From: Candidatus Marinacidobacterales bacterium
Lineage (GTDB): Bacteria; Acidobacteriota; Vicinamibacteria; Marinacidobacterales; SMYC01
Length of the DNA stretch: 64,000 nt
Assembly: GCA_965224085.1 (NCBI GenBank)
Contig: CBDCYI010000004.1
Location: 1,632,001-1,696,000 of the forward strand
Reading direction: 5' to 3'
Translations under genes and position numbers: made by a program
Notes under the pieces: model-generated
Told to the model about the DNA's origin: nothing
Seen by the model: the letters and a program-made list of their open reading frames with translations, nothing else
Databases searched by the model: none
In this document: positions 1 through 64,000 of the stretch, one piece after another
How positions within the stretch are numbered: position 1 is the first letter of the stretch
Layout of the letters: each line of letters starts with the position of its first letter

Positions 1-78
1 GCCCTACCGTGAGCAAGAGGACTCCGAACGGTTTCACAACGCCTGATCGTACACCGTCGGGCGTGCGCTTGGGTTTGC

Positions 79-2328
79 TCAATGCAGCAGGTCGAATTGA
101 TAGTTGTATTTCACGATGAAGCTTCGATTCTGCGGTCCGAAGCGCTCGTTCCCCAAACCGTTGGCGTTGTTGTAGACGATGAACAAACCCGTTCCCGCTG
201 TGTTGAGCCAGCTGAAGCGGATGTTCGACGTCCACAAGTCGAGGTTGTCGTTATATTGGACGAACGCTTGCAGGTAGATGAGCGGGGAAAAGTTGTAGCT
301 GATGCGGAACTGGCCGAGATTGGTGATGAAGCTTCCTTCGACGAGATCGACGTCGTTGTAGGACCATGTCGCTGACGTGATGATCTTCGCCTTATAGCGG
401 TAGTTGATCGTGGTACCGACGGTGGTCTTGCTACCCGAGAGAAAACCGCCATTCTCCAGGTTGCCTGAATAAGACAGAGGCGCCGCCTGGTTCGTGTTCC
501 ACCGCCATGCTATTTCCCAGTTTTGATACGTTCCCGGCTGCACGATAATCCCGTCGGCGATCTCGAAAGACTCTTTCAATCCTTCCACCGGTCGATTGAC
601 GGCGGGGCTGAAAAAAGCGCCGTTCTCGAAATCGATATGGGAATCGATGTGGAGATCTTCGGTCTCCTTGAAGCCGTCGAGGTTCCAGAAGCCACTATAA
701 GTGATGTGAGGTCGGAACTCTCGCAACCATGGGACGTTGGGGCGTACGTTCATGAAAACCCCAGTGTTGAGACTGCGGTAGTCGTCGCGACGCAGAAAAC
801 CCACCTCGGGGTTGAAGTTCTCGCCGACTTCTGCGAATCCCAGCCAGACGCGGCCTCTCTTCACCTGATATTCGGCACGAGCGTTAACGGCATGCTCGCC
901 GCCTTCGAGGCCCGGTGTTTGGGTGCGCGCGGCAAAGCCGGTTAATGTAAAGGCCTCTCCGATGCCGAGTTTACCGTCTAGGCCGAAAGTCCGGTTCCAG
1001 TCGTTCTCGCCCGCCAAGTCTCCGGTCGCGGTTCGGTTGACGAACAAGGCGCCGATGCGGGAGCGGTTCGGGAATTCTCGGATCAAGCTCGCGACGGTGT
1101 AGTTGTTGGCCACCGCGACCCCGGCTTTGTCCTGAGTTTGCATGTTCATGACGCCAACGTCGAAATCTCGGAGCTTGCCGCTCAAGCGGGCGCCGCCCAG
1201 GATCGGCACGATCTCGCCCTCGTCACTGATGCCGATGCGGCGGCTGAAGAACAGCTCCACCGCCTGGGACTGGCCCATCGTGAAGTTCCCAGCGTTTTCG
1301 AGAAAGAAGGGCCGCTTTTCCGGGAAGAACAAGTTGAAGCGGGTTAAGTTGACCTGTTGCGCGTCGACTTCGACTTGGGCGAAGTCGGTGTTGTAGGTGA
1401 GGTCGAGATTCAAAGCCGGCGTAACGCCCAATTTGGCGTCCACGCCCCACTCGGCATCTTTGTTCGCGGATTCGTTGACGGTATAGTCGCGATCGCCCGC
1501 GCCCAAGGCATAGGGCGTCACTTTGAAGTTCCGTGGCGTCGACAGCTCGAGACCTTCGAGAACGCCCGCGGAGGACACGCGGTTGAGGTTGAAGATGCGC
1601 GAGACCGGCGACCAGTACGCGATTTCGCGTTTGCGGCGCACGTTTCTTTGGAAGTTCAAGCCCCAGGTCTGAGGTTTCTCGGACTCATAGCGTAGCGTGC
1701 GCAGGGGGATGGCGAACTCGGCCGACCAGCCGTAGTCGCCGCGCGCGGTCGCGACGGCGAAGCTCGTATCCCAGTTCAAGTTGAATCCAGCGCCGGCGCC
1801 GCCCTGGGAGCGCCGCCCGCTGCCCCGACCAGGGCCTCCGCCCCCGCCCTGGCCTTCGTTCGTCACTTGGGCGTCGTACTCGATGCCGGCCGGGTTGGTG
1901 CCGAAGATGAATCCATTCTGCTTGTCGTGATAGGTGTCGAAGATGATGCGGAATGAATCCGTGTCGTCGAGATTCGAATCGCGGCGTGCGTCCGTTACGA
2001 TGATCTGATTCGGCTCCGAATCGAAGCAGATGACGCTGATGTAAATGTTCCGGTCGTCGTAGAGGATCCGGACTTCGGTTTTCTCCGTGGCCGGTTGTCC
2101 TTCGTAGCGCTCCGCCTGGACGAAATCGGTGATGACCGTGGCTTTTTGCCAGAGATCGTCGTCGACCCGTCCATTGATGACGGGAGCTTCCTCGGTCTTG
2201 GCCGCTTCCGCGACCCGTGTCGTCGCCACGAGAGCCTCGCTGCCTAGGACGAGAGCACCGTGGCACGCCACGAACGTCAAAATGAGAAGAGTCGCTTGGA
2301 GCTTCCTCTTCGGCGCAGTCTTACACAT
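79..2328 (-). CDS. Carbohydrate-binding family 9-like / DUF5916 outer-membrane protein
   Basis: Signal-like N-terminus (ATG 2328 chosen), APVINGRVDD...W CBM9-like start, NTDFAQVEVD and FFPEKRPFFLE motifs, aromatic beta-barrel-like C-terminus. Confidence 0.75.
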   Translation of the reverse strand: MCKTAPKRKLQATLLILTFVACHGALVLGSEALVATTRVAEAAKTEEAPVINGRVDDDLWQKATVITDFVQAERYEGQPATEKTEVRILYDDRNIYISVICFDSEPNQIIVTDARRDSNLDDTDSFRIIFDTYHDKQNGFIFGTNPAGIEYDAQVTNEGQGGGGGPGRGSGRRSQGGAGAGFNLNWDTSFAVATARGDYGWSAEFAIPLRTLRYESEKPQTWGLNFQRNVRRKREIAYWSPVSRIFNLNRVSSAGVLEGLELSTPRNFKVTPYALGAGDRDYTVNESANKDAEWGVDAKLGVTPALNLDLTYNTDFAQVEVDAQQVNLTRFNLFFPEKRPFFLENAGNFTMGQSQAVELFFSRRIGISDEGEIVPILGGARLSGKLRDFDVGVMNMQTQDKAGVAVANNYTVASLIREFPNRSRIGALFVNRTATGDLAGENDWNRTFGLDGKLGIGEAFTLTGFAARTQTPGLEGGEHAVNARAEYQVKRGRVWLGFAEVGENFNPEVGFLRRDDYRSLNTGVFMNVRPNVPWLREFRPHITYSGFWNLDGFKETEDLHIDSHIDFENGAFFSPAVNRPVEGLKESFEIADGIIVQPGTYQNWEIAWRWNTNQAAPLSYSGNLENGGFLSGSKTTVGTTINYRYKAKIITSATWSYNDVDLVEGSFITNLGQFRISYNFSPLIYLQAFVQYNDNLDLWTSNIRFSWLNTAGTGLFIVYNNANGLGNERFGPQNRSFIVKYNYQFDLLH

Positions 2329-2394
2329 GGTCACCAATCTAAACAGTGAGACCCGGAAAAGCAATTATTCGGTAAGCCTATATGGTTCAGGTAT

Positions 2395-3366
2395 TTATGC
2401 GCGCAGGAGCTGCGCGGCTTCTTTAGCGAAATAGGTGAGGATCATGTCGGCGCCTGCGCGTTTAATCGACGTCAAAGCTTCGAGGACGGCTTTGTCGCGA
2501 TCGATCCACCCGCGCTCGGCCGCTGCGATAATCATCCCGTATTCGCCCGAAACGTTATAGGCTGCGATGGGGACGTCGAATTGGGCGCGCACGCGCGCGA
2601 TCACGTCCAGATAGGGAAGCGCCGGCTTGACCATCACAACGTCGGCGCCTTCTTCGATGTCTAGAGCGATCTCGCGCATCGCTTCGCGCTGATTGGCGGG
2701 GTCCATCTGGTACGTCTTCTTGTCGCCTTTGCGCGGCGCGGAGTCGAGAGCGCCGCGGAACGGCCCGTAGAAGCACGAGGCATATTTGGCGGAATAGGCC
2801 AGGATCCCGACCTCCGGGTTGCCCGCCTCGTCGAGAGCGTCGCGGATCGCTCCAACGCGTCCGTCCATCATGTCCGACGGGGCGACCCAGTCGACGCCTG
2901 CCTCTGCATGCGCCACCGCCATCCGGCAGAGGACGTCGACCGTCTCGTCATTCGCGACTTCGCCGTCAATGACGAGCCCGTCGTGACCGTGGACGGAATA
3001 GGGATCAAGCGCGATATCGGTTTGGACGCAGATATCGGGGAGCGCTTTTTTCAGCGCGCGGACCGCCTGCGGGATGACACCTTCCGGGTTGTAGGCTTCG
3101 CTCGCACCGTCGTCCTTCTTCGTCGAATAGCCGAAGAGGTTGACGGCCCGGACGCCCAGCTCCCAGAGCTCCTCGGATTCGCGCACGAGCTCGTCGCTCG
3201 AAAGTCGAAACTGCCCGGGCATCGTCTCGATAGGTTCTCGGAGCCCGCGGCCTTCCTTGATGAAGAGCGGTGCAATGAGCTCTCCCGCGCCGAGCTCGGT
3301 CTCTCGCACGAGGGTGCGGATGGGCTCGCTGCGGCGGAGCCTGCGAGGTCGGTGTACCAAATCCAT
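2395..3366 (-). CDS. hemB: Porphobilinogen synthase (delta-aminolevulinate dehydratase)
   Basis: RPRRLR, APSDMMDGRV, YSAKYASCFYGPFR, YQMDPAN, MVKPALPYLD, AYNVSGEY motifs. Confidence 0.97.
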   Translation of the reverse strand: MDLVHRPRRLRRSEPIRTLVRETELGAGELIAPLFIKEGRGLREPIETMPGQFRLSSDELVRESEELWELGVRAVNLFGYSTKKDDGASEAYNPEGVIPQAVRALKKALPDICVQTDIALDPYSVHGHDGLVIDGEVANDETVDVLCRMAVAHAEAGVDWVAPSDMMDGRVGAIRDALDEAGNPEVGILAYSAKYASCFYGPFRGALDSAPRKGDKKTYQMDPANQREAMREIALDIEEGADVVMVKPALPYLDVIARVRAQFDVPIAAYNVSGEYGMIIAAAERGWIDRDKAVLEALTSIKRAGADMILTYFAKEAAQLLRA

Positions 3367-3413
3367 ATTGAGCAGGTTGTATCAGAAATAGATGCGGCCT
3401 CACAAGATGCGCT

Positions 3414-4082
3414 ATGCTCCCGCCCGTGACCAAGGATCAAGTGCTTTTCACCGAGCTGCTCGCTCGAAACGATGTGATCCGCTTCGGGGAATTCACGTTG
3501 AAATCCGGCCGTCTATCGCCGTATTTCATCAACGCTGGCCAGTTGCGAACAGGGAGCGCGATTGCCGGTCTTGGCCGCGCTTATGCGGCGCGCATCCTCG
3601 ACAGGAAGCTGCCTTGCGATTTCATTTTCGGCCCCTCTTACAAAGGTGTACCGCTTGCGGTCGCGACGGCAGTAGCGCTTGCCGAGCGCGGACGGGATCT
3701 CGGCTTCGCTTTCGATCGCAAGGAAGTGAAGGACCATGGTGAGGGCGGCCGCTTCGTCGGCACGCAGCCGGAAAGCGGCATGCGCGCGGTCGTTGTGGAC
3801 GACGTGATCACATCGGGCGCCTCGATCCGCTATTCAGTCGAGCTTCTGAGAGAAGCATCGGTGGAGGTCACCGGAGCGGTCATCGCTGTGGATCGCGAGG
3901 AAAGAGGCTCGGGAACGAGAACGACACTGTCCGAGCTCGAAGAGAGCTTGAAGATCCCTGTGCTCCCAATCATCACGGTGAGCGAAATGGTCGAGCACCT
4001 TCACACAAGCGGAAGCTTGAGCGCGGAAATGAAGGCCCGGATCGAAGACTACGTGCGGGAGCACGGAGCGGAGGCGGGTTGA
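3414..4082 (+). CDS. pyrE: Orotate phosphoribosyltransferase
   Basis: FGEFTLKSGRLSPYF, GPSYKGVPL, DRKEVKDHGEGG, VVDDVITSG PRPP-binding loop. Confidence 0.96.
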   Translation: MLPPVTKDQVLFTELLARNDVIRFGEFTLKSGRLSPYFINAGQLRTGSAIAGLGRAYAARILDRKLPCDFIFGPSYKGVPLAVATAVALAERGRDLGFAFDRKEVKDHGEGGRFVGTQPESGMRAVVVDDVITSGASIRYSVELLREASVEVTGAVIAVDREERGSGTRTTLSELEESLKIPVLPIITVSEMVEHLHTSGSLSAEMKARIEDYVREHGAEAG

Positions 4083-5443
4083 TGGGCGCAGGCCGCATCC
4101 TGGTTGTTGGAGGCAATGCTGCTGGGATGACGGGCGCTTCCCGTGCGAAGCGGCTCGCCCCCGGCTTGGATATTACCGTGCTCGAGGCAGGCGCGCGCAT
4201 CGCGTACAGTATTTGCGGTCTTCCTTATTACTTGGAAGGACGTGTTGCCGATATTCGCGAGCTCGAGCTGTTCACTCCCGAGACACTCCGAAACGAACGA
4301 GGGATCGAAGCTCGGGTTCGAACGCGGGTGGTCGCGATCTCGCCGACGCAACGCAAGATTGAGGTCGAGGACCTAGGCTCGGGAAGTCGCGAGACGCTCG
4401 GATACGACAAGTTGCTCGTGGCGACGGGGTACCGGCCGAGAAGGCCGGACATCGAAGGTGTCGGCCTCGAGGGGGTGTTCACGGCAAGCCGGCTCGCGGA
4501 TGGCGAAGCCATAGGGTCCTGGCTCGACGAGCGGAAGCCGCGCCGCGCGGTTCTCGTCGGGGGCGGCTATGTCGGCCTCGAGATGGCAGAGGCGCTATCG
4601 AAACGCGGACTCGAAGTCACGCTCGTGGACGCGGCGCCGCAATTGTTCGCCGCTCTCGACCCGGATATGGCTCAGCGTGTCGAGGATGCGCTATTGCGCC
4701 ACGGTGTCCGCGTCCTGACGGGCCGAAGAGTGCGGCGCCTCGAAGGGAACCGTAGCGGTTGGGTCAAGGTGGTCGAGCTCGCGAAAGGCGCGCTGCGCAT
4801 CCCGGCAGAGCTCGTATTCGTGGATATAGGGGTGGCGCCCGACGTGGAGCTCGCTTCTGAGGCGGGCATCGAGATCGGCCAGAGCGGCGCCGTTGCCGTC
4901 AACGAGCGGATGGAGACGAACTTCGCTGGGATCTACGCGGCGGGGAATTGCGCCGAGACGCTGCACCTGGTGAGCGGCCGGCCGACGACCATCCCGCTCG
5001 GAACCGTCGCCGCCAAACAAGGACGTGTGGCGGGAGAAAATATCGCCGGCCACCGGAGCCGTTTTCGAGGCGCCGTGGGAACGAGTGTCGTCAAGGTGTT
5101 CGGCGTCGCCGCCGCGCGTACGGGGTTGAGCTCGGCGGAAGCCGTCGCGGCAGGTTTCGCTGTGGCGGAGGCGACGATCGAAGGCACCTTTCGGGCGCGC
5201 TATTTCGGCGACGCTAAAGCAACGGTGAAAGTCATTGCGGACCGAGGCTCAGGCCGGCTTCTAGGGGCTCAAATCGTGGGGAGCGACGAGGCCGCTCTGC
5301 GCATAGATGTCGCGGCGACCGCTTTGACCGCCAAGATGACGGTCCACGACGCGTCCCAGCTCGACCTCGGCTACGTTCCGCCCCTCGGCGCTTTGTGGAA
5401 TCCGTTCTTGGTGGCGCTAAACACGCTCACGCGCGAGCTCTAG
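4079..5443 (+). CDS. FAD-dependent pyridine nucleotide-disulfide oxidoreductase (CoA-disulfide reductase / NADH oxidase-like)
   Basis: GGNAAG FAD fold, YSICGLPYY redox Cys, GGGYVGLEMAE NAD site, C-terminal DLGYVPP; 4-bp overlap with pyrE. Confidence 0.85.
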   Translation: MMGAGRILVVGGNAAGMTGASRAKRLAPGLDITVLEAGARIAYSICGLPYYLEGRVADIRELELFTPETLRNERGIEARVRTRVVAISPTQRKIEVEDLGSGSRETLGYDKLLVATGYRPRRPDIEGVGLEGVFTASRLADGEAIGSWLDERKPRRAVLVGGGYVGLEMAEALSKRGLEVTLVDAAPQLFAALDPDMAQRVEDALLRHGVRVLTGRRVRRLEGNRSGWVKVVELAKGALRIPAELVFVDIGVAPDVELASEAGIEIGQSGAVAVNERMETNFAGIYAAGNCAETLHLVSGRPTTIPLGTVAAKQGRVAGENIAGHRSRFRGAVGTSVVKVFGVAAARTGLSSAEAVAAGFAVAEATIEGTFRARYFGDAKATVKVIADRGSGRLLGAQIVGSDEAALRIDVAATALTAKMTVHDASQLDLGYVPPLGALWNPFLVALNTLTREL

Positions 5444-5508
5444 TCCCCTGTATAGTGGTTGGTTACGACGGACGAGGTAGGGCCGAGCTGGGTAAAGACG
5501 CGTTCGGG

Positions 5509-6033
5509 CTAACGTGCCATCGTGGCCGACGTGCTCGACTCCGTCGGTGGGAACTCGCGCACATCATCTTCCTGAGGCAAAGTGTGACGGTTGATGGGCG
5601 CTGAGAGCACGACCGACGTCTTCGTCGAAGCCGTGCCGGGGATGCTCTTGATGCGCTGCAGCACCTTCTCGAGCGTCTTGGGCGTGCGCGTCAGCGCTTG
5701 TGCGATGTACGCCTCTTCGCCAGCGACACTGAAACATTGCTGGATCTCGGAGATCTCCGCGAGATAGCTCTCGTAATCCTGGGACGATACGCCTGCGTCT
5801 GTCGTAATGCGCACCATCGCGATGATGTTGTATCCGAGAGACGCCGGATTGATGTTCGCGGTATAGCCTTCGATGACCCCGCTGCGCTCGAGCTTTTTGA
5901 CACGGTCGTGCACCGTCGGTGCCGTTAGGCCGACTTGTGCCGCGAGCTCGGCAAAGGTGCTCCGGCCTTTGGATAGCAATGCCGACAGAATTTTCTTGTC
6001 GGTGAAATCGATGGAACCATTCAGGAAGGTCAC
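5509..6033 (-). CDS. Lrp/AsnC family transcriptional regulator
   Basis: DFTDKKILSALLSKGRSTFAELAAQVGLTAPTVHDRVKKLERSGVI HTH plus AsnC ligand domain; GTG 6033 chosen, upstream part of track ORF is spurious. Confidence 0.9.
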   Translation of the reverse strand: MTFLNGSIDFTDKKILSALLSKGRSTFAELAAQVGLTAPTVHDRVKKLERSGVIEGYTANINPASLGYNIIAMVRITTDAGVSSQDYESYLAEISEIQQCFSVAGEEAYIAQALTRTPKTLEKVLQRIKSIPGTASTKTSVVLSAPINRHTLPQEDDVREFPPTESSTSATMAR

Positions 6034-6164
6034 GGGGTCACTCTCTCGCGTCGAAGTGTCGCCAATCCTAGCGAGTCGGATTCGAAAAATCAACCCGAGC
6101 AATAGAAGTGGAGTCTGCGATCGTTCCGAGTCATAGTTGTCTTTGCGCTCGTTTTGTGATGTAG

Positions 6165-6793
6165 GTGTTTTCACGGAGGTGGGCTTTGTTGAAGCGCTGG
6201 ATCTTCTTGTGGTCGCTCGTCGGCACGGCTTCGATGCCGGATGCGCAAGATGTACGTGAGCCGACGACGAGCATCTTGGTGGCTTACGATACGCGCACGG
6301 GTCATACAGAGCGCATGGCGCGCGCGATCGTCGAAGGTATCGTGTTGGTCGAGGGCGCTCAGGCCGTACTGCGCGCGCAGGACGACGTGAGCGATGAAGA
6401 GATCGTGGTCGCCGCCGGCATTCTCGTCGGCTCACCGGTCCACTGGGGAATTTGTCGGCCGATACGAAAGTGTTTCTCGATCGTGTCGCGAATCTGCTCG
6501 TCGCGCGGAAGGAGCTCGGCCGTGATGCAACGCCGCACCACCGATCGGCCGGAGCTTTCGTGACTGGCGGCAGTGTTTCCTCCGGAAAAGAACTCGCTCG
6601 GATCGCGATTTTGACCGCATTCGTCAACATGCGCTTCGTCATCGTGGGCGCGGTGGACGCCGACGGCTTCGGAACGCTCGGTGCACAAGCGACGACGGGA
6701 GAGGCCGACCCGGGTTTGAGCGAGCAAGAGCTAGATGAAGCACGAAGCTTCGGAAAAAGATTCGCCGAGGTGACGAGGCGCCTTACCCGCTGA
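6165..6793 (+). pseudogene. WrbA/flavodoxin-family protein with a 1-nt frameshift at about 6445 (real lesion or sequencing error)
   Basis: ILVAYDTRTGHTERMA and GSPVHWG in one frame continue as NLSADTKVFLD...GAFVTGG in another; one extra G in the GGGG run restores the frame. Confidence 0.75.
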
Positions 6794-6859
6794 GTGCCTG
6801 CGCACCTCTCCTCCCATCCCCGCCTCCTTTCCTCATACACCGAGCGATCCCCGTCGGAT

Positions 6860-6868
6860 TGCTATAAT
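6860..6868 (+). promoter_or_regulatory. Extended -10 promoter TGCTATAAT
   Basis: Perfect TGnTATAAT 12 nt upstream of ATG 6881. Confidence 0.55.
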
Positions 6869-6880
6869 TCCGCGGGCAGC

Positions 6881-7642
6881 ATGGTTTCTACACGCGAGTA
6901 TCTCGACTTCGCTATCGACACGGCTTTTCAGGCGGGCCGATTCACGTTGGCTCATTTTCAAACCGGCGTCACCGTGGATCGCAAGGCGGACCGGTCGCCG
7001 GTGACGGTGGCCGACCGGGGCGGGGAAGAGCTAATCCGCAAGCTCATCGCGAAGCGCTTTTCCGATCATTGTATTTTGGGCGAAGAAATGGGCATGTCCG
7101 AGATCGATTCGAAACACCGCTGGATCATCGATCCGATTGACGGGACGGAGTCCTTCATCCGCGGCGTGCCGCTTTACGGCGTTCTCGTCGGTCTCGAGAT
7201 CGAAAGCGAGATGGTCGTCGGGGTCTGTTATTTGCCGGCACTCGACGAGATGATCGCGGCGGGGCGCGGGGAAGGCTGCTGGTGGAACGGTCGCGAGGCT
7301 CGGGTCTCATCGGTGGCGAGCCTCGAAGAGTCGCTCGTAAGCTTGACCGAGCCCGGAAGCCTCGACGCCGAGCATCGGGCTTTCTGGGAGCGGCTCAAGG
7401 CATCGTCGCGCGTCATCCGAGGCTATAGCGATTGCTATGGCCATTGTCTCGTCGCTACGGGGCGGTGCGAAGTCATGCTCGATCCGGTCATGAACCCTTG
7501 GGATAGCGCGCCCTTTTTGCCGATTCTCGAAGAAGCGGGCGGTACGTTCACCGACTGGAGCGGAAACGCGACCATCTATGGGGGAAGTGCCATCAGCACA
7601 AATGGGTTTGTCTATCCTGAGCTCGAGGAGCTGTTGGCATGA
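6881..7642 (+). CDS. hisN: Inositol monophosphatase family protein, histidinol-phosphatase type
   Basis: KADRSPVTVAD, ILGEE, WIIDPIDGTESF, PWDSAP IMPase motifs; the hisN substrate is an inference. Confidence 0.75.
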   Translation: MVSTREYLDFAIDTAFQAGRFTLAHFQTGVTVDRKADRSPVTVADRGGEELIRKLIAKRFSDHCILGEEMGMSEIDSKHRWIIDPIDGTESFIRGVPLYGVLVGLEIESEMVVGVCYLPALDEMIAAGRGEGCWWNGREARVSSVASLEESLVSLTEPGSLDAEHRAFWERLKASSRVIRGYSDCYGHCLVATGRCEVMLDPVMNPWDSAPFLPILEEAGGTFTDWSGNATIYGGSAISTNGFVYPELEELLA

Positions 7643-9243
7643 AGCGGACAGCCGTTGTCCTGAGCGTGCTCCTTCTTGCTTCTGCGTGCTCGCAATATCG
7701 GGCCGCCCGCGCGAAATGGAAAGTGCCGCATATCGTTCTCGTCTCTCTCGACACGCTCCATGTAAACTGGACCGGCCCGTACAATCCGGATGTGCAGACG
7801 ACGCCATTTCTCGATCGCTTTGCCGCGGAAGGTATTCGTTTCGAGAACGCCTATACCCCAACGCCAATTACACTTCCGTCTCATGCCGCGCTCATGACGG
7901 GCGTCACGCCGCCGAGCCTCGGCGTGATGGCGAATGGCGACTATCTGCCGGACGAAGCGACCACACTAGCCGAAATTTTGCGAGAAAACGGCTACCGCAC
8001 TGCGGGATTCACCTCCCTCGGCGTGCTTCAAGCTCACTTCGGAACGCGACAGGGCTTCGAAAACTATCACGACCCGTTCGTCGAGGGCCCGGTTCGCTGG
8101 TATCGCTGGGCTCATGAGATCTTTGGCCCCGTGAAGAAATGGCTCGAGGAGAAACACGGCGAGCCTTTCTTTCTATGGGTTCATTTTTCCGATCCGCACG
8201 AGCCCTATGTGACGGCCAAAGCGCCTCCCGATTCCGAGCTGTGGCTCGATAACGAGCTTCTCGGGCGCTATAACCTGCAAAGCGTCGAAGAGCATACGGT
8301 TCGCGTGTCATTGCCTCCGGGAGAGCACCGGCTGCGCTGGGTGTCGTTGCGCGAGCCCAAAGAAAACGATCGTCCCGAGACCGCACTCAACCTGCTACTC
8401 CTCTCGCTGGACGTCCTCCGGCCTCACACCGATACGTTGACGGAGGAACGCATTCCGTTGACGCCTTCTTTCGACATGACGCTGAGCGGAAAAAGCGAGA
8501 CGGTCGAGCTCGAGCTCGTCTTCGTGGGCAGTCTGGCGCGGCCGACCGAGGACGACGTGCTCCCCGCCTACGAGGCGAACGTCGCCTATACCGATCGCTT
8601 CGTCGGTGAGCTCGATGCCCTTTTGGAGACCCATGGCATCCGCGACGATACGTTGGTCGTCATCGTCTCCGATCACGGGGAGGGGTTGTACAACCACACC
8701 ATCCTGGGCCACTCGGCGCATGTTTACGAAGACCAGTTGCGCATCGTCTGGATGATGCGCGGCCCGGACCTCCCCCGAGGCGAAGTCATCCGAAATCGGG
8801 CCGGCCTGATTACGGATGTCGCCCCCACGATTCTAGACATGCTGGATCTTCCCCAAGACAACATGGAAGGGCAGTCCTGGGCGGGTTGTTGGACGCGCGA
8901 CGAATGCCCCGATACCGTGCCCTGGTGGTCCTACGGTTTGTCGCATGAGACGCGCGGGCTGACGGGCATGGCGTCTTATCATTGGCCCTACAAGTGGCTA
9001 TGGCGGCGCGGCTTCAAACGGATTGCTTTCGATGTCTCGCGAGATCTCTGGGAAACCGAGAACCTTCTCGAGGGTCCGGACCCACACAACCCGGAGCCGC
9101 TCAAAGATGCCGCCGAGAGCTTCCGCGCCGAGCGCCGCCGACTCGCGAATGTGCTCGAAGAGACGCGCGATAAAAAGCCGGCCAATGCGAACGAGGAGCT
9201 TTTGCGGAGCCTCGGGTACATCGGGGGATCCGTAAAACGCTGA
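7639..9243 (+). CDS. Sulfatase-like hydrolase/transferase (alkaline phosphatase superfamily), probable lipoprotein
   Basis: LASAC lipobox, IVLVSLDTL, PITLPSHAALMTG, DPHEPY, SDHGEG, C-terminal LRSLGYI. Confidence 0.85.
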   Translation: MKRTAVVLSVLLLASACSQYRAARAKWKVPHIVLVSLDTLHVNWTGPYNPDVQTTPFLDRFAAEGIRFENAYTPTPITLPSHAALMTGVTPPSLGVMANGDYLPDEATTLAEILRENGYRTAGFTSLGVLQAHFGTRQGFENYHDPFVEGPVRWYRWAHEIFGPVKKWLEEKHGEPFFLWVHFSDPHEPYVTAKAPPDSELWLDNELLGRYNLQSVEEHTVRVSLPPGEHRLRWVSLREPKENDRPETALNLLLLSLDVLRPHTDTLTEERIPLTPSFDMTLSGKSETVELELVFVGSLARPTEDDVLPAYEANVAYTDRFVGELDALLETHGIRDDTLVVIVSDHGEGLYNHTILGHSAHVYEDQLRIVWMMRGPDLPRGEVIRNRAGLITDVAPTILDMLDLPQDNMEGQSWAGCWTRDECPDTVPWWSYGLSHETRGLTGMASYHWPYKWLWRRGFKRIAFDVSRDLWETENLLEGPDPHNPEPLKDAAESFRAERRRLANVLEETRDKKPANANEELLRSLGYIGGSVKR

Positions 9244-9273
9244 TCTAAAAGCGCAACGCAGAGCCACAAAGCT

Positions 9274-9349
9274 GCGAAGGCGCAACAAAAAAGAAAAGAA
9301 GAGAAAAGATCTCGAGATGCATAGACTACAGATTCCTTTGCGCCTTCGC
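9274..9349. repeat. 12-bp perfect inverted repeat between convergent genes
   Basis: GCGAAGGCGCAA (9274-9285) and TTGCGCCTTCGC (9338-9349). Confidence 0.7.
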
Positions 9350-9360
9350 TTTACGGTTTC

Positions 9361-10649
9361 TTAATTTTGATCTTTCGGAGAATTGGGTTCAGTTTTCTCG
9401 AGGCTTTCTATAATCTCTGCTTGGATCGCTTTCGCCTTTTCCAGGATCTCTTCGGTGTTCACCGTTCGGACGCGGCCGCCTTGGACGACGATGCGGCCGT
9501 TTACGAGCACAGTATCGACGTGACTTCCCTTGATCGCGTAGACGAGGTGCGAATAGACGTCGTAGAGCGGCGTCAACGACGCCTCGCGAGTGTCGATGAG
9601 CACGATGTCGGCGAGCTTGCCCGCTTCGAGCGAGCCGATGCGGCCGCGCTGTCCATCTCCTCGAACATGTCGAGATTGTTGTTGCTCGCGGGTCCGTCCG
9701 TTCCGAGACCGACGGAAATGCCTGCCGCGAGAAGCTCGGGAACGGGTGAGAGACCCGATGCGGTCTTCATGTTACTCTCGGGATTGTGCGTTGTTCCGGC
9801 GCCGCCCTTTTGGATGCGCTCGATGTCCTCCTCCGAGAGCCAAATTGCATGATGCAGGATCGTTTCTTTCGTCAGAATGCCGGCATCGTCGAGAGCATGG
9901 ATTGTACGTTTGCCGAGCTTTTCGATCATTTGATCATTTTCCTCAGGCGGCTCGACGGCGTGGATTTGAAGCGGCACGCCATGTTTGACTGCAAGGGCGT
10001 GCGCTCTTTTCACGACCTCGAGTGGCGTCGTGTAGAGCGCGTGCGGCGCCACCGACGGGACGACCAGCGGATGGTCCTTGAAGCGCTCGATGAAGGCTTC
10101 CGCGCCGGCGAGGGCTTCTTCGGGCGTTTTGTAGTCCGGTGCGGGGAAGCCGATGACGGATTGGCCGAGGACACCGCGAATCCCTAATGTCTCGGTCGCG
10201 CGAGCCACCTCCTCTTCGAAGTAGTACATGTCTGCGTAGGTCGTCGTTCCACTGAGCGCCATCTCGACCCCACCGAGCATGGTTCCCCAATAGACGAATT
10301 CCGGCGAAACATTCCTCGACTCCGCGGGAAAGATGTAGTTTTGGAGCCATTCGAGAAGGCTCAGATCGTCAGCGATACCCCGAAGAAGTGTCATCGCCGC
10401 GTGGCCATGAGCGGTGACGAGCCCCGGGATGACGAGATGGCCGTCCGCGTGGATTGTTTGCCGCGCTCGTGGCCGCTGGTCGTGAGGCGAGAGCACCGTT
10501 GTGATTTGACGGCCCCGGATCGCGATCGCACCGCCTTCGACAACCCGCATGTCACCGTCCATCGTCACGATGGTGCCGCCCTGAATAATCAGGTCGACAG
10601 GCTCCTGCGCCGCCGCGAGAAAAAGAGCTAGGAGGAGGGGGGCCGTCAT
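9361..10649 (-). pseudogene. Amidohydrolase (MTA/SAH deaminase-like) with internal deletion and frameshift near 9640
   Basis: PGLVTAHGH, APHALY, QIHAVE, HNPESNMK, LGTDGPASNNNLDM; after EMDSAA the frame jumps to RIGSLEAGKLADIVLID. Confidence 0.75.
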
Positions 10650-12403
10650 ATCGTCTCCATTTCTATCGTGCGCAATCGATTGAAGCTCGCGGCGACCTCG
10701 AAACGGCGCGGGCGGGCAAAATTTCCGGGATGCTCGAACGCGCGCTGGAAAGGCCCCGCAGGCGGGATCTTCGACGCGAGCACGTCGAGCCCTTCCTTGT
10801 CGAAGAGCGCATCGAGCGCGTCCATGATGTCGGCCAAGCAGGTCGCGTCGGACCGAAGACGCTTAGCCGCGAGAACCATGGCATATCCTACGGCGCGGGT
10901 CTGGCTCGCGTCCACGAGTTGCTCCAAAGCGCGCAGATCGATGGTCTCCTCTCCAAAGAGAAGTTGATCGCGCCCGCGGGCCTCGACTCGGACGTCGCGA
11001 CGCCCTCTAGACGCATCGACGGAAGCCGGCATGAAGCGTCGATTCTTCGCGAGCGTGAGCGGCGAGTCCGATTCCACCGTACGGCCTGTCGGCTGGCGAG
11101 ACGCGATGGCCTTGGCCTCTGCGGTAGCGTCTTCGGGGAGGTAGTCCATCATTCTTATGACCGTATCGGCAGGCTCGAAGTAGTCCCCGGACCCGCCCAT
11201 CACGAGGACGGTCGACACGCCCAAGCGCTCATAGAGCTCGCGCACCCGATCGAGGAAGGGAAGGATGGGCTCGTGCTCTTTGGTCACGAGCGCCTGCATA
11301 CGGGCGTCCCTTACGAGGAAGTTGGTAGCCGACGTGTCTTCGTCGAGCAGCAGCACGCGCGCGCCCACTTCGAGAGCTTCCATGATGCTGGCCGCCTGGC
11401 TCGTGCTGCCGCTCGCGTCCTCACTCGAGAAAGACGAAGTGCTGCGGCTCATCGGAAGGTGTTGGATGAAAGGGCTAATATCGACATTCGCCACCCGGCG
11501 ACCGTCCTCTGAACGGATCTTGACGGCGTCGTCGCGACATACGACATATTCGCGCCCGTCGCCCGGGATGTGCGGGTAGACGCTGCGCTCGATCGCATTC
11601 ACGATCGTGCTCTTGCCATGGTAGCCCCCGCCGACGATGAGGGTCATGCCTTCGGGAACGCCCATGCCTTCGATTTCCGTTGCGCCGTCGTCTCGCGGGT
11701 GCAGCAGCGGGAGCCGTGTGCGAAACGCCGCCGGGGCCCGGAAGGGAACCGCGTCTCGCATGGGGCGGTCGGAGGCGCCGCTTTCGCGCGGCAAGACCGC
11801 ACCCTCGGCGACGAAAGCCACGAGCTTTCTCTCGGCGAGCGCGCCGCGCAAGTGCTCGTAATTCTCGACCGTGTCGACGAAAGCTATCGCCTCGCTAGAA
11901 TCGAGGTTTTGCCAACGCAGGGAGGCGTCGACGATCTTCGGGAGCACGGTCAACAAGAGCTCTTGCGCATGCCTTCCCGAGATGGTGCGGCCGGCGGCGG
12001 GTAGGCCGAGCTCGATGCGTGCTTCGACCCATTCTTTTGTGACGACGACCGCGGTGCGCTCGAGGACTTCTTGAGCACCAGCGTCGATGGTGATGAGCCC
12101 GCTTTTGCCCGTGCCGCGACGCGTGCCGCTCGGGATCGCCGTCGACAGCGCGCGCCCGAGAAAATCTTCGAGCGCAAGACGCCGCACGCGATTGTCGAAC
12201 AGATGAGACGGGATCTCCGCGACCGATTGCGCGAGCCGAAGGCGCATCTTGGATGGCGCGGCGAAAGGGTCGCCTTGCACGTGATCGATGAAGAGCGTCC
12301 ACGTGTCGAAGCCGTAGGCGCCGGTGAGCTGCTTGTAGGCTTTATATCCCCGGCCGTGGATCTTTCGCAGCGTCTCACTCAGATCGGAGGCGCTGCGACT
12401 CAT
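10646..12403 (-). CDS. ABC-class ATPase domain protein (ABC_ATPase family, function unknown)
   Basis: [11 protein letters not shown], Walker [18 protein letters not shown], Walker [12 protein letters not shown]. Confidence 0.85.
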
Positions 12404-13710
12404 GCGCGAGCATCCGCACGCTTAGCCGCGTCCTGGCCTTCTTCAACGTCGACTTGGGTGAGTAGCGCGGTGCCGACGACAAAGAAGAACACGAGCGCGA
12501 GAATGGCGAGACGGCCGCCGCCGGTCCAGTCCGCGACGATGGCAAAGACGAGTGGCCCGATGATGTTGCCGAATTTTCCACTCACGCTATAAAAGCCGAA
12601 GAACTCGGACGATTTGTATTGCGGCACCATCGTCGTGAAGAGCGAGCGGCTCAGCGCTTGGCTTCCGCCTTGAACGAGCGCGAGTGCAACAGCGAGCGCC
12701 CAGAAATGCCAGGGCTCGGTCATGAAATAGCCGAAGATCGAGATCGCCGTATAGACGAGGAGTGCGAGGTAGATCCCGTTTTTGGCACCGATGCGTGCGG
12801 CCAGCGCGCCGTAAGCAAAAGTCGCCGGGATACCGAGGAACTGGACGAGAAGCAACGCTCCGATGAGATGGGACGACCCGATACCGATCTCGGTTCCATA
12901 GGCTGCCGCCATCTTGATGATCGTGTTGATGCCGTCGTTATAGAACCAGAAGGCGAGCAGGAAGACGAAAAGGTGCCGGTACTGCCGTATCTCGGCGAAG
13001 GTATCGAAGACGCGTTTGAAACCGACCCGTAGGGGATTCATCGCCGCGCTCTCATTGATTTCGAGACGCCGCTCCGGTTCGGAGACGCCGCGGAGGATGG
13101 GGATGGTAAACACGACCCACCAGAGCGCGACGCTCAAAAACGCCCATCGGGTCGCCTCGGCCGCGTCGGCGAAGCCGAAGCTCTCGGGCCACATCGTCCA
13201 GGCGAGCTGGAATGCGAGAAGAAGGCCGCCACCGAGATAGCCGATGGCGTAACTCGCAGTGGAGACGCGATCGATCTCGCTCGGCCGGGCCACGTGCGGG
13301 AGCAAAGACTCCCAGAAGACGTTGCCGGAGGCGAAGCCGATATTGCCGATGACGAACGCGGCCGAGGCGAACAGCCAATTTCCCTCGGTAGCGAAGAAGA
13401 GGAGAAACGACCCGCTGGCGCCGATGAGAGCGAAGGCCGCGAGAAACTTTTTCTTCGCGCCGAGAAAATCCGCTCCGGCGCCGAGGAAAGGTGACGTCAG
13501 CGCGATGATGAGAAGCGCGAATGCTTGCGTGTAGCCCCAATAGGCGGTGCGGTCGGCTTCGAGTAGCGTCGTGCCCGAGACGTTCAAGTAGTAAATGGGC
13601 AAAAGGGCGCCCATGATGGTCGTAGCGAAAGCAGAGTTCGCCCAGTCATAAGACGCCCAGGCTAGGAGCTCCTTGCGGTGAAGGCCGAGGCTTTCGAGCC
13701 AACGCGTCAT
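12400..13710 (-). CDS. MFS transporter (Atg22/UMF1-like)
   Basis: [35 protein letters not shown]; about 12 hydrophobic segments. Confidence 0.88.
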
Positions 13711-13712
13711 TC

Positions 13713-14153
13713 TCAGTCGCTTGTTTCGAGTGCCGCGATGGCATCCCGGACGCTTTCAGGTATGGGCGCTTTCTTCTTTGCGTGATAGTCGTAGGCGACG
13801 ATGAGCCCATCGCCGTCAGCGGCCGTCTTCGCGTGGGTCTCGCTCACGATGCTGTAGCGCATTGTGAAGCGATCCTCTTTCACTTCGCGCACGCTCGCCC
13901 CGACAAAGATGCGATCGGGGTAGGTTAGGGGGATGCGGAAACGGCAGGTGGTCGTCGCGAGGATGGGCCCGACGCCGCCATTCTTCATCTCTTCGAGAAA
14001 ACCGACCCGCTCGAAATAGGCGATCCGGGCGCTCTCGAAATAGCGGAGGTAAACGATATTGTTGACATGCCCCATCGAATCCATCTCGCCCCAGGCGACC
14101 GGGACCTCGATGATGAGAGGGAAATACTCGCGTAGAGTTTCGAGCTCGCTCAC
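13713..14153 (-). CDS. Acyl-CoA thioesterase (4HBT hot-dog fold)
   Basis: [25 protein letters not shown]; GTG start overlaps the upstream TGA (GTGA). Confidence 0.88.
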
Positions 14154-14950
14154 TCGATCCATCCTCTAAGCCGGTACACGAGAAGACCTACGTGCTCGTG
14201 CACAAGCATGGGGAAGGCCCGAAGACGATGGTCGCCGCGCCAATTGTCGTGGAGATTTCCGTAATCGAACGTCGTTTCCTGCGCGGGCACCGAAGTCACA
14301 CGGATGTTCTGAGCCTCGAGAGCGGCCGCAGCCCGACGCGTGTGACTCGGTGACGAGACGACGAGGAGATGCTCGAACCCGAAATCACGCGCGGCTTCGG
14401 CGACGGCGATGGCCTCGTCGTGGGTGCTGCGGACGGGGCCCACGCTCACGATCTCGTAGTCGAGCCCGAAGCGATTCATGAACTCACAGGCCGCGCTCCG
14501 GTAAGACGGCCCATGAGGAAGCTCGGGCAAGATGAGACGCGGAGCCCAACCCTCTGCGAGGAGCTCGAGCCCTCTCAGCAAGCGGCTCATCGCCGCTGTC
14601 GAAAACTCACCATCCTGCTGTAAGTAAGACGCGAGGACGAATACGGCGTCGGCCTTTCGCAGTGCGTCACGTCGCTCGAGGCCTCGCGCCATCCACGTCG
14701 TCAACGGTGTGAACGCGGCGGCGGACCACAAGATGGCAAGCGACAGCACGCCCCATCCGAGCAGGCCTCGAAGACGTGTTGGCCAAAGGGCCGCGCCTAC
14801 GAGAGCGGCGCTGGCTGCAACGAGACTGCGATCGCCCCAAAAGGAGACCACGGTGGTCAAGTCGAGATCTTTAATAAGGATACCGGCCAAGAGTCCATAG
14901 CAAGCGCCAGTTAGAACCTCTTTCCACACGGCGCGTCTAGGCTCAGCCAC
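14150..14950 (-). CDS. YdcF/DUF218 family membrane protein
   Basis: N-terminal TM helices, ADAVFVL, RSTHDEA, LVVSSPSHTRRA, HEHVGLLVYRLRGWI. Confidence 0.82.
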   Translation of the reverse strand: MAEPRRAVWKEVLTGACYGLLAGILIKDLDLTTVVSFWGDRSLVAASAALVGAALWPTRLRGLLGWGVLSLAILWSAAAFTPLTTWMARGLERRDALRKADAVFVLASYLQQDGEFSTAAMSRLLRGLELLAEGWAPRLILPELPHGPSYRSAACEFMNRFGLDYEIVSVGPVRSTHDEAIAVAEAARDFGFEHLLVVSSPSHTRRAAAALEAQNIRVTSVPAQETTFDYGNLHDNWRGDHRLRAFPMLVHEHVGLLVYRLRGWIE

Positions 14951-15080
14951 GCGGAGAGTCTACTCGATCCGCGGAGAAACTTGGCGAGCCCACGTTCGAG
15001 AGAGCGGTCTTGGCCGAAGAGAATGATTGCTTCTGCCAAGGACCGAGCATTGGCCGCTTCGGGGATCGCCCCAGTGCTCG

Positions 15081-15225
15081 CGAAACCACGGATTCCTGCT
15101 CGAGCATTCAGGGTGGTCGCTGGCCCCCGCCTACGCCATGAATCCCAACCATCATGGCGCTTTGCTGAGGCTCAATATCTCCGAGACCGACAACACGCAG
15201 GACCTAGAACTGGCAAGGGAGGTCT
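15081..15225 (+). pseudogene. C-terminal fragment of a HipA-family kinase toxin
   Basis: RNHGFLL...WSLAPAYAMNP...LRLNISETDNTQDLELAREV resembles the HipA_C end; no start or N-terminus. Confidence 0.6.
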
Positions 15226-15237
15226 ACGCTCGGATAT

Positions 15238-16209
15238 CTACCGAATCGCGAAGCAATAGAACAAACCGTCGCCGCCAGAGGCTCGAAAATCTTTCTGGCT
15301 GCAGCCTTGCGACGCGTGCGCGGAGCTCCACGACGAGCCGTTCTCGCCGCCCCCCTCCCGGTCGTGGTGGCCGACGACGGCAATCCCATCATTGGCGCTC
15401 GTCCAGTTGTTGCAGTTCTTGCCAACCGCCGCGGTACCGTCCGGCAGCGAGCCGGTCAAGATATCGTGACGGTTGGGCTCGTCGCCTCGTCCGTTCACGA
15501 CGTCTCCTTTCTCGTTCAGCACAGTCATTTTTTCGATTCCGTTATTCGCGTGCAGATCGGCCACCCCTCGGGCCACCAACTGCCCTTTGGCGTTGAACCA
15601 GGGACCGGTCCCGATACGATCGCCGGCATTGACCGCGGGCCGCTCCAAAAAGCTCGTGCTGAGGTAGGCACGCCAGGTTTGATCGGCGGCGGCGACGGCC
15701 TCGGCCAGCTCTTGACAATGTCGATCCGCACCGGCCAAACCTTCCAGATGACCGCCATTGCCTTTCCCTACGCTGGTGAGGAAGAACGACATGCGATTGG
15801 CCGCCGGCGGAATGATGTCCTCCGGCTTCTCCGTGAGGGCGGCCAGGTCGATGAGATATTTAGCTTCCTCACGTTCGAAGACCACGTGTTGGTTTTCGGG
15901 ATCCGAGAAGTGAAACGCAGAACCGTCCGTGAGTTTCGTGGAGTAGAACCCGAAGTGCTCGGGAAAGCTGGCCCTCAACATGGGGGTGATGGTCTGACCA
16001 TCGTCGTCGAAGGCGCTACCGAAGGCGTTCAACGCTCCGCCTCCGGTCTCGCTTGCGTGGCAAGTCGCACACGCGGCGAGCTCGTTCAATAGGAAAGGGT
16101 CGCTTTGAAGCTTCCTTAGAAATTCTTCGCGGGCGTCTGCAGGCGCTGCCAGCCACCCGAGAAAACCAAACAAAAAACAAGTCCGTAGAAGTCGAGTCAT
16201 TTTCCTCAT
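15238..16209 (-). CDS. Secreted protein: N-terminal CxxCH heme-c motif fused to an endostatin/C-type-lectin-like domain
   Basis: Signal peptide, CATCH, then FFLTSVG...GLAGADRHCQ...WRAYLS...DRIGTGPW...HDILTGS...LFYCFA. Confidence 0.65.
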   Translation of the reverse strand: MRKMTRLLRTCFLFGFLGWLAAPADAREEFLRKLQSDPFLLNELAACATCHASETGGGALNAFGSAFDDDGQTITPMLRASFPEHFGFYSTKLTDGSAFHFSDPENQHVVFEREEAKYLIDLAALTEKPEDIIPPAANRMSFFLTSVGKGNGGHLEGLAGADRHCQELAEAVAAADQTWRAYLSTSFLERPAVNAGDRIGTGPWFNAKGQLVARGVADLHANNGIEKMTVLNEKGDVVNGRGDEPNRHDILTGSLPDGTAAVGKNCNNWTSANDGIAVVGHHDREGGGENGSSWSSAHASQGCSQKDFRASGGDGLFYCFAIR

Positions 16210-17531
16210 TTCCGAATCCGTGCCTGCGCAATTTTGTTGGCGTCGCCGGCTTTGAAGTAATCCGGCAATGAAGGCTTCGTCTCGCGCAGGATCTCTAGAA
16301 CCGAGCGGCGGTCATCCGCGGACAGATGGGAAAACTGGGCGCCTGGCTGCGGGTTGGTAAGCACGTCGTACAACCTTCGGTAGATCTCAGCTTCGAGGTC
16401 CTCGGACAAAGCGTCAAAGGAGCGGCTATAGACCATATAGCTCAGCGGATAACGAAACAATCGCCGCTCGAGATCGAAATCGCGAAGTGACCGCCCTTTG
16501 GCGTCCCGTGGGCCACGCTCTGGGAATGTCTCGGTAAAGGTAGAGACGCCCTCGAGCGGCTCGGGCAGAGGGACTTCGCCCGCGAAAAACATGTACGCGA
16601 CGAGCGCCTCGATATCGGACGCGAGCTGGGAGCGTTCGAGCGGATCCGCATCGTTCTCGTGCCGTGCGATGCGCTCCTCCCAACTCACTCTCGTGAGGTA
16701 GTTCAGCATCTGCGTCTGGTGCTCGAACGTCATCAGGGCCACGATGTCGCTTACGGGAGCCAAGTAGCCGGACGGATCGAACTTGCCGAAGAGATGAGTT
16801 AGGTTTCGGCCCTGGTCTTCGTCCAGGAGCAAGGGCTGCGCGGGATTGCTCGCTACTGCATTGGACCTGTCTTCTTGCTGTCCGCCGGTCGCGTTGATGT
16901 ACCAGCCGCCCCATCGATCTTGGAGCGGGGTTCGGTGATCCGTGATGATCGCGTCGTCGCGCGCTGGTCTACCGGTGGGTCCGGGAAAGACCGAGCCGAC
17001 GAACCACCCGGGAACCCCCGACGTCGCGGGGCCCAGATGACACTTCAAGCAGACTTGACGCCGTTCGAATCCTTGCTTCGCCAATTTCCGAATATCCGCG
17101 GTGTAGAAAATCGGTCCTATCTCGGGATCGATTGACGCGAGCTCGATCATGTCACTACCGCGTATAAAGGCGAGCGCCACGTCATCATTGAAATAGATCG
17201 CGCGCGGGTTGTCGGGAGCAATCTTCGTTGCTTGGAAACTCGTTTTCGAAAAGACGAGAGCCTGAGAGTCGGTGCGAATGTCCAGATATTCCAGAAGGGC
17301 CGGCAGATAGCCAAGCGCATTTTCTCCGCCGTCGAGCTCGACGGAACCGTTGTGCATAGCCCGGGACAGACGCGCGATAGGGTCGTCCACCGAGCGCTCC
17401 GCATAACGGATGGCGGGGTGGGCGACAGGCAAGTCGGGAAGGTACTCTTGAGCGCACAAAGTGGCCGCAGGGCTGAACACCACGAACGTGCCCAGAACAA
17501 GGAAGCGCCCTAGATTCGCGGTCTTCCGCAT
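16206..17531 (-). CDS. Secreted hypothetical protein with a CxxCH motif
   Basis: Signal-like N-terminus, SQALVFSKTSFQ, PRAIYFNDD, CLKCH, RWGGWY, RLFRYPLSY; 4-bp overlap with the downstream gene; start uncertain. Confidence 0.7.
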   Translation of the reverse strand: MRKTANLGRFLVLGTFVVFSPAATLCAQEYLPDLPVAHPAIRYAERSVDDPIARLSRAMHNGSVELDGGENALGYLPALLEYLDIRTDSQALVFSKTSFQATKIAPDNPRAIYFNDDVALAFIRGSDMIELASIDPEIGPIFYTADIRKLAKQGFERRQVCLKCHLGPATSGVPGWFVGSVFPGPTGRPARDDAIITDHRTPLQDRWGGWYINATGGQQEDRSNAVASNPAQPLLLDEDQGRNLTHLFGKFDPSGYLAPVSDIVALMTFEHQTQMLNYLTRVSWEERIARHENDADPLERSQLASDIEALVAYMFFAGEVPLPEPLEGVSTFTETFPERGPRDAKGRSLRDFDLERRLFRYPLSYMVYSRSFDALSEDLEAEIYRRLYDVLTNPQPGAQFSHLSADDRRSVLEILRETKPSLPDYFKAGDANKIAQARIRK

Positions 17532-17717
17532 CTCGCCTAAGAGCCTCAGGAGCGACAACAGGAGCGACAAGTGGAGCACTATAAGAGGCTCTCTCGCAAA
17601 GGTCAATTTTGCTCCTTTCTCGTCCCTTGCCGCGATCCGCGATCCTCGCCCGGTTGTCGTGACCCGTCCGATCGCTTACACTAGCCGGGATAGCCAGGCG
17701 GGTTCAAAGGACTAAAA

Positions 17718-20150
17718 ATGAGCTGCGCGTCTCAGTCGACTCACAATTCAAAGGGATTCGTGCGCCTTTTTCTTTTAGCGGCCCCGTTCGCGCTTCATGC
17801 AGGCCCCAAGGTAGCGCTCGCCCAAAATGTGGACGATCCGGCGACAGTCGAGCAAGAGCGTGAGTTGGTGGAGCAGTATTGTGTCGTTTGCCACGGAGTC
17901 GACACCCAATCGGGAAATTTCTCTTGGGCCACGGTGGACGTTGCGCATCCCGAGCAGAATGCGCAGCAGGCGGAGACGATCATCCGAAAGTTGCGCGCTG
18001 GGATGATGCCTCCAGCGGGCATGCCGCGACCCGAGGCCGAAGCGCTCGAAGCCGTGGCTCTGTCGCTCGAAACACGGGTCGATCGGGCGGCCGCTTCCCG
18101 TCCTCATGCTGCCCCGCCGGCCCTTCACCGTATCAATCGTAGAGAGTACAAAAACTCGATCCGTGACTTGCTTGCGATCGAAGTAGACGTGAACGCGCTG
18201 TTGCCGCCTGATGGGCGCACGGGGAACTTCGACAATATGGCGGACGCTTTGACGGTGACGCCGGCCTTGATGCAGGCCTATATCCGGGCGGCCGACAAGA
18301 TCGCCCGTCTCGCTGTCGGCGATCCCCATGCCCCGACAGCCATGACGAAATACGATGTCCCCAAAGTCGTCAACCAGATGCGGCACGTCGACGGAACGCC
18401 CTTCGGGACGCGCGGCGGGACGTCGAACGTTCACAATTTCCCCGCCGACGGAGAGTACAGCTTCGCGGTGGAACTTCATTACTACTACACCGGGGAACTC
18501 ATCGGCTCGAACCTTCCGGAGTCGCTTCAAGGCCAGCAAATCGAGGTCTCCGTTGATGGCGAACGCGTCGCGGTCTTTACGATCGACCCGCTCCAAGAGG
18601 AATCGTCGGCCGTCATGCAGACGCCGCCCGTCGCGATCAAAGCGGGTCCCCGGCGCGTCGCGGCCGCGTTTGTCTCCACGTTCGACGGGCCGGTCGAAGA
18701 CCAGTACCGTCTCGTCGAGCAGACACTGATGGACACTAGTATCGCACTTCATGCGGGCATGACGTCGCTGCCTCACCTTCAGACGCTGACCGTGACCGGG
18801 CCTCTCAAAGTTACCGGCGTCTCCGAAACGCCCAGCCGTCAGAAGATCTTTACCTGCTATCCACAAAACTCTGACGAAGAGAATGACTGCGCGCACGAGA
18901 TCCTCGTGAATCTAGCCGCGCGTGCTTTTCGAAGGCCGGCGACGACCGAGGATCTCGAAGGGCTCATGGAGATGTATGAGCTAGGTCGTGAAGAGGGCGC
19001 GTTCGAGATCGGAATCCGCACGGCTCTTCAGGCCCTCATCGCGAAACCGGAATTCGTGTTTCGGTTCGAGCGCGTCCCGCGAGATGTGCAGACCGGAAAC
19101 ACCTATCGGGTAAGCGACATCGAGCTCGCCTCTCGCTTGTCCTATTTTCTCTGGAGCACGGCGCCCGATGAAGAGCTCATTCGAGTCGCCAGTCAGGGAA
19201 AACTTCGGGATGAGGAAGTCCTCGAACAGCAAGTGAAACGCATGCTGGCCGACACGCGCGCGGAGGCATTGTCGACCGATTTCGCTGCTCAGTGGTTGCG
19301 TCTCAAAAGTATCGAGGAAATCCATCCCGAGCCAACGATCTTCCCCGACTATACGAGGAATCTTGCGGAATCGATGAGGCGCGAGGTCGAGCTTTTATTC
19401 CATAGCATCATTCGCAAGGACGGCAACGTACTGGACTTGCTGACCGCGGACTACACCTATGTCGACCAGGTTCTCGCCAAGCACTACGGAATTCCGAACG
19501 TCTCGGGCAACCGGTTTCGACGCGTCAAGTTGAACGATCCCAACCGATATGGTTTACTGGGCAAAGGAGCAGTGTTGACCTTGACGTCATTGGCCAGGCG
19601 GACCTCGCCGGTGGCTCGCGGCAAATACGTGCTAGAGGTTCTGCTTGCGGCGCCTCCCCCAAATCCTCCGGCAGAGGTGCCGCCCTTTCCGGAAACCGTC
19701 AACAACGCGAAGATCTTGTCCGTGCGCGAGCGTATCGAGCAGCACCGGGCTAACCCGGCTTGCTCTGCGTGTCATCAGATCATGGACCCCATCGGCTTGA
19801 CGCTCGAGAACTTCGACGCTATCGGACGCTGGCGTGTCAATGACGGTGGACTTTCCATCGATCCGTCCGCCGAAATGGTCGACGGGACCAAGCTTCACGG
19901 GCCGGCGAGCCTGCGCCAGGCCCTTGTGAACCGCTCGAACGCATTGCTCGGCAGCTTTACCGAGAATCTTCTTGCCTATGGCGTCGGCCGCGTGCTCGAC
20001 TATCGTGACATGCCGACGGTACGTTCGGTTCAACGAGCGGCGGCCACGCGGGACAACCGTTTTTCGTCATTTGTTCTGGGTGTGGTGAAGAGTGCTCCGT
20101 TCCAGATGAGGACATTCCATTCGGCTTCGGACGAGGCGGACAACCAGTGA
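17718..20150 (+). CDS. DUF1592-family (PSD1-5 / planctomycete cytochrome-type) protein with two CxxCH motifs
   Basis: YCVVCH, RAGMMPP, HRINRREYKNSIRDLL, ELASRLSYFLWS, RTSPVARG, CSACH, ENFDAIGRWR. Confidence 0.88.
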   Translation: MSCASQSTHNSKGFVRLFLLAAPFALHAGPKVALAQNVDDPATVEQERELVEQYCVVCHGVDTQSGNFSWATVDVAHPEQNAQQAETIIRKLRAGMMPPAGMPRPEAEALEAVALSLETRVDRAAASRPHAAPPALHRINRREYKNSIRDLLAIEVDVNALLPPDGRTGNFDNMADALTVTPALMQAYIRAADKIARLAVGDPHAPTAMTKYDVPKVVNQMRHVDGTPFGTRGGTSNVHNFPADGEYSFAVELHYYYTGELIGSNLPESLQGQQIEVSVDGERVAVFTIDPLQEESSAVMQTPPVAIKAGPRRVAAAFVSTFDGPVEDQYRLVEQTLMDTSIALHAGMTSLPHLQTLTVTGPLKVTGVSETPSRQKIFTCYPQNSDEENDCAHEILVNLAARAFRRPATTEDLEGLMEMYELGREEGAFEIGIRTALQALIAKPEFVFRFERVPRDVQTGNTYRVSDIELASRLSYFLWSTAPDEELIRVASQGKLRDEEVLEQQVKRMLADTRAEALSTDFAAQWLRLKSIEEIHPEPTIFPDYTRNLAESMRREVELLFHSIIRKDGNVLDLLTADYTYVDQVLAKHYGIPNVSGNRFRRVKLNDPNRYGLLGKGAVLTLTSLARRTSPVARGKYVLEVLLAAPPPNPPAEVPPFPETVNNAKILSVRERIEQHRANPACSACHQIMDPIGLTLENFDAIGRWRVNDGGLSIDPSAEMVDGTKLHGPASLRQALVNRSNALLGSFTENLLAYGVGRVLDYRDMPTVRSVQRAAATRDNRFSSFVLGVVKSAPFQMRTFHSASDEADNQ

Positions 20151-20193
20151 CCACGCGTATCGCGACTTGGTAAAAACCAGGAGGGCCTAACCC

Positions 20194-21567
20194 ATGTTCA
20201 TCACAAAAAAACACCTTTCGCGGCGGACGGTGTTGCACGGTATGGGAGCAACGATTGCCCTGCCCTTTATGGAATCGATGGTGCCGGCTCTGACGCCGCT
20301 GCGGAACACCGCGGCGACTCCGCGAAGTCGGTTCACGGCGATCGAGATCGTCCACGGTTCCGCTGGCAGCACGGTGTACGGGAACAAGAAGAACCTTTGG
20401 TCTCCGCGAGAGGAAGGGTCCGACTTCGAGTTCACCAAGATCCTGAAGCCGCTTCAGCCATTCCGGGAATACACGACAATCATTAGCGACACCGATTGCG
20501 CCCAGGCGGACGCCATCAACGCCGAGGAAGTTGGGGCCGACCACTTTCGCTCCAGTGCCGTTTTTCTGACCGGCACGCATGCCAAACAGACAGAAGGTTC
20601 CGACGTGGAGAACGGGACGTCTATAGACCAGATCTACGCGCAGGAGGCCGGGCAGGACACACCGCTGCCGTCGATCCAGCTGAGCATCGAGAATCTCGAC
20701 TCTTCCGGCACCTGCGGCTATCACTATAGCTGCGTTTATATGGACACGATCTCTTGGTCTTCGCCAACGACACCGCTTCCCATGACGCGAGATCCGCGCC
20801 TCGCCTTCGAGGAGCTATTCGGCTCGGGCGGCTCGCCCGAGGACCGGGCGGCCCGGCGAAGGATCAACCGGAGCATTCTCGACGGCATTACCCAAGATGT
20901 TGCTCGGCTGCGCGCCGATTTAGACCCTGTAGATCGGCGACGGCTCAACGATTACTTGGACAACATCCGGGAAATCGAGCGGCGGATTCAAAACATCGAG
21001 GAGTACAACCAGTCGCGTGGTCTCGAAAGAGAGCAGCCAACTGCTCCGGTCGGGGTCCCCGACTCTTGGGAAGAGCACGTCAAGCTCATGTACGACCTCC
21101 AGGCGCTGGCATTCGCCGCGGAAGTGACGCGCGTATCCTCTTTCAAGCTCAGTCGCGACACGAGCAACCGCGTCTTTTCCGTGAGCGGCAGCGAGACGCC
21201 GTTCCACACCGCCTCCCACCATCAGCAGAAGCCTTCGCTCATCGAGGACAACGCGTTGATCAATCGCTACCACGTGGAGATGATGACGTACTTCCTGGAC
21301 AAGCTGAAGAACACGCCCGACGGCGACGGCAACTTGCTCGACCACACCCTCGTCCTCTACGGAAGCCCGATGGGTAACGGCAATATTCATGGTCACAAGC
21401 AAGTACCGATGCTCCTCTTGGGACACGCGGCCGGAACCCTCGAAGGGAACTTGCACTTGCGCTGCCCGGACGAGACCCCACAGGCCAATATCCTGCTGAC
21501 CTCTTTGCAGAAACTCGGGATGAACGTCGAAAGCATTGGTGACAGTACGGAGCCTCTTTCTATCTAA
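20194..21567 (+). CDS. DUF1552 (HxxSHH) protein, Tat-like signal
   Basis: LSRRTVLHG, HTASHH, GNLLDHTLVLYGS; AGGAGG RBS upstream. Confidence 0.88.
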   Translation: MFITKKHLSRRTVLHGMGATIALPFMESMVPALTPLRNTAATPRSRFTAIEIVHGSAGSTVYGNKKNLWSPREEGSDFEFTKILKPLQPFREYTTIISDTDCAQADAINAEEVGADHFRSSAVFLTGTHAKQTEGSDVENGTSIDQIYAQEAGQDTPLPSIQLSIENLDSSGTCGYHYSCVYMDTISWSSPTTPLPMTRDPRLAFEELFGSGGSPEDRAARRRINRSILDGITQDVARLRADLDPVDRRRLNDYLDNIREIERRIQNIEEYNQSRGLEREQPTAPVGVPDSWEEHVKLMYDLQALAFAAEVTRVSSFKLSRDTSNRVFSVSGSETPFHTASHHQQKPSLIEDNALINRYHVEMMTYFLDKLKNTPDGDGNLLDHTLVLYGSPMGNGNIHGHKQVPMLLLGHAAGTLEGNLHLRCPDETPQANILLTSLQKLGMNVESIGDSTEPLSI

Positions 21568-21573
21568 CTCACG

Positions 21574-23217
21574 ATGGGTGATGACATGTTCGCCAAACAC
21601 ATAGTTGCTGGCTCGTGCTTGCTCCTGGTGCTCGCGCCGATCGGCGTTTTCGGCGCCACCCCGGCCAAAGTGTCGCTCGCCGACGCGGCCATGCAGGGCG
21701 ATCGAGCGACTGTTCGAGCCTTGCTCGAGCAGCGGGTGGACGTCAATGTTGCCCAAGGCGATGGGAGCACGGCGCTCCACTGGGCTGCCTATCGAAACGA
21801 TCCTGAAATGGCGCGACTGCTCGTCGAGGCGGGGGCAGACATCCGAGCCACTACCCGATTGGGCGAGCTCACCCCTTTGTTCATGGCTGCCAAGAACGGC
21901 AATGCTGCTGTGGTGGAGGTCTTGCTGAGAGCAGGCGCTGATGCGCGATCGACGAACACGAATGGCACGACGCCTCTGATGCTCGCAGCGGCTTCCGGGG
22001 ACACGGATGCGGTGAGACTCCTGCTGGATCACGACGCCGAAGTGAACGCGAAAGACGAAACGAACGGGCAGACGGCGCTCATGTTCGCTTCGGCACTCGG
22101 GCGTGTTCCGGCGGTCCGGATGCTCGCACGACAGGGCGCCGATTTGGACGCCGTCACCAAAGTGACCGAGATCATCAAGCGAGAATACCGGTACATCGAG
22201 AAGCAAAAGGACCGGAACATACGCTACGAGGGCGCAAAGAATCCTCCCGTCATGGGCGGCATGACGGCGCTCCATTTTGCCGCGCGCGAGGGGCATCTGG
22301 CGGTCGTGCGTGAGCTAGTTCAGGGAGGAGCAAACGTAAATCAGGTGAGTGCGGCGGACAATATGAGCGCGCTCACGTCCGCCATCATCAATGGCAACTT
22401 CGACAATGCCAAGCTCCTCGTTGACCACGGAGCCGATCCGAACCTTAAGAGCAAGACCGGCCTGGCCCCGCTCTATGCGACCATCGATGGAAAATGGGCA
22501 GCCCGCACGTGGTATCCGCCGCCGAGTGTTACAGAGGAGAAAACCCACTATCTGGATCTGATGCAGGCCCTCGTGAACGCCGGCGCCAACGTAGACGCAC
22601 GGCTGGCAAGAAAACCATGGTACCGGACGTTCCACGGAGACTGGATCAAGCAAGAGGGCGCCACTGCTTTTTGGCGCGCCGCGAAATCGAATGACGTCGC
22701 CGCGATGAAGCTTCTGGTCGCCGCGGGCGCGAATCCCACCATACCGACGATCCACGGATCGACACCCCTTCAGGCTGCAGCGGGATTTGGCCTCGAGCCG
22801 CAGACCAGCAATGTCGTTCCGGATGCTCGGCTCGACGCCGTGAGATATCTGGTGGAAGAGGTCGGCGCCGACGTGAACCAAGCGGACAATCAGGGCTACA
22901 CGCCGCTCCATGGTGCGGCCTTGACCGAAGACCGCGACGTGATGCTCTACCTCATCGCGACGGGCGCCGATGTCAGAGCCCGGGCCGCGATGATCTTCGG
23001 CGGCATCGGCGAAACGGACCGGGACGTCGAAGGGGCAACGGGAGATTCGGTCGCAGACATGGCAAACGGTCCGAGACCACACAACCTTCAATACCCCGAG
23101 ACCGTTGAGTTACTTATCGATCTTGGTTCAGAAGACTCGGCTCACTGCCGAGCCGCCACGTGCGTGGTCAAGGACTTCCCAGAAGAAGCCGAGAAGAAAG
23201 CGGCGAAAAAGAACTAG
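21574..23217 (+). CDS. Secreted ankyrin-repeat protein
   Basis: Repeated GSTALHWAA, TPLFMAA, GTTPLMLAA, GQTALMFA, GMTALHFAA, GYTPLHGAA; alternative start 21586. Confidence 0.92.
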   Translation: MGDDMFAKHIVAGSCLLLVLAPIGVFGATPAKVSLADAAMQGDRATVRALLEQRVDVNVAQGDGSTALHWAAYRNDPEMARLLVEAGADIRATTRLGELTPLFMAAKNGNAAVVEVLLRAGADARSTNTNGTTPLMLAAASGDTDAVRLLLDHDAEVNAKDETNGQTALMFASALGRVPAVRMLARQGADLDAVTKVTEIIKREYRYIEKQKDRNIRYEGAKNPPVMGGMTALHFAAREGHLAVVRELVQGGANVNQVSAADNMSALTSAIINGNFDNAKLLVDHGADPNLKSKTGLAPLYATIDGKWAARTWYPPPSVTEEKTHYLDLMQALVNAGANVDARLARKPWYRTFHGDWIKQEGATAFWRAAKSNDVAAMKLLVAAGANPTIPTIHGSTPLQAAAGFGLEPQTSNVVPDARLDAVRYLVEEVGADVNQADNQGYTPLHGAALTEDRDVMLYLIATGADVRARAAMIFGGIGETDRDVEGATGDSVADMANGPRPHNLQYPETVELLIDLGSEDSAHCRAATCVVKDFPEEAEKKAAKKN

Positions 23218-23294
23218 TAGGTCATCACTCCTGCTGGTGAACTACCGAAGTGGCTCTGCTATCCACGAAGGCACGCTCCGAGACAAGCCTACCA

Positions 23295-24100
23295 GGTATT
23301 GTCAAGTTGACGTTGAGCGAGCGAACCTATTGCGTCGAGCTGATTTCCTTTGCTCTCATCGGACGGCACAGGTTACCTCCTGCCAGACGATGAAAGCGCG
23401 GTCTCGTAGCTCCCGATGATGATGCGCTTGCAACAAATGCCGTCCGACGCGAAAGAGGTTTTGCACGAGTCCATGCACGGTCAAGAATCGTTGCGCCTGC
23501 CCAGGAGTTTTAAACTTCCGCATCTGTCGTTCCCGTTGTCGCGTCGGTTCGTGCGAGACTTCGGCTAGGTTGTTTCTGTACTGGTCAGTGTCGTGGACGA
23601 CGGACGGCATGACCTCGCGGTGAGCGGCGCTGTAGCTTCTCAGTTTGTCGGTGACCAGCTGCCAGGGCGGACGGCCTTGCCCTTTCAACAGCTTGCGGAA
23701 GAATCGTTTGGCGGCTTTCTGATCACGGCGAGGCTGGACGAGGATATCAATCACATCACCATCTTGGTCTACCGCGCGCCAGAGGTATTGGCGTTCGCCT
23801 TGTATCTTTATGAAGACCTCGTCCAGGTGCCACGTGTCACCAAGGCGACCCTGCCGACGCTTCAGTCGCCGAGCGTATTCCGGCCCGAACTTGATGCACC
23901 AAAGTCGGATCGCTTCGTAGGAAACCGTGATGCCTCGCTGAGCAAGCAGCTCTTCGACGTTTCGAAAGCTCACGCAGAATCGGTGGTAGAGCCAGACGGC
24001 GTGGCTGATGATTTCCGGTGGAAATCGATAGCCGTGGTAGCTTGGCGCATCGGTCTTCATTGGACCATTCTGTCAGTCACCAGCTCAATTTGACAGCAAT
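23295..24100 (-). mobile_element. IS6 family insertion sequence, copy 1 (about 806 bp)
   Basis: Begins GGTATTGTCAAGTTGA; other end TCAATTTGACAG with the last 4 nt of the IR altered; near-identical to 62568-63373. Confidence 0.9.
23356..24060 (-). CDS. IS6 family DDE transposase
   Basis: RFPPEII, WHLDEVF, YLWRAVDQDG, VTDKLRSY, NNLAEVSH. Confidence 0.95.
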   Translation of the reverse strand: MKTDAPSYHGYRFPPEIISHAVWLYHRFCVSFRNVEELLAQRGITVSYEAIRLWCIKFGPEYARRLKRRQGRLGDTWHLDEVFIKIQGERQYLWRAVDQDGDVIDILVQPRRDQKAAKRFFRKLLKGQGRPPWQLVTDKLRSYSAAHREVMPSVVHDTDQYRNNLAEVSHEPTRQRERQMRKFKTPGQAQRFLTVHGLVQNLFRVGRHLLQAHHHRELRDRAFIVWQEVTCAVR

Positions 24101-24137
24101 GGCACCGCCCGCGTGGGCGGAGGTCATCGGAGAGTGA

Positions 24138-24461
24138 CCGAAATCGTTCGTTCACTCGAAAGTACCCTTGAAACACAAGGCGGATCCTGCCTATTGGATT
24201 TTCATGGCGGTGATCTTCACTTTCGCGATCTTTGCGAACCACATTTTCCCGAACCCCGTTCTCATGGTGCAGCTCATTGGGCTCGTGAGCCTCGCGGTCG
24301 CCCCGCTTCTGTATGGGCTCAATTATTATTGTGTAACACGTCTCATCGAAGATCCGTCGATGAGACCGTCACACGGCTTGCGGATCTGGGGCCTCGCTGG
24401 ATTCTCCTTCATGACGGCCGCCGTAGTGTTCGCACTCGACGTGCGATGGGGACTTCTATGA
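24138..24461 (+). pseudogene. C-terminal fragment of a membrane transporter (Nramp-like) next to IS6
   Basis: Three TM segments (YWIFMAVIF...APLLYGLNYYCV...RPSHGLRIWGLAG); stop overlaps the tsaA ATG (ATGA); no N-terminus. Confidence 0.5.
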
Positions 24462-24949
24462 CCAAAAAGACTTGGACGCTCGAGCCGATCGGCTACGCGC
24501 GTACGCCGTTTAAAGAAACGTCTCAAATCTCGAAAGGGATCGGCGCCAAACATACGCGCGAGGGAACGCTCGAGCTCCTGCCTGAGATGGCAGAGGGACT
24601 CCTCGATATCGAAGAGTTTTCTCACCTCTTCGTCATTTGGGTCTTCGATCGATCCGACCACTACGATCTCATCAGTTACCCGCCGACGGACGATCGACCT
24701 CACGGTGTTTTCGCCACTCGCTCGCCGCGCCGGCCCAACCCGGTCGGCTTGACCGTCGTGCGTTTGATCGCGCGCGAGGGAAACGAGCTTCGCGTGCGCG
24801 GCGTCGACATGCTCGATGGAAGTCCCATTCTCGACATCAAACCCTATCTCTCGAGCGTGCCCGCGGAAGAGCTCGAGCGTGGCTGGATCGCGGAAGTGGA
24901 ATCGCGTTCGGGACGAGGTGAAGATCGAAAATGGTCGGATAAAACCTAA
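24458..24949 (+). CDS. tsaA: tRNA (N6-threonylcarbamoyladenosine(37)-N6)-methyltransferase TrmO/TsaA-like, short form
   Basis: LEPIGYARTPF, GVFATRSPRRPNPVGLTVV, GVDMLDGSPILDIKPY. Confidence 0.9.
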   Translation: MTKKTWTLEPIGYARTPFKETSQISKGIGAKHTREGTLELLPEMAEGLLDIEEFSHLFVIWVFDRSDHYDLISYPPTDDRPHGVFATRSPRRPNPVGLTVVRLIAREGNELRVRGVDMLDGSPILDIKPYLSSVPAEELERGWIAEVESRSGRGEDRKWSDKT

Positions 24950-25325
24950 GATGCTGGGTGCGTACTGTCACTCTTCCCGGTAGGCCTTTAGGAATCGATT
25001 CGTGTGAGATACACTGTACTTTGGCGGGTGTGGATGTGGTCCGCCTGACCGTTGCCTTCGAAAAGCACACCTTCTCCGCTACGATCTCGAAGGATTTGCC
25101 CCAACGCGTCTGCGCAGTTCCACACCACACCTTCCTTCGAAACTTGGTTATGATCATAAATTGGTATTTGCATTCCCATCGCACATGCGACAGGCTTTCC
25201 TATTCACGCATTTAGGCACTCTTTTCGGAGGCCCCACAGGGTCTTCCCGTATGGGGGAGCTAGCACTCCACGCCGCATCGCTCGAAGCTCTTTGGGCCAC
25301 TACGGGTTCATCGGCGGACTAAACG
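24950..25325 (-). mobile_element. Degenerate IS200/IS605 tnpA remnant
   Basis: From ATG 25211: MRE*ESLSHVRWECKYQFMIITKFRRK, then frameshifted DHIH (HuH) and PPKYSVSHT; ends approximate. Confidence 0.75.
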
Positions 25326-25359
25326 GGTTGTCGAGCTTGGAACGAGACGCGAGAACAAT

Positions 25360-27102
25360 GTGACCAGCGAAACCGCGAGAACCGGGGTGCCGTCAACGAA
25401 CCGGCTACGCATGCCGATCCAAGAGCACCGCGCTCATGGGCTCGTTTCGGACGTCTCCCGCCTGAGCCATAGCTCGCCAGGGCCCAAAGCGCCCTTGGGC
25501 TGGTGGATGGGTCCCGCCTCCCAAGTGGATCGCCGAGCGGACGCTGTCAAGGAGGCCGTGCAGGACACTCAACGACCCGTGATCCTCATCTCGGATCGGG
25601 GCGCGTGCGCCCGTGTGACCGGCGGTACCGCCACTCTGGGAACGGATGTCCCCGGGCGCGACGCGCTTCCTATCGTGGGCTACTCGCCGGCCACCCCTCC
25701 TGAGCACCTCGGTGACTCGGGATTTCTTGCAGACCATGGCCTGCGCTATCCCTACATCGCCGGCGCCATGGCCAATGGGATCGGCTCGGCCGAGATCGTG
25801 GAGGCCATGGGCCGAGCTGGGATGATCGCCTTCTTCGGCGCCGCGGGCCTGCCTCTCGAGGCGGCGGAAGCCGCCATCGACCGCTTGTCGCATTCCATGG
25901 AGGGACGACCCTACGGCTTCAACCTCATCCATAGCCCCAACGAACCCGATCTCGAATCTGCCGTGGCCGAACTCTTTATACGGCGCGGCGTGCACCTCGC
26001 CTCGGCCTCGGCTTATCTGGATCTCACGCTCCCCGTGGTTCGCTATCGCGTCCACGGGATTCACGAAGATTTTCAAGGGCGCATCGTGACGCCGAACCGG
26101 CTCATCGCCAAGGTGTCTCGGATAGAGGTCGCCACAAAGTTTTTCTCCCCACCCCCAAAACGCTTCTTGAAGTCTCTCGTCGACTCCGGGAACATCACGG
26201 AGGAGCAGGCTCGCCTAGCCGCTCGCATTCCCATGGCCCAGGACATCACCGCCGAGGCGGATTCCGGCGGTCACACCGACAACCAGCCGGCCCTGACCCT
26301 CTTGCCTACACTGATAGCGTTGCGGGATGAGCTGCAGGAACAGCATGGTTACAGCGAGTCCCTCAGGGTCGGTGCCGCCGGAGGCATCTCAACGCCTATT
26401 TCAGCCGCCGCGGCCCTTTCGATGGGGGCCGCCTACATCCTCACCGGCTCGGTCAACCAGTCCTGCGTCGAGGCGGGCACGTCGGACACCGTGCGCAGGA
26501 TGCTTGCCGCCGCCGAGCAGGCCGACGTTACCATGGCGCCTGCGGCCGACATGTTCGAGATGGGTGTGAGGGTACAGGTGCTGAAGCGCGGCACGATGTT
26601 CGCCATGCGAGCCCAGAAACTCTACGACCTCTACCGAGCTTGTGAAAGCTTGGAGACGATTCCTAAAACCGAGATGGCCGCGTTGGAAAAGAGTTACTTC
26701 CAGGCCCCCGTGGAAGCGGTGTGGAGCCAGTGCCGTGACTTTTTCGCCGATCGGGATCCGGCCCAGCTGGAGCGAGCGGCGAAGGATCCGAAGCACAAGA
26801 TGGCCCTCGTCTTCCGCTGGTATCTCGGCCAATCGTCGCAATGGGCCAATGCCGGTGATACTTCCCGGGCCATCGACTACCAGATATGGTGCGGGCCCGC
26901 CATGGGGGCATTCAATGAATGGGCGAAGGGATCTTTTCTGGACGAACCGGAGAACCGTAGCGTGGTCACCGTTGCCTTGAACATCTTGCAAGGCGCCGCT
27001 TTGCTGACCCGCGTCAATGCCCTTCGCAGTCAGGGCGTCCAACCACCACGCTCGTGGAGCGAATACCGGCCGCGGCCGATGGAGGAGCTCTGTGTCCAGT
27101 AA
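25360..27102 (+). CDS. pfaD: PfaD-family enoyl reductase (PUFA synthase)
   Basis: YIAGAMANGIGS, NLIHSPNEP, AEADSGGHTDN, APAADMFEMGV, DYQIWCGPAMGAFN; start uncertain. Confidence 0.95.
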   Translation: MTSETARTGVPSTNRLRMPIQEHRAHGLVSDVSRLSHSSPGPKAPLGWWMGPASQVDRRADAVKEAVQDTQRPVILISDRGACARVTGGTATLGTDVPGRDALPIVGYSPATPPEHLGDSGFLADHGLRYPYIAGAMANGIGSAEIVEAMGRAGMIAFFGAAGLPLEAAEAAIDRLSHSMEGRPYGFNLIHSPNEPDLESAVAELFIRRGVHLASASAYLDLTLPVVRYRVHGIHEDFQGRIVTPNRLIAKVSRIEVATKFFSPPPKRFLKSLVDSGNITEEQARLAARIPMAQDITAEADSGGHTDNQPALTLLPTLIALRDELQEQHGYSESLRVGAAGGISTPISAAAALSMGAAYILTGSVNQSCVEAGTSDTVRRMLAAAEQADVTMAPAADMFEMGVRVQVLKRGTMFAMRAQKLYDLYRACESLETIPKTEMAALEKSYFQAPVEAVWSQCRDFFADRDPAQLERAAKDPKHKMALVFRWYLGQSSQWANAGDTSRAIDYQIWCGPAMGAFNEWAKGSFLDEPENRSVVTVALNILQGAALLTRVNALRSQGVQPPRSWSEYRPRPMEELCVQ

Positions 27103-30100
27103 CGGTCGGATGAAACAAGAGCCTCTGGCCATCGTGGGCATGGCTTGTCTTTTCCCCCGGGCCGATAATGTGGAGGCTTACTGGGCCAATCTAAAGAACG
27201 GTGTGGACGCCATTACCGACATTCCTTCCACACACTGGAACGTGAAGGACTTCTTCGATGAGGATCCGAAGGCGACGGATCGCACCTACGCCCGTCGCGG
27301 CGGATTCTTGTCACCGGTGGCCTTCGATCCCCTTGCTTTCGGCATCGCGCCCAACGATTTGGAGGCCACGGACACGACCCAACTCTTGGGACTCATGGTG
27401 GCGCAGAAGGCCCTGGAAGATGCGGGCTACGGCGAGAAGGGAAGCTTCGATCGGGATCGGGCCAGCGTTATCCTCGGCGTCACGGGCACGCTGGAGCTGG
27501 CGATTCCCTTGGGGGCCCGCTTGGGACACCCCTTGTGGCGACGGGCACTCAAACAAGCCGGTGTCGTCGACGACGTTGCCGACACGGTGGTCCAGAAAAT
27601 TTCCGATGGCTATGTGGATTGGCAAGAAAAATCCTTCCCAGGACTCTTGGGCAATGTCGTGGCCGGGCGCATCGCCAACCGACTCGATCTCCACGGCACA
27701 AACTGCGTCGTAGACGCGGCCTGCGCCAGCTCATTGGGCGCCCTTCACCTTGCGGGCCTGGAGCTCGCCGCCGGACGCTCCGATATGGTGCTCGCCGGAG
27801 GCATGGATACCTTTAACGACATCTTCATGTACATGTGCTTCAGCAAGACGCCGGCACTCTCGCCCACCGGCGATTGCCGACCGTTCGACAAGTCAGCCGA
27901 CGGCACGATTATCGGTGACGGTCTCGGCGTTCTGGTTCTCAAGCGGCTGGCCGATGCTCGCAAAGACAAAGACATCATCCACGCGGTCATCCGATCCGTG
28001 GGCTCGTCCAGCGACGGCACCGGCACCGCGGTTTACACGCCGCTCGCCCGCGGGCAGGCCAAGGCGCTGAGAGAGGCCTACGCCGCGGCGGAGATCTCGG
28101 CGCTGAGCATCGAGCTCGTCGAAGCCCACGCCACGGGCACGAAAGTGGGCGACGCCACCGAAGTCACATCTCTTTGCGCAGTTTTCCGAGAAGCCGATGA
28201 CGACGGGAAATGGTGCGCCTTGGGCAGCGTCAAATCACAGCTGGGACACACGAAGGCTGCCGCAGGCGTCGCCGGCGTGATGAAAGTGGCTCTGGCACTG
28301 AAACATAAGGTTCTCCCTCCGACTTTGAAAGTCACCGAGCCGTTGGATGTGCTGAGCAACGGGAGCTCACCCTTTTACGTCAACACGACGAAGCGGCCCT
28401 GGCTTAGTTCGGCGGATCATCCGAGGCGGGCCGCGGTGAGCGCCTTCGGGTTTGGTGGCAGCAACTTCCATTGCGTCGTCGAAGAGGCCGAAGCGGCAAA
28501 GGCAGCCCCGGACTTCGATGGTGAGACCGTTCTTCTAGCTTTTTCGGCCGACACGCGAGAGGCGTTGTTGAGCGCCGCCAAAGCGTTCCCTTCCGATCGG
28601 CGGGGCAACGAACTACGAAAGCTGGCCGCACGGGCCCGAAGCGCGTTTCGCCATGAGGCCGCCGAGCGGCTGACCCTGGCTACGGAGCCTACCCTTCTCG
28701 GAAAGTGTCTCGAAGGCGCCACGGCACTCTTAAAGCGTGCGACCGACAAGAGCTCGTGGACGACACCAGACGGCGCCTTCTACGGCACTGGAGCGCCGGA
28801 TGGATCTTTGGCCTTTCTGTTCCCCGGCCAAGGCTCGCAGTACGTGGGCATGCTCAGAGATTTAGCCTGTCAGTTCCCCGAGCTTCTGGACAGTCTGAAC
28901 CAGGCCGGCAAGCCACTCAGCGATATCATCTATCCCCATCCCGCGTTCGACGAGGAAACAAAAAGGGATCAAGAACGAGCCCTGCGCGCGACCGACGCGG
29001 CCCAGCCGGCCATCGGCGCGGTGTCGGTGGGGACCCTTGGCGCGCTCCAAAGGTTTGGTCTCGAGCCCGCCGCCGTGGCGGGTCACAGCTACGGCGAACT
29101 GGTGGCCCTGCATGCAGCCGAGGTGCTCGACGCCCGAACGCTGGCCGACCTTTCCACGCTCCGCGGCAAACTCATGGGCGAGGGCAAGGGCGATCGTGGA
29201 GCGATGTTGGCGGTGGAATCCGATGAGAGCACCATCGAAACCATCCTCGCCGAGGATGATCTCGCCTTGGTGGTGGCCAACAAAAATGCTCCGGCCCAGT
29301 TCGTTCTATCTGGCCCCACCGACGAGGTCCAAAAAGCGACCGAGGCCCTCGAGAGGCGTGGGATCCGATGCAAGCGTCTTCCGGTCTCCGCCGCCTTTCA
29401 CAGCGCTCTCGTTGCCGAAGCTTCGGAGCCTCTGGCCACCGAGCTCCGCCGGCTGGACATCAGAACACCTCGGCGGAAAGTTTATGCCAACACCACCGGC
29501 GAGACCTATCCCGATGAGCCCGAAGCCATCGCTGCACTCTTGGCCGGTCAACTCGCCCGACCGGTGGAGTTCGCCGCCGAAATCCGCGCCATGCACCGAG
29601 ACGGTGCTCGCTTTTTTCTCGAGGTCGGCCCCGGAAGCCGGCTCACCGGTTTGGTCCAGTCGATTCTCGAGAACGAAGAACATGTAGCCCAAGCGCTGGA
29701 CGCTTCGTCGGGCAAGCGCTCCGGTGCCTTAGACCTCGCCCGGGTCCTAGCCCGTGCCTCCGCCTACGGTTTCCACGTCGATTGGAGTCAGTGGGACCCC
29801 GAGGCGTCATTATTACTAACGAGCTCGGACGACGCTGAGCCAGCTCTCACAGTGACCATCAGCGGCGCTAACTATGTCAAACCCAAAAAGAAGGAGGAGG
29901 CTCCGATCCCTTCGTCCTGTGCGAAAGCGACGGCGAAAACGCCAGCGAACATGAGTCGTCAACCACCCGAACCCGTCAAACCCCGAAAACCCGTTGAAAA
30001 CAACGAACCTCTGATGGCCGCATCTTCTTCGGGCAACGTCATACTCCATGACGCGCTACGGATGACACAAGAGAACATGGCCGCGCTTCAGAAGATGCAG

Positions 30101-33100
30101 GAGCAAACCGCCGCGCTCCATCAGCAGTTTCTGAAAGGCCAGGAGTCGGCCCAACGCACGCTTCAATCCCTCGTCGAACAGCAGCAACGCCTTGTCGAGC
30201 AGCGGCTGGGCCTGACGCCATCATCTCTGCCGCGAGCCGAATCTGTTCCAGGGCCCGTGCTGGTTCCTGTGACGCCAGTTCAAGCTGCGGCTCCAGTGGC
30301 GGTCCCGGAAAGGCAGGTCGAAACGCCTGCAGCCGCTTCTGAAACGGAAGCGAACGTGCCTTCCGGTCCTACCGATATCGACGCCAGTAAAGTGGAAGGT
30401 GTTCTCCTCGAGGTCGTCGCGGAGAAGACGGGATACCCGGTCGACATCTTGAATCTGGACATGGAGATGGACTCGGACCTAGGCATCGACTCCATCAAGC
30501 GCGTGGAAATTCTCTCTACGTTGCAGCAGCGCATTCCCGAGTCGCCGCCCGTGGGCCCGGAGCACCTCGGCGCCCTGCGCACTCTAAGACAGGTCGTGGA
30601 TTTCCTCACCGAAGACCGCGGGAACGCTTTCCCTACGGAAGCAGCGAAGACGTCGACGGACGCGAAGACGAATGCCGACACACCGGCGTCGGCGCCCGCA
30701 GTGGATTTCAAAATCAGCTCGAATGTTTTGGCGGCCGTTTCGGCCAAGACAGGATTTCCGGTGGATTCACTCCACATGAACATGGATCTCAACTCGGACC
30801 TGGGTATCGATCGCGTCAAGCGTGCGGAGATCTTCTCCTTCCTCAGAGACAAGACACCCTCGATGCCCGACATTGCCAATGGCATCATCAATTCCTGGCG
30901 AACGTTACGTAACGTGGTGGACACGCTGTCGGACGCGACGAAGACTTACACTTCATCGAGTCCGCCGACGGTAGACGTGGACGAACCGGTGTGCTCTCGG
31001 GCCCGGACGCCGCAGAGAAGCGTGCTCACGGTCACATCCTTGGACGAAGCGGCGGCGCGCAAGAAGCTATCTCTGACTACTGACGCCGTCATATGGATCT
31101 CGCGTGACGATTCCGGCCTCTCGGCAAAGGTCGCCGATCGGCTGGAGGCGCGGGGTCATAAGACCCGTCTAGTCGATCTCGAAGACGCGGCATCCCTGGG
31201 ATCACCGTCTGCGCTGGCCGGCCTCGTCGTGGTAGGCCCGATGAGTCCCGACAGCGACCAGTTTCTTGCGCAATCCCTAACGCTCTTGAGTCGCGTTGCC
31301 CCTGCGCTGCGCCGGTGTGGCCGCGATGGAGGGTCGGTCTTCGCTACCGTGTCTCGTCTGGACGGCGCGTTTGGATTGAACGCCATGGGTCCCGAGATGC
31401 GGGCTTCGACCGGCGGACTGGCCGGTCTCACCAAGACGGCCAGCATCGAGTGGCCTGAAGTGCACTGCAAAGCCTTGGACGTTGCGCCGGAGACCCCTGA
31501 CTTGGCCGACGGTATCGTGGACGAGGTCCTCCACGGAGGGCCTCTCGAAGTGGGACTCACGAAAACGGGTCGCGTCACTTTGGAGCTCTCGCCCTGCACC
31601 ATCATTGCCGAGGACGCGTCCTTCGAGCTCGGTGAGGACGACGTCATTGTTCTATCGGGTGGAGCCCGAGGTGTGACCGCCGCGGCGGCCCGGGAGCTAG
31701 CCCACACTTTTGGATCGAAGCTCGTGCTTCTCGGGAGGAGTCCAGAGCCCACCGCCGAGCCCGAGTGGCTTCGAGGTCTTACCGCCGAAGCGGACATCAA
31801 GAAGGAGATCGTAGCCCGGGCCCGCGCCGGCGCCTCTCCCAAGCGAGTTGAGGAAGAGTACGCACGCCACATGGCGAATCGCGAGATTCAGCAGACGCTC
31901 GACGATTTAGCGAGGACGGCCGGACACGTCGAGTATCGCGCGGTGGATGTCCGCGACACCCGAGCGGTGCGCAACGTCCTTGCTCACGTTCGCACGAAGC
32001 TCGGACCCATCACCGGTCTCGTACACGGCGCTGGTGTGCTCGCGGATCAACTCATCGAGCAGAAGACCGCGGAGCAGTTCTCCCGGGTCTTCGGGACAAA
32101 GGTCGTCGGCATGACCGCCCTCCTGGACGCGGTGGAGGTCGACGCCCTCAAGTTTGTGGTTTTGTTTTCGTCGTCCACGGCTCGCTTTGGTCGCAAAGGT
32201 CAAGTGGACTATGCCGTGGCCAACGAAGTGCTCAACAAGACCGCGTGGCAGCTGGCCGCGAGGATTCCTTCCGCCCGGGTGGTTTCCGTGGGTTGGGGTC
32301 CTTGGGACGGTGGGATGGTCACGCCCGCCCTGTCCAAAGTGTTCCATGCCGAGGGTGTGGGACTCATCGATCTTCAAAAGGGCAGCCGCGCCCTGATCGA
32401 TGAGATTCGCCATGGTAGCCGGGACGCCGTAGAGGTCGTGATGCTCGCGACTCCCTCTAACACGATGGATGAGTCGACTTGGAACGGGAACTTGAGTGTC
32501 GCCTTCGAGAGGGACGTCGGTGTGAAGCAGGTGCCGATGCTGAAGGATCACGTATTGAATGGCCACGCGGTCGTTCCCATGGCTCTGATGGTGGAGTGGA
32601 TGGCCCATGGCGCCTTGCACAAGAATCCGGGACTTCGCTTCCACGGATTCGATGAGCTCAGAATGCTCAAGGGGCTGATCTTGGATGCGGACGAAACCCG
32701 CAGCACCCAGGTCCTCACCGGCAAAGGCGTCAAGAAAAACGGCGCGGGCGCCCTTAGCGTTCCCGTAGAGATTCGCAGCACCGGCGCCGACGGCAAGAAG
32801 CACCACCATGCCCGGACCCATATTCATCTGGCGTCCCGTCTGCCCAAGCCTGCCGTCCCCCTGCTGAGCGCTAACACCCGTCCCTACCACCGGCCCAGCG
32901 ACGAGATCTATCGCGACCTTCTCTTTCATGGGCCCGCTCTGCAGGGGATTAGAGAGGTGAAAGGCCTTTCCAGTGATGCCATCATCGCCCGCACCGGCCC
33001 AACGGTTGCTCCTCCCCGTTGGATAGACGAGCCCTTCCGAAGCGAATGGCTCGCCGATCCGTTGGCGCTCGACGTCGCTTTTCAACTGATGATCGTGTGG

Positions 33101-33349
33101 AGCCGCGAGATTCACGGAGCGGCTTCCCTACCGACTTTTGCGGGGCGCTATCGTCAGTTCAGAAACTCTTTTCCAAAGGACGGTGTCTCCGTCGTGATCA
33201 AGATCAACGAGAACGGAAACCGTTTAGCCCGGGCCGACATGGATTTCATCGATGGCGAGGGCGGTCTCGTGGCTCGTCTCGAGGACTACGAATGCGTTTT
33301 GGACAACTCCCTCAGCGAGGCGTTCACCCGCAATCGGCTTTCAGTCTAG
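27092..33349 (+). CDS. pfaA: PfaA-like iterative PKS: KS-MAT-ACP-ACP(inactive)-KR-DH
   Basis: DAACASS, EAHATGT, GHTK (KS); GHSYG and AFHS (malonyl AT); LGIDSIKRVE (ACP); GGARGVT (KR); HVLNG...LFHGP (DH); GGAGGA RBS before GTG 27092. Confidence 0.93.
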   Translation: MSSNGRMKQEPLAIVGMACLFPRADNVEAYWANLKNGVDAITDIPSTHWNVKDFFDEDPKATDRTYARRGGFLSPVAFDPLAFGIAPNDLEATDTTQLLGLMVAQKALEDAGYGEKGSFDRDRASVILGVTGTLELAIPLGARLGHPLWRRALKQAGVVDDVADTVVQKISDGYVDWQEKSFPGLLGNVVAGRIANRLDLHGTNCVVDAACASSLGALHLAGLELAAGRSDMVLAGGMDTFNDIFMYMCFSKTPALSPTGDCRPFDKSADGTIIGDGLGVLVLKRLADARKDKDIIHAVIRSVGSSSDGTGTAVYTPLARGQAKALREAYAAAEISALSIELVEAHATGTKVGDATEVTSLCAVFREADDDGKWCALGSVKSQLGHTKAAAGVAGVMKVALALKHKVLPPTLKVTEPLDVLSNGSSPFYVNTTKRPWLSSADHPRRAAVSAFGFGGSNFHCVVEEAEAAKAAPDFDGETVLLAFSADTREALLSAAKAFPSDRRGNELRKLAARARSAFRHEAAERLTLATEPTLLGKCLEGATALLKRATDKSSWTTPDGAFYGTGAPDGSLAFLFPGQGSQYVGMLRDLACQFPELLDSLNQAGKPLSDIIYPHPAFDEETKRDQERALRATDAAQPAIGAVSVGTLGALQRFGLEPAAVAGHSYGELVALHAAEVLDARTLADLSTLRGKLMGEGKGDRGAMLAVESDESTIETILAEDDLALVVANKNAPAQFVLSGPTDEVQKATEALERRGIRCKRLPVSAAFHSALVAEASEPLATELRRLDIRTPRRKVYANTTGETYPDEPEAIAALLAGQLARPVEFAAEIRAMHRDGARFFLEVGPGSRLTGLVQSILENEEHVAQALDASSGKRSGALDLARVLARASAYGFHVDWSQWDPEASLLLTSSDDAEPALTVTISGANYVKPKKKEEAPIPSSCAKATAKTPANMSRQPPEPVKPRKPVENNEPLMAASSSGNVILHDALRMTQENMAALQKMQEQTAALHQQFLKGQESAQRTLQSLVEQQQRLVEQRLGLTPSSLPRAESVPGPVLVPVTPVQAAAPVAVPERQVETPAAASETEANVPSGPTDIDASKVEGVLLEVVAEKTGYPVDILNLDMEMDSDLGIDSIKRVEILSTLQQRIPESPPVGPEHLGALRTLRQVVDFLTEDRGNAFPTEAAKTSTDAKTNADTPASAPAVDFKISSNVLAAVSAKTGFPVDSLHMNMDLNSDLGIDRVKRAEIFSFLRDKTPSMPDIANGIINSWRTLRNVVDTLSDATKTYTSSSPPTVDVDEPVCSRARTPQRSVLTVTSLDEAAARKKLSLTTDAVIWISRDDSGLSAKVADRLEARGHKTRLVDLEDAASLGSPSALAGLVVVGPMSPDSDQFLAQSLTLLSRVAPALRRCGRDGGSVFATVSRLDGAFGLNAMGPEMRASTGGLAGLTKTASIEWPEVHCKALDVAPETPDLADGIVDEVLHGGPLEVGLTKTGRVTLELSPCTIIAEDASFELGEDDVIVLSGGARGVTAAAARELAHTFGSKLVLLGRSPEPTAEPEWLRGLTAEADIKKEIVARARAGASPKRVEEEYARHMANREIQQTLDDLARTAGHVEYRAVDVRDTRAVRNVLAHVRTKLGPITGLVHGAGVLADQLIEQKTAEQFSRVFGTKVVGMTALLDAVEVDALKFVVLFSSSTARFGRKGQVDYAVANEVLNKTAWQLAARIPSARVVSVGWGPWDGGMVTPALSKVFHAEGVGLIDLQKGSRALIDEIRHGSRDAVEVVMLATPSNTMDESTWNGNLSVAFERDVGVKQVPMLKDHVLNGHAVVPMALMVEWMAHGALHKNPGLRFHGFDELRMLKGLILDADETRSTQVLTGKGVKKNGAGALSVPVEIRSTGADGKKHHHARTHIHLASRLPKPAVPLLSANTRPYHRPSDEIYRDLLFHGPALQGIREVKGLSSDAIIARTGPTVAPPRWIDEPFRSEWLADPLALDVAFQLMIVWSREIHGAASLPTFAGRYRQFRNSFPKDGVSVVIKINENGNRLARADMDFIDGEGGLVARLEDYECVLDNSLSEAFTRNRLSV

Positions 33350-33368
33350 GCGGTCTAATTTCCTTCCG

Positions 33369-36300
33369 ATGAAGCCCCCCATCGCCGTGGTCGGTATGGG
33401 CGGGATTTTTCCCGGAGCGCCGGACCTCGATCGCTTTTGGGCCAACATCGCCGCCGGCGTGGATGCTTCACGGGAAGTGCCTCCCGATCGCTGGGTTCTG
33501 GATTCCGCTCGGGCTCATGACCCTGAAGTCGGCGCAGCGGACAAGGTGTACTCCACTAGAGGATGCTTTGTTGAGGACTTCCATCTGGACATGCGCGATC
33601 TGGATCTGGATCCAGATGTCGTTGCCGCGCTCGATCCTCTCTTTCACTTGGCGCTCCACGCTTGTCGGCAGGCCGTTGAAGACGCTGGGCTTGGCAAGGG
33701 TAGCCGCGAGCGCGTCGGCGTCGTTATCGGGAACATTGCCCTGCCCACCGACAGCTCTTCGAACATAGCGCGGGAGATCCTCGGCCGAACTTTTGACGAG
33801 AGCACCGGCAACCGGATGGCGTCCGGAGAGCTCGGCCGCACCCATCCTCTCAATCGCTATGTCGCGGGTCTCCCTGCAGGGGTGATGGCCAAAGCCCTGG
33901 GGCTCGGTGGCGGAAGCTGCACGTTGGACGCCGCGTGTGCCTCGTCGCTCTACGCTCTGAAGCTCGCTTCGGATGATCTGATCTCCGGGCGCTCGGACGC
34001 CATGGTCGCCGGGGGGGTGTCTCGTACCAACTGTCTCTATACTCAAATGGGGTTCTCCCAGCTGCGTGCCCTTTCCCCTTCCGGTCGCTGCTCGCCGTTC
34101 GATCGCACGGCCGACGGCCTCGTCGTGGGAGAAGGCGCCGGGATGTTGGTTCTCAAACGCCTGAGCGATGCGCTCAGGGACGGAGACCACATTCACGGCG
34201 TCATCACGGGCATCGGTCTTTCCAACGACGTGGAAGGCAAGCTTCTGGCGCCGAGCACCGAGGGACAGCTCAGGGCCATGCGGCCGGCCTATGAGCAGTC
34301 GGGTTGGTCACCGCAGGATGTCGATCTCATCGAGTGCCACGCCACCGGCACACCGGTGGGCGACGCGGTTGAGCTCGAGAGCTTGAAAAAGCTCTGGGCC
34401 GGGCAGGATGGGCCGTGCGTTATCGGCGGTGTGAAGTCCAACGTGGGACATCTGCTCACTGGGGCCGGCGCCGCGGGATTCATCAAAGTTCTTTTGGCGA
34501 TGAAGGCGCGGACCCTTCCGCCCACGGCCAACTTCTCCCGAGCCGGATCGAAAATGGATCTCGAGGCGAGCCCTTTCAAAGTGCTCGCCGAGGCGCAGCC
34601 CTGGGAGACGCGGGATAGAGCGACTCCGCGCCGCGCCGCCGTAAGCGCTTTCGGCTTTGGCGGCATCAACGCCCACGTGTTGGTCGAGGAATGGACGGGA
34701 AGCATTGAGGATAGCAGCCCTGTCGAAACGCCGGTGGTGCGCGGAGACGCGCCGGTGGCGATCGTCGGCATGGACGCTCACTTCGGATCGATCGCATCCC
34801 TCACGGCCTTCGCGGAGCAGGTGCTCGGCGACGAACGTCGGGATCCGCAGAAGAACGGTTTATGGTGGGGCGTTCAGGAGTCTTCCTGGTTCAAGGACCG
34901 TGGACTCTCGGCAGCTGACTTCAAAGGCCACTTCATGGGCGAGCTCTCCCTGCCCCTCGACCGGTTTCGGATACCTCCGTTGGAGCTCGAGGACATGCTT
35001 CCCCAGCAGTCGTTGATGCTCGCCGTCGCCAAGGGCGCCATGGACGATGCGGGTCTTGGCTCCGAAGAGAAACTCTCGACCGGGGTCTTTGTCGGCATCG
35101 GGTTGGACCTCAACACGACGAACTTCAACTTCCGATGGTCGGTGCTCGCTTCGGAGAAGGCGGAGCGAAACGCTCTTGCCGACGCTGCCGGTCCACCTCT
35201 CACGGCCAACCGAACGATGGGTGCGCTGGGTGGCATCGTTGCGAGCCGCTTGGCTCGGGAGTTCCGCATCGGTGGTTCGAGCTTCACTCTGTCCAGCGAG
35301 GAGACCTCGGGCATCAAGGCGCTTCAAGCAGCGGTGCTGGCGCTCTCGACCGGAAGTGTTCATCAGGCCCTCGTGGGAGCGGTGGATCTCGCCGGTGACG
35401 TAAGGGCCGTCTTGGCGGCTCACGAGGCGCGGCCCAAGGGACAGCGTGGGACACCCCTCCTCGGTGAAGGCGCCGCAGCTTTCGTGCTCAAGCGTCTCGA
35501 GGACGCCGAGGCCGACGGTGATCGGATCTACGCAGTGATCAAAGGCTCGGGAAGCGCCACCGGTGGTGGCGTCGAGACAACCGTGCCCACCGATCGTGCC
35601 TATGAGTCGGCGCTCCGCCGAGCGTACGAAGAATCGGGCATCGTCCCCTCCTCCGTGAGCTACATCGAGACCCATGGCAGCGGCATTCCTTGTGAGGATA
35701 GGGCCGAAAAATCCGCCTTAGCTACACATTTTGCTAGACATTTTCAGTCTCTGGTGGAGCGGCCCGCCACGGGTAGCGTCAAGAAAGATATAGGTCACGC
35801 TGGCGCTGCGTCTGGGATGGCATCCCTTACGAAAACCGCGCTCGCGCTCTACAACCGCGTGCTCCCCGGTCCCGCTCGTCCCTGGTTGAGAAACAGGGCC
35901 GAAGGGCCCCGCCGAGCTGGGGTCAGCGGCATGAGTGTCGACGGAAACTGCTGTCATGTCGTGCTGGAAGAGTACGCGCCGGAAAAGTATCACGAGCCTC
36001 TAGGCAGCGCACGAGCTATCGCGCCGACGACCGACGCCCTCTTCGCTATCGAGGCGGATGATGATGCAGGGCTCGCTGCAGAGAGCCGCCGACTCACGGA
36101 CTGGTTGGACTCACAGTCTGCCAACCATGCCGACGACGACGATGCCCGAATACTGGCGGCTCGCTGGCATCACGACAACCCGCTGCAGCCCGCCCGCAAG
36201 CTCGGCCTTGCCGTGGTCGCCGAACGAAGCTCCGACGTCGGCGACCTGCTTCGGGGTGCCGACGAGACACGGATCTTCGAGAGCAAGAAACCCTTAGCGA

Positions 36301-39300
36301 ATGAAGGTAGCCTTGCTTTTGTCTACCCGGGTTCGGGAAATCACTACCACGGCATGGGGCGTGAGCTCGCCTTGCGTTTTCCCGAGATCCTTCATCGTCA
36401 CGACCGCGAAAACCGCTTCTTGAAGCGGCAGATGGTGCCCGAATGGTTTTGGGGCGCTCGGCCTCCTGAAGATTTTGACGAAAGCCACCACGCTCTTATC
36501 TTCGGCCAAGTTACCCTCGGAACATTGGCCACCGATGTCATGGAGTCCTTCGGGGTTCGCCCCGATGCCGTCATTGGATACAGCCTTGGCGAGTCGGCGG
36601 CCCTGTTCGCCACTCGAACTTGGAAACAGCGAGACGAAATGCTCGCGCGCATGGAAACGTCGTCACTTTTTGTGAGCGACTTGGCCGGTCCTTGCGAGGC
36701 CGTCAAGCGCTCTTGGGGGCTTCCGAACGGTTCTCCCGTGGACTGGTTCGTCGGCGTAGTGGACCGCCCGGCCCGAACCGTGAAGGCCACCTTGCGAGAA
36801 CACGAGCACGTTTACCTGTTAATCATCAACACCCAGGATGAATGTGTCATCGGGGGTGACCGTTCCGCGGTGACGAGATTTGCCTCGTCCCTGGGAGCAA
36901 GTCTCGTTCCCATCAACGGCGTCACCACCGTTCACTGCGAGGTGGCCGGCGAAGTCGAGAAGGCGTATCACGACCTCCATCTCTTCGAAACAACGCCACG
37001 TGATAGCATGCGCTTCTACTCGGTGGCCGGGGGCGGGACTCATGAGGTCACCCGGGAGACGGCGGCGACGTCCATCACCCGCCAGGCCCTTGACGGATTC
37101 GATTTTCCCGCCGTGGTTCACAAAGCCTACGCCGACGGCGTGAGGATATTCGTCGAGATGGGACCTGGTGCTTCCACCAGTCGGATGATCGATAGCATTC
37201 TTCAGGACGAGCCGCACCGCGCCGTCTCGGTGAACGTCCAGGGCCAAGGCGAAGTCAATGCGCTGCTCCGAGGCTTGGCCACGCTCATCGCTGAAAGGGT
37301 CCCCATCGACTTGGGGCCCCTATACAAAGGGCTCGTCGCGTCAGACGAGACGAGGAGCCGCAGTCGATCCCTGAAAGTCACGGTAGGAGGCCGGCCTTTC
37401 ACGGCGCCTGCCCTCATGAGTAAGCGCGTAGTCTCAGGGCGGGCGACGCCGGCCACGCCGCTGTCCGGTGTGGGCGTCGACGTCATTCGGGGGCTCCACC
37501 AAGCGGTGGTTCGTACCGGGGAGGCCCATGGCACCTACTTGCGCGTGAGCAAAGGCCTTCAGGACGCGGTGGCCAAGAACCTTCTCTTTCAAAACCGATT
37601 GCTCCAAAGGATGGGCGATGGCCCGTTGACGATCGCGCCGGCGCCGGCGTCGACCTTGGATCGAGACGCCTGTTTGGAGTTCGCCATCGGCTCCATCGCC
37701 AAAGTCCTCGGTCCCGATTTCGCGCCGGTGGATAGCCACCCCACCCGAGTGCGCCTTCCCGCCGAGCCCCTGATGCTCGTCGATCGCATCATGGAAATCC
37801 ACGGTGAGCCGAGATCCATGAGTCACGGCCGGGTGGTGACCGAGCATGACATTTGTCCTGGAGCCTGGTACCTCGATGGCGGCCGTATCCCCACATGCAT
37901 CGCTGTTGAAGCCGGCCAAGCAGATCTGTTTCTGTCAGCCTACTTGGGCATCGACTTCGTTACCAAAGGTGCCGCCGTCTACCGTCTCCTGGACGCCGAG
38001 GTTACTTTCCATCGAAGTCTTCCCGGGGCCGGCGAGACCATTCGCTACGACATCGCCATCGACCAGTTCTTCAGACAAGGCGACACCCACTTGTTTCGCT
38101 TCAACTTCGAGGCCACGGTGGATGGGGAGCTCTTGCTGAGCATGAAGAAAGGATGCGCGGGGTTCTTCAACGCGGAAGAGCTCGCCGCCGGCAAAGGCAT
38201 CGTTCATTCGCAAATGGACCTCAGACCCCAGCCCGGTGTGCGGTCCGACGACTGGCGTCCGCCTTCTGGATTGGCGGGGATGGGGTTGGTGGAGTCCTAC
38301 GACGACGACGCGATCCAGGCCCTCTGCGACGGCCATCTCGCGGCGTGCTTCGGTGACGCTTTCGCGAACTTGCCCGTGGAAAATCCAGCTACCATTCCCG
38401 GCGGCACCATGAAGCTCTTGGATCGGGTGCTTCATCTCGATCCTCAGGGCGGAAGGTTCGGGCTGGGAATCATCAGGGCCGAGGCGGACATCCACCCCGA
38501 CGCGTGGTTCTTGACTTGCCATTTCAGCGATGACAGGGTCATGCCCGGCACGCTCATGTACGAGTGTTGTCTCCATACATTGCGTGTCTTCCTTCTGCGC
38601 ATGGGGTGGGTGGCTGCCGGGGATCGCGTGGCCTACCAGCCCGTGCCCGGCATCGCCAGCGGGCTGAAGTGCCGCGGCCAAGTGATTCGGTCCACAGACA
38701 AGGTCCAGTACGAAGTCTCTTTGAAGGAGATCGGATACTCGCCGAAGCCCTACGTCATCGTGGACGCCCTCATGTACGCCGACGGAAAGGCCATCGTAGA
38801 GATCACGAACATGTCTCTCCAGCTCGACGGTGTGGATCAAGAGTCGCTCGAGAGAACATGGGTCCTCGGTTCAGGCGGTACGGGCGTCCGTGGCGGGAAA
38901 CCGGCGATCTTCGATACGGATCGCATCACCGCCTTCGCCATCGGCAAGCCTTCAGAAGCTTTCGGTGAGCCCTACAAGGTGTTTGACGGGGAACGGGTCA
39001 TCGCGCGTTTGCCTGGCCCTCCTTACCAGTTCCTCGACCGCATCACCGAGATCGAAGCCGAGCCCTGGAAGCTCGAAGCCCGCGGTGTCATCGAGGCGCA
39101 GTACGAGGTTCCCCGGGACGCTTGGTACTTCGACGCCAACAACCAGGACACCATGCCGTTCGCGGTGCTGCTGGAAGTGGGCCTTCAGCCCTGCGGTTGG
39201 CTGGCGGCTTATCTGGGCTCCGCGTTGACGAGCGAGATCGATCTCTCGTTTCGTAACCTTGGAGGCCAAGGTGTGCAGCATGTTCCGGTCACGCGCGACA

Positions 39301-39983
39301 CGAGTGTCCTGAGCACCACGGTGAAGATCACGCGCGTCTCCCAGTCGGCGGGCATGATCGTGCAGAACTACGACTTCGAGATCCGCTCGGCGCGGGGGCC
39401 GGTCTACACCGGCGACACCTATTTCGGCTTCTTTTCCAAAGAGGCCTTGGTCAACCAGGTCGGCATCCGCGACGGCAATCCCTACGCTCCCACCGACGAC
39501 GAGCGGCGCCGTGCACGGGCCTTTTCGGTACCCCGAAAAGCGCCTTTTCCCGATGAACCGTTTCGGATGGTAACGGAGGTGGAGCTCTTCGTCCCCGATG
39601 GGGGCCCGAGAGGCCTCGGTTTCGTGCGCGGTACGACGACGGTGAACCCGGAGGCCTGGTTTTTCAAGGCCCACTTCTATCAAGACCCCGTGTGGCCAGG
39701 GTCCCTGGGATTGGAATCCATCATCCAGCTCATGAAAGTCTTTGCAGTAGAACGATGGGGAGAACCAGCCGACGGCCGTCTCGAAGCCATGATCCCCGGG
39801 TGCGAGCATAGCTGGCTGTACCGCGGTCAGGTCATTCCCACCGACGAACGCGTTGTCATCGATGTCGGGGTCACCGCTATCGATGATCCGAAACACATCG
39901 TCGAGGCCTCCGGCGCGCTTTCGGTGGACGGCCGTCTCATCTACGAAGTGACCGGTTTCAAGCTAGCCTGGGGCGGCGAGTAA
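33369..39983 (+). CDS. pfaBC: PfaB/C fusion: KS-CLF-AT-FabA-like DH domains
   Basis: KS DAACASS and ECHATGT; CLF with E in place of the Cys (LSSEETSG); AT GYSLGE; CHFSDDRVMPG and AHFYQDPVWPG FabA-type sites. Confidence 0.9.
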   Translation: MKPPIAVVGMGGIFPGAPDLDRFWANIAAGVDASREVPPDRWVLDSARAHDPEVGAADKVYSTRGCFVEDFHLDMRDLDLDPDVVAALDPLFHLALHACRQAVEDAGLGKGSRERVGVVIGNIALPTDSSSNIAREILGRTFDESTGNRMASGELGRTHPLNRYVAGLPAGVMAKALGLGGGSCTLDAACASSLYALKLASDDLISGRSDAMVAGGVSRTNCLYTQMGFSQLRALSPSGRCSPFDRTADGLVVGEGAGMLVLKRLSDALRDGDHIHGVITGIGLSNDVEGKLLAPSTEGQLRAMRPAYEQSGWSPQDVDLIECHATGTPVGDAVELESLKKLWAGQDGPCVIGGVKSNVGHLLTGAGAAGFIKVLLAMKARTLPPTANFSRAGSKMDLEASPFKVLAEAQPWETRDRATPRRAAVSAFGFGGINAHVLVEEWTGSIEDSSPVETPVVRGDAPVAIVGMDAHFGSIASLTAFAEQVLGDERRDPQKNGLWWGVQESSWFKDRGLSAADFKGHFMGELSLPLDRFRIPPLELEDMLPQQSLMLAVAKGAMDDAGLGSEEKLSTGVFVGIGLDLNTTNFNFRWSVLASEKAERNALADAAGPPLTANRTMGALGGIVASRLAREFRIGGSSFTLSSEETSGIKALQAAVLALSTGSVHQALVGAVDLAGDVRAVLAAHEARPKGQRGTPLLGEGAAAFVLKRLEDAEADGDRIYAVIKGSGSATGGGVETTVPTDRAYESALRRAYEESGIVPSSVSYIETHGSGIPCEDRAEKSALATHFARHFQSLVERPATGSVKKDIGHAGAASGMASLTKTALALYNRVLPGPARPWLRNRAEGPRRAGVSGMSVDGNCCHVVLEEYAPEKYHEPLGSARAIAPTTDALFAIEADDDAGLAAESRRLTDWLDSQSANHADDDDARILAARWHHDNPLQPARKLGLAVVAERSSDVGDLLRGADETRIFESKKPLANEGSLAFVYPGSGNHYHGMGRELALRFPEILHRHDRENRFLKRQMVPEWFWGARPPEDFDESHHALIFGQVTLGTLATDVMESFGVRPDAVIGYSLGESAALFATRTWKQRDEMLARMETSSLFVSDLAGPCEAVKRSWGLPNGSPVDWFVGVVDRPARTVKATLREHEHVYLLIINTQDECVIGGDRSAVTRFASSLGASLVPINGVTTVHCEVAGEVEKAYHDLHLFETTPRDSMRFYSVAGGGTHEVTRETAATSITRQALDGFDFPAVVHKAYADGVRIFVEMGPGASTSRMIDSILQDEPHRAVSVNVQGQGEVNALLRGLATLIAERVPIDLGPLYKGLVASDETRSRSRSLKVTVGGRPFTAPALMSKRVVSGRATPATPLSGVGVDVIRGLHQAVVRTGEAHGTYLRVSKGLQDAVAKNLLFQNRLLQRMGDGPLTIAPAPASTLDRDACLEFAIGSIAKVLGPDFAPVDSHPTRVRLPAEPLMLVDRIMEIHGEPRSMSHGRVVTEHDICPGAWYLDGGRIPTCIAVEAGQADLFLSAYLGIDFVTKGAAVYRLLDAEVTFHRSLPGAGETIRYDIAIDQFFRQGDTHLFRFNFEATVDGELLLSMKKGCAGFFNAEELAAGKGIVHSQMDLRPQPGVRSDDWRPPSGLAGMGLVESYDDDAIQALCDGHLAACFGDAFANLPVENPATIPGGTMKLLDRVLHLDPQGGRFGLGIIRAEADIHPDAWFLTCHFSDDRVMPGTLMYECCLHTLRVFLLRMGWVAAGDRVAYQPVPGIASGLKCRGQVIRSTDKVQYEVSLKEIGYSPKPYVIVDALMYADGKAIVEITNMSLQLDGVDQESLERTWVLGSGGTGVRGGKPAIFDTDRITAFAIGKPSEAFGEPYKVFDGERVIARLPGPPYQFLDRITEIEAEPWKLEARGVIEAQYEVPRDAWYFDANNQDTMPFAVLLEVGLQPCGWLAAYLGSALTSEIDLSFRNLGGQGVQHVPVTRDTSVLSTTVKITRVSQSAGMIVQNYDFEIRSARGPVYTGDTYFGFFSKEALVNQVGIRDGNPYAPTDDERRRARAFSVPRKAPFPDEPFRMVTEVELFVPDGGPRGLGFVRGTTTVNPEAWFFKAHFYQDPVWPGSLGLESIIQLMKVFAVERWGEPADGRLEAMIPGCEHSWLYRGQVIPTDERVVIDVGVTAIDDPKHIVEASGALSVDGRLIYEVTGFKLAWGGE

Positions 39984-39985
39984 CG

Positions 39986-41038
39986 ATGAAGTACACAAAG
40001 GTATTTGTGGAGACCATCGGATACGAGCTACCGCCCGTCGTGGTCACCTCCGCCGAGCTCGAGGCCCGTCTAGCGCCGGTCTACGAGGCTCTCCATTTCC
40101 AGCCCGGGCAATTGAAAGCCTTCACCGGGATCTCCGAGCGCCGCTGGTGGAACCCGGATACACCGGTATCTCAGTCTGCCATTACGGCTGGCCATGCTGC
40201 CCTGAACGGGTCGACGGTCATGCCGGGAGACGTCGACGTCCTTATTTATGCGGGCGTGTGCCGGGAAAGCTTCGAGCCGGCCACCGCTTGCCGCGTGGCC
40301 CACGGTATCGGCGTCAGCCCCGGCGCCGCGGTCTACGACATCTCCAATGCTTGCCTTGGCGTCATGAACGGCATGCTCGACATCGCCAACCGCATCGAGT
40401 TGGGTCAGATCCGTGCCGGCCTCGTGGTCTCCTGCGAGAGCGCCCGCGAGATCGTGGACACCATGATCGACCGATTGATCGCTCAGCCGGAAATGGAGCT
40501 CTTCAAGATGTCCCTGGCCACCCTCACCGGCGGCTCCGGGGCGGCGGCGGTGCTCTTGACCGATGGCTCCTTCGGCTCCGCGTCGAAGCATCGGCTCCTG
40601 GGCGGGGTGACCCGCAGCGCGCCCGAGCACTACGGGCTTTGCCGGTGGGGGATGGAGGAGACGGGCCAAGAGGGAATGCCCACCTATGGGCAGCTCATGT
40701 CCACGGACGCGGTGGCGGTTCTGGAACACGGCGTGGCACTGGGCCTCGAAACATGGAAGGTGTTCATGGGAGAGATGGGTTGGAGCGAAGCAGATGTCAA
40801 AAAGACCATCTGCCACCAGGTGGGATCCTCTCACCAGGAGTTCATCCTGCGCACGCTTCAAATACCGGAGGACAAAGACTTCACGACCTTTGCCTACCTG
40901 GGAAATATGGGAACGGTGTCGCTGCCCATCACCGCGGCACTGGCCGCTGAGCGCGACGTCCTTCAGTCCGGCAACGCGGTTGCCTTTTTGGGAATAGGTA
41001 GTGGTCTGAATTGCCTGATGCTCGGGCTCGAGTGGTAG
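39986..41038 (+). CDS. oleA: OleA, thiolase-fold head-to-head condensing enzyme
   Basis: EPATA, DISNACLG, ATLTGGSGA, HQVG, GNMG, GIGSGLNC; first of four ole genes. Confidence 0.92.
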   Translation: MKYTKVFVETIGYELPPVVVTSAELEARLAPVYEALHFQPGQLKAFTGISERRWWNPDTPVSQSAITAGHAALNGSTVMPGDVDVLIYAGVCRESFEPATACRVAHGIGVSPGAAVYDISNACLGVMNGMLDIANRIELGQIRAGLVVSCESAREIVDTMIDRLIAQPEMELFKMSLATLTGGSGAAAVLLTDGSFGSASKHRLLGGVTRSAPEHYGLCRWGMEETGQEGMPTYGQLMSTDAVAVLEHGVALGLETWKVFMGEMGWSEADVKKTICHQVGSSHQEFILRTLQIPEDKDFTTFAYLGNMGTVSLPITAALAAERDVLQSGNAVAFLGIGSGLNCLMLGLEW

Positions 41039-41913
41039 AAAGCCTCTATCCCTTCAAGAGCCGATATTACGATCTCGGCGGCCTAAAGCTTCACTACGTG
41101 GACGAGGGCGCCGGAGAACCCGTGGTTTGTCTTCACGGCAATCCGAGCTGGTCCTTCTACTACCGTAAGCTGATTCAGGAGCTCTGCGGGACCCACCAGG
41201 TCCTGGCACCGGATCACATCGGCTGCGGCCTCTCCGACAAGCCCGATGACTCACGCTACGAATACCGACTCGAGCGCCGCATCGACGATTTGGAAGCCTG
41301 GCTCGACGCCCTCAACATCAAGCAGAACATCACACTCGTGATGCATGATTGGGGTGGCGCCATCGGGATGGGCTATGCCACGCGTCATCCGCAGCGCGTC
41401 TCACGTTTGGTGGTCATGAACACCGCGGCCTTTCCCATACCCGGGACAAAAGAGTTGCCCTGGTCCCTTTGGTTTTGCCGAAGCACCAAACTTGGCGCCT
41501 TGTTCGTTCGAGGACTCAACGGCTTTGTCCGGGGCTGGCTTTTTGCCGGTTGCAAGAAGCGCCGTCTCAACGCCTCGGAGAGAGCCGGGTATCTCGCCCC
41601 CTACGATTCTTACAAAAACAGAATTGCCGTTCTGCGATTCGTTCAGGACATTCCCCTCCATCAGGAGGATCCCAGCTTCGGCTGTCTAGCCGGAATCTCC
41701 GATGCGCTCCACTCCGTTCGGGACAAACCCATGCTCATCCTGTGGGGAGAGAAGGACTTTGTCTTCGACGATCCTGTGCTGTCGGAGTGGAACCACCGGT
41801 TCACCGCCGCCCAAGTTGAAGTCTTCCCCGAGGCCGGACACTTGATTCTGGAGGACGCGCGGGACGAATCCCTTTCCCTCATCCGAGATTTTCTGAAGGC
41901 GGAACGAGCGTGA
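41032..41913 (+). CDS. oleB: OleB, beta-lactone decarboxylase (haloalkane dehalogenase-like alpha/beta hydrolase)
   Basis: HGNPSWSFYYR, DHIGCGLSDKP, HDWGGAIG, FVQDIPL, AGHLILED; position in operon. Confidence 0.9.
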   Translation: MVESLYPFKSRYYDLGGLKLHYVDEGAGEPVVCLHGNPSWSFYYRKLIQELCGTHQVLAPDHIGCGLSDKPDDSRYEYRLERRIDDLEAWLDALNIKQNITLVMHDWGGAIGMGYATRHPQRVSRLVVMNTAAFPIPGTKELPWSLWFCRSTKLGALFVRGLNGFVRGWLFAGCKKRRLNASERAGYLAPYDSYKNRIAVLRFVQDIPLHQEDPSFGCLAGISDALHSVRDKPMLILWGEKDFVFDDPVLSEWNHRFTAAQVEVFPEAGHLILEDARDESLSLIRDFLKAERA

Positions 41914-43553
41914 GTCTCGAAGCCGGCGGCTTCAACATCGCCTCGCACTTGCCCGCCATGGCCCGACGCCAACCAGACAGCCCGGCCGTGGGGCTTTGGT
42001 CCGGTGAATCGCTGACGTTCAAGGAGTTGGACCAAGCCAGCGGAACGCTTGCCCGTGGGCTGGAATCCGTTGGGATCGGCCGAGGCGTCCTCAGCGTGCT
42101 GATGGTCAAGCCCAGTTTGGATTTCTTTACCCTCACCTTCGCGCTGTTCAAGTGTGGGGCCGTCCCGGTAGTGGTGGATCCGGGGATAGGCCTCAAGAAC
42201 CTGGGCGTTTGCTTGGACGAAGCTCGGCCCGAGGCCTTCATCGGGATTCCAAAGGCCCACGCCGCGCGCGTCCTCTTCAAATGGGCCAAGGGAATGATCC
42301 GCACCAAGGTCACGGTGGGACGTCGGTGGTTCTGGGGCGGCTATACGCTCGAGGATATCTTCCGTCGAGGACGATCCGACAGCGACTACTCTGAAGCATC
42401 CACCGCGGCGGACGAGACGGCGGCCATTTTGTTCACGTCGGGAAGCACGGGTGTCCCCAAGGGCGCCGTCTACACCCATGGCAATTTTTCTGCCCAGGTG
42501 GAGATGATCCGCGACACCTACGCCATCAAGCCAGGTGAAAAGGACATGCCGACCTTTCCTCTCTTCGCCCTGTTCGATCCCGCCCTTGGGATGTCCGCCG
42601 TCATTCCCGACATGGATGCGACCCGTCCAGCCCACGTGAAACCGGAGAACATCATCGAGCCCATCCGTCGCCACGGCGTGACCAACATGTTCGGTTCGCC
42701 CGCCCTCATCGACAAAGTCGGGCGCTACGGCGAAGCCCATGGCGTGAAGCTTCCGTCTCTCAAACGCGCCATCTCCGCCGGTGCACCCATGCCGGCCCGC
42801 GTCCTCGAGCGCTTCTCCAAAATGCTCTCCACAGACGCTCAGGTCTTCACCCCCTATGGCGCCACCGAATCCCTGCCGGTATGCTCCATTGGCAGCGCGG
42901 AGGTCCTTTCGGCGACCCGGGAGAAGACGGAACAAGGCGCAGGCATTTGCGTTGGCCGACCGGTGAAGGGCATGACGGTGGAAGTGATCCGGATCGGTGA
43001 GCATGACGAGGTCATCAAGGATTGGAATGACGCCCTTCGTGTGCGCCCGGGTGAGGTGGGGGAGATCGCCGTGAAAGGCCCCGTGGTCACGCGTTCGTAC
43101 TTAAACCGAGAGGGTGCAACGAAGCTAGCGAAGATTTCCGTACCTAACTCTACCGACTTTTATCACCGCATGGGCGATCTCGGTTACTTCGACGACGAGG
43201 GCCGGCTGTGGTTCTGCGGCCGCAAGTCCCATCGCGTCGTCTCCAGTAACGAGACCTACTACACGATTCCCTGCGAGGGTGTGTTCAACGCGCATCCAAA
43301 GGTTTACCGCTCGGCACTGGTCGGTGCCAAACACCTCTCTGAAATCGAGCCTGTTCTCGTGGTGGAGCTCGAGACGGACGCCCGGGAGTCCAATGGACTT
43401 CGCCAGGAGCTACTGGATCTCGGTGCCGCGCAGCCCCACACCAGAAACATCAAAACGCTGCTCTTCCACAAGAGCCTGCCAGTGGACATCCGCCACAACT
43501 CGAAGATCTTCCGCGAGAAGCTCGCCGCGTGGGCGACCGAGCGTCTCCGGTGA
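41910..43553 (+). CDS. oleC: OleC, beta-lactone synthetase (AMP-dependent ligase)
   Basis: NIASHL, FTSGSTGVPKG, TPYGATESLP, HRMGDLG, PVDIRHNSKIFREKLA. Confidence 0.92.
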   Translation: MSLEAGGFNIASHLPAMARRQPDSPAVGLWSGESLTFKELDQASGTLARGLESVGIGRGVLSVLMVKPSLDFFTLTFALFKCGAVPVVVDPGIGLKNLGVCLDEARPEAFIGIPKAHAARVLFKWAKGMIRTKVTVGRRWFWGGYTLEDIFRRGRSDSDYSEASTAADETAAILFTSGSTGVPKGAVYTHGNFSAQVEMIRDTYAIKPGEKDMPTFPLFALFDPALGMSAVIPDMDATRPAHVKPENIIEPIRRHGVTNMFGSPALIDKVGRYGEAHGVKLPSLKRAISAGAPMPARVLERFSKMLSTDAQVFTPYGATESLPVCSIGSAEVLSATREKTEQGAGICVGRPVKGMTVEVIRIGEHDEVIKDWNDALRVRPGEVGEIAVKGPVVTRSYLNREGATKLAKISVPNSTDFYHRMGDLGYFDDEGRLWFCGRKSHRVVSSNETYYTIPCEGVFNAHPKVYRSALVGAKHLSEIEPVLVVELETDARESNGLRQELLDLGAAQPHTRNIKTLLFHKSLPVDIRHNSKIFREKLAAWATERLR

Positions 43554-44539
43554 AAGCCCTGGTCACCGGCGGGGGAGGCTTCCTTGGAAGGGCTATCGCC
43601 ATGAAGCTCCGCGCACGCGGCGATGACGTCAGGAGCTTTTCTCGAAGAAAGCACGCCGGGCTCGAATCCCTCGGGGTTGAGCATATTCAGGGGAACCTCG
43701 CCGATAGCAAGGCCGTGTCCGAAGCCGTTCGCGGTGATGTGGACGTCGTCTTCCACGTCGGAGCCAAGGCGGGCGTCTGGGGCCCCTACGCCGATTACTT
43801 CGCGACCAATGTGACCGGCACCGAAAACGTCATCTCGGCCTGCCGCCAGGAGGGCGTGCGCAAGTTGATTTATACGAGCACACCGAGCGTGGTTTTTGGC
43901 GGTGACGACCTGGAAGGGGTGAACGAGTCCATTCCTTACGCCTCACGGTACGAGACCGCCTATCCCGAAACGAAGGCCACGGCCGAACGCAAGGTGCTAC
44001 AGTCGAACGGCCCGGCGCTTCTCACCGTTGCCTTGAGGCCCCACCTCATCTGGGGACCCGGGGACAACCAACTGGTTCCGAGAATCGTGGCCCGGGGCGG
44101 GGCAGGCAAACTGAGAAAGATCGGACGCCGGCCCTGTCTCGTCGACTCGGTCTATATCGACAATGCCGCCGACGCGCACATTCTCGCTGCGGAAAGGCTC
44201 ACCCCCGGGGCCGCCTGTGCCGGCAAGCCCTACTTCATCTCCAACGACGAGCCGTTGCCAGTATTCGATCTCATCAACAAGATACTCGCCGCTGCTGGAG
44301 TGCCACCGGTCACGCGATCGATCCCGTTGCCCGTTGCCGTGACGGCGGGCTGGATGATGGAGACCGTTTACCGCGCATTATCCATCACGGAAGAGCCGCC
44401 AATGACCCGTTTCTTGGCGCATCAGCTCGCCACTTCACACTGGTTCGACATCTCCGCCGCCCGACGTGACTTGGGATACGTGCCGTCTGTCACCATTGAC
44501 GAGGGCCTGGATCGCCTGAAGCGATCGTTCGGCGCGTGA
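43550..44539 (+). CDS. oleD: OleD, 2-alkyl-3-oxoalkanoate reductase (3-beta-HSD-like SDR)
   Basis: VTGGGGFLG, AKAGVWG, YTSTPSVV, YPETK, LRPHLIWGPGD; GTGA overlap with oleC. Confidence 0.92.
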   Translation: MKALVTGGGGFLGRAIAMKLRARGDDVRSFSRRKHAGLESLGVEHIQGNLADSKAVSEAVRGDVDVVFHVGAKAGVWGPYADYFATNVTGTENVISACRQEGVRKLIYTSTPSVVFGGDDLEGVNESIPYASRYETAYPETKATAERKVLQSNGPALLTVALRPHLIWGPGDNQLVPRIVARGGAGKLRKIGRRPCLVDSVYIDNAADAHILAAERLTPGAACAGKPYFISNDEPLPVFDLINKILAAAGVPPVTRSIPLPVAVTAGWMMETVYRALSITEEPPMTRFLAHQLATSHWFDISAARRDLGYVPSVTIDEGLDRLKRSFGA

Positions 44540-44666
44540 TCGAGCGTTCTCAGAAAACAACAAAACTCGCCGGAAAGCCTACGGTTGCAGCGAAGGCCCT
44601 CACGAGACCATGCAGGCCTTTTTCTAAATCTAAAGCTGCGCTCCGCCACGCGACCTATGCTAGCTA

Positions 44667-46119
44667 GAGCCTGTTGCAAAACGTAACCGCTTCACCGTTG
44701 GTTTCAATCCGCGTCCAATCGGGCAGCTGACAGATCTGTGATTTGCCGGCGCCAAACGCGCCTGGATCGATCCGCAAGAATTTTCCCAACTATTTTGTAT
44801 TTGGTCGTTTTTTTCTTGACTTGTAGCCTAAGGGATGATATTTATTAGGCGTTATAGGGACCGTTACCAGGCAGTCCGCCCTCTTCTACGTCAACTTCTC
44901 CAAACAGGCGCCGCTCATCAAGGATGATCTACTCGAACCCGTCGACACGCTCCTCGAGGACCCCGAGCTGATAGAACTGACGAGAGAATCGCTCGCTGGT
45001 CGTTTCCCGCTCTCACCGCGTACCGGCCGGGTGAGTATCGCGCCTGACCGCTTGCTCCGCAGCTGTGTACTCAAGCACATCAAAGGATGGTCCTTCCGAG
45101 TCCTCGAGCGGGAGATCCGTTCTAGCCTCGTGTATCGGCGCTTCACTCGCTTCGACGACGATTCGATTCCCAACTACTCCACATTCAGTCGCAACTTTTC
45201 CCTACTCGGTGATGCGTTCGTAGAGAAAATCCATGCCCGTGTGGTCGCTCAGGCTCGAGACGAAAAGGTGGCTACGGGACGCAAGTTACGCACGGATACG
45301 ACGGTAGTGGAGAGCAACATCCATTACCCCACAGATAGCTCACTGCTTGCCGATGGCATCCGGGTGCTCACCCGTAGTCTGAAGTGTATTGCAAAGGCTT
45401 GTGCTCAAGGTGCGCTCAAGGTGGTGGACCACAGCCGATCAACGAAAAACAGGCAGCTTGAGATCGACCGCGCCAGCAAGTCGTTCACCGAATCGAGCCA
45501 AGTCAAGTTCAAGCAAAGTTATCGCAAGCTCATGGGCACGGCGCGCAGCGTGGTCCGGCAAGCCGACGAGGTTATTCAGTCGCTCAAGAGCGGAAAGCTT
45601 CCGGTCGTGGGTTCGCTGGTGAGCATCATAAGCAATCAGAGCCAACTCGAACATTATCTGCCACTGTGCAAAAAGGTGTTAGCTCAGACAAAGGCCCGTG
45701 TTTTAGGGGGCCATCGTCACCATCCGGACAAGATCGTCAGCCTGTTCGAGGAGCATACGGCCGTGATCCGAAAAGGCAAAACATGGAAGCCGACCGAGTT
45801 TGGACGACTCGTGCGAATTGATGAGGTGGAGAACGGCATTGTTAGCCACTACGAAGTTGCCGCAGGCAATCCGGCGGACCAAACTCAGTGGATGCCCGCG
45901 CTGGAGCAACACAAAAAACAGTTCGCTCGTGCGCCGGAGATGGCGACCGCTGACCGCGGATTCTTTTCGGCAGACAATGAACGCAAGGCCATAGATCTCG
46001 GTGTAAAGAAAGTGGTGTTGCCGGCTCGAGGACGACCCTCGAAAAAACGAGCCAAGGTTCAAAAAAAGCGCTGGTTCCGTCGAGCCCTGATTGAAGACCC
46101 ATCCGGCGTGGAGAAGTGA
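44667..46119 (+). mobile_element. IS5/ISNCY-like DDE transposase element, C-terminally truncated
   Basis: IR-like GAGCCTGTTGCAAAA near 44667; frame open from 44839; RTDTTVVESNIHYPTDSSLL, RKGKTWKPTEFG, ADRGF; ends after KKRWFRRAL without the usual final Glu motif. Confidence 0.8.
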
Positions 46120-46413
46120 AGGATCGCATCGGCCGTTGCCCCCTGCCACGTTGTTTACCGTCGCGGTCACGGAGAAAAAGCAGCAAGGACTCCGAGTTCG
46201 TGCAGTACAACGTTCCCAGCGTCACCAAGCCTACCGTGATATCCGGCTCGGTGACGCTCGTCGCGCGCGATTTCTCACCGGTCGCGCATTACAGCACGAC
46301 CGTCGAGCCTTGATTTACCAGATCCGGCTTCACCATCCGCCTCGAAGCCGTCGGATCCTCGACCATTTCGACAAACAAGACCCACGGGCTCCTCCAAGCA
46401 AGAACCTCGATTC

Positions 46414-46560
46414 TCATTCCGCGAGTGTTTCGGCGAGATTCGGCAGCACGTCACCTTCGGGTCTCGGAATGCCGGGGGGAGGCATCATCCCCGCGGCCTT
46501 CTGGCCCACGAGCGTGAGCAGGATGCACAGCACCGCCGATATGGCCAAAGGAGCCTTCAT
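46414..46560 (-). pseudogene. 48-aa relic of a DUF1592-family gene
   Basis: GGAGG RBS; MKAPLAISAVLCILLTLVGQKAAGMMPPPGIPRPEGDVLPNLAETLAE resembles RAGMMPPAGMPRPEAEALEAVALSLE in 17718-20150. Confidence 0.6.
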
Positions 46561-46661
46561 GGGCCCGCCTCCCATCGAGTAGTTAGCGAGTCAGTTTGGC
46601 CGGTGAACCTCCATCTTAGCAAGGAGAACCGGTCAGATCCGCGCAGTGCAAGTTATGAGCG

Positions 46662-46935
46662 TCACGTTGTCCCCAACGCCCGATACGAGCTCCCCAAGTC
46701 GCCGAACAGCCAAATCAGCCGCTCACAGTGGTTGGCGGCTCCAAGCAACTGCATGCGGGTCGTGGCGTCGAGCTCGCTATCCTCCGCCAAGTAGGCTTTA
46801 CGGACGCGCGTCATCCCGTCCTCCGACGTCATTCGCTTCAGGAGGTCCACGTCCATCGTCGAGCGTTCCCGCGCGACATCGAGGAGCGTCAGTAGAATCG
46901 CATCGATGCCGTCGACCGCCCGCAGCGTCGGCGTC
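46662..46935 (-). pseudogene. C-terminal fragment, possibly of a Na/Pi cotransporter-family protein
   Basis: VDGIDAILLTLLDVARE...MTRVRKAYL...CERLIWLF; no N-terminus, abuts the peptidase stop; family recalled from memory. Confidence 0.4.
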
Positions 46936-46937
46936 CT

Positions 46938-49187
46938 CTACATTTCGGGAACGCTCGGCGGAAGATGACGGAGGAAGTACTCGGTCATCAGCGTGAACAA
47001 GTGGAGTTGGGTATTGCCGCCTCGCAGCGAATGGTTGCGCCCGTGGTAGAGCATTAGATCGAACTGCTTGTTGGCCGCCTGGAACGCCTCAGCCACCTCA
47101 AGGGTGTTCTGCAAGTGTACGTTGTCGTCCGCAATCCCGTGCACCAGCAAAAGGTGGCCCTTGAGCTTGGGCGCGTAGGTGACGACCGCCTCCTTGTCGT
47201 AAGCGGCCATGTTTTCCTTCGGCAGGCCCATGTACCGCTCAACCCAGGAGCTCGAGTGCGAAAGATAGTTCGTGACCGGTGCTTGCGACACCCCGACCGT
47301 GAAGTAGTCCGAGCCTTCGGTCAGGGCCAGAGATGTGAGGTATCCGCCGGCGCTCCTGCCCCAGATGCCGATCCGCGATGGGTCCGTGTAGGGCAGGCGG
47401 GCCAGGTATTTCGCTCCTTCGATGTGATCGCGCAGCGGCCAAGTGCCGAGGTTCTGGTACATGAAGTTCTCGAAAGCCTTCCCGCGCCCGCCTGTGCCAC
47501 GATTGTCGATCGTGAACACGATGTAGCCCTTCTGAGTCATCAACTGGTGCCATAGCCATCGTCTCGCTCGACTCGGGAACCACGAGGCGAGATCGCCGCC
47601 CCACCGGTTGACCACCGTCTGAGAGCTCACGCCACCGTAAGCGTAAAAGATGACCGGATACTTCTCTTTCAGGTTGAAACCGGCCGGCTTGATCATGACG
47701 GCGTTCAAATCCACCCCGTCGCTGGTCCGCACCGTCAGGAACTCTGGCTTCACCAGCTCGAAATCTGCCAAGCCGGGCATCTCACCCCTCCTCACCCAGC
47801 GCACCAAGCCGCCATCCGATCGGTGCATGCTGATCTGTGGCGGTGTGTTCACATCGGAGAAGGTGTTCACGAAATGGTTGGCATCGGGTGAGACGGACGC
47901 CGCATGCCACCCTGGCTTTCTGCTCAAGCGCTGGAGCTCCTGGCCGTCGAGCCTCACGCGGTAGACGTGCTGCTCGATGACCCCGTCTTTCTTGCCGTCG
48001 AAGTACAGCCAGCCATCCGCCTCGTCAACCCCGAGCACTGCGTGGCGCGATCGTGCAGCGTTAATCTCCCACTCGCCACTCGTGATCTGGTTCAGTAAGC
48101 TGCCATCGTAGTCGTACAGGTAGGCGTGTTTATACCCGCTCCGCTGCGACGTCCAGATGAAACGGTCGGAGTTCGTGAGGAACGTCAGGTCATTGTCGAT
48201 TCGCACCCAATACGGGTCGGTCTCCGTCAGGATCGCCCGCGATGCGCCGGTGGTCACGTCGGCAAAGAGCAGCTCGAGCTTGTTCTGCTGCCGGTTGAGG
48301 CGTTGGACCGCTACCACCGCCGGGTTGCGTGTCCAATTCAGCCGCGGGAAGTAGACGTCCGTGTCCGGGCCGAGCTGCAGCCAGCTCGTCTGGCCCGACT
48401 CGAGGTGAAGGACGCCGACGCGCAGCTTCCAATTCGTATCCCCTGCCTTCGGATACTTCTTCCTGTGCACCTTCGGGTACGGCGTCAGGAAGTCGATGAG
48501 GGGAACGGTGCCTACCGCGCTCTGATCCACGCGTACGAACAGGATCCGCTTGCCGTCGGGCGACCAGCGCCAGCCATCCGCCCCCAAGCCCTTGTTCACG
48601 CCGTTCAGGATGTCATCGTTCCCGTCGAAGGTGAGCTGGGTCTCGGTGCCGGACGCCCGGTCGACCACGAAGAGGTTGCCGCCCCGGACGAAGCCGATCC
48701 TGGTGCCGTCGGGCGCCAGCTTGGCGTACTGCTGAGCGCCGGCGATGCCTGACAACGGCCTGAGGGCGCGAGTCACGGTGTCGTAGAGGTAGTAGCTCCG
48801 GTCGGGGGGCGGGGAGCCGCGAAAGTCCGCCTGGCTCCGCGGTCCGGCAAGCACGAAAAACAGGCCGTCCTCGCTCGCCTGGTAATCCGTGAACGGGATG
48901 GGCGCACGGCCCGGGCCGAGCACCAGGGACTTGCCATCGACCACGACGGTGCGCTCGCCGTCGTCGACGTTTTCCCGGTAGATGTTCTTGGTTTTGCCGT
49001 CCGGATCGGCGTCCACGTAGAGGAACGCAGATCCGTCGGCTTCCCACTGTAGGCTCTGTAGGGACACACCGTCCCAGTCAGCGTCTGGTCCGAAGATGTC
49101 CTCGAGCGTCAGCGAGCGCTTCGGCGCGGCGGACGCGAGAGCGGAAAACGCCAGGAGGCACAGGATGGACACGAGTCGTCTAGTCAT
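46938..49187 (-). CDS. Dipeptidyl peptidase IV-like S9 family peptidase
   Basis: Signal peptide, beta-propeller (YPKAGD), YPVIFYAYGG, GRSAGG nucleophile, HGIADDNVH, RNHS. Confidence 0.92.
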   Translation of the reverse strand: MTRRLVSILCLLAFSALASAAPKRSLTLEDIFGPDADWDGVSLQSLQWEADGSAFLYVDADPDGKTKNIYRENVDDGERTVVVDGKSLVLGPGRAPIPFTDYQASEDGLFFVLAGPRSQADFRGSPPPDRSYYLYDTVTRALRPLSGIAGAQQYAKLAPDGTRIGFVRGGNLFVVDRASGTETQLTFDGNDDILNGVNKGLGADGWRWSPDGKRILFVRVDQSAVGTVPLIDFLTPYPKVHRKKYPKAGDTNWKLRVGVLHLESGQTSWLQLGPDTDVYFPRLNWTRNPAVVAVQRLNRQQNKLELLFADVTTGASRAILTETDPYWVRIDNDLTFLTNSDRFIWTSQRSGYKHAYLYDYDGSLLNQITSGEWEINAARSRHAVLGVDEADGWLYFDGKKDGVIEQHVYRVRLDGQELQRLSRKPGWHAASVSPDANHFVNTFSDVNTPPQISMHRSDGGLVRWVRRGEMPGLADFELVKPEFLTVRTSDGVDLNAVMIKPAGFNLKEKYPVIFYAYGGVSSQTVVNRWGGDLASWFPSRARRWLWHQLMTQKGYIVFTIDNRGTGGRGKAFENFMYQNLGTWPLRDHIEGAKYLARLPYTDPSRIGIWGRSAGGYLTSLALTEGSDYFTVGVSQAPVTNYLSHSSSWVERYMGLPKENMAAYDKEAVVTYAPKLKGHLLLVHGIADDNVHLQNTLEVAEAFQAANKQFDLMLYHGRNHSLRGGNTQLHLFTLMTEYFLRHLPPSVPEM

Positions 49188-49553
49188 GGGCGAATCCTTC
49201 GCTGCGGGGTAAACGCTCCATCGGAACGAGTGCTGTTACATTAACATCAGTTTGTTTCATTCTTCCCTTCCAGAGATTCACGTCGAAACCGTTTTGTTAT
49301 CGCCCGAGGACACCCTACTATACCAATGCTCGGCCAGCGGCTCTACGTCACGGCCAGGGGCTCGTACAATAGGACCCGGGAGCAGGAGTTAACCTATTGA
49401 TAGTTAGGGACTTAGTTGGATTCTGTAACCTATTGAATTGAGGGGGGTTGCGGAGAAAGGCGCTCGGGAGCGCCAGCATCACCGCCATATTTGCCCGGGC
49501 TCAATGAGATTCGGTAGAGCTCACGCCACAGTCGACAAGGCCCTCGATCGAGA

Positions 49554-49991
49554 TTCCGGTCGGGAAACTGGGATGTCTGGATCGTTCCGGCCGAAGGCGG
49601 CGAGGCCAGCCAATTCACCGTGGATGCTACGGGTGGCCCCCCGCGCTGGTCCCCCGATGGAGAATGGATATTGTTCGGCTCGGACCGCTCCGGCCGTCGG
49701 GCTCTGTGGCGGGCGCTCGTCGGTGGAGGGGGAGAACCCGAACCCTTGAACGACGAGGGTGAGGTAGCGCGTTGGTCCCGAGACGGCCGGGAGATTTACT
49801 TCCACAAGGCAGGCCACATCTGGTCACTTTCCTGGGATGATCGCAGCGCGCGTCAGCTCGCCGATCTTGACGACAGTGTCAGCCTCGTACGTTTTGGCCT
49901 CGCGACGGACGGCGAATACCTGTATTTCATACTGGTGGATGATGTCGGCGACATTTGGGTCATGGATGTCGTGACGGACGAAAGCGAGTGA
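49554..49991 (+). pseudogene. C-terminal TolB/PD40 propeller fragment of a kinase-TolB-type protein
   Basis: RSGNWDVWIVPAEGG, PRWSPDGEWILFGSDRSG, WSRDGREIYF, GDIWVMDVVTDESE; in-frame stop at 49515. Confidence 0.7.
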
Positions 49992-50364
49992 TGCTACCAA
50001 TCCAATGGTGTCTACGAGGTTGTCGTTCCGGTGAAGGATCTGGCGCGGGCCGAGTCCTTCTATTGCGGTGTTCTCGGACTCGAAGTTGGGATTCGGGACG
50101 AAGAACGGAGATGGCTTTTTCTACGCGCGGGAGGAACGGCGGGGATGGTTGTGCTCCAGGAAAACAAGGCGGGGTTTCCCAAGACTCATTTCGCGCTCGC
50201 GGTGAACGAGGGCGACATAGACGCCGCAGCATCTACGCTGAGGAAGCAGGGGATCACCGTCAAGGGCCCCATATTGATTGAGTGGATGCCCGCGAAATCC
50301 ATCTACTTTCGCCGATCCCGACGATCACGATTTGGAGCTGTGTGCGCTCATTGAACGACGCTAG
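49991..50364 (+). pseudogene. VOC/glyoxalase family protein with two 1-nt frameshifts (about 50002 and 50308)
   Basis: Repaired reading MLPINGVYEVVVPVKDLARAESFY...HFAL...SIYFADPDDHDLELCAL. Confidence 0.75.
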
Positions 50365-50446
50365 CAACAGAACCCTCGGCGGAGCCTCCCTACCGTTTGA
50401 CCCCCTCCTCCCAGGCCGCTACATTCCTCTTTAAATAAGGTTACGA

Positions 50447-50516
50447 ATGGCCCTCACTTCGGGAACCCGCCTAGGCCCCTACGAGATCCTCTCTCCAGTC
50501 GGCAAAGGGGGAATGG
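50447..50516 (+). pseudogene. N-terminal part of a Ser/Thr kinase gene interrupted by IS110
   Basis: MALTSGTRLGPYEILSPVGKGGM(G), which continues as GEVYKAKDTRL at 53155. Confidence 0.92.
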
Positions 50517-50557
50517 ACTCCCCACGCCGGATCAAGAGAAAACGTTCTTCGTAATAG

Positions 50558-51814
50558 TCATCCGCGATTCGCTTTTTTTGTGGGCCACCGGGAGGGGTCG
50601 TAAAGGGTTCCTTGTCGAAGCATCGCAATGGCGATGGGGAGAATGCGGTCCATGACGCCTCTGAGAGCTCTGGCATGGCTGTGGCCTCTGTCACGAAGCC
50701 GGTCGTAGTGTTCTTTGAAGTGGGGGTCGTGCAAAACGGCAGTGCGTGCCCAATGGTGGAGAGCATTATTGAGGGGCAAAGAGCGAGCTCTCCTCATCAG
50801 GATCGTTGGTCGCAACTGACCGCGCTTGCCGCTCTTTTTTGTGACAGGAGCAATGCCGCCGAGAGTCCTGAAGGCGTTGAGATTACGGAGCCGAATGGGG
50901 TCGTGGGCATAGCAGAGCACGGAGGCGAGCACGTAAGCACCGACGCCGGGCAAAGAGGCAAGAATGGCAGGGTCGGAGCAATGCTCGTCGGTTAGTGCTT
51001 GCACGCGCTTGAACCACTTCTCGAGATGCTGGTCGGAGGCACGACGATGTTGTCGAACGAGGAGCAACTGCTGGAGTAGTAGTTGGAGATGCTCGGCGGT
51101 AGCTTGAGTGGTTGCGGTTGCGACCCGGAGAGGTTTTTGTTTGAGGGTATCGAGGATCTTCTCGGGTTTTAGACGTCGGATGCGGTGTTTTTGAGCGAGG
51201 GTCTCAATGGAGTGGCGGCTAAGAGGGTTGGGGCTGGATTCGAAGAAGAGTTTTAGGAGCTCGCAGAAAAAAGCGTCGAGAGCCTTGTCCTTTGGCGCGA
51301 GCGAGACGAGGTGAGGCCAGCAACGAGTAAGGAGTTCTCGGATCTGCGAGCTGAGGGCCACATGGTTTTTGACGAGTTGGTCGCGGGTACTCAGCAACCC
51401 GCGCATAGCGAGGATCTCCGTAGGTGGGAGATGCAAGCGCTGAAAGCGGTGGCCGTCGGTTCTGAGCGAATCGGCGAGAACGAAGGCGTCTCGCCGATCA
51501 TCCTTGGCGCCGCTCATAGAATGCCGGTCGCGGAAACGGTCGACCTGCTTGGGATTGATGGAGAAAATGGCGATGCCGTGGTCAAGAAAGAGCTCGACGA
51601 CGGCCCCATGAGGTTTTTCGATCGCCACCGCGATGCGCTCGGTATCTTGCGAGGTCTCTTCCAAAAGCCAGTCGATGGTTCCCGATAGTCCTTCGCGGCT
51701 ATGGGGGAAGCCTCTCTCCGCCAAGAAGTTACCTTTGGCATCGACCACACTGGCCAAGTGAAGCCATTGACCCAGGTCGATACCGACGAAGAAGTCGTAT
51801 TTGAGTTGATTCAT
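50558..51814 (-). CDS. IS110 family DEDD recombinase/transposase
   Basis: FVGID, AIEKP, INPKQVDRFR, KDDRRDAFVLA, SLPGVG, GIAPVTKKSGK (Ser); alternative start 51826. Confidence 0.95.
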   Translation of the reverse strand: MNQLKYDFFVGIDLGQWLHLASVVDAKGNFLAERGFPHSREGLSGTIDWLLEETSQDTERIAVAIEKPHGAVVELFLDHGIAIFSINPKQVDRFRDRHSMSGAKDDRRDAFVLADSLRTDGHRFQRLHLPPTEILAMRGLLSTRDQLVKNHVALSSQIRELLTRCWPHLVSLAPKDKALDAFFCELLKLFFESSPNPLSRHSIETLAQKHRIRRLKPEKILDTLKQKPLRVATATTQATAEHLQLLLQQLLLVRQHRRASDQHLEKWFKRVQALTDEHCSDPAILASLPGVGAYVLASVLCYAHDPIRLRNLNAFRTLGGIAPVTKKSGKRGQLRPTILMRRARSLPLNNALHHWARTAVLHDPHFKEHYDRLRDRGHSHARALRGVMDRILPIAIAMLRQGTLYDPSRWPTKKANRG

Positions 51815-51840
51815 GGAAGAACTCATTTCCGCCAGCGCAT

Positions 51841-51974
51841 GTGATGTTTCATCGGCCCCTGTACTGGCGCTCGAAGCGCAACTCCCCACTGGATGTCCAT
51901 CACAAAAGAATTGCCGGCACGCATGTCCATTCCTGGCGCTAGGAGCGCAGGGCGACGTATGGCGTTGCCGGCAA
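51841..51974 (-). ncRNA. IS110 bridge RNA core (target-binding loop, then donor-binding loop)
   Basis: Two stem-closed loops, each with a GCGCT-nnn-AGCGC inner hairpin, flanked by guides matching the insertion site and both element ends; transcript ends not determined. Confidence 0.85.
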
Positions 51975-52021
51975 GCTGCTGACGAAATCGAAAATAGTCC
52001 AAGCTCATCGTGATATTTGCT

Positions 52022-52438
52022 CTACCATGGCAATCGGAGTTGTCGCGCGATGCCACGAGTTCGTGCTCGGTTTTTTCTCGGTAGTTTCGGGCGAAGCACG
52101 TCCGAGAGTTTTTCTCGAATGTAAAGAACATAAGGCGGGTCTAGATATTGACTTTGCACTTCCTGGAGCACAGGTGAAAAATAACGAAGGGAGCGAATGG
52201 GCTGCAGTGGCTCCTCATGTTCTTGTAGCTCCCTACGAGCGCAACCCAGAAGTAGGGCACACTCGAATTCGTGTAACGGGACTCCTTGGCGGTAGAGCTG
52301 CGTCGCGATGAAGCGGTCGTCGCGCCGTGGCCGCTCAGGTGTGTTCGGAATGGAAAGATAGAGGTCCAAAATCGTCCGGACGTAATTGTTTTCTGTCAGA
52401 GCATCGCTCGTGAGCGGTTCATTACCCAGCTTCGACAT
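52022..52438 (-). CDS. Hypothetical 138-aa accessory protein inside IS110
   Basis: Intact ORF overlapping the upstream ORF; YVRTILDLY...LYRQGVPL...PIRSLRYFSPVLQEV. Confidence 0.7.
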   Translation of the reverse strand: MSKLGNEPLTSDALTENNYVRTILDLYLSIPNTPERPRRDDRFIATQLYRQGVPLHEFECALLLGCARRELQEHEEPLQPIRSLRYFSPVLQEVQSQYLDPPYVLYIREKLSDVLRPKLPRKNRARTRGIARQLRLPW

Positions 52439-52835
52439 CCTTTAGCCTCCCGCGTCGGCCGCAGATACAGCATTTGGCATATCTGATACTGTCAATCTTC
52501 GTTTTCATTGAATGAGCCATCGGGCCACTAGCTTGAATTTCACGAACTCCTAGACTGCCAGAATTACTGGGGTGAATGAACCCTTGCTCCGTCACTATTT
52601 TCGCCGCCTGGCGTAGACGATAATTCTGTTGCCGAGCCGCGTGGAGTTTTCGTGAGTTGAAACCTTTCTGGTAATTTCGGTTATTTTCGCGCTGGTTCTC
52701 TCGCCGGGTTTCGTCACGGCAGGTTGGACCGCAGTAGCACTGTCCCTGGTAACATGACTTGCAGATGAAGAAAGGCATCCCACAGCTTTTGTTGCGGCAG
52801 AAAAGCCGGAGAAGAACGACAGGTTTGGTGGCCAT
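52422..52835 (-). CDS. Cys-rich putative Zn-finger protein inside IS110
   Basis: CRNKSC, CKSC, CYCGPTC, basic helix, terminal CCICG; start may be 52931. Confidence 0.7.
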   Translation of the reverse strand: MATKPVVLLRLFCRNKSCGMPFFICKSCYQGQCYCGPTCRDETRRENQRENNRNYQKGFNSRKLHAARQQNYRLRQAAKIVTEQGFIHPSNSGSLGVREIQASGPMAHSMKTKIDSIRYAKCCICGRRGRLKDVEAG

Positions 52836-53153
52836 TCGGAACTCAGCAAAGTGCTGGACGATGGCCGCCCGGATGTGAGAGGCTAGCTTCAACTTGTAGT
52901 GGAGCGCCTCCTCCGGGGGCCATCCAAACATCAGAGCCCCGGTCGTTTGTAGCGGCTGGGGCTCACTATTGTCGCACAGCAGGTTCACCCTCTTCTTGCC
53001 GGCGCGAGACGATCTGACTGACTCGCGCCAAAGGCGCGAGAGGATGCTGGCCTCGCGCCAGAGGCGCGGGATGAGGCCTTGTACACAGACATTTCCTACC
53101 GACTCTTCCCGCAACACACGCTTTCGCTGCACTGATGCTTCGGCAAGCGTACA

Positions 53154-54552
53154 GGGCGAGGTCTACAAAGCCAAAGACACTCGGCTCGACCGCACAGTGG
53201 CCATCAAAGTCCTCCCCGAGCACCTCGCAGAAAGCCCCGAACGCAAGGCGCGCTTCGAGCGTGAGGCCAAGGCGATTTCGCAGCTCAATCATCCTCACAT
53301 TTGCACCCTTTATGACGTAGGCGAGCAAGACGGGGTCGATTATCTCGTCATGGAGTACATCGAAGGGGAAACGCTGGCGAACGCGCTGAAGCGCGGTGCC
53401 CTGCCACTCGATAAGGCGCTCGAATACGGCATTCAAATCGCGGATGGTCTGGACACGGCGCATCGCGCGGGCATCGTCCACCGAGATCTGAAACCCGCCA
53501 ATGCGATGCTGACGAAGCCCGGTATCAAGCTCTTGGATTTCGGCCTGGCGAGGCTCATCAAAGAAGACGACGGTCCCGAGACATCCGATGCACTTACACG
53601 GCAGAGAGATCTACCAAGGAAGAATCCATCATCGGGACGCTTCAGTACATGGCTCCCGAACAGCTGGAACGGAGGCCGGCGGATGCGCGGACAGACATCT
53701 TCGCTATGGGCGTTGTGCTGTACGAGATGGTTACCGGAAACAAGGCGTTTGCGGGCGAAAGCCAGGCGAGCTTGATCGGCGCTATCTTAAAAGACGATCC
53801 GCCGTCCCTGTCTGCGTTCTCCCCGATGTCGCCTCCGGCGCTGGACCATGTCGTCAAGACGTGCCTCGCCAAAGATCCCGACGAGCGATGCCAGTCAGCG
53901 GGCGAGGTGGAACGCAACTTGAAGTGGATCCGCGACGCCGGAGCCGATGCCAAAGTGTCTGCTCCAACGGGTGTTACTCGACGCGGGTTCTGGTCGCTTT
54001 GTCGACGTACTCCTGGGCGCCGCGCTCGCGACGGCTGTCACGGCCCTTGTCGTCATTGCGCTCATTCGGCCCGACGCACCGCACGTATCTCGCTTAGCTA
54101 TATCCGCTCCGCTCGGGCAACCCATTTCTATGTCGAATTGGAACGTGGACTTGGCGATCTCACCGGACGGCAGCCGGATCGTCTACGTTGGCCAAATCGA
54201 GACAGGAGAACGACAGCTCTTCATTCGTCGTTTGGATCAATACGAACCTGAAGCTCTAGACGGAACGGGTCCTGACCCTCGGAATCCGTTTTTCTCGCCC
54301 GACGGATCGTGGGTGGGGTATGTTGAGGACGTCCAGCCTCGGCGCCTGATGAGGGTCTCCACCCTGGGCGGTCCGCCACTTGTCATCGGTGCGGGCGTCT
54401 TCGTGTGGGGTGCCAGCTGGGGCGCGGACGACAAAACATCATCTTCGCCGAGCGAGGGCGCCTCCTTCGCGTCTCGGCCAGCGGTGGCGAGCCGGAGATT
54501 CTGGCGGCCGCGGATGGGCTCTTCTACTCCTGGCCGGACGTGTTGCCCGGAC
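53154..54552 (+). pseudogene. Remainder of the Ser/Thr kinase-TM-TolB gene; frameshifts near 53613, 53995 and 54433, truncated near 54552
   Basis: VAIKVL, HRDLKPAN, KLLDFGLA, GTLQYMAPEQ, TM segment, AISPDGSRIVY, PFFSPDG. Confidence 0.9.
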
Positions 54553-54772
54553 ACTCAACGACAAAAACGACGCTAGTGGCGTGTGTCCGGTCCCTCTAAA
54601 CGCTTGATACGTGACGACAACGTCGAGAAGTGCCTTAGTGTCGAGCCCATCCGAGGACTTAAAATCCTCGGCATGAATCACAACAAGGCGACCGGGAAGC
54701 ACTTCGAGTCTTTTCTCCTCATTACTTGCTGCTCCACTTCGTGGTCCGCGACCTTCTCTGCTAGAATACTGC

Positions 54773-56638
54773 GTGCTCGAGTCGCTCACGAAACTCACGC
54801 CGCTCGTCTGTTTGGCAGTTGCACTCACCGGTTGCCGCGGAGAGTCCAACGAGGCGCCCTACGACTTTATAGGTCGCGTCGACGAAGCCCACTTAGCACT
54901 CGAGGACGTCACGACGAGCGGGATGGAACGGCTACTCACGCACGCCTTCACATTTCGTAGCGAGACGAGACGCGCGCTCGCGGCTCCCTTCGCGGCTCAC
55001 ATCTCGTTCGAGGTCCGCGTCCCGCGCAATGCCGCGCTCCGCTTTGCCTACGGCGCGTCGACGCTCGATCGGCCCAACCTGCTCACGGCGACCGCCTTTC
55101 AAGTGCTCGTGGACGACGGCGATGGCGACGAGCGCGTGTTCTCGGAAACGTTGCGCCGTCCTGAAGCGAATCGTTGGTTCCCGCGGGACGTCGACTTGTT
55201 GCGCTTCGCCGACAAGACCGTTCGTCTCACCTTCGCCACTGGGCGCGTGGAGGGCAAGCGTCCTCGTGCGGAGCAGCAGATGCTCCCGGTTTGGGGCAAT
55301 CCGGTCCTGTTAGACCGCTCGGCGGTGTCGGAAAAGCCGGACATCGTTTTGGTATCAATCGATTGCTTGCGGGCCGACCACGTAGGTGCGTACGGATATT
55401 CGAGGGAGACGACCCCGAACCTCGACGCGTTCGCGGGGGAGGCGACGCTCTTCGAGACGGCCATCGCGGCCTCCTCCTATACGCTGCCCACACACGCCGC
55501 TATGCTGACGGGGCTTCCCCCATCGCTCCACGGCGCCATCCTCGGACGGGCCATAGCACCGTCGGTCCCTTACACGCCCGAGTCTTTGTCGCGTGCCGGG
55601 TACCGAACCACGGGCCTGGTGACGGCGCCTTTTCTGGCTCGCCACTACGGCTTTCATCGCGGATTTCACACGTATCGCGCGACGGGAGGCCGGGCGGCGT
55701 CGATCGTTGACCGGACGCTCGAGCTTTTCGAGGAAGGCCGGGGCCAGCCGCAGTTTTTCTTCCTACACCTGTTCAATCTTCACCGGCCGTACTCGCCGCC
55801 AGCAGCCTATCGCACACGCTTCGGTGAGCGTCCAGACAATATCACCGAGATTAACGATCGCATCAAGATGCGCCGCCCGCCAACGAGCCGCATACAGGTG
55901 GAGCAAGCGATGGCGCTCTACGATGGGGAGCTCGCCTATGTGGACGATGAGCTGGTGCGTTTGTTCGACGCACTGCGAAACGCCGGTATCTGGGAGAACG
56001 CGCTCGTGATCGTCACCGCCGATCACGGAGAAGCCTTCTACGAACATGAAGATTGGGACCACGCGCGGCCGTGGATTCACGACACGCCTGGGCTCTACGA
56101 AGAGATCGTGCACGTGCCGCTCATCGTCAAGTGGCCGGGACAGCGGAGCGGACGGAGGGTTCGATCGCTGGTCAGCCAGATGGACGTTTCGCCGACGATC
56201 TTGGAAGCGGCGGGGATCGAGACGGAGACGCTTTGGGCCGCAGGTTTGCGCCGCTTTTTCGACGACGAGGCTGGACGCGACGAGCCGTCCCGCAACACGA
56301 TTTCCGAGTTCGTTTCGGAGCGTCCCGACCGCGACGCTGGTCTGCAGATCGCCTTGCGCAGCCAGGACGCCAAATACATCGCTACCTTCCGCGCGGATAC
56401 GTTGGCCGAGCTCCGCGGAGCCGCTCCCGTGCGCCACGAGCTCTACGACCTTCGCGACGACCCGGGAGAGCTACGCAATCTACTCGAGGGCGACGATGTC
56501 GTCCCGAGCGCGTTCAGCGCGGCGCTCAGAGGCTACTTGCGAGCGACGCAGGAGCTCGCTCCGGCCTCCGAAGGCGACGCGATTCTTGACGAAAAGGCAT
56601 TGGAGGAGCTGCGCTCTCTCGGCTATATCGAGCAGTAG
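54773..56638 (+). CDS. Sulfatase-like hydrolase/transferase with N-terminal beta-sandwich, probable lipoprotein
   Basis: LTGC lipobox, IVLVSIDCLRADH, SYTLPTHAAMLTG, ADHGEAF, ELYDLRDDPGE, LRSLGYIE. Confidence 0.85.
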   Translation: MLESLTKLTPLVCLAVALTGCRGESNEAPYDFIGRVDEAHLALEDVTTSGMERLLTHAFTFRSETRRALAAPFAAHISFEVRVPRNAALRFAYGASTLDRPNLLTATAFQVLVDDGDGDERVFSETLRRPEANRWFPRDVDLLRFADKTVRLTFATGRVEGKRPRAEQQMLPVWGNPVLLDRSAVSEKPDIVLVSIDCLRADHVGAYGYSRETTPNLDAFAGEATLFETAIAASSYTLPTHAAMLTGLPPSLHGAILGRAIAPSVPYTPESLSRAGYRTTGLVTAPFLARHYGFHRGFHTYRATGGRAASIVDRTLELFEEGRGQPQFFFLHLFNLHRPYSPPAAYRTRFGERPDNITEINDRIKMRRPPTSRIQVEQAMALYDGELAYVDDELVRLFDALRNAGIWENALVIVTADHGEAFYEHEDWDHARPWIHDTPGLYEEIVHVPLIVKWPGQRSGRRVRSLVSQMDVSPTILEAAGIETETLWAAGLRRFFDDEAGRDEPSRNTISEFVSERPDRDAGLQIALRSQDAKYIATFRADTLAELRGAAPVRHELYDLRDDPGELRNLLEGDDVVPSAFSAALRGYLRATQELAPASEGDAILDEKALEELRSLGYIEQ

Positions 56639-56702
56639 GCGAGACCCGGGTGAGTGCTCTTGGCGTCGCTTCAGCAGAGTCGTCGTCGAACCAGGTAAAG
56701 CC

Positions 56703-59445
56703 TCAAGGATCGAAGAGGACGGTGAAGTCCGCGGTTTTGCCGTTGTCCACGGCGATGAACCCGATCGGGTCGTCGAGCGCTTCCGTACAGGCCAGAGGAA
56801 AAGGGGGCTCCGTTCGTAACCCCGGCATGCAATGGTATTTCAGCACCGTCCGTTCAAGGACGGCACCTTCGACGGTGATCTTATCAGGCTCCGCCTGGAC
56901 TCGGATCGCCGGCTGGTCGAGACCAAACGAACGGACGCCATCCACTTCGAAGAGTACGTATTTTCCCACAATATTCAACCGACGGACAAAGGGCCGGCCA
57001 TCCAGGTTTCGGCGGGACACATCCGACCAGGCAAGGATCCATCCGACGTTGTAGAGATCCAGGTACCCCTTCAGCTCACCGTCACCGAAATGGTCGATTT
57101 CGCGCGCAAAAGCCCGGCCCGACGTGAAATCGACGAAGTGGTGCGCCAAGCGAGAACATTCCATGGGCCCTCCGATGAACTCCCTTTCGACCAGATGCGG
57201 AAAGAGCGCGGGGAGGTGCGTATAACCGTAGGCATGTTGGTTCTTTCCGAGGTGGTCTGCGTCTTCGATCATGATGCGCGCTTGCGGGGTGGTGACGGTC
57301 CGGAGCAACTGGACGAGTAAGGTCACTTCCGTCGGAAGCGAGTCGTTACCAGTCCTCATCCCAGACGATGAAGGCGCCCCGTCCTTCGGGCCCAACGACC
57401 TGAGCCCAATTCCGCAGAGATGGATAGGCCACTACGAGCAGGACTCCGACAGCGACCGCCAGGCGATCTTTCCTACCCGAGAGCCACCGGTAGGTCGCGT
57501 CCGCGGCGGCGGGAAGCAGGAAAAATGCGACCCCATCGAGGAATCTCCCGGGCTCGATGGTCTCGACAATCGGTAATGAGGAGCCCGCCGTCCCCAAAAA
57601 CAAGAGGCCGGCCGCCCCCGTCGCCGAGCAAGCCGCCGCCATCGATCCTCGTTCTCGCGCGAAGGATGGGAGCCCCGCCAGTCCGACGAGGCAGACGACG
57701 TTTTGGAGAGCATAGGTCCAGGAGAGCGCGCGGGCGACGAGAGTGGCCGGACCTCCCGGAAAATGTCCGAGCATGGGCACTTGGGCGATGGAATCGCGAA
57801 ACTCGAGAAACGGTACTATCCAGTGAAGATTCACGAGGAATCCCAGCACGACAGAGATAGAGGCGTAGAGCACCCATGAGCGGTCGGCTCTTTTGACCAT
57901 CGGGATAGCCGCGCCGACGACGGCGGGGGCCACCACTAACGGAAAAAGGATATGTACAGATGTACCAAAGCCCAAACCCAATCCTGCCAGAGCGGCGCGC
58001 GCCCAACCAGGTTTCTGGAACAGCCAGAAAAAAGCTGCGGCAACGAGAGGGGCGAGCACCAAAATGACGGCGTGGCTGTACATACCCCAGCGAATGTAAG
58101 CGCTTCGTCCGTGGAGGAAACCGTAGAACAAAAGCGTGGCCAGGACGGCCGCAACCAGTGAGCTCTGATGCGCGAGTCCCAACGCTCGTGTCGAGCCGTA
58201 AGACAACAGGGGCGGGACCAAGAAGAGGCCAGCTAGAAATAGAGCAAAGGCTTGCGCTGCCGGCAACCAACGGAGGAGTGCCACGGCGCTCTCGGCAGCG
58301 CGGTTGCTCGTGCTGTCCAGGGTGCCGGCAGGAAAGCCCGCCATGAGCTCCGGGCTGTAACCCCAAAGCCGGCCGCTCTCGACGAAGAACTCCCGCACGC
58401 GAATCACACTCGAGAGGTGGTACGAGTAATCATCCTGAACGAGTCGATCGCCACGCAGAAGCGGGCCCGGGCCGATCAACCTCACGACCATGAATACGTG
58501 CGCCGTCGCGAGCGACGTATATAGAAGGAGTAGGGCCCCCGTGCGGAGGACGTTCGGTGCCAAGTGGGCTCCGTCCGGCAGGGGCTGACCGTCGGGTCCC
58601 CGGTCGACGACGAATCGGCCGCGTGCTTTCCCACCCGACCACAGCACGAGACAAAGCACACCCAACCACCAGGCCGCTCCCTGCAAAACCCAAAGAGCGC
58701 TCGAAAGCTCTCTCCGGCCGCGGGTGTCGTCCAGCAAAAGCCCGACCTCATGGCTGACATAGGCGTCCAGGGGAACAAGCTCCAGAAACCCCGGACGATC
58801 CCATGATAGCTTCAAAAACGCCGGCGCCCCGCCCCGCTCGTAGCGAAGCCAGAAACGCTGGACTCCAGACTCGAGCTCGACCGCCGCCGAGGACGAGCCC
58901 GCCCCGTCGAGAAGCGTTTCGTTTCCCACTCTCAACGTACACCGCGAAACGCAGTGCCCTTCGAATCGGTGGAGCCCGGATTCCGGCACCCGCAGATAGC
59001 CCGCAACCTCCATCGCCACCACTCGCCGCCGGCCGGCCAGCGTCCTCAGCTGCCTCCGGTCACGGATCGTAAGCGACGCGGTCACGACCTCGCGCTCCTC
59101 TACCATCCCTGTTTCAGGAGCGTGGTAGACCGTCACCGCCTTCGCCGGAGCTTCGCTTTCCCCTTCTTTGAGCCAAGTCCACAAAAACGCCGACATCACC
59201 ATCAGAGCCAGCGTGAGTCCGAACAGACCGTCACGACGGAGCTCGAAATCGGAGGTCGGGCTGACGAAAAAAGCGCCCGCGCCGGCAACGACGAACCACC
59301 ACAAGCTGACGTCGGGAACCACCGGGCCGACTCGAACCTCCTGCTCACCCAAGGAGCGAGCAACCGCCAGCACGGTGAAAACGCCGAACAGAAACAGCCT
59401 GGGCCAGAGCCGATGGATCCCGAGCACGACGCTCTTGCGTGTCAT
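56703..59445 (-). pseudogene. Large polytopic membrane protein with a PA14-like domain and GT-C/YfhO-like features; frameshift near 57350-57420
   Basis: GYLRVPESGLHRF...LRYE...LKLSW (PA14-like); DDYSYH...WGYSPELMAGFP; many TMs; continues in ORF 56703-57395. Confidence 0.55.
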
Positions 59446-59499
59446 GGGCTCACCACGCCCGATAGAGGCGGCTCCCGGACGAGTGGCGCGTAAAGGCGC

Positions 59500-61104
59500 T
59501 CAAAATGCCACGTCCGCGACTCGCGCCGCGTTCGCCATCAATGTGAAGGTCAGATTCTTAGCAGGGAGGCTGGGAAATGTCGTGCCGTCGACGAAGTAGA
59601 GGTTTTCGAGATCGCGGCTCCTGCAGGTCTCATCCGTCGTCGGTCCCGCTCCGTTCTCGGTCATGGGTATGGTTCCGGCGTAGTGGACACTCGCTCCCAT
59701 TGGACGGACGTGGGTCGCGTTCGACGGCGCGATGCAACCGAGCTTCCTGAGGATTCGGCGATATCTTTTCGTCTCCCGTTGTATCCTTTCGCGCTCGGTG
59801 GCGTCCGGTCGATACTGGATCGCGAGGCGCGTCTCCCCGTTCTGTCCATCGACTTCGAGGGACAACTGATTGTCGTCGCGTCGATGATCGGAGAAGTTGA
59901 TGTTCAGCATCGCCAGAGCGGCGTGAATGTTCCGAAACATAGAGAGCGCCGTCGCCATCGATGTCGGAAAGCTGGCGACGATGGGATGGATCAGCGCCGT
60001 CGTCAGTGTGGTCACGAGACCGTACGACCGGTCCTGCGGGTCATCCGCATCGAGAGCGATGACGAGCTGCTGGTACTGGTAGTTCTCGGGATCGAACTGC
60101 GTGCCTATGAGATTGAGGTTGACGAAGGGCATGAGTATCTGGCGATTGTCCAGAAGACCGTGTAGCGTCATCCGTTCTCCGGTAGCGCGATATATCGAGT
60201 CCATGAATATTTTGGACGACGAGAGCGTTCCTGCAGCGAGCACTAGCGTTCCCACATCAAACTCGTGCTGCCGGTCATCCGAGACCGACCTAGCCACCAC
60301 CTTGCGGATCCTATTTCCAGGCTCCGAAAGGAAGTGGCTGACACGGACCCCGCTAACATAAGTGAAATTTTCATGAGCGAGGCACTCGCTCAGCGTCAAG
60401 GTGGGCACGTAGATCGAGTCCGTGGGACAACCCCAGCGGCAACGGCCGAGATAGCTGCAAGCCTTGCGTCCGTTCAGATCGCGGCTCAGCGTCGCGATAC
60501 GTGCCCGTCCCATGTAACAGCGGTGCTTCCTGTTGAGCTTGTTCTTGTGCCTGCGGTAGCTCTCCATGAGAACCTGGGAATGCTCGTCGAGAGCCAATGG
60601 CTCCAGAAGACCGTCGTGAAGCGGGTAGAACCGCGTCATATCGTCGTCCGTACCCGAGATTCCGATTCGCTTCGCCACTTTCTCGTAAAACGGTGCGAGG
60701 TCCGAGTGGCCGATGGGAAACTCCCGAAGGTCCCCGTCCGTGAGCGGATAGCAGCCCGCACACCAGATCTCCGCGAGTCCCCCGGCCGCGAAAGAAAGGA
60801 GGGGGCTGAAGCCGGACGTTCGAAGCTGAAAGTCGTCGAGCCCCGAGATGACGTGATTTTGACTCGGTGCGAAGGCGTAATATTCGGAGTCGTTTCCGGG
60901 AAGGGTCAGGGCTTCGAAGTTCTCGCCGAGAAAGAACTGCACCGGATCGCTGACGCCGGTCTTCAGCTCGTTGAACGTGGCAGTGGCCGGCTGTGAGCGC
61001 GTTCTACCGACGTCGAGCATGAGCACCTCGTGGCCTTTCTCGAGAGCAGACAGCGCGAAGTGGACGCCGCTGGCTCCGGACCCCACCACCACGACCGGAT
61101 CCAC
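59500..61104 (-). CDS. GMC family oxidoreductase
   Basis: VVVGSGASG, GGLAEIW, CSYLGRCRWGCP, LVLAAG, SVHYAGT, NLTFTLMANAARVA. Confidence 0.88.
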   Translation of the reverse strand: MDPVVVVGSGASGVHFALSALEKGHEVLMLDVGRTRSQPATATFNELKTGVSDPVQFFLGENFEALTLPGNDSEYYAFAPSQNHVISGLDDFQLRTSGFSPLLSFAAGGLAEIWCAGCYPLTDGDLREFPIGHSDLAPFYEKVAKRIGISGTDDDMTRFYPLHDGLLEPLALDEHSQVLMESYRRHKNKLNRKHRCYMGRARIATLSRDLNGRKACSYLGRCRWGCPTDSIYVPTLTLSECLAHENFTYVSGVRVSHFLSEPGNRIRKVVARSVSDDRQHEFDVGTLVLAAGTLSSSKIFMDSIYRATGERMTLHGLLDNRQILMPFVNLNLIGTQFDPENYQYQQLVIALDADDPQDRSYGLVTTLTTALIHPIVASFPTSMATALSMFRNIHAALAMLNINFSDHRRDDNQLSLEVDGQNGETRLAIQYRPDATERERIQRETKRYRRILRKLGCIAPSNATHVRPMGASVHYAGTIPMTENGAGPTTDETCRSRDLENLYFVDGTTFPSLPAKNLTFTLMANAARVADVAF

Positions 61105-61106
61105 GG

Positions 61107-62510
61107 TCAGGACTCTCCGCCACGACGAGGGCCGACCCATCGCTGGATCAAGTGCAGCGCTCCGAGGGGGGGTGTGGCAAGGACCAAACGCAACCCGTAG
61201 CCCGCAGCTCTGGCGATCATCCTGGCGCAGATCCACGGGCGAGAGCCGTCGTCCGTAGAGTCTAGCTTCGGAAAGCTAGAGGGTGTGCATTCGAGAATTG
61301 CCAGCAGGAGAACGAGCTTCTTGCGGACGACCGAGTGCTTGCGGAACACGCTGATGTAAGCGTCGACGAGTCCCGTGGTCAGAGGCGATATTCTCGAGAA
61401 CCGAAGTAGAAGAGAGTCGAAGCGATCTTCCGCGAGAATGGCCCTGGCATCGTTACGCGAATGATACAGAGCGTACTTTTCCACGACGTAGTCGTTCGGA
61501 GTCTCACCTATCAAGTAGCGACAATAGAGACGGCACTCGTGACGGTAATTGAGATGGCACTCGGTTTCTAGCTCCGCCACGTCGGTTTCGGGTTTCGCGC
61601 GCGAGAGCGGCGTAGCGAGCCCAGCGTCGACATCTTTCATTAGAGCTCTGCGGCCTTCGACGAAAGCGTTTGCCGCGATGGTGCTGTCGTTGGCGAACAA
61701 CGCGAGCTGACCGGCAGTGAGGGGAAGGACCGGGAGGAACAGGGGCTCGAGCAGACCCAGCGAGGTCAGGATGGGACGCAGGGGAAGGTGCACGGTCCGC
61801 GGTGATTTGTCGAAACGCACACGCCGGATCCGGACCATCAACTCCTCGATGCTCATGATTTGCGGTCCGCCGAGCTCGATAGTCTCTCCGCGAAAACGGC
61901 CCTCCTCGATGACGGACAAAATGGAGTCGGCGAGATCGTCGATGAAGATCGGCTGCACCTCCACCCGCCCGTCCCCAAACACGGGCATCACTCCCGCCTT
62001 GGCCATCCGGGCGAGTCCCTCGGCCGCCGGCGCTCCGGGACCGGTCACGAGGGTCGGCCTCAGGATAGTATAAGAGAGTCCGGCATCGGCCACGATTTCC
62101 TCGGCCTGCTTCTTCGAATGGGCGTAGAAGTAGCGGCGTTTTTTGGCATACTTGACCGCAATCGTGCTGACGAAGAGGAAGTTTTTTACCGTTTGTGACT
62201 TCGCCGCCTCGACGAGTGCCCGGGTGCCTTCGCTGTTCACTCGGAAGTACTCCGCGGGCCGCGCTTTGCCGGTCACCGCCGCGAGATGCACCACCGTATC
62301 GCAGCACTGCAGCATGTCGCGATAGCTTGCCGGGGTTTTTAAGTCACCCACGACGATGTCGACCTCTTTCATAGCGCTTCCGTTCGAGGCAAACGCGTCG
62401 GGATCGCGTATCAGGCAAACGATCCTCGAATATCTCGTGCGATCGAGCCGCTGAAGCAGATGAGTCCCCACATATCCGCTTCCTCCGGTGATGAACACCG
62501 CCCTCTTCAC
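61107..62510 (-). CDS. NAD-dependent epimerase/dehydratase (SDR) with C-terminal extension
   Basis: VFITGGSGYVG, VVHLAA, YAHSK, ILRPTLV; extra C-terminal domain of about 150 aa; GTG 62510 chosen. Confidence 0.85.
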   Translation of the reverse strand: MKRAVFITGGSGYVGTHLLQRLDRTRYSRIVCLIRDPDAFASNGSAMKEVDIVVGDLKTPASYRDMLQCCDTVVHLAAVTGKARPAEYFRVNSEGTRALVEAAKSQTVKNFLFVSTIAVKYAKKRRYFYAHSKKQAEEIVADAGLSYTILRPTLVTGPGAPAAEGLARMAKAGVMPVFGDGRVEVQPIFIDDLADSILSVIEEGRFRGETIELGGPQIMSIEELMVRIRRVRFDKSPRTVHLPLRPILTSLGLLEPLFLPVLPLTAGQLALFANDSTIAANAFVEGRRALMKDVDAGLATPLSRAKPETDVAELETECHLNYRHECRLYCRYLIGETPNDYVVEKYALYHSRNDARAILAEDRFDSLLLRFSRISPLTTGLVDAYISVFRKHSVVRKKLVLLLAILECTPSSFPKLDSTDDGSRPWICARMIARAAGYGLRLVLATPPLGALHLIQRWVGPRRGGES

Positions 62511-62567
62511 GCCGAACCCACTTGGTTCGGAAAGGTTCTGAAACCCATAGGAGCCCTTCTTCCGCGG

Positions 62568-63373
62568 GGTATTGTCAAGTTGACGTTGAGCGAGCGAACC
62601 TATTGCGTCGAGCTGATTTCCTTTGCTCTCATCGGACGGCACAGGTTACCTCCTGCCAGACGATGAAAGCGCGGTCTCGTAGCTCCCGATGATGATGCGC
62701 TTGCAACAAATGCCGTCCGACGCGAAAGAGGTTTTGCACGAGTCCATGCACGGTCAAGAATCGTTGCGCCTGCCCAGGAGTTTTAAACTTCCGCATCTGT
62801 CGTTCCCGTTGTCGCGTCGGTTCGTGCGAGACTTCGGCTAGGTTGTTTCTGTACTGGTCAGTGTCGTGGACGACGGACGGCATGACCTCGCGGTGAGCGG
62901 CACTGTAGCTTCTCAGTTTGTCGGTGACCAGCTGCCAGGGCGGACGGCCTTGCCCTTTCAACAGCTTGCGGAAGAATCGTTTGGCGGCTTTCTGATCACG
63001 GCGAGGCTGGACGAGGATATCAATCACATCACCATCTTGGTCTACCGCGCGCCAGAGGTATTGGCGTTCGCCTTGTATCTTTATGAAGACCTCGTCCAGG
63101 TGCCACGTGTCACCAAGGCGACCCTGCCGACGCTTCAGTCGCCGAGCGTATTCCGGCCCGAACTTGATGCACCAAAGTCGGATCGCTTCGTAGGAAACCG
63201 TGATGCCTCGCTGAGCAAGCAGCTCTTCGACGTTTCGAAAGCTCACGCAGAATCGGTGGTAGAGCCAGACGGCGTGGCTGATGATTTCCGGTGGAAATCG
63301 ATAGCCGTGGTAGCTTGGCGCATCGGTCTTCATTGGACCATTCTGTCAGTCACCAGCTCAATTCGAAAGTACC
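62568..63373 (-). mobile_element. IS6 family insertion sequence, copy 2 (806 bp)
   Basis: GGTATTGTCAAGTTGA...TCAATTCGAAAGTACC imperfect IRs; same orientation as copy 1. Confidence 0.92.
62629..63333 (-). CDS. IS6 family DDE transposase
   Basis: Protein identical to that of 23356-24060. Confidence 0.95.
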   Translation of the reverse strand: MKTDAPSYHGYRFPPEIISHAVWLYHRFCVSFRNVEELLAQRGITVSYEAIRLWCIKFGPEYARRLKRRQGRLGDTWHLDEVFIKIQGERQYLWRAVDQDGDVIDILVQPRRDQKAAKRFFRKLLKGQGRPPWQLVTDKLRSYSAAHREVMPSVVHDTDQYRNNLAEVSHEPTRQRERQMRKFKTPGQAQRFLTVHGLVQNLFRVGRHLLQAHHHRELRDRAFIVWQEVTCAVR

Positions 63374-63450
63374 GTCGAGACCGTTCAAGAACAGCCGGGT
63401 GTTCATGGCAAGCGTGCGTTCGAGTGGCAGAACCGATGGGTGCATGCGTC

Positions 63451-64000
63451 TTACCTCGTGTAGATTTGGAGGAGGCCGTCCTCCTTCATCAAAGCTTCGA
63501 TCGCGTCCATATCCATCGGGACGAACCCGGATAGATTCTCCGCTCCGTCCTCGTTGATAAGGATGACGTCTTCGAGACGAATATAGATCTGCTCCTCCGG
63601 TACGCGGAACTGCGGCTCGATCGTGAAGACCATGCCGGGGACGAGGCTTCCATCATGGATGCCGACATCGTGGACTGCCATCCCCACACCGTGCCCGAGG
63701 CTCGCGGGACGCCGGCTCGCGCGCTCCCGATAAGCGGCAACGAAACGCTCTGCGGCTTCCCGATAAATCGGCTTCGTGAACGGCCACGTTTCGAGAATGC
63801 GGTCCATCTTGTCTGCAGCGTCGCTCATGATCGCGTTTACGTCGCCCGGGCGGATCGAATCGAGAATGGCCTTGTAATAGGCTAAATAGAACCCGTAGAG
63901 ATCGCGCTGCCACGCGTTGAAGCGGCCGTTCACGGGCCACTGGCGGGTGACGTCGCTCGAGTAGTAGCCGACATCGGGAGCGTAGTCCATCAAGAGCAGC
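63451..64000 (-). CDS. M24 family aminopeptidase P, C-terminal part (runs off the window)
   Basis: YYSSDVTR, GHGVGMAVHD, FTIEP, IRLED. Confidence 0.9.
   Translation of the reverse strand, partial: LLLMDYAPDVGYYSSDVTRQWPVNGRFNAWQRDLYGFYLAYYKAILDSIRPGDVNAIMSDAADKMDRILETWPFTKPIYREAAERFVAAYRERASRRPASLGHGVGMAVHDVGIHDGSLVPGMVFTIEPQFRVPEEQIYIRLEDVILINEDGAENLSGFVPMDMDAIEALMKEDGLLQIYTR

Follow-up and report, generated by a model that had tools for sequence, protein, structure and literature searches.

An IS110-family insertion sequence with a bridge RNA very probably programmed for the glycine-rich loop codons of Hanks-type kinase genes

The element and the kinase gene that it interrupts

The window, a stretch of 64,000 nucleotides from the genome of a Candidatus Marinacidobacterales bacterium, contains an IS110-family element of 2,637 bp at 50517-53153 on the minus strand (2,639 bp including one copy of its GG core). 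The element splits a Hanks-type kinase gene within GGA-ATG-G|GC-GAG-GT. In its own orientation, the element is made up of a left end (LE), a Cys-rich ORF, the ORF o138, a bridge RNA, a transposase gene, and a right end (RE). The features of the locus are as follows.

50447..50516, plus strand: 5' fragment of the kinase gene, from the start codon to G-K-G-G-M; its last 7 nt (GGAAT and the core GG, 50510-50516) are the right-target half plus the core
50517..53153, minus strand: body of the element
50517..50557, minus strand: RE, non-coding, with the terminus ...GTGGGGAGT followed by the core
50558..51814, minus strand: IS110-family RNA-guided transposase, 418 aa, ATG at 51814, MNQLKYDFF...
51820..52001, minus strand: bridge RNA, directly upstream of the transposase; an outer stem around the target-binding loop, then the donor-binding loop
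52022..52438, minus strand: o138, accessory ORF of 138 aa, predicted helical bundle
52422..52835, minus strand: Cys-rich accessory ORF, 137 aa, ATG at 52835
52836..53153, minus strand: LE, non-coding, about 318 nt, first bases TGTACGCTTGCC
53154..53162, plus strand: second core GG and GCGAGGT, the left target as seen from the element (direct reading)
53155..54551, plus strand: remainder of the kinase gene, encoding the kinase domain and part of a beta-propeller tail, frame-decayed (PF00069 and tblastn)

Read along the plus strand, the junctions consist of GGAAT (50510-50514), the GG core (50515-50516), the element (50517-53153, ACTCCCC...GTACA), GG again (53154-53155), and GCGAGGT (53156-53162). 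The kinase ORF begins at ATG 50447 (MALTSGTRLGPYEILSPVGKGGM) and picks up again at the codon GGC at 53155 (GEVYKAKDTRLDRTVAIKVL). When the two sides are rejoined across the element, the site is GGAATGGGCGAGGT, which encodes G-M-G-E-V. The remainder matches PF00069 with E=1.1e-31 at G000:C4:1685155-1685574 (window 53155-53574), starting from profile position 13. An empty site is provided by the closest same-genus homologue (G454, 82% identity), which is uninterrupted (...GGA GGT ATG GGC GAG GTT...). Its kinase N-terminus runs straight into the kinase domain through the loop GKGGMGEVF, and it has a single GG where the window has two. GG at both junctions and a single GG in the uninterrupted homologue is what an IS110-type insertion is expected to show. 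The first-pass annotation had noted further frameshifts downstream, and alignment with paralogues by tblastn bears this out, as the frame shifts at least three times: near 53605, at some point between 53957 and 54154, and again near 54432. The LE was considered as a source of a new kinase N-terminus and rejected; the frame that leads from the element into the kinase stays open for 85 codons here, but in the related loci L124, L063, and L133 for only 5, 22, and 33 codons.

The transposase has both domains of the family. The N-terminal DEDD RuvC-like domain matches Pfam PF01548 over profile positions 1-155 of 155 (E=3.1e-31, 108.7 bits, cut-off 29), and the C-terminal Tnp domain matches PF02371 (E=1.2e-11, 45.3 bits, cut-off 21.3). 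The protein also passes the NCBIfam equivalog NF033542, 'IS110 family RNA-guided transposase', with 162.9 bits against a cut-off of 140. The PDB sequence match is the IS621 transposase (E=2.2e-7), in the C-terminal domain only. The ends of the element recur elsewhere: the RE terminus is shared with L047 and metagenome loci, and the start of the LE is found also in L063 and L047. A sigma-70 promoter scan of 50400-53300 returned 0 sites, and a candidate promoter picked by eye across the RE-core-LE junction (TTGATC, 17 nt, TACGCT) was dropped because it did not satisfy the criteria of that scan.

The two accessory ORFs are carried by the clade of kinase-targeting elements, are absent from all 64 sister-element loci scanned, and recur in IS21-like elements; homologues of o138 are found within the clade and among IS21-like elements. 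The interval between LE and bridge RNA measures 600-1,200 nt with one or two accessory ORFs, as against 29-36 nt in two sister elements. o138 has a dN/dS of 0.30-0.34 and an AF2 model with a mean pLDDT of 80.3. The Cys-rich ORF has 8 invariant Cys in its alignment. A longer version of it, a 236-aa ORF from 53132, was rejected as an over-extension; the extension has a dN/dS of 1.1-2.2 versus 0.32, and the relatives start with MAAKPVVL. No family for either ORF was found in Pfam, NCBIfam, or PHROGs, and Foldseek searches of the PDB with the two AF2 models gave no match at E<=0.001. Assignment of o138 to an AAA+ lid or a DnaD-like helical domain was likewise rejected, as the wide VIA-align Z of 5-7 lies below the level at which that tool is meaningful for helical bundles.

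The bridge RNA and its guides

The predicted fold of the bridge RNA has two internal loops, with a GCGCU-NNN-AGCGC hairpin closing each of them. The structure used for covariance modelling was drawn by hand, since RNAalifold on four sequences mispaired the donor guides. The resulting model, R1, matches the window bridge RNA at 224.4 bits. Pairing is kept in 93.1% of cells over 84 distinct homologues, versus 77.5% in shuffles, and slid controls give 27-43%. Compensatory double changes are present in 29 of the 36 pairs in these homologues, a level reached by 0 of 500 shuffles. A scan of window 50300-53400 against Rfam found no curated family at threshold; its single match, a GRIK4 3' UTR element, is at chance level (E=7.4). 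RNA-library contigs overlap portions of both the transposase gene and o138 (90-97% likeness), which is no proof of transcription.

Four guides are read in the two loops, all on the minus strand.

51950..51958: left target guide ACGUCGC-CC (plus strand GGGCGACGT), agreeing at 8/9 positions with the flank ACCTCGC-CC
51927..51933: right target guide GGAAUGG (plus strand CCATTCC), complementary at 7/7 to the core plus right target (CC-ATTCC)
51881..51889: left donor guide GUGGGGAGU (plus strand ACTCCCCAC), agreeing at 9/9 with the last 9 nt of the RE
51858..51864: right donor guide GUACAGG (plus strand CCTGTAC), complementary at 7/7 to the core plus the first 5 nt of the LE (CC-TGTAC)

The 5' guides thus have the sense of the left target and left donor, and the 3' guides are complementary to the core plus the right target or right donor. 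The left target guide, having the same sense as the left target and core, pairs with the bottom strand. On the donor side, the last 9 nt of the RE are the 5' donor guide; in the plus-strand view, ACTCCCCAC at 51881-51889 is identical to the left-hand end of the element, and CCTGTAC at 51858-51864 is the reverse complement of GTACAGG at its right-hand junction. Compared with the register of the target loop, the left donor guide is shifted by 2 nt, and the core is not covered. Combined, the two target guides specify GGAATGGGCGACGT, which agrees with the actual site at 13 of 14 positions. As a measure of chance, the 6.87-Mb genome as a whole holds no exact copy of the guide-specified 14-mer and only 3 sites at one mismatch. 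As the first-pass annotation had proposed, the specified sequence encodes G-M-G-D-V and the occupied one G-M-G-E-V; the junctions and the guide reading confirm it.

The layout is shared with IS621 and other bridge-RNA elements of the IS110 group (Durrant et al. 2024, PMC11208160; Hiraizumi et al. 2024). The recombinase combines DEDD and Tnp domains. The recombinase gene has the bridge RNA on its 5' side, and in that RNA the target loop precedes the donor loop. The 5' guides (9 nt here) pair with the bottom strand and the 3' guides (7 nt here) with the top strand. A 2-nt core is common to donor and target, the 14-nt target is laid out as 7 + 2 + 5, and there is no duplication beyond the core. 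From IS621 the present element differs in its core (CC in place of CT) and in its target, which is a protein-coding motif of a paralogous family rather than a REP-like intergenic repeat. It differs also in the 600-1,200 nt, with one or two accessory ORFs, that separate LE and bridge RNA, and its sequence identity to IS621 is low. The sequence data show the anatomy, the agreement of guides with flanks, recurrent insertion in kinases, covariation of guide and target, and a conserved RNA structure; that the bridge RNA is made and guides recombination as in IS621 we infer.

Insertion sites in this genome and elsewhere

About 12 copies or fragments of the element were found in this genome by blastn. 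Seven of the 12 are inserted in kinase G-loops (the window copy, C11a, C9a, C5b, C4b, C11c, and C9b), and their kinase flanks are different paralogues. The other five lie in non-kinase DNA (a PD40/amidohydrolase ORF and an RNase R-like ORF hold one each, and the remaining three are in unassigned DNA) and share ATG-G|GC-like cores. Subfamily-A copies are 98-100% identical, and all terminate at the same bases as the window element. Subfamily B has the guide GGTATGG, and two of its three copies are placed at GGTATGG. A perfect subfamily-B target inside a kinase (C5, minus strand, 2126713) is unoccupied, and one insertion site in the genome departs from the guides at 5 of 14 positions.

Alternatively, a kinase that already carried the element might have given rise to the other copies, through homologous recombination, gene conversion, or segmental duplication, in place of repeated RNA-guided insertion. 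Kinase paralogues are 65-85% identical in DNA around the site, and four copies (C4b, C11c, C9a, and C5d) are rearranged or truncated, as this explanation would allow. The flanking kinases, however, are clearly distinct as proteins, yet the subfamily-A elements within them are 98-100% identical. All junctions are exact to the base, the non-kinase copies have the ATG-G|GC junction too, and independent metagenome contigs present different kinases with different guide variants. Spread by recombination is therefore extremely unlikely, and repeated guided insertion is the preferred reading.

Outside this genome, kinase G-loops are also the insertion sites of L063 (transposase identity 90%) and L047 (62%). 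A metagenome scan keyed on the donor loop alone yielded 80 loci. The clade was delimited by the covariance model from four kinase-targeting members: 20 bridge RNAs score above 160 bits, and the next best scores 108. The same clade is separated independently by transposase identity (62-92% versus 33-44%) and by the accessory ORFs. Eighteen of the 20 come from outside this genome; for 11 of these 18 the contig includes a junction, and every one of the 11 flanks a kinase G-loop (...LGxGGM | G[EV]VY...). The right target guide and the actual flank are identical in five of nine clade members and differ by one base in the remaining four. As a control, sister elements with unrelated guides show such identity in 28 of 41 cases, compared with 5% after shuffling.

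The guides themselves vary in a restricted manner. There are 13 distinct guide 14-mers among the 20 bridge RNAs, and they differ only at positions 3, 9, and 12, all codon third positions of GGN-ATG-GGN-GAN-GT, plus position 10 in one of the 20. Nineteen of the 20 encode G-M-G-D/E.

It could be argued that the kinase match is incidental, with an arbitrary GC-rich 14-mer as the programmed target, its overlap with a common coding motif a coincidence, and kinases of no particular significance to the element. Within two mismatches, the subfamily-A target has 107 sites in the genome, of which only 8 are kinase-loop-like; judged by sequence alone, the 14-mer is not kinase-specific. The five non-kinase copies and the many unrelated targets of sister elements with the same donor ends also speak for an incidental match. 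Against it, 18 of the 23 copies with readable junctions, in this genome and others together, lie in kinase G-loops, and kinase insertion persists down to 62% transposase identity. Moreover, the 13 guide 14-mers keep G-M-G-D/E-V with wobble-only differences except in 1 of 20, a pattern that an arbitrary DNA word would not give. An incidental match is thus very improbable.

The repeated insertion in kinase G-loops that the first-pass annotation foresaw is seen both here and at every readable junction elsewhere, and flanks are mostly kinase even with five of the 12 own-genome copies lying outside kinases. Its view that a conserved coding motif of a multicopy family serves as the programmed landing pad is supported by the sites in this genome, the outside junctions, and guide variation that is almost entirely at wobble positions. 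The element is very probably an active or recently active IS110-family insertion sequence, with a bridge RNA programmed for the DNA of the glycine-rich ATP-binding loop (G-x-G-G-M-G-D/E-V) of Hanks-type kinases. Literature searches returned no report of an IS110 element programmed for kinase-motif codons.

Proposed mechanism, excision, and meaning

In the mechanism that we propose, the bridge RNA would be transcribed from the transposase strand. The guides of its first loop would act as the antisense of GGN ATG GGN GAN GT, and its second loop would pair with the joined ends of the element (...GTGGGGAGT-CC-TGTAC...). Recombination at the CC/GG core would then split the Met-Gly codons between ATG-G and GC, would place the element there in antisense orientation to the kinase in all cases, and would duplicate nothing except the core. 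The kinase motif would be fixed by selection at the protein level while recurring in dozens of individually dispensable paralogues, so that guides would drift only along synonymous codon space. A motif kept by protein selection, in many dispensable paralogues, may thus serve as a renewable and horizontally portable landing pad, which would be the selective rationale for such a target.

Apart from the element itself, insertion adds only the core, so that the kinase ORF would be re-formed by an exact excision. On this ground the first-pass annotation had hinted at a reversible kinase knockout, that is, a switch beneficial to the host in which precise excision restores the Gly-Met-Gly codons and toggles kinases off and on. 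Scarless excision is described for IS110 elements by Durrant 2024 (PMC11208160). The interrupted kinases themselves argue against a switch: the one in the window has at least three frame changes, the remnant at C9a is cut 7 residues past the junction, and the remnant at C11a has no PF00069 match. In public-run contigs no empty-site allele is assignable to the organism, and no circle junction was seen in the assembled contigs of these runs. Contigs that stop at 53154 with ...GxGGM loose ends were considered and set aside; they are uninterrupted paralogues or orthologues, not empty-site alleles. For IS621, excision is reported to be less efficient than insertion (PMC13626964), and a preprint reports mainly single-strand copy-out, by which the donor site stays occupied. 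The hint of a reversible knockout is not borne out by these observations, and a host-beneficial switch is very unlikely.

Other known elements likewise depend on conserved, repeated DNA for landing sites that are safe and portable. The IS1111-attC group inserts in integron attC sites, IS4321/IS5075 in the inverted repeats of the Tn21 family, and IS900-like elements between ribosome-binding site and start codon. Whereas those targets are non-coding or structural DNA, here the target is held by selection on an amino-acid motif, and the guides vary synonymously. Inteins, homing endonuclease genes, and group I/II introns recur at the same catalytic motif across species. They are a conceptual analogue, as both kinds of element exploit catalytic-motif sequence that the host cannot freely change. 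Homing elements, however, splice out at the RNA or protein level and leave the gene functional, whereas the kinase element disrupts the gene and depends on redundant paralogues. Bridge RNAs were described in 2024, and their known natural targets are mainly intergenic repeats; the whole clade described here is programmed for codons of a catalytic protein motif.

In the genome that carries 10 bridge-RNA copies, 13 GGNATGGGNGANGT sites remain, 10 of them in kinases, and the element takes up seven further kinase sites. The number of such sites is 33-80 in four genomes of the same genus. Relative to the number of kinase matches, this amounts to 0.33 sites in the element-bearing genome versus 0.56-0.85 in the other four. 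A tentative and rather doubtful extension of these counts is that this lineage of insertion sequences is a parasite of a protein motif, not of a DNA repeat, and is caught up with the host kinome in a contest at the level of codons. Guides would explore only the synonymous forms of G-M-G-D/E-V, hosts with active copies would lose or recode the kinases that carry the motif, and the accessory proteins may aid life in transcribed genes.

The 13 reprogrammed guide sets and the actual insertion sites that go with them form a natural series that reveals which positions tolerate mismatches. Two accessory proteins of unassigned family travel with both IS110 and IS21 elements. More broadly, an RNA-guided element may exploit selection on a host protein to obtain a landing pad that is stable across species, and the insertions suggest that elements of this kind can thin out a large family of regulatory genes.

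The kinase-interrupting element and its predicted bridge RNA

On the sequence evidence, the element is best read as IS621-like, with a bridge RNA that would be programmed for the codons of the glycine-rich loop (G-loop) of Hanks-type Ser/Thr kinases. The locus is organized as follows.

Features of the interrupted kinase locus (window positions)
50447 onward, + strand: kinase ORF, 5' part, from ATG 50447 and cut after GGAAT-GG (50510-50516); MALTSGTRLGPYEILSPVGKGGM by direct reading of 49800-54000
50517-53153, features on - strand: IS110-family element body, 2,637 bp inserted between the kinase halves
50558-51814, - strand: IS110-family transposase (PF01548, 3.1e-31; PF02371, 1.2e-11)
51820-52001, - strand: predicted bridge RNA, folding as an outer stem around two internal loops
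52438-52022, - strand: accessory gene o138 (dN/dS 0.30-0.34; five-helix model, pLDDT 80.3)
52835-52422, - strand: Cys-rich accessory ORF, 137 aa (listed as an over-extended 236-aa ORF)
53155 onward, + strand: kinase ORF, 3' part, resuming with GGC GAG GTC = GEVYKAKDTRLDRTVAIKVL

The transposase scores 162.9 bits against the NCBIfam model 'IS110 family RNA-guided transposase' (cut-off 140), its PDB sequence match is the IS621 transposase (E=2.2e-7), and two more ORFs lie upstream of it on the minus strand. GG is seen at both element junctions, and the closest same-genus homologue of the kinase is uninterrupted and carries a single GG (GGA GGT ATG GGC GAG GTT). GG (CC in element orientation) is thus the core, with no further duplication. 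The PF00069 match in the 3' kinase part begins at 53155, at profile position 13, and at least three frame changes bear out the downstream frameshifts suspected in the first-pass annotation. Just upstream of the kinase, the profile match of a glyoxalase-family ORF (50031-50354) is limited to positions 10-98 of 121; the C-terminal motif expected there (..DPDDHDLEL..) is seen by eye in a different frame, and this ORF may be frameshifted too.

Both loops of the bridge RNA are closed, in the fold, by a GCGCU-NNN-AGCGC hairpin. The 5' and 3' guides are ACGUCGC-CC and GGAAUGG in loop 1 (target), and GUGGGGAGU and GUACAGG in loop 2 (donor). Seen from the element, the target reads ACCTCGC-CC-ATTCC and the ends, once joined, read ...GTGGGGAGT-CC-TGTAC.... 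The 5' guides share the sense of the left halves and would therefore pair with the bottom strand, and the 3' guides are complementary to the core and the right halves. The earlier reading of the target guides holds: in kinase sense they spell GGAATGGGCGACGT (G-M-G-D-V), a 13/14 match to the real site, GGAATGGGCGAGGT. The 5' donor guide (51881-51889) matches the 9 nt preceding the core (9/9), but it is shifted by 2 nt relative to the target loop, in whose register it leaves the core unpaired. The register of the 5' donor guide apart, the guide layout is that described for IS621 by Durrant et al. 2024 (PMC11208160): target recognition falls to the first loop and donor recognition to the second, pairing is with the bottom strand on the 5' side (8-9 nt) and with the top strand on the 3' side (4-7 nt), and the core takes part in guide pairing.

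No Rfam family matches the element region. The bridge RNA structure is well supported by sequence covariation: 93.1% of cells are paired and 29/36 pairs show compensatory changes, in an alignment that was fitted to the model and in which helix 5 is invariant because the search pattern fixed it. None of 500 shuffles reaches the observed level, and the values for slid controls are 27-43%. Several positions show G-U pairs (e.g. 18 U-G at one pair), and these favour the transposase strand as the transcribed strand of the predicted RNA.

Copies in the genome that holds the window

About 12 copies or fragments of the element are present in this genome (G000; blastn, 6.87-Mb assembly), and a covariance model finds 10 bridge-RNA copies. 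They form two subfamilies, A (98-100% identity to the window copy) and B (85-90% identity; guides ACTTCGC-CC and GGTATGG), together with one old fragment, C9b (~75% identity).

Insertion sites of the element copies (win, window copy)
win: kinase G-loop; site GGAATGGGCGAGGT
C11a: kinase G-loop; site GGAATGGGTGACGT
C9a: kinase G-loop; site GGGATGGGGGACGT
C5b: kinase G-loop; site GGGATGGGCGTCGT
C4b: kinase G-loop; GGTATGG, left half only
C11c: kinase G-loop; GGTATGG, left half only
C9b: kinase G-loop; GCGAGGT, right half only
C11b: non-kinase; inside a PD40 + amidohydrolase ORF
C4c: non-kinase; inside an RNB/RNase R-like ORF
C5a, C5d, C5c: non-kinase; no family

Landing at kinase G-loop codons, as the first-pass annotation had proposed, is thus found at 7 of the 12 copies, the other five lying elsewhere. 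The kinase flanks belong to different paralogues, and near-identical elements sit between diverged flanks, which contradicts a spread of the element through recombination between kinases. At two of the three subfamily-B copies the GGTATGG site equals the B guide. Among the non-kinase sites, AT-GG is retained on the left in 3/3 where that junction exists, and G-C is retained on the right in 4/4; their mismatches to the A guides number 2, 3 and 5 of 14. In the abstract of a study of IS621, half-match recombination accounts for about half of the non-target-site insertions (bioRxiv 10.64898/2026.08.31.748434); it may be relevant to these five copies.

Across the genome, no site equals the A target (the 14-mer spelled jointly by the left and right target guides) exactly; three sites are one mismatch away, none of them in a kinase, and 104 are two away, 8 of these kinase-like. 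The B target has seven one-mismatch sites, three of them kinase-like, and one exact site (14/14), in an intact kinase (..LGKGGMGEVWLADD.., contig C5, minus strand, 2126713). This perfect target is unoccupied, although the transposase frame is open in three B copies.

Several copies (C11:764527-766952, C4:1482064-1483630, C9:115705-118259 and C5:333078-334702) show truncation, an internal deletion or an inverted end fragment directly beside them, which suggests element-mediated rearrangements. The IS110 DEDD domain has 41 matches in G000; these fall into several distinct families, each of which has 8-10 near-identical copies.

Relatives, guide variation and accessory genes

A peptide-seeded scan of species-representative genomes gives 60 loci, of which only two are close: L063 (transposase 90% identity, same three-gene layout, truncated) and L047 (62% identity, ~2.0 kb). 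Both are inserted in kinase G-loops, and an in-frame kinase query matches exactly at their junctions and at 0/58 of the more distant loci. A scan of metagenome contigs, with a pattern from the donor loop only, gives at least 120 stretches, with 80 loci listed. Among the matches listed, a covariance model from four variants matches 85 bridge RNAs in two score tiers: 20 above 160 bits, with transposase identities to the window of 62-92%, and 65 at 55-108 bits, with 33-44%. Accessory ORFs lie upstream of the RNA in 16/16 metagenome top-tier members versus 0/64 other loci (among the matches listed); they and transposase identity are guide-independent markers of the top tier. In a 151-genome class sample, clade-level RNA matches (>190 bits) occur only in G000 (10 copies), one same-genus and one same-family genome.

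The proposal extends to the relatives. Among the matches listed, 18 top-tier loci lie outside G000, and all 11 that bear a junction, as located by motif search, are in a kinase G-loop, the remaining seven being short contigs or without the end motif. The flanks of the 11 read ...LGxGGM on the side of the right element end and G[EV]VYRA.D..L.R.VA on that of the left end (LE). In the top tier, among the matches listed, right target guide and real flank agree fully in 5/9 and differ by one base (wobble) in 4/9, and the left target guide has 1, 1, 3, 1 and 2 mismatches in the five loci with an LE junction. In the lower tier the right guide is exact in 28/41 and one base off in 8/41 (among the matches listed); shuffled guide/flank pairings, a control on guide assignment, give 5% exact. 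The 65 lower-tier RNAs (L118-L197) have donor guides in common and, among the matches listed, many unrelated target guides (e.g. CGAACGG, GGGGGGG, GGGTAGG).

Read in kinase sense, 20 guide sets among the matches listed give 13 distinct 14-mers, counted with core bases from the right guide only (a core variant in the left guide of L197 is outside the count). Among these, positions 1, 2, 4-8, 11, 13 and 14 are invariant, positions 3, 9 and 12 take four, three and four bases, respectively, and position 10 deviates once (L143, Glu to Gln); G-M-G-D/E followed by GT is read in 19/20. Positions 3, 9 and 12 correspond to the third bases of the codons GGN, GGN and GAN. The guides thus appear to track the protein motif rather than a DNA word. 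A coincidental DNA word, with kinases incidental, is hard to square with variation restricted to wobble positions and with 18/23 readable junctions in kinases (both among the matches listed).

As to the accessory genes, the 236-aa ORF starts too far upstream: its first 99 codons have dN/dS 1.1-2.2, the rest 0.32, and relatives begin at an internal Met. The Cys-rich protein has 8 invariant Cys in an alignment of relatives and is modelled by AF2 (pLDDT 74.7) as a beta-hairpin, two long helices and a C-terminal knuckle. Searches of Pfam, NCBIfam and PHROGs and of structures gave no family and no convincing structural match for it or for o138. Cys-rich homologues occur in 21/401 genomes of a phylum sample (G000 and the unpublished G049 included); in three of the 21 (G385, G015, G393) they are multicopy and flank an IstA-like transposase, and an IstB gene is also present at L032, a locus checked by Pfam (PF01695, E=2.4e-56). 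The accessory proteins therefore also accompany IS21-like elements; at L032, L034 and L037, where the IS21-like elements are multicopy, istA/istB are flanked by homologues of the accessory ORFs. Only 29-36 nt separate the LE from the RNA downstream of it in two sister IS110 elements, so the accessory genes appear to have been inserted specifically in the kinase-targeting clade.

The G-loop as a proposed landing pad and a possible effect on the host kinases

The first pass had hinted at a reversible kinase knockout, in which excision would act as a switch. This lacks support: the kinases carrying insertions decay, and abstracts on IS621 report inefficient excision (PMC13626964) and mainly copy-out (bioRxiv 10.64898/2026.08.31.748434). 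Full-text searches found no paper in which IS110 elements or bridge RNAs are connected with kinase genes or with a protein motif as target; Supplementary Data 2 of Durrant 2024 gives natural target motifs per guide bin and may already hold the kinase motif.

Sites of the pattern GGNATGGGNGANGT and Pkinase matches (E<=1e-20; matches are not gene counts)
G000 (window genome): 13 sites, 40 matches, 0.33 sites per match
G438 (same genus): 33 sites, 39 matches, 0.85
G468 (same genus): 52 sites, 93 matches, 0.56
G450 (same genus): 55 sites, 90 matches, 0.61
G454 (same genus): 80 sites, 119 matches, 0.67

The reversed pattern, as a control, occurs 0-2 times per genome. In G000, 10/13 sites are in kinases, and the element itself fills seven more kinase sites. 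Pkinase matches per Mb are also lower in G000 than in G450, G438, G454 and G468. The target kinases may have been eroded or recoded in G000, which would account for the fewer sites there; this is a lead from one genome against four relatives. For the element itself, selection on the protein would keep the G-loop motif constant and a large family of paralogues would multiply it, and the motif would thus provide a stable, portable landing pad.

Follow-up and report, generated by a model that had tools for sequence, protein, structure and literature searches.

A Ser/Thr kinase gene on the forward strand of the window (the whole stretch of 64,000 nucleotides analyzed here) is interrupted by an insertion sequence. 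By direct reading of the sequence, the kinase ORF (MALTSGTRLGPYEILSPVGKGGM...) halts at ...GGAATGG (50516) and picks up at GGGCGAGGTC (53154). As GG is present at each junction, the insert is 2,637 bp long with a 2-nt shared core. This core dinucleotide is GG in the window and CC in the orientation of the element, and it flanks both sides of every complete copy. On the minus strand, the parts follow in the order of a 318-nt structured leader, a 137-aa Cys-rich ORF (ZnF), a 138-aa helical ORF (ORF138), a bridge RNA, and a 422-aa recombinase (Table 1).

Table 1. Positions of the element, its parts, and the flanking kinase gene in the window.
Feature	Position	Strand	Remarks
Interrupted Ser/Thr kinase gene, 5' part	50448..50516	+	encodes MALTSGTRLGPYEILSPVGKGGM
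Whole element, 2,637 bp	50517..53153	-	RE at 50517, LE at 53153; ends the same in 4 full own-genome copies
Right end (RE)	50517..50557	-	41 nt past the recombinase stop; terminates ...GCGTGGGGAGT
IS110-family recombinase, 422 aa	50558..51826	-	PF01548 2.8e-31, PF02371 1.1e-11; start ATG kept in subfamily B
Intergenic region holding the bridge RNA, 195 nt	51827..52021	-	176-199 nt in 32 loci
Bridge RNA, conserved core	51841..51974	-	two stem / internal loop / hairpin modules; 28 sequences
Donor loop	LDG 51881-51889; hairpin 51867-51879; RDG 51858-51864	-	LDG GUGGGGAGU; RDG GUACAGG
Target loop	LTG+core 51950-51958; hairpin 51936-51948; RTG 51927-51933	-	LTG+core ACGUCGCCC; RTG GGAAUGG
ORF138, 138 aa	52022..52438	-	five predicted helices; invariant IRSLRYFxP; pLDDT 79.8
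Cys-rich zinc-ribbon-like ORF (ZnF), 137 aa	52422..52835	-	17-nt overlap with ORF138; pLDDT 69
Leader, 318 nt, non-coding, structured	52836..53153	-	z = -3.0
Kinase gene, continuation	53154..53775	+	encodes GEVYKAKDTRLDRTVAIKVL...HRDLKP...

A BLASTN search of the own genome with the 2,637-bp query gave four full copies including that in the window, three of them identical and one at 99.85%. The other copies with 100% identity over 1-2637 are at C11:289314-291950 and C5:801194-803830, and the 99.85% copy is at C11:626418-629056. Besides several decayed copies or deletion derivatives, the genome has a sister subfamily (B) with 87% identity, and all of these share the terminal bases. The recombinase-side flank is ...ATGG in 10/10 copies or fragments retaining that end, and the opposite flank begins GGG in all eight copies that retain the other end, as delimited. 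One copy of subfamily B (C4:1482119-1483630) is bridge RNA and recombinase alone; it also lacks about 210 bp of the host kinase, showing that it is a deletion and not a smaller element. A repeat search of the window element found no terminal inverted repeats, the nearest end-proximal pair being 14 nt long, 95 nt inside RE, and at about chance level; there are likewise no TGT...ACA terminal repeats of IS21 type. The first-pass annotation had described an insert with exact ends, a GG shared by the two kinase junctions, and the order of parts given above. The four full copies, the same terminal bases throughout the own-genome copies, and the reading of the sequence bear out this description.

The recombinase scores 108.8 bits with PF01548 (cut-off 29), 45.4 bits with PF02371 (cut-off 21.3), and 162.8 bits with NF033542 (cut-off 140), so the earlier assignment to IS110 stands. 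Inspection by eye gives D17 (GIDLG), E70 (AIEKP), D110 and D113 (KDDRRDA), and a Ser in KKSGK near residue 332 as candidate catalytic residues, a role that we take over from the DEDD/Ser positions of IS621. With 2,637 bp and three protein genes, the element is not of the compact single-gene form of about 1.2-1.6 kb. The insert is probably an active, multi-copy insertion sequence of the IS110 family, IS110 subgroup, with a bridge RNA upstream of the recombinase.

Bridge RNA and kinase target

In IS621, which has no terminal inverted repeats, a bridge RNA with target and donor loops is encoded 5' of the recombinase gene (PMC11208158). Its LTG and LDG guides are in the sense of the left halves, whereas RTG and RDG are antisense to the core and the right halves; the site is 14 bp with the core at positions 8-9, a -35 box in RE and a -10 box in LE come together across the junction, and T at position 9 is nearly invariant among the IS621 relatives described (PMC11208158). 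The window element has the same layout of loops and guides. From the sequence, we estimate a bridge RNA of about 135-150 nt directly 5' of the recombinase gene. In its fold, 98.5% of cells are paired over 28 distinct sequences, compared to 22-42% with partners slid, and four pairs are altered on both sides, which 0/500 shuffles reach. The 5' 45 nt of the intergenic region differ among subgroups.

The target loop consists of ACGUCGC-CC, in the left-target sense, and GG-AAUGG, antisense to the core and right target. It thus specifies the 14-bp site ACGTCGC-CC-ATTCC, which in the kinase sense is GGAATGG/GCGACGT. In the donor loop, GUGGGGAGU is the last 9 nt of RE, and GUACA-GG is antisense to the core and the first 5 nt of LE. 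The matches are 7/7 for RTG, 8/9 for LTG, 9/9 for LDG, and 7/7 for RDG, in the order and strand sense of IS621; the LTG region and the LE junction were also paired independently by a repeat finder. Another candidate for LTG, GAUUUCGUC, came from a scan tolerating G-U pairs and was rejected, as the alignment puts this sequence outside the loop. The guide matches and the covarying fold confirm the earlier placement of a bridge RNA between the 138-aa ORF and the recombinase. A permissive Rfam scan of 50000-53700 gave no match, which means only that no curated family fits. Since the guides read both ends, the DEDD/Ser recombinase would move everything between them, including 1.13 kb of leader and two genes.

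The element resembles IS621 in its DEDD RuvC-like and Tnp_20 recombinase, the upstream two-loop bridge RNA, the senses of the guides, the 14-bp site with the core at 8-9, the lack of terminal inverted repeats, and a candidate -35 box in RE with a -10-like box in LE. It differs in that 1.13 kb, made up of the leader and two conserved genes, separates the LE tip from the bridge RNA, in its CC rather than CT core, and in a recombinase of 422 rather than 326 aa.

The guides covary with the ends in relatives. RDG is GUAUAGG where LE is TATAC (4 loci) and GUACAGG where LE is TGTAC (16 loci), so that 20/20 are concordant. In 20 loci that also contain the bridge RNA, the mapped LE lies 1053-1132 nt upstream of the ORF138 stop. 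This covariation across more than 1 kb puts both ORFs inside the recombined unit. The check proposed in the first-pass annotation, whether homologous elements keep both ORFs inside the same ends, comes out positive for the window element and for all closer relatives whose left end was mapped. On the other side, LDG and RE are both GTGGGAAGT in locus L058. They disagree by two mismatches in L061 and by one in L080, and in L077, RE departs from LDG at one position as read by eye. The donor covariation may go back to just one change in the evolution of one clade. Extra genes lie inside boundaries recognized by a bridge RNA, as in expanded IS110 elements.

The codons of the 14-bp target, GGA ATG GGC GAC GT, encode G-M-G-D-V, a part of the glycine-rich loop in Hanks-type kinases. 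In relatives, all flanks encode this kinase loop, GxGGMG/xVY: distinct LE flanks encode G-x-V-[YF]... in 22/22 cases, and distinct RE flanks encode ...G-x-G-G-M in 19/19. The variable columns of the bridge RNA coincide with the codon-third positions of G-M-G-[D/E]-V. In the own genome, subfamily A has the RTG GGAAUGG, with three of seven targets reading GGAATGG, and subfamily B has GGUAUGG, with two of three targets reading GGTATGG. The guides at wobble positions fit their own flanks no better than those of other loci (697/5000 and 868/5000 in permutations, not significant). There are 26 uninterrupted kinase-loop motifs in this genome and at least seven insertions in kinase loops, each of which knocks out a signaling kinase. 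The motif gives the element tens of targets per genome, and the protein motif GxGGMGxVY constrains the evolution of the guide. A limited literature search on IS110, bridge RNA, and a conserved kinase motif found nothing relevant.

Leader and accessory genes

The leader contains the palindrome CGCGCC-N3-GGCGCG twice (53054-53068 and 53024-53038) and a conserved hairpin at 52934-52964. At its LE tip, it reads TGTAC, with a -10-like TACGCT at 53146-53151. Of the 38 predicted pairs in the leader fold, six are altered on both sides among relatives. An 18-nt complementarity between leader and donor loop (52916-52933 and 51842-51859) is probably due to chance, because variants in relatives are not compensated.

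ZnF has an N-terminal cluster of cysteines (C13, C18, C25, C28, C35, and C39) and two long basic helices at residues 37-78, and a CCxC is present in its C-terminal part; its structure model is of middling confidence (pLDDT 69, pTM 0.45). A longer ZnF frame of 236 aa was rejected as coding, since 1-nt indels distinguish the two subfamilies in this part. Homologues of ORF138 form 72 clusters. Neither protein, nor their IS21-type homologues, gave anything above noise in Pfam, NCBIfam, PHROGs, or PADLOC, and the best match in these libraries was NF001646 (E 0.006; 16.9 bits, where the cut-off is 117). A profile search of PDB sequences gave no match for ZnF and just designed helical repeats at E 0.8 for ORF138, while Foldseek against the PDB found no fold match, with best E values of 2.5 for ORF138 and 3.3 for ZnF. 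In the ESM Atlas, ORF138 matches solely unnamed Acidobacteriota clusters.

The dN/dS values are 0.12-0.44 for ORF138, 0.20-0.65 for ZnF, and 0.14-0.28 for the recombinase, and they are below 1 for each of the two ORFs in 11/11 scorable pairs. Judged by these ratios, ORF138 and ZnF are under purifying selection. Neither protein looks indispensable in cis. Sister subfamily B has spread to at least four sites, and its three copies that retain ZnF share the same +1 frameshift. Furthermore, relative L128, whose recombinase is 62% identical, has kept ZnF and lacks ORF138; this locus was seen as a single copy, and its recombinase is shortened by a TGA. The roles in regulation, excision, or circle replication that had been offered for the two ORFs in the first-pass annotation are not supported. 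Close relatives without both ORFs, which would have spoken against its extended element, were not found.

Relation to IS21-type elements and competing explanations

The IS21 family has an IstA transposase and an IstB AAA+ helper (PMC11208146, PMC10122671). IstA combines HTH, rve, and Mu-transposase C-terminal domains, and IstB falls under PF01695. A metagenome scan that started from ORF138, and is hence biased, reached 85 loci: 30 have ZnF/ORF138, bridge RNA, and IS110, five have ZnF and ORF138 on short contigs, 43 are of IS21 type, and seven are unclassified. In the 43 IS21-type loci, ORF138 directly follows IstB and/or IstA; Pfam confirms both IstA and IstB in related loci of this type. The four-gene elements have the order IRL-leader-ZnF-IstA-IstB-ORF138-IRR. 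The inverted repeats enclose all four genes in L086. TGT...ACA repeats occur in L086, L084, and L085, as well as in the L015/L113 group, whose elements are about 3.41 kb. The leader profile matches the region upstream of ZnF in six IS21-type loci (E 2.5e-7 to 1.1e-5). In a midpoint-rooted tree of ORF138 (135 columns, key forks with 84-89% SH-aLRT), the IS110-type rows are nested among the IS21-type rows. No match to IstA or IstB was found inside the window element, and matches in the own genome are at other loci only. The four-gene IS21 form was not found in a limited literature search, which is weak evidence of its being unpublished.

Thus, the leader, ZnF, and ORF138 have homologues at the left and right margins of TGT...ACA-bounded IS21-type elements, whereas the window element is without IstA, IstB, and terminal inverted repeats. 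The two ORFs are not an invention of IS110, since they and the leader are common to four-gene IS21-type elements. The 1.13-kb left part has its homologues in the left leader and in the first and last genes of these four-gene elements, which makes the window element a hybrid. On these sequence comparisons, it is likely to be an IS21-derived chassis without IstAB that is now moved by an IS110 module. The right donor guide would then read a left terminus near the position of the former IS21 left tip. The leader/ZnF/ORF138 module is in all 30 IS110-type loci reached by the biased route via ORF138, and in one of two closer relatives found via the recombinase alone; the second keeps ZnF only. The module does not have the character of variable, recently acquired, adaptive cargo such as plasmid or resistance genes.

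It could be asked whether the leader and the two ORFs are mere baggage, either inert or self-serving. In that case, an IS110 would have inserted into or next to an IS21-type element, the left boundary of the IS110 would have slipped outward by half-match recognition, and the captured genes would be idle in IS110 transposition, with any selection serving the host or the genes themselves. Expanding cargo-bearing IS110 loci with flexible boundary recognition are described in a preprint (bioRxiv 10.64898/2026.08.14.744561). The frameshift in all three ZnF-bearing copies of subfamily B, which is present at four sites, the absence of ORF138 in L128, and the finding of neither an interaction nor a family assignment for the two proteins also fit this explanation. 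However, gene order, the 17-nt overlap, and the 176-199-nt spacer are kept while the recombinase dS reaches 0.6-1.5, each of the two ORFs has a dN/dS below 1 in every one of its 11 scorable pairs, and the non-coding leader is conserved too, with compensatory changes. Furthermore, the same trio is found with IS21 transposases across several phyla, and this speaks for a function at the level of the element. We consider that baggage is an unlikely explanation. If the proteins were instead direct recombination cofactors, acting as architectural or synapsis factors at the ends or the circle junction, they would be required for IS110 excision or integration. Their upstream position in one operon-like array is in keeping with this, the modeled basic helical hairpin and the Cys clusters of ZnF could bind nucleic acid, and the leader palindromes could be operators. 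But the same proteins go with a chemically unrelated pair of DDE transposase and AAA+ protein, and recombinase and bridge RNA suffice for IS621 (PMC11208158). Given also the subfamily B frameshift and the ORF138-less relative, a cofactor role seems quite improbable.

A compact IS110 of the ordinary kind, with 52022-53153 as a separate autonomous or non-autonomous element nested in its left end, would account for the different, IS21-type evolutionary origin of this segment and for the B copy that has bridge RNA and recombinase only. However, the latter is the deletion noted above, which is missing kinase sequence as well. An inverted repeat or target site duplication pair bracketing 52022-53100, proposed in the first-pass annotation as the mark of a nested insertion, was not found; the whole segment is not bracketed by such pairs either, and no IstA or IstB is within the element. 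In addition, the right donor guide pairs and covaries with a terminus outside the segment, and the full copies all move as one 2,637-bp unit. Nesting is therefore very improbable indeed, and we prefer the hybrid of an IS21-derived left part and an IS110 module.

Possible circle junction and control module, and known systems

By analogy with IS621, the hybrid element would be excised as a circle in which RE is joined to LE through the CC core. The RE-LE junction would read ...GGGGAGT-CC-TGTACGC..., and the restored kinase site GGAATGGGCGAG. RE contains a -35-like TTGATC at 50530-50535, which is TTGACA or TTGACC in most relatives, and the circle junction would put this box 17 nt from the TACGCT of LE. 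The junction motif TTGATC-17 nt-TACGCT is a weak promoter match in the window element. No sigma-70-like promoter inside the linear element passes the scan. Contigs of four runs contain neither the back-joined circle form nor a clean empty site of this kinase gene; contigs from other kinases link 50491-50496 with 53154 across about 20 letters of different sequence. Contigs of an RNA library overlap parts of the element and may be DNA carry-over.

We suggest as a possibility, to which we give somewhat less than even weight, that the Cys-rich basic protein and ORF138 act on leader DNA or RNA as a control module that does not depend on the transposase and governs how the long transcript is expressed. 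Both proteins would be outside the recombination chemistry, and neither would be strictly required in cis. A wider proposal is more speculative, and we hold it only tentatively. The leader, the Cys-rich protein, and ORF138 would be a portable control module indifferent to the transposase, at the service of two unrelated transposition machines, the DDE/AAA+ pair of IS21 and the bridge recombinase of IS110. In the IS110 hybrid, the bridge RNA would not come from the element tip but would be cut from, or started within, a 2.6-kb polycistronic transcript driven from the junction, past an attenuator-like leader gated by both proteins, with the guide fixed on a protein motif and its variation confined to codon-third positions.

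The earlier statement that IS110 elements are compact is dated, since cargo-bearing IS110 elements are already on record, along a continuum of sizes (bioRxiv 10.64898/2026.08.14.744561). The cargo described there is varied, of plasmid origin, and rich in resistance genes, and the larger the locus, the less mobile it is as a whole unit. The window element is like these expanded loci in being above 2 kb with extra genes within the recombined boundaries, and flexible boundaries are a route of capture. It is unlike those described in having one fixed, lineage-wide module of IS21 origin, purifying selection, and four near-identical whole copies. The words IS21, zinc, and kinase are absent from the main text of bioRxiv 10.64898/2026.08.14.744561, whose supplements could list such elements. 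ISPpu9 of Pseudomonas putida, likewise of the IS110 family, has modular circles and carries an additional module, the gene for the small RNA Ssr9 (PMC12288879). However, Ssr9 is downstream of the transposase, whereas the window element has two protein genes and a leader upstream, and ISPpu9, as described, targets REP sequences rather than a kinase loop (PMC12288879). Other natural IS110 examples have been described as inserting into a repeated intergenic sequence or REP sequences; in contrast, the window element targets a protein-coding motif of a gene family.

The 1.1 kb between the tip and the bridge RNA raises the question of how a guide RNA arises away from the 5' end of a junction transcript. 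Bridge recombinases are under development as programmable genome-writing tools, and the conserved leader with two proteins raises the further question of whether small accessory proteins tune bridge systems. The presence of this module in IS21-type elements, too, points to a class of transposon accessory proteins that is so far undescribed and does not depend on the chemistry of transposition. If the wider proposal is true, the element would show how, in nature, an RNA-guided recombinase has been tuned to a family of genes.

Boundaries, anatomy and copies of the element

The Ser/Thr kinase ORF starts at 50448 (MALTSGTRLGPYEILSPVGKGGM) and breaks at 50516 after ...GGAATGG; by sequence reading, it picks up again at 53154 with GGGCGAGGTCTAC, encoding G-E-V-Y. 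Since GG is found at both junctions, the insert measures 2,637 bp and its core 2 nt. The first-pass annotation had called it precisely bounded, and the organism's own genome (6.87 Mb) shows that this is not due to chance, as the same ends recur in repeated copies with constant flanks. Two more copies are 100% identical across 2,637 bases, one further copy is 99.85% identical and frameshifted, and there are also truncated or internally deleted copies. A sister subfamily, B, about 87% identical to the subfamily A of the window, is present as one full copy (2,600 bp) and three partial ones. The recombinase-side end adjoins ...ATGG in 10/10 copies or fragments that keep it, and the other end adjoins GGG... 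in 8/8. The element is real and well bounded.

The gene limits were set by comparing subfamilies A and B. A longer, 236-aa frame was ruled out as a real gene, as 1-nt indels separate A from B ahead of the conserved ATG at 52835. In the family scan, the recombinase passes the NCBIfam model NF033542, 'IS110 family RNA-guided transposase', with 162.8 bits against a cut-off of 140.

Features of the element in minus-strand reading; the left end (LE) is 53153
Feature	Window positions	Strand	Basis
Leader, 318 nt	53153-52836	minus	
Cys-rich ORF (ZnF), 137 aa	52835-52422	minus	A/B comparison
ORF138, overlapping ZnF by 17 nt	52438-52022	minus	A/B comparison
Intergenic region, 195 nt	52021-51827	minus	
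Recombinase, 422 aa	51826-50558	minus	PF01548 + PF02371
Right end (RE), 41 nt	50557-50517	minus	

Several altered copies were seen elsewhere in this genome. A subfamily A copy (C9:115784-118247, locus L005) has a clean 174-bp deletion across the ZnF/ORF138 junction, running from the last part of ZnF into the first part of ORF138. Only the bridge RNA and recombinase are left in a subfamily B copy (C4:1482119-1483630, L010); it has lost its leader and two ORFs together with about 210 bp of the host kinase (junction ...GCTCAG/TGGTAG), and it arose by deletion rather than being a compact ancestor. At C11:764578-766945 (L007), a truncated B copy adjoins 28 nt of the inverted right end of another copy; two elements met or rearranged there. 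An N-terminally truncated ZnF homolog (C11:499723-500250; L126:3721-4116, minus strand; profile E 8e-27) adjoins an RHH-plus-PIN-like pair, labeled by eye, and kinase gene fragments, and looks like what remains of a related element after decay.

Bridge RNA guides and the kinase-loop target

The bridge RNA that had been proposed between ORF138 and the recombinase is indeed there, as a complementarity scan and an alignment of relatives placed four guides in this intergenic region. The left target guide (LTG), ACGUCGC-CC, reads in the sense of the left target and core and matches this site at 8/9 positions, and the right target guide (RTG), GG-AAUGG, reads antisense to the core and right target (7/7). 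The left donor guide (LDG), GUGGGGAGU, is identical to the final 9 nt of the right end (9/9), and the right donor guide (RDG), GUACA-GG, reads antisense to the core and the left end's first 5 nt (7/7). The target loop comes first and the donor loop second. The strand sense of the guides in our element is that described for IS621, where the left guides (LTG and LDG) pair with the bottom strand of each left half and the right guides (RTG and RDG) with the top strand of each right half (PMC11208158).

A blind repeat search independently matched the LTG region to the LE junction and showed that both loop hairpins are a duplicated module. In 28 distinct intergenic sequences, 98.5% of cells are paired in the two-module structure, compared with 22-42% when the partners are slid by 1-3 columns, a control that flatters the structure because it was drawn partly from the same sequences. 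Independent of this are four pairs altered on both sides, which 0/500 shuffles reached. No Rfam family matches the bridge RNA or the element.

The donor guides can also be compared with the ends. In the 20 IS110-type (Type I) rows where both are readable, the ORF138 stop follows the left end at a distance of 1053-1132 nt, and the RDG is concordant with the left end in 20/20. Four rows (L056, L057, L058 and L060) have RDG GUAUAGG with LE TATAC, and 16 have GUACAGG with TGTAC. Read from the sequences, an RNA loop and a DNA tip that lie more than 1 kb apart have changed in a compensatory manner, which may represent a single event in one clade. G-to-A changes in L058 are matched in the LDG and right end; LDG and right end disagree in L061 (two mismatches) and L080 (one), and at one position, by eye, in L077. 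The leader at 52916-52933 is 78% complementary over 18 nt to the donor loop's 3' stem (51842-51859); since leader variants in relatives are not compensated, this is probably chance.

All readable flanks in relatives are kinase. The LE-side flanks encode G-x-V-[YF]-x-A-x-D... (22/22 distinct), and the RE-side flanks encode ...Y-E-I-x-x-x-x-G-x-G-G-M (19/19 distinct). In the own genome, reading by eye puts at least 7 of the 12 insertion sites in kinase loops, and the others are look-alike sequences. The bridge RNA columns that vary among relatives, xxACnUCnCC and GGnAUGG, are, in the kinase sense, the third codon positions of G-M-G-[D/E]-V. Three of seven own-genome targets of subfamily A (guide GGAAUGG) read GGAATGG, and two of three for subfamily B (GGUAUGG) read GGTATGG. 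Guides fit their own flanks no better than those of other loci (697/5000 and 868/5000 permutations), so we claim no fine-scale guide/flank covariation. A six-frame search of the own genome finds 26 remaining matches to G.G[GSA]MG.V[YFW], and the 14-mer target occurs there with no perfect match, three with one mismatch and 70 with two.

The leader, ZnF and ORF138 in relatives

Homologs form 72 clusters for ORF138 and 14 for ZnF, none named and none with a Pfam domain. Public genomes and metagenomes were scanned with the ORF138 profile, a route biased by starting from ORF138, and profiles classed the 85 loci obtained as 30 Type I (ZnF/ORF138, a 176-199-nt spacer, IS110 recombinase), 43 Type II (IstB and/or IstA directly upstream of ORF138), five with ZnF adjoining ORF138 on contigs too short beyond, and seven unclassified.

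A limited recombinase-first check, in samples of 400 genomes each from the phylum and class, found a recombinase more than 60% identical in only two genomes beyond our own. That both ORFs stay with the recombinase held for G450 (89% identical) and failed for L128 (G502:C95; 62% identical), an element of about 1.98 kb in a kinase loop that has the leader, ZnF, bridge RNA and recombinase, which stops early at TGA, and lacks ORF138. Neither ORF was found in the 1.5-kb flanks of the remaining 50 loci (27-44% identity), save opposite-strand ZnF-like ORFs at L041:500-1072 and L140:325-897 (minus strand; E about 1e-27). Each is some 0.5 kb upstream of a distant IS110 recombinase (about 40% identity) and runs in the opposite direction; such an ORF is seen at just 1/3 copies in genome G325, and so it is probably outside that IS.

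What do the small proteins do? dN/dS is below 1 in every scored pair, pairs that were saturated or had stops being left out (ORF138, 0.12-0.44; ZnF, 0.20-0.65; recombinase, 0.14-0.28). ORF138 is modeled as five helices (pLDDT 79.8, pTM 0.70). The ZnF model (pLDDT 69) has two long basic helices and a small beta unit, predicted to be built from the N-terminal Cys cluster and C-terminal CCxC strand. Neither protein matches a PDB fold or a family in the libraries scanned. The leader folds better than shuffles (z = -3.0), with conserved hairpins, and 6/38 predicted pairs are altered on both sides in 18 sequences; the palindromic arms might just as well be DNA operators for a protein. An essential role is counted against by the +1 frameshift common to the three B copies that retain ZnF (subfamily B is at four sites), by the 174-bp deletion in the A copy, and by L128. 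Trans-complementation by A copies is possible. We tentatively favor, at a little short of an even chance, a control module that acts on the leader and is independent of the transposase.

The presence of IstA (rve, Mu-transposase C-terminal domain, HTH) and IstB_IS21 in the Type II loci is confirmed by Pfam. Terminal inverted repeats surround all four genes in L086 (43-nt arms, 488-530 and 3829-3871, starting TGTCGGCGATCATC), and likewise in L084, L085 and the L015/L113 group, with elements of about 3.41 kb. ZnF is upstream of IstA in 19/43 Type II loci; many others are truncated on that side, and this profile detected no ZnF in a few divergent loci. The Type I leader DNA profile matches the stretch directly upstream of ZnF in six Type II loci (E 2.5e-7 to 1.1e-5); the bridge RNA profile has no match in Type II loci. 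The common part of the leader includes a hairpin, followed in Type II by a T run, which resembles an intrinsic terminator and hints at attenuation in the leader. At L015:193-228, and at the same place in L113 to L116, the hairpin is AACCCCGGTTG...CAACCGGGGTT, followed by TTTTTTGTT just upstream of ZnF.

The IS110-type left tip (TGTAC...) would be near the IS21-type IRL tip (TGTCA...), by extrapolation of an L113 alignment that leaves the first 11-15 nt unaligned. The ORF138 tree (79 rows, 135 columns), rooted at the midpoint, places the IS110-type rows in a single clade of 37, which sits among IS21-type rows and takes in three of these (L012, L073 and L079). The key forks have 84-89% SH-aLRT, so the tree does not settle the direction and number of IS21/IS110 transitions.

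Relation to known IS110 elements

By domain content, absence of inverted repeats and bridge-RNA logic, the recombination system is an ordinary IS110-subgroup member; the element departs from the subgroup in its CC core dinucleotide, its size and the genes it carries. A preprint (bioRxiv 10.64898/2026.08.14.744561) has already reported IS110 loci with cargo, as well as flexible boundaries; its main text, taken alone, lacks the words IS21, zinc and kinase. An extra RNA module has a precedent in ISPpu9 (PMC12288879). A limited keyword literature search found no lineage-wide conserved protein and leader module in IS110, no report of such a module common to IS110 and IS21-type elements, and no targeting of kinase glycine-rich-loop codons; the module, its sharing with IS21 and the kinase-codon targeting may not be in print. 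The interest of the element lies mainly in its hybrid origin, its displaced bridge RNA and its protein-motif target.

What the first reader, a model, noticed from the sequence alone, without database searches (positions are those of the whole stretch)
51841..51974. Bridge RNA decodable by eye: all four guides match the insertion site and element ends
Seen (+ strand): GGGCGACGT 51950-58 matches the target flank GGGCGAGGT 53154-62 at 8/9. GTCCATTCC 51925-33 is the exact reverse complement of the junction GGAATGGAC 50510-18. ACTCCCCAC 51881-89 equals the element end 50517-25. CCTGTAC 51858-64 is the reverse complement of GTACAGG 53149-55. Each guide pair flanks the same inner hairpin (GCGCT-AGG-AGCGC or GCGCT-CGA-AGCGC) and is closed by stems (TTGCCGGCA/TGCCGGCAA; GTGATG/CATCAC). 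Known: this matches the target-loop then donor-loop layout of IS110 bridge RNAs. Inference: the extra AC on the right target guide pairs with donor GT, like a handshake guide. The left donor guide stops just before the CC core, unlike the left target guide. This is a candidate programmable recombinase with a CC/GG core.
Basis: partly seen in the sequence, partly recalled or inferred. Interest (0 to 1): 0.85.

Follow-up and report, generated by a model that had tools for sequence, protein, structure and literature searches.

The report
Bridge RNA transposon targeting kinase genes
This is a genuine RNA-guided (IS110-type) jumping gene whose guide RNA steers it into the codons of a conserved loop of protein-kinase genes; the mechanism is known, but the target and two extra genes it carries are unusual.

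Summary
All four words sit at the stated coordinates, in the order and strands expected of an IS110 bridge RNA read on the minus strand. The chance of all four is about 1e-9.

The element is 2639 bp (50517-53155). It has an intact DEDD/Ser transposase and splits a Ser/Thr kinase gene at its glycine-rich loop.

A covariance model of the RNA hits directly upstream of 53 of 60 related transposases. 32 of 37 stem pairs show compensatory changes. Guides covary with flanks: 0 of 5000 permutations reach the observed match for either target guide.

- In 44 close relatives the target guides spell Gly-Met-Gly-Asp/Glu-Val codons and vary almost only at third codon positions. All 34 recovered left flanks have that kinase motif, and 30 of 35 right flanks do.
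- This clade carries one or two conserved unknown genes between the element end and the RNA. The RNA therefore lies 0.6-1.2 kb from the end, against 11-230 nt in 30 of 32 distant relatives.
- The same two genes flank IstA/IstB in IS21-like elements elsewhere.

Transcription and activity were not shown. The mechanism is a known kind; the architecture and target are a new variant.

The parts
50517..53155 (-). Whole IS110-family element, 2639 bp, bounded by the two-base core on each side
   Evidence: The own genome holds three identical full copies and one at 99.8%, each with different flanks. It also holds deleted or truncated copies and an 85-91% second lineage. The empty site is seen in relatives.
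50558..51814 (-). Transposase (bridge recombinase), 418 aa from the ATG at 51814; an upstream in-frame ATG lies at 51826
   Evidence: PF01548 at 2.8e-31 and PF02371 at 1.1e-11. NF033542 above its cut-off. It aligns to IS621 chain 8wt6_A at E 2.2e-7, with the catalytic Ser and the D, E, D, D positions matched.
51832..51988 (-). Bridge RNA gene (extent of the covariance-model match)
   Evidence: Model R1 scores 184.6 bits here. The consensus structure has 32 of 37 pairs with compensatory change.
51911..51974 (-). Target-binding loop with its closing stem. Left target guide 51950-58 (7 nt plus core). Inner hairpin 51936-48. Right target guide 51927-33 (5 nt plus core). Handshake dinucleotide 51925-26.
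   Evidence: Read. Guide-flank covariation.
51841..51903 (-). Donor-binding loop with its closing stem. Left donor guide 51881-89 (9 nt, no core). Inner hairpin 51867-79. Right donor guide 51858-64 (5 nt plus core). Handshake positions 51856-57.
   Evidence: Read. Donor guides and element ends change together in the variant relatives L047, L050, L051, L026, L062, L061.
52022..52438 (-). Accessory gene 2, 138 aa, predicted five-helix protein of no known family
   Evidence: 72 homologues, none with a Pfam family. AF2 mean pLDDT 79.8. No fold match. Present in 36 of 43 clade loci.
52422..52835 (-). Accessory gene 1, 137 aa from the conserved Met; eight conserved Cys; predicted zinc ribbon plus long helix
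   Evidence: 14 homologues with invariant Cys columns. AF2 mean pLDDT 67.8. No fold match. Found in 37 of 43 clade loci; five of the six misses have under about 840 nt of contig upstream of the transposase, and L173 has 653 nt.
53141..53155 (-). Left-end terminus: core, right-donor word and a conserved -10-like hexamer
   Evidence: Positions +3 to +8 after the core keep five of six bases fixed in 28 unique left ends.
50517..50557 (-). Right non-coding end with the left-donor word and a -35-like hexamer (50530-35)
   Evidence: A -35-like hexamer lies 13 or 14 nt before the core in all 24 unique right ends. With the left end this gives a 17-18 nt spacer across the circle junction. The promoter reading is by eye.
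50448..50516 (+). 5' part of the interrupted Ser/Thr kinase gene, ending in the glycine-rich loop
   Evidence: Translation. Orthologues.
53156..54576 (+). 3' part of the interrupted kinase gene, with a frame change near 53574-53604
   Evidence: Pkinase profile positions 13-153 and 149-253 are matched in two frames.

Best explanation
The region encodes the bridge RNA of an IS110-group insertion sequence.

Inferred from the IS621 model: the excised element forms a circle. The joined right and left ends form the donor site and probably a promoter. The transposase binds the RNA. The donor loop pairs with the joined ends, and the target loop pairs with a 14-bp site. Recombination at the shared CC core inserts the element, and the handshake bases favour insertion over excision.

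Shown here: the fold is conserved. All four guides match their DNA partners. Guides and flanks change together across relatives. The catalytic residues are intact. Near-identical copies sit at different sites.

Specific to this clade: the target guides spell the codons Gly-Met-Gly-Asp/Glu-Val of the kinase glycine-rich loop, read antisense to the kinase. The element therefore homes into members of a large paralogous gene family. Guide variants differ at codon third positions.

The RNA lies behind one or two accessory genes. It is therefore probably made as part of a long transcript from the junction promoter, or from read-through (inferred).
For: Four matches, with chance about 1e-9.

IS110 domains and catalytic residues.

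The RNA model hits just upstream of the transposase in 53 of 60 related loci. 91.1% of cells are paired against 28-40% for slid partners, and 0 of 500 shuffles reach the observed value.

Left target guide against flank: mean 7.49 of 9 over 35 unique pairs, against 5.04 for cross pairs, 0 of 5000 permutations. Right target guide: 13 of 20 unique pairs match 5 of 5, mean 4.1 against 1.98, 0 of 5000.

Within this genome the second lineage changed one base in each target guide. Two of its three left flanks carry exactly that base.

Close clade, 44 RNAs:
- 20 distinct guide pairs, variable only at positions 3, 9 and 12, plus one RNA that differs at 10-11.
- 34 of 34 left flanks and 30 of 35 right flanks have the kinase motif.
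- Position 3 covaries in 18 of 31 pairs (15 of 20000 permutations). Position 12 covaries in 15 of 31 (408 of 20000).

There are 10 RNA copies in this genome. At least 7 insertions lie in kinase loops.

Extended bridge RNAs of up to 775 nt still work in IS621 (PMC13626964, passages).
Against: - No transcript was shown. The laid metatranscriptome contigs are fragments at 90-95% identity, and they cannot show strand, ends or expression.
- No Rfam family matched.
- The single-sequence fold is not unusually stable: z = -1.30, and 22 of 200 shuffles fold at least as well.
- The consensus scan found no sigma-70-like promoter inside the element.
- The RNA lies 1168 nt from the left end, unlike the studied elements.
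- The resident guide matches its own flank at only 8 of 9. Only 1 of 26 natural pairs is perfect over 14 nt; 14 have 1 mismatch, 8 have 2 and 3 have 3.
- Position 9 shows no significant covariation: 14 of 31, 4703 of 20000 permutations.
- Some insertions in this genome lie outside kinases and match poorly (L004, L012).
- The alignments used for the pair counts were fitted to the model, which favours the structure.
Confidence: 0.9

Rival explanations
1. The repeats are DNA-level binding sites for the transposase (internal copies of the ends), not an RNA guide.
For: The two donor words are literal copies of the element ends, one direct and one inverted. No transcript was shown.
Against: The target words match DNA outside the element and change with it across relatives. 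Stems keep pairing through compensatory changes in 32 of 37 pairs; this serves a folded single strand, not duplex sites. The protein is homologous to IS621, which is shown to use an RNA.
Confidence: 0.03
2. The bridge RNA is real, but the 1.1-kb stretch with the two extra genes is an inert passenger. It would be a remnant of an IS21-like element nested in the left end, with no role in transposition.
For: Homologues of both genes are the first and last genes of IS21-like units (zinc protein, IstA, IstB, helical protein) in other genomes of the phylum. Cargo-bearing IS110 elements are reported as common (bioRxiv 10.64898/2026.08.14.744561; abstract and section 5 read). No function could be assigned.
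Against: The zinc-protein gene is kept in every clade locus that reaches far enough upstream, across transposases of 60-94% identity, with intact frames and conserved Cys. It always lies on the transposase strand, between the junction promoter-like site and the RNA. One-gene and two-gene forms both persist.
Confidence: 0.45
3. The family is active elsewhere, but the copies in this genome are no longer mobile.
For: Several copies are deleted or truncated (L005, L008, L009, L010, L012). No unoccupied site in the genome matches the resident guides perfectly: 0 for lineage 1.
Against: Three full copies are 100% identical at different sites. The reading frame and catalytic residues are intact.
Confidence: 0.15

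Closest known systems
IS621 bridge recombinase and bridge RNA (E. coli; Durrant et al. 2024, Hiraizumi et al. 2024)
   Same: DEDD plus Ser transposase. RNA upstream of the gene. Target loop, then donor loop. The 5' sides pair with the bottom strand and the 3' sides with the top strand. A two-base core is shared by donor and target. Handshake bases give one pair before exchange and three after. A -35-like box sits in the right end.
   Different: Sequence similarity is detectable only in the C-terminal domain (E 2.2e-7). The protein has 418 aa, against 326 stated for IS621 in bioRxiv 10.64898/2026.08.14.744561 (section 5). The core is CC, not CT. The right target guide is 5 nt plus core. The left donor guide does not cover the core. 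The RNA lies 1168 nt from the left end, behind two genes. The target is a coding motif rather than a REP element.
Cargo-bearing, expanded IS110 elements (Hu et al., bioRxiv 10.64898/2026.08.14.744561)
   Same: An IS110 element larger than the canonical 1.0-1.6 kb that carries extra genes and no other transposase.
   Different: Here the extra genes are small, are conserved across a whole clade, and sit between the end and the RNA. The preprint stresses plasmid-derived and resistance cargo. I read its abstract and one section only, and its supplements are closed. I cannot say whether this clade appears there.
IS1111 group / seekRNA elements
   Same: Same superfamily and the same guide logic.
   Different: There the RNA lies downstream of the transposase, in a long right end with long subterminal inverted repeats (PMC11208160). 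Here it lies upstream.
IS21-family elements (IstA/IstB)
   Same: Homologues of both accessory genes occur in them, as first and last gene.
   Different: The window's element has no IstA or IstB.

Membership tests
IS110 family (IS110 group) bridge-RNA element | N-terminal DEDD RuvC-like domain | tested here: met
   PF01548 at 2.8e-31 covers the full profile. The D, E, D, D positions align with IS621 (weak first stretch).
IS110 family (IS110 group) bridge-RNA element | C-terminal Tnp domain with the conserved serine | tested here: met
   PF02371 at 1.1e-11. The Ser aligns with the catalytic Ser of 8wt6_A.
IS110 family (IS110 group) bridge-RNA element | Structured non-coding RNA with two internal loops, upstream of the transposase | tested here: met
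   53 of 60 relatives, and 32 of 37 pairs compensatory.
IS110 family (IS110 group) bridge-RNA element | Loop sides complementary to the bottom-left and top-right strands of target and donor, core included | tested here: met
   for all four guides. The exception is the left donor guide, which lacks the core throughout the family.
IS110 family (IS110 group) bridge-RNA element | Guides covary with flanks across orthologues | tested here: met
IS110 family (IS110 group) bridge-RNA element | Core dinucleotide shared by donor and target, present at both junctions | tested here: met
IS110 family (IS110 group) bridge-RNA element | Promoter rebuilt at the joined ends of the circle | tested here: inconclusive
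   Conserved -35-like and -10-like hexamers with a 17-18 nt spacer, judged by eye. The joined sequence could not be given to the scanner.
IS110 family (IS110 group) bridge-RNA element | The RNA is transcribed and required for recombination | not testable with these tools
   Only contigs from RNA libraries were available, and these are no evidence either way.
IS110 family (IS110 group) bridge-RNA element | Short left end, with the RNA next to the terminus | tested here: not met
   The distance is 1168 nt here and 607-1205 nt in 35 clade loci. In 30 of 32 distant relatives it is 11-230 nt. This is a habit of the family and does not define it.
IS1111 group | RNA in a long right end downstream of the gene | tested here: not met
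   The right end is 41 nt, and the RNA lies upstream.
Rfam RNA families | Match to a curated model | tested here: not met
   No match up to E = 1.

The most novel reading that the evidence does not exclude
This is a multi-gene bridge system that specialises in a protein-coding target.

A clade of RNA-guided elements spreads through the Ser/Thr kinase paralogues of its hosts by homing to the codons of the glycine-rich loop. Its guides diversify at wobble positions to reach new paralogues.

Its zinc-ribbon and helical accessory proteins, which it shares with IS21-like elements, would be working parts of transposition. They might control excision, or release the RNA from a long junction transcript.
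Probability: 0.2. Interest if true: 0.75.

Novelty: new variant of a known kind. Interest (0 to 1): 0.45.

Why it matters
The bridge RNA itself adds one more clear, easily decoded member to a family known since 2024.

Three things could matter beyond that:
- It is a natural case in which an RNA-guided transposon targets a conserved coding motif of a large gene family, not intergenic repeats. The guide changes at synonymous positions give a readable record of how guides track their targets.
- It shows a conserved gene module between the junction and the RNA. This bears on how bridge RNAs are expressed and on whether helper proteins exist.
- It offers a compact CC-core orthologue with clean 7+2 and 5+2 guides as a candidate tool.

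Two full-text searches for IS110 together with kinase targets found nothing relevant. That is a narrow check, and supplements were closed.

Tried and rejected
- Rfam scan of 50000-53600: nothing.
- Single-sequence folding: not significant.
- Promoter scan inside the element: 0 sites.
- Pfam, NCBIfam and PHROGs on the two accessory proteins: nothing above threshold.
- Foldseek against PDB for both models: no match at E <= 0.001.
- ESM Atlas for the zinc protein: only unnamed clusters.
- Complex prediction of the two accessory proteins: no verdict, score 0.00, not evidence either way.
- The RNA model on 28 loci around distant homologues of the 138-aa protein: no credible hit. These loci turned out to be IS21-like.
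- Laying four RNA-library runs: fragmentary contigs of relatives. Cover over 51855-51951 comes from the conserved donor loop shared by many elements. No claim on expression or habitat.
- Right-end search in the large distant subgroup: the end word was mostly not found in the search window, so only 21 right flanks entered.
- I considered a coding reading of the RNA region (the 443-aa GTG-start frame and the 66-aa and 102-aa frames). I rejected it because the Pfam domain starts at residue 10 of the ATG-start protein, and the stems change in a compensatory way.

Full report
THE OBSERVATION

I read 50300-53400. A recount from coordinates finds the three exact words at the junctions and in the RNA region, on the stated strands. 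In 20000 shuffles of 51841-51974 the four words appeared 1044, 21, 24 and 346 times. Their joint chance is therefore about 1e-9 before order and strand are required.

WHAT SURROUNDS IT

The minus strand carries a 418-aa gene (50558-51814).
- It has the Pfam domains DEDD_Tnp_IS110 (2.8e-31) and Transposase_20 (1.1e-11).
- It passes NCBI's model for IS110 RNA-guided transposases, 162.9 bits against a cut-off of 140.
- It aligns with the solved IS621 transposase at E 2.2e-7, and the catalytic serine and the acidic residues are in place.

The flanks are the two halves of a Ser/Thr kinase gene, cut inside the glycine-rich loop. Seven uninterrupted relatives of that kinase in other genomes show the empty site. 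It has three G where the occupied site has two at the left junction and three at the right. The element is therefore 2639 bp, and the core is GG on the + strand, CC in the element's sense.

COPIES IN THE SAME GENOME

The element's DNA gives 16 matches.
- Three full copies are 100% identical, and a fourth is 99.8% identical. Each has different flanks.
- One copy has an internal 174-nt deletion.
- One copy lacks 1028 nt, nearly the whole transposase, but keeps the RNA and both extra genes.
- Two copies are truncated.
- A second lineage at 85-91% identity has one full and two partial copies.
- One fragment of the left end is 77% identical.
- The RNA model finds 10 RNA copies.

At least seven insertions, counting both lineages and the fragment, sit in kinase glycine-rich loops. 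Five do not; one of these lies in an RNase R-like gene.

ANATOMY IN THE ELEMENT'S SENSE

Target loop:
- The closing stem runs 51974-51966 with 51919-51911, extended by four more pairs.
- The 5' side carries a 9-nt guide with the sense of the left target plus core (8 of 9 to this flank).
- An inner hairpin follows.
- The 3' side is antisense to the core plus five bases of the right target, then two more bases.

Donor loop:
- It is built the same way.
- Its 5' guide equals the last nine bases of the element's right end and stops before the core.
- Its 3' guide is antisense to the core plus the first five bases of the left end.

This is the scheme given for IS621, in which the 5' sides pair with the bottom strand and the 3' sides with the top strand (PMC11208160, passages).

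The two bases after the right target guide pair with positions 6-7 of the donor and mismatch the cognate target at position 7. Counting both loops, one Watson-Crick pair is possible before strand exchange and three after. That is the asymmetry said to favour insertion in IS621 (PMC11208158; PMC13626964; passages only).

RELATIVES AND STRUCTURE

A scan of one genome per species gave 60 loci with related transposases, 32-90% identical. I built a covariance model from six RNAs, using the consensus fold minus the pairs inside the guides.
- The model matched directly upstream of the transposase in 53 of the 60 loci, all on the gene's strand.
- On that alignment 91.1% of cells pair, against 28-40% when partners are slid.
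- 32 of 37 pairs show changes on both sides.
- 0 of 500 shuffles reach the observed values.

The alignment was fitted to the model, which leans towards the structure. The single-sequence fold is not special (z = -1.30), and Rfam has no match.

GUIDE-FLANK COVARIATION

I took the guides from the alignment columns. I located each element's ends with its own donor guides and compared the target guides with the flanks.

Left end:
- A left end was found in 47 of 54 rows. Five had no end word, and two had it more than 1300 nt away and were dropped.
- 35 unique guide-flank pairs match at a mean of 7.49 of 9, against 5.04 for cross pairs. 0 of 5000 permutations reach this.
- A few of the 35 are probably false end calls (for example L058 and L041). 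They were kept.

Right end:
- A right end was found in 21 rows, giving 20 unique pairs.
- 13 of these match 5 of 5. The mean is 4.1 against 1.98, and 0 of 5000 permutations reach it.
- Matching stops after five bases.

Where the donor guides differ from the majority, the ends differ in the same way (L047, L050, L051, L026, L062). In L061 the core itself changes in three guides and in the DNA.

Inside the window's own genome, the second lineage changed one base in each target guide. Two of its three left flanks carry exactly that base.

THE TARGET IS A CODING MOTIF

A metagenome scan added 40 loci with transposases 60-94% identical. With L018, L034, L006 and the window this makes 44 RNAs.

Read in the kinase's sense, the two target guides spell the following:
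- a glycine codon;
- the methionine codon;
- a second glycine codon;
- an Asp or Glu codon;
- the first two bases of a valine codon.

There are 20 distinct guide pairs. They vary only at positions 3, 9 and 12, the three free third positions. The one exception is an RNA that differs at 10-11, and its flank differs there too.

Flanks and mismatches:
- All 34 recovered left flanks agree with the window's flank outside the wobble positions, and so do 30 of 35 right flanks.
- Guide and flank agree at position 3 in 18 of 31 unique pairs (15 of 20000 permutations).
- They agree at position 12 in 15 of 31 (408 of 20000).
- They agree at position 9 in 14 of 31, which is not significant (4703 of 20000).
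- Of 26 pairs with both flanks, 1 is perfect over 14 nt, 14 have one mismatch, 8 have two and 3 have three.

The own genome:
- There are 61 matches to the kinase profile, 52 of them over the cut-off. Matches are not gene counts.
- There are 13 unoccupied sites of the degenerate form.
- None of these sites fits the lineage-1 guides perfectly, and one fits lineage 2.

THE EXTRA GENES

In 30 of the 32 distant-relative pairs the left end starts 11-230 nt before the RNA; the other two are weak or doubtful end calls. In the close clade the distance is 607-622 nt (6 loci) or 987-1205 nt (29 loci).

The space holds a 137-aa protein with eight conserved cysteines. It was found in 37 of 43 loci. Five of the six misses have under about 840 nt of contig upstream of the transposase. 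The sixth, L173, has 653 nt, so absence there is not shown. In the longer form the space also holds a 138-aa helical protein, found in 36 of 43 loci.

Neither protein has a Pfam, NCBIfam or PHROG family. Neither has a fold match in the PDB.

Homologues of both occur in 24 and 21 of 400 other genomes of the phylum, often in many identical copies. The coordinates in those two calls put them 2-3 kb apart in at least eight genomes. In two loci I confirmed the order zinc protein, IstA-like transposase, IstB ATPase, helical protein, with touching or overlapping genes. The module is therefore shared between IS21-like and IS110 elements.

Among clade members the accessory proteins are far more diverged than the transposase. 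In L160, for example, identity is 49% against 93.5%. This hints at exchange of the module.

EXPRESSION

The consensus scan finds no promoter inside the element.

Across the clade the right end keeps a -35-like hexamer 13 or 14 nt before the core, in all 24 unique ends. The left end keeps a -10-like hexamer at +3 to +8, in 28 unique ends. Across the joined ends this gives a 17-18 nt spacer. The promoter reading is mine, by eye. It fits the junction promoter described for IS621 (PMC11208160).

If it is right, the transcript runs through the accessory genes, then the RNA, then the transposase. Bridge RNAs extended to 775 nt still work for IS621 at about half efficiency (PMC13626964).

I could not show transcription. 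The four RNA-library runs that I laid are contigs of relatives and prove nothing here.

VERDICT

The mechanism is the known bridge-RNA mechanism, and the element passes every family test that sequence can address.

It departs from the studied elements in three ways: its coding-motif target with wobble-varied guides, its conserved accessory genes, and the resulting distance between the RNA and the element end. Cargo on IS110 elements as such is already reported (bioRxiv 10.64898/2026.08.14.744561, abstract and section 5).

Two full-text searches found no report of kinase-loop targeting. That is a thin basis for claiming it is new.

Noticed in passing
own genome, contig C11 near 655,221 (minus strand); not in the window: Another kinase gene has, exactly at its glycine-rich loop, only the last 16 bases of this element's left end, joined to the loop's upstream codons. 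It looks like a scar left by deletion of an inserted copy through a short shared stretch.
   Followed up: partly
L158 (G385) 928-3948 and L159 (G015) 798-3818: These are IS21-like units with four tightly packed genes: zinc-ribbon protein, IstA-like transposase, IstB ATPase and a small helical protein. The first and last are homologues of the window element's two accessory genes. They occur in 7-10 copies per genome.
   Followed up: partly
window 53001-53077: Two to three tandem copies of a G+C-rich palindrome (8-bp stem) lie about 80-150 nt inside the left end, upstream of the zinc-protein gene. Their function is unknown.
   Followed up: no
L009/L014 (own genome, C5 333,088-334,698): This copy has lost 1028 nt, nearly the whole transposase, but keeps both ends, the bridge RNA and both accessory genes, and sits at its own site. 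It could be a non-autonomous derivative.
   Followed up: no
window 53574-53604: The interrupted kinase gene also changes frame here: the profile is matched in two frames. The disrupted gene is decaying.
   Followed up: no
window 52969-53775 (+); L034 1467-2675; L018 156-2774: On the kinase's strand a frame stays open from inside the left end into the kinase remnant. In L034 a start codon lies within the last bases of the element. This may be chance in G+C-rich DNA, or a way to express the downstream kinase part.
   Followed up: no
L007/L016 (own genome, C11 764,578-766,945): A second-lineage copy ends abruptly and abuts an inverted 28-nt right end of another copy with its own flank. This is a rearrangement between two copies.
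   Followed up: no
clade loci L160-L199: The accessory proteins are much more diverged than the transposase between the same pairs of elements; in L160 the zinc protein is 49% identical and the transposase 93.5%. This suggests that the accessory module is exchanged.
   Followed up: no
own genome, 8 places (e.g. C4 254,420; C9 393,600): An unrelated repeat of at least 59 nt occurs 8 times and happens to contain the 9-nt left-end word. It is probably another mobile element.
   Followed up: no
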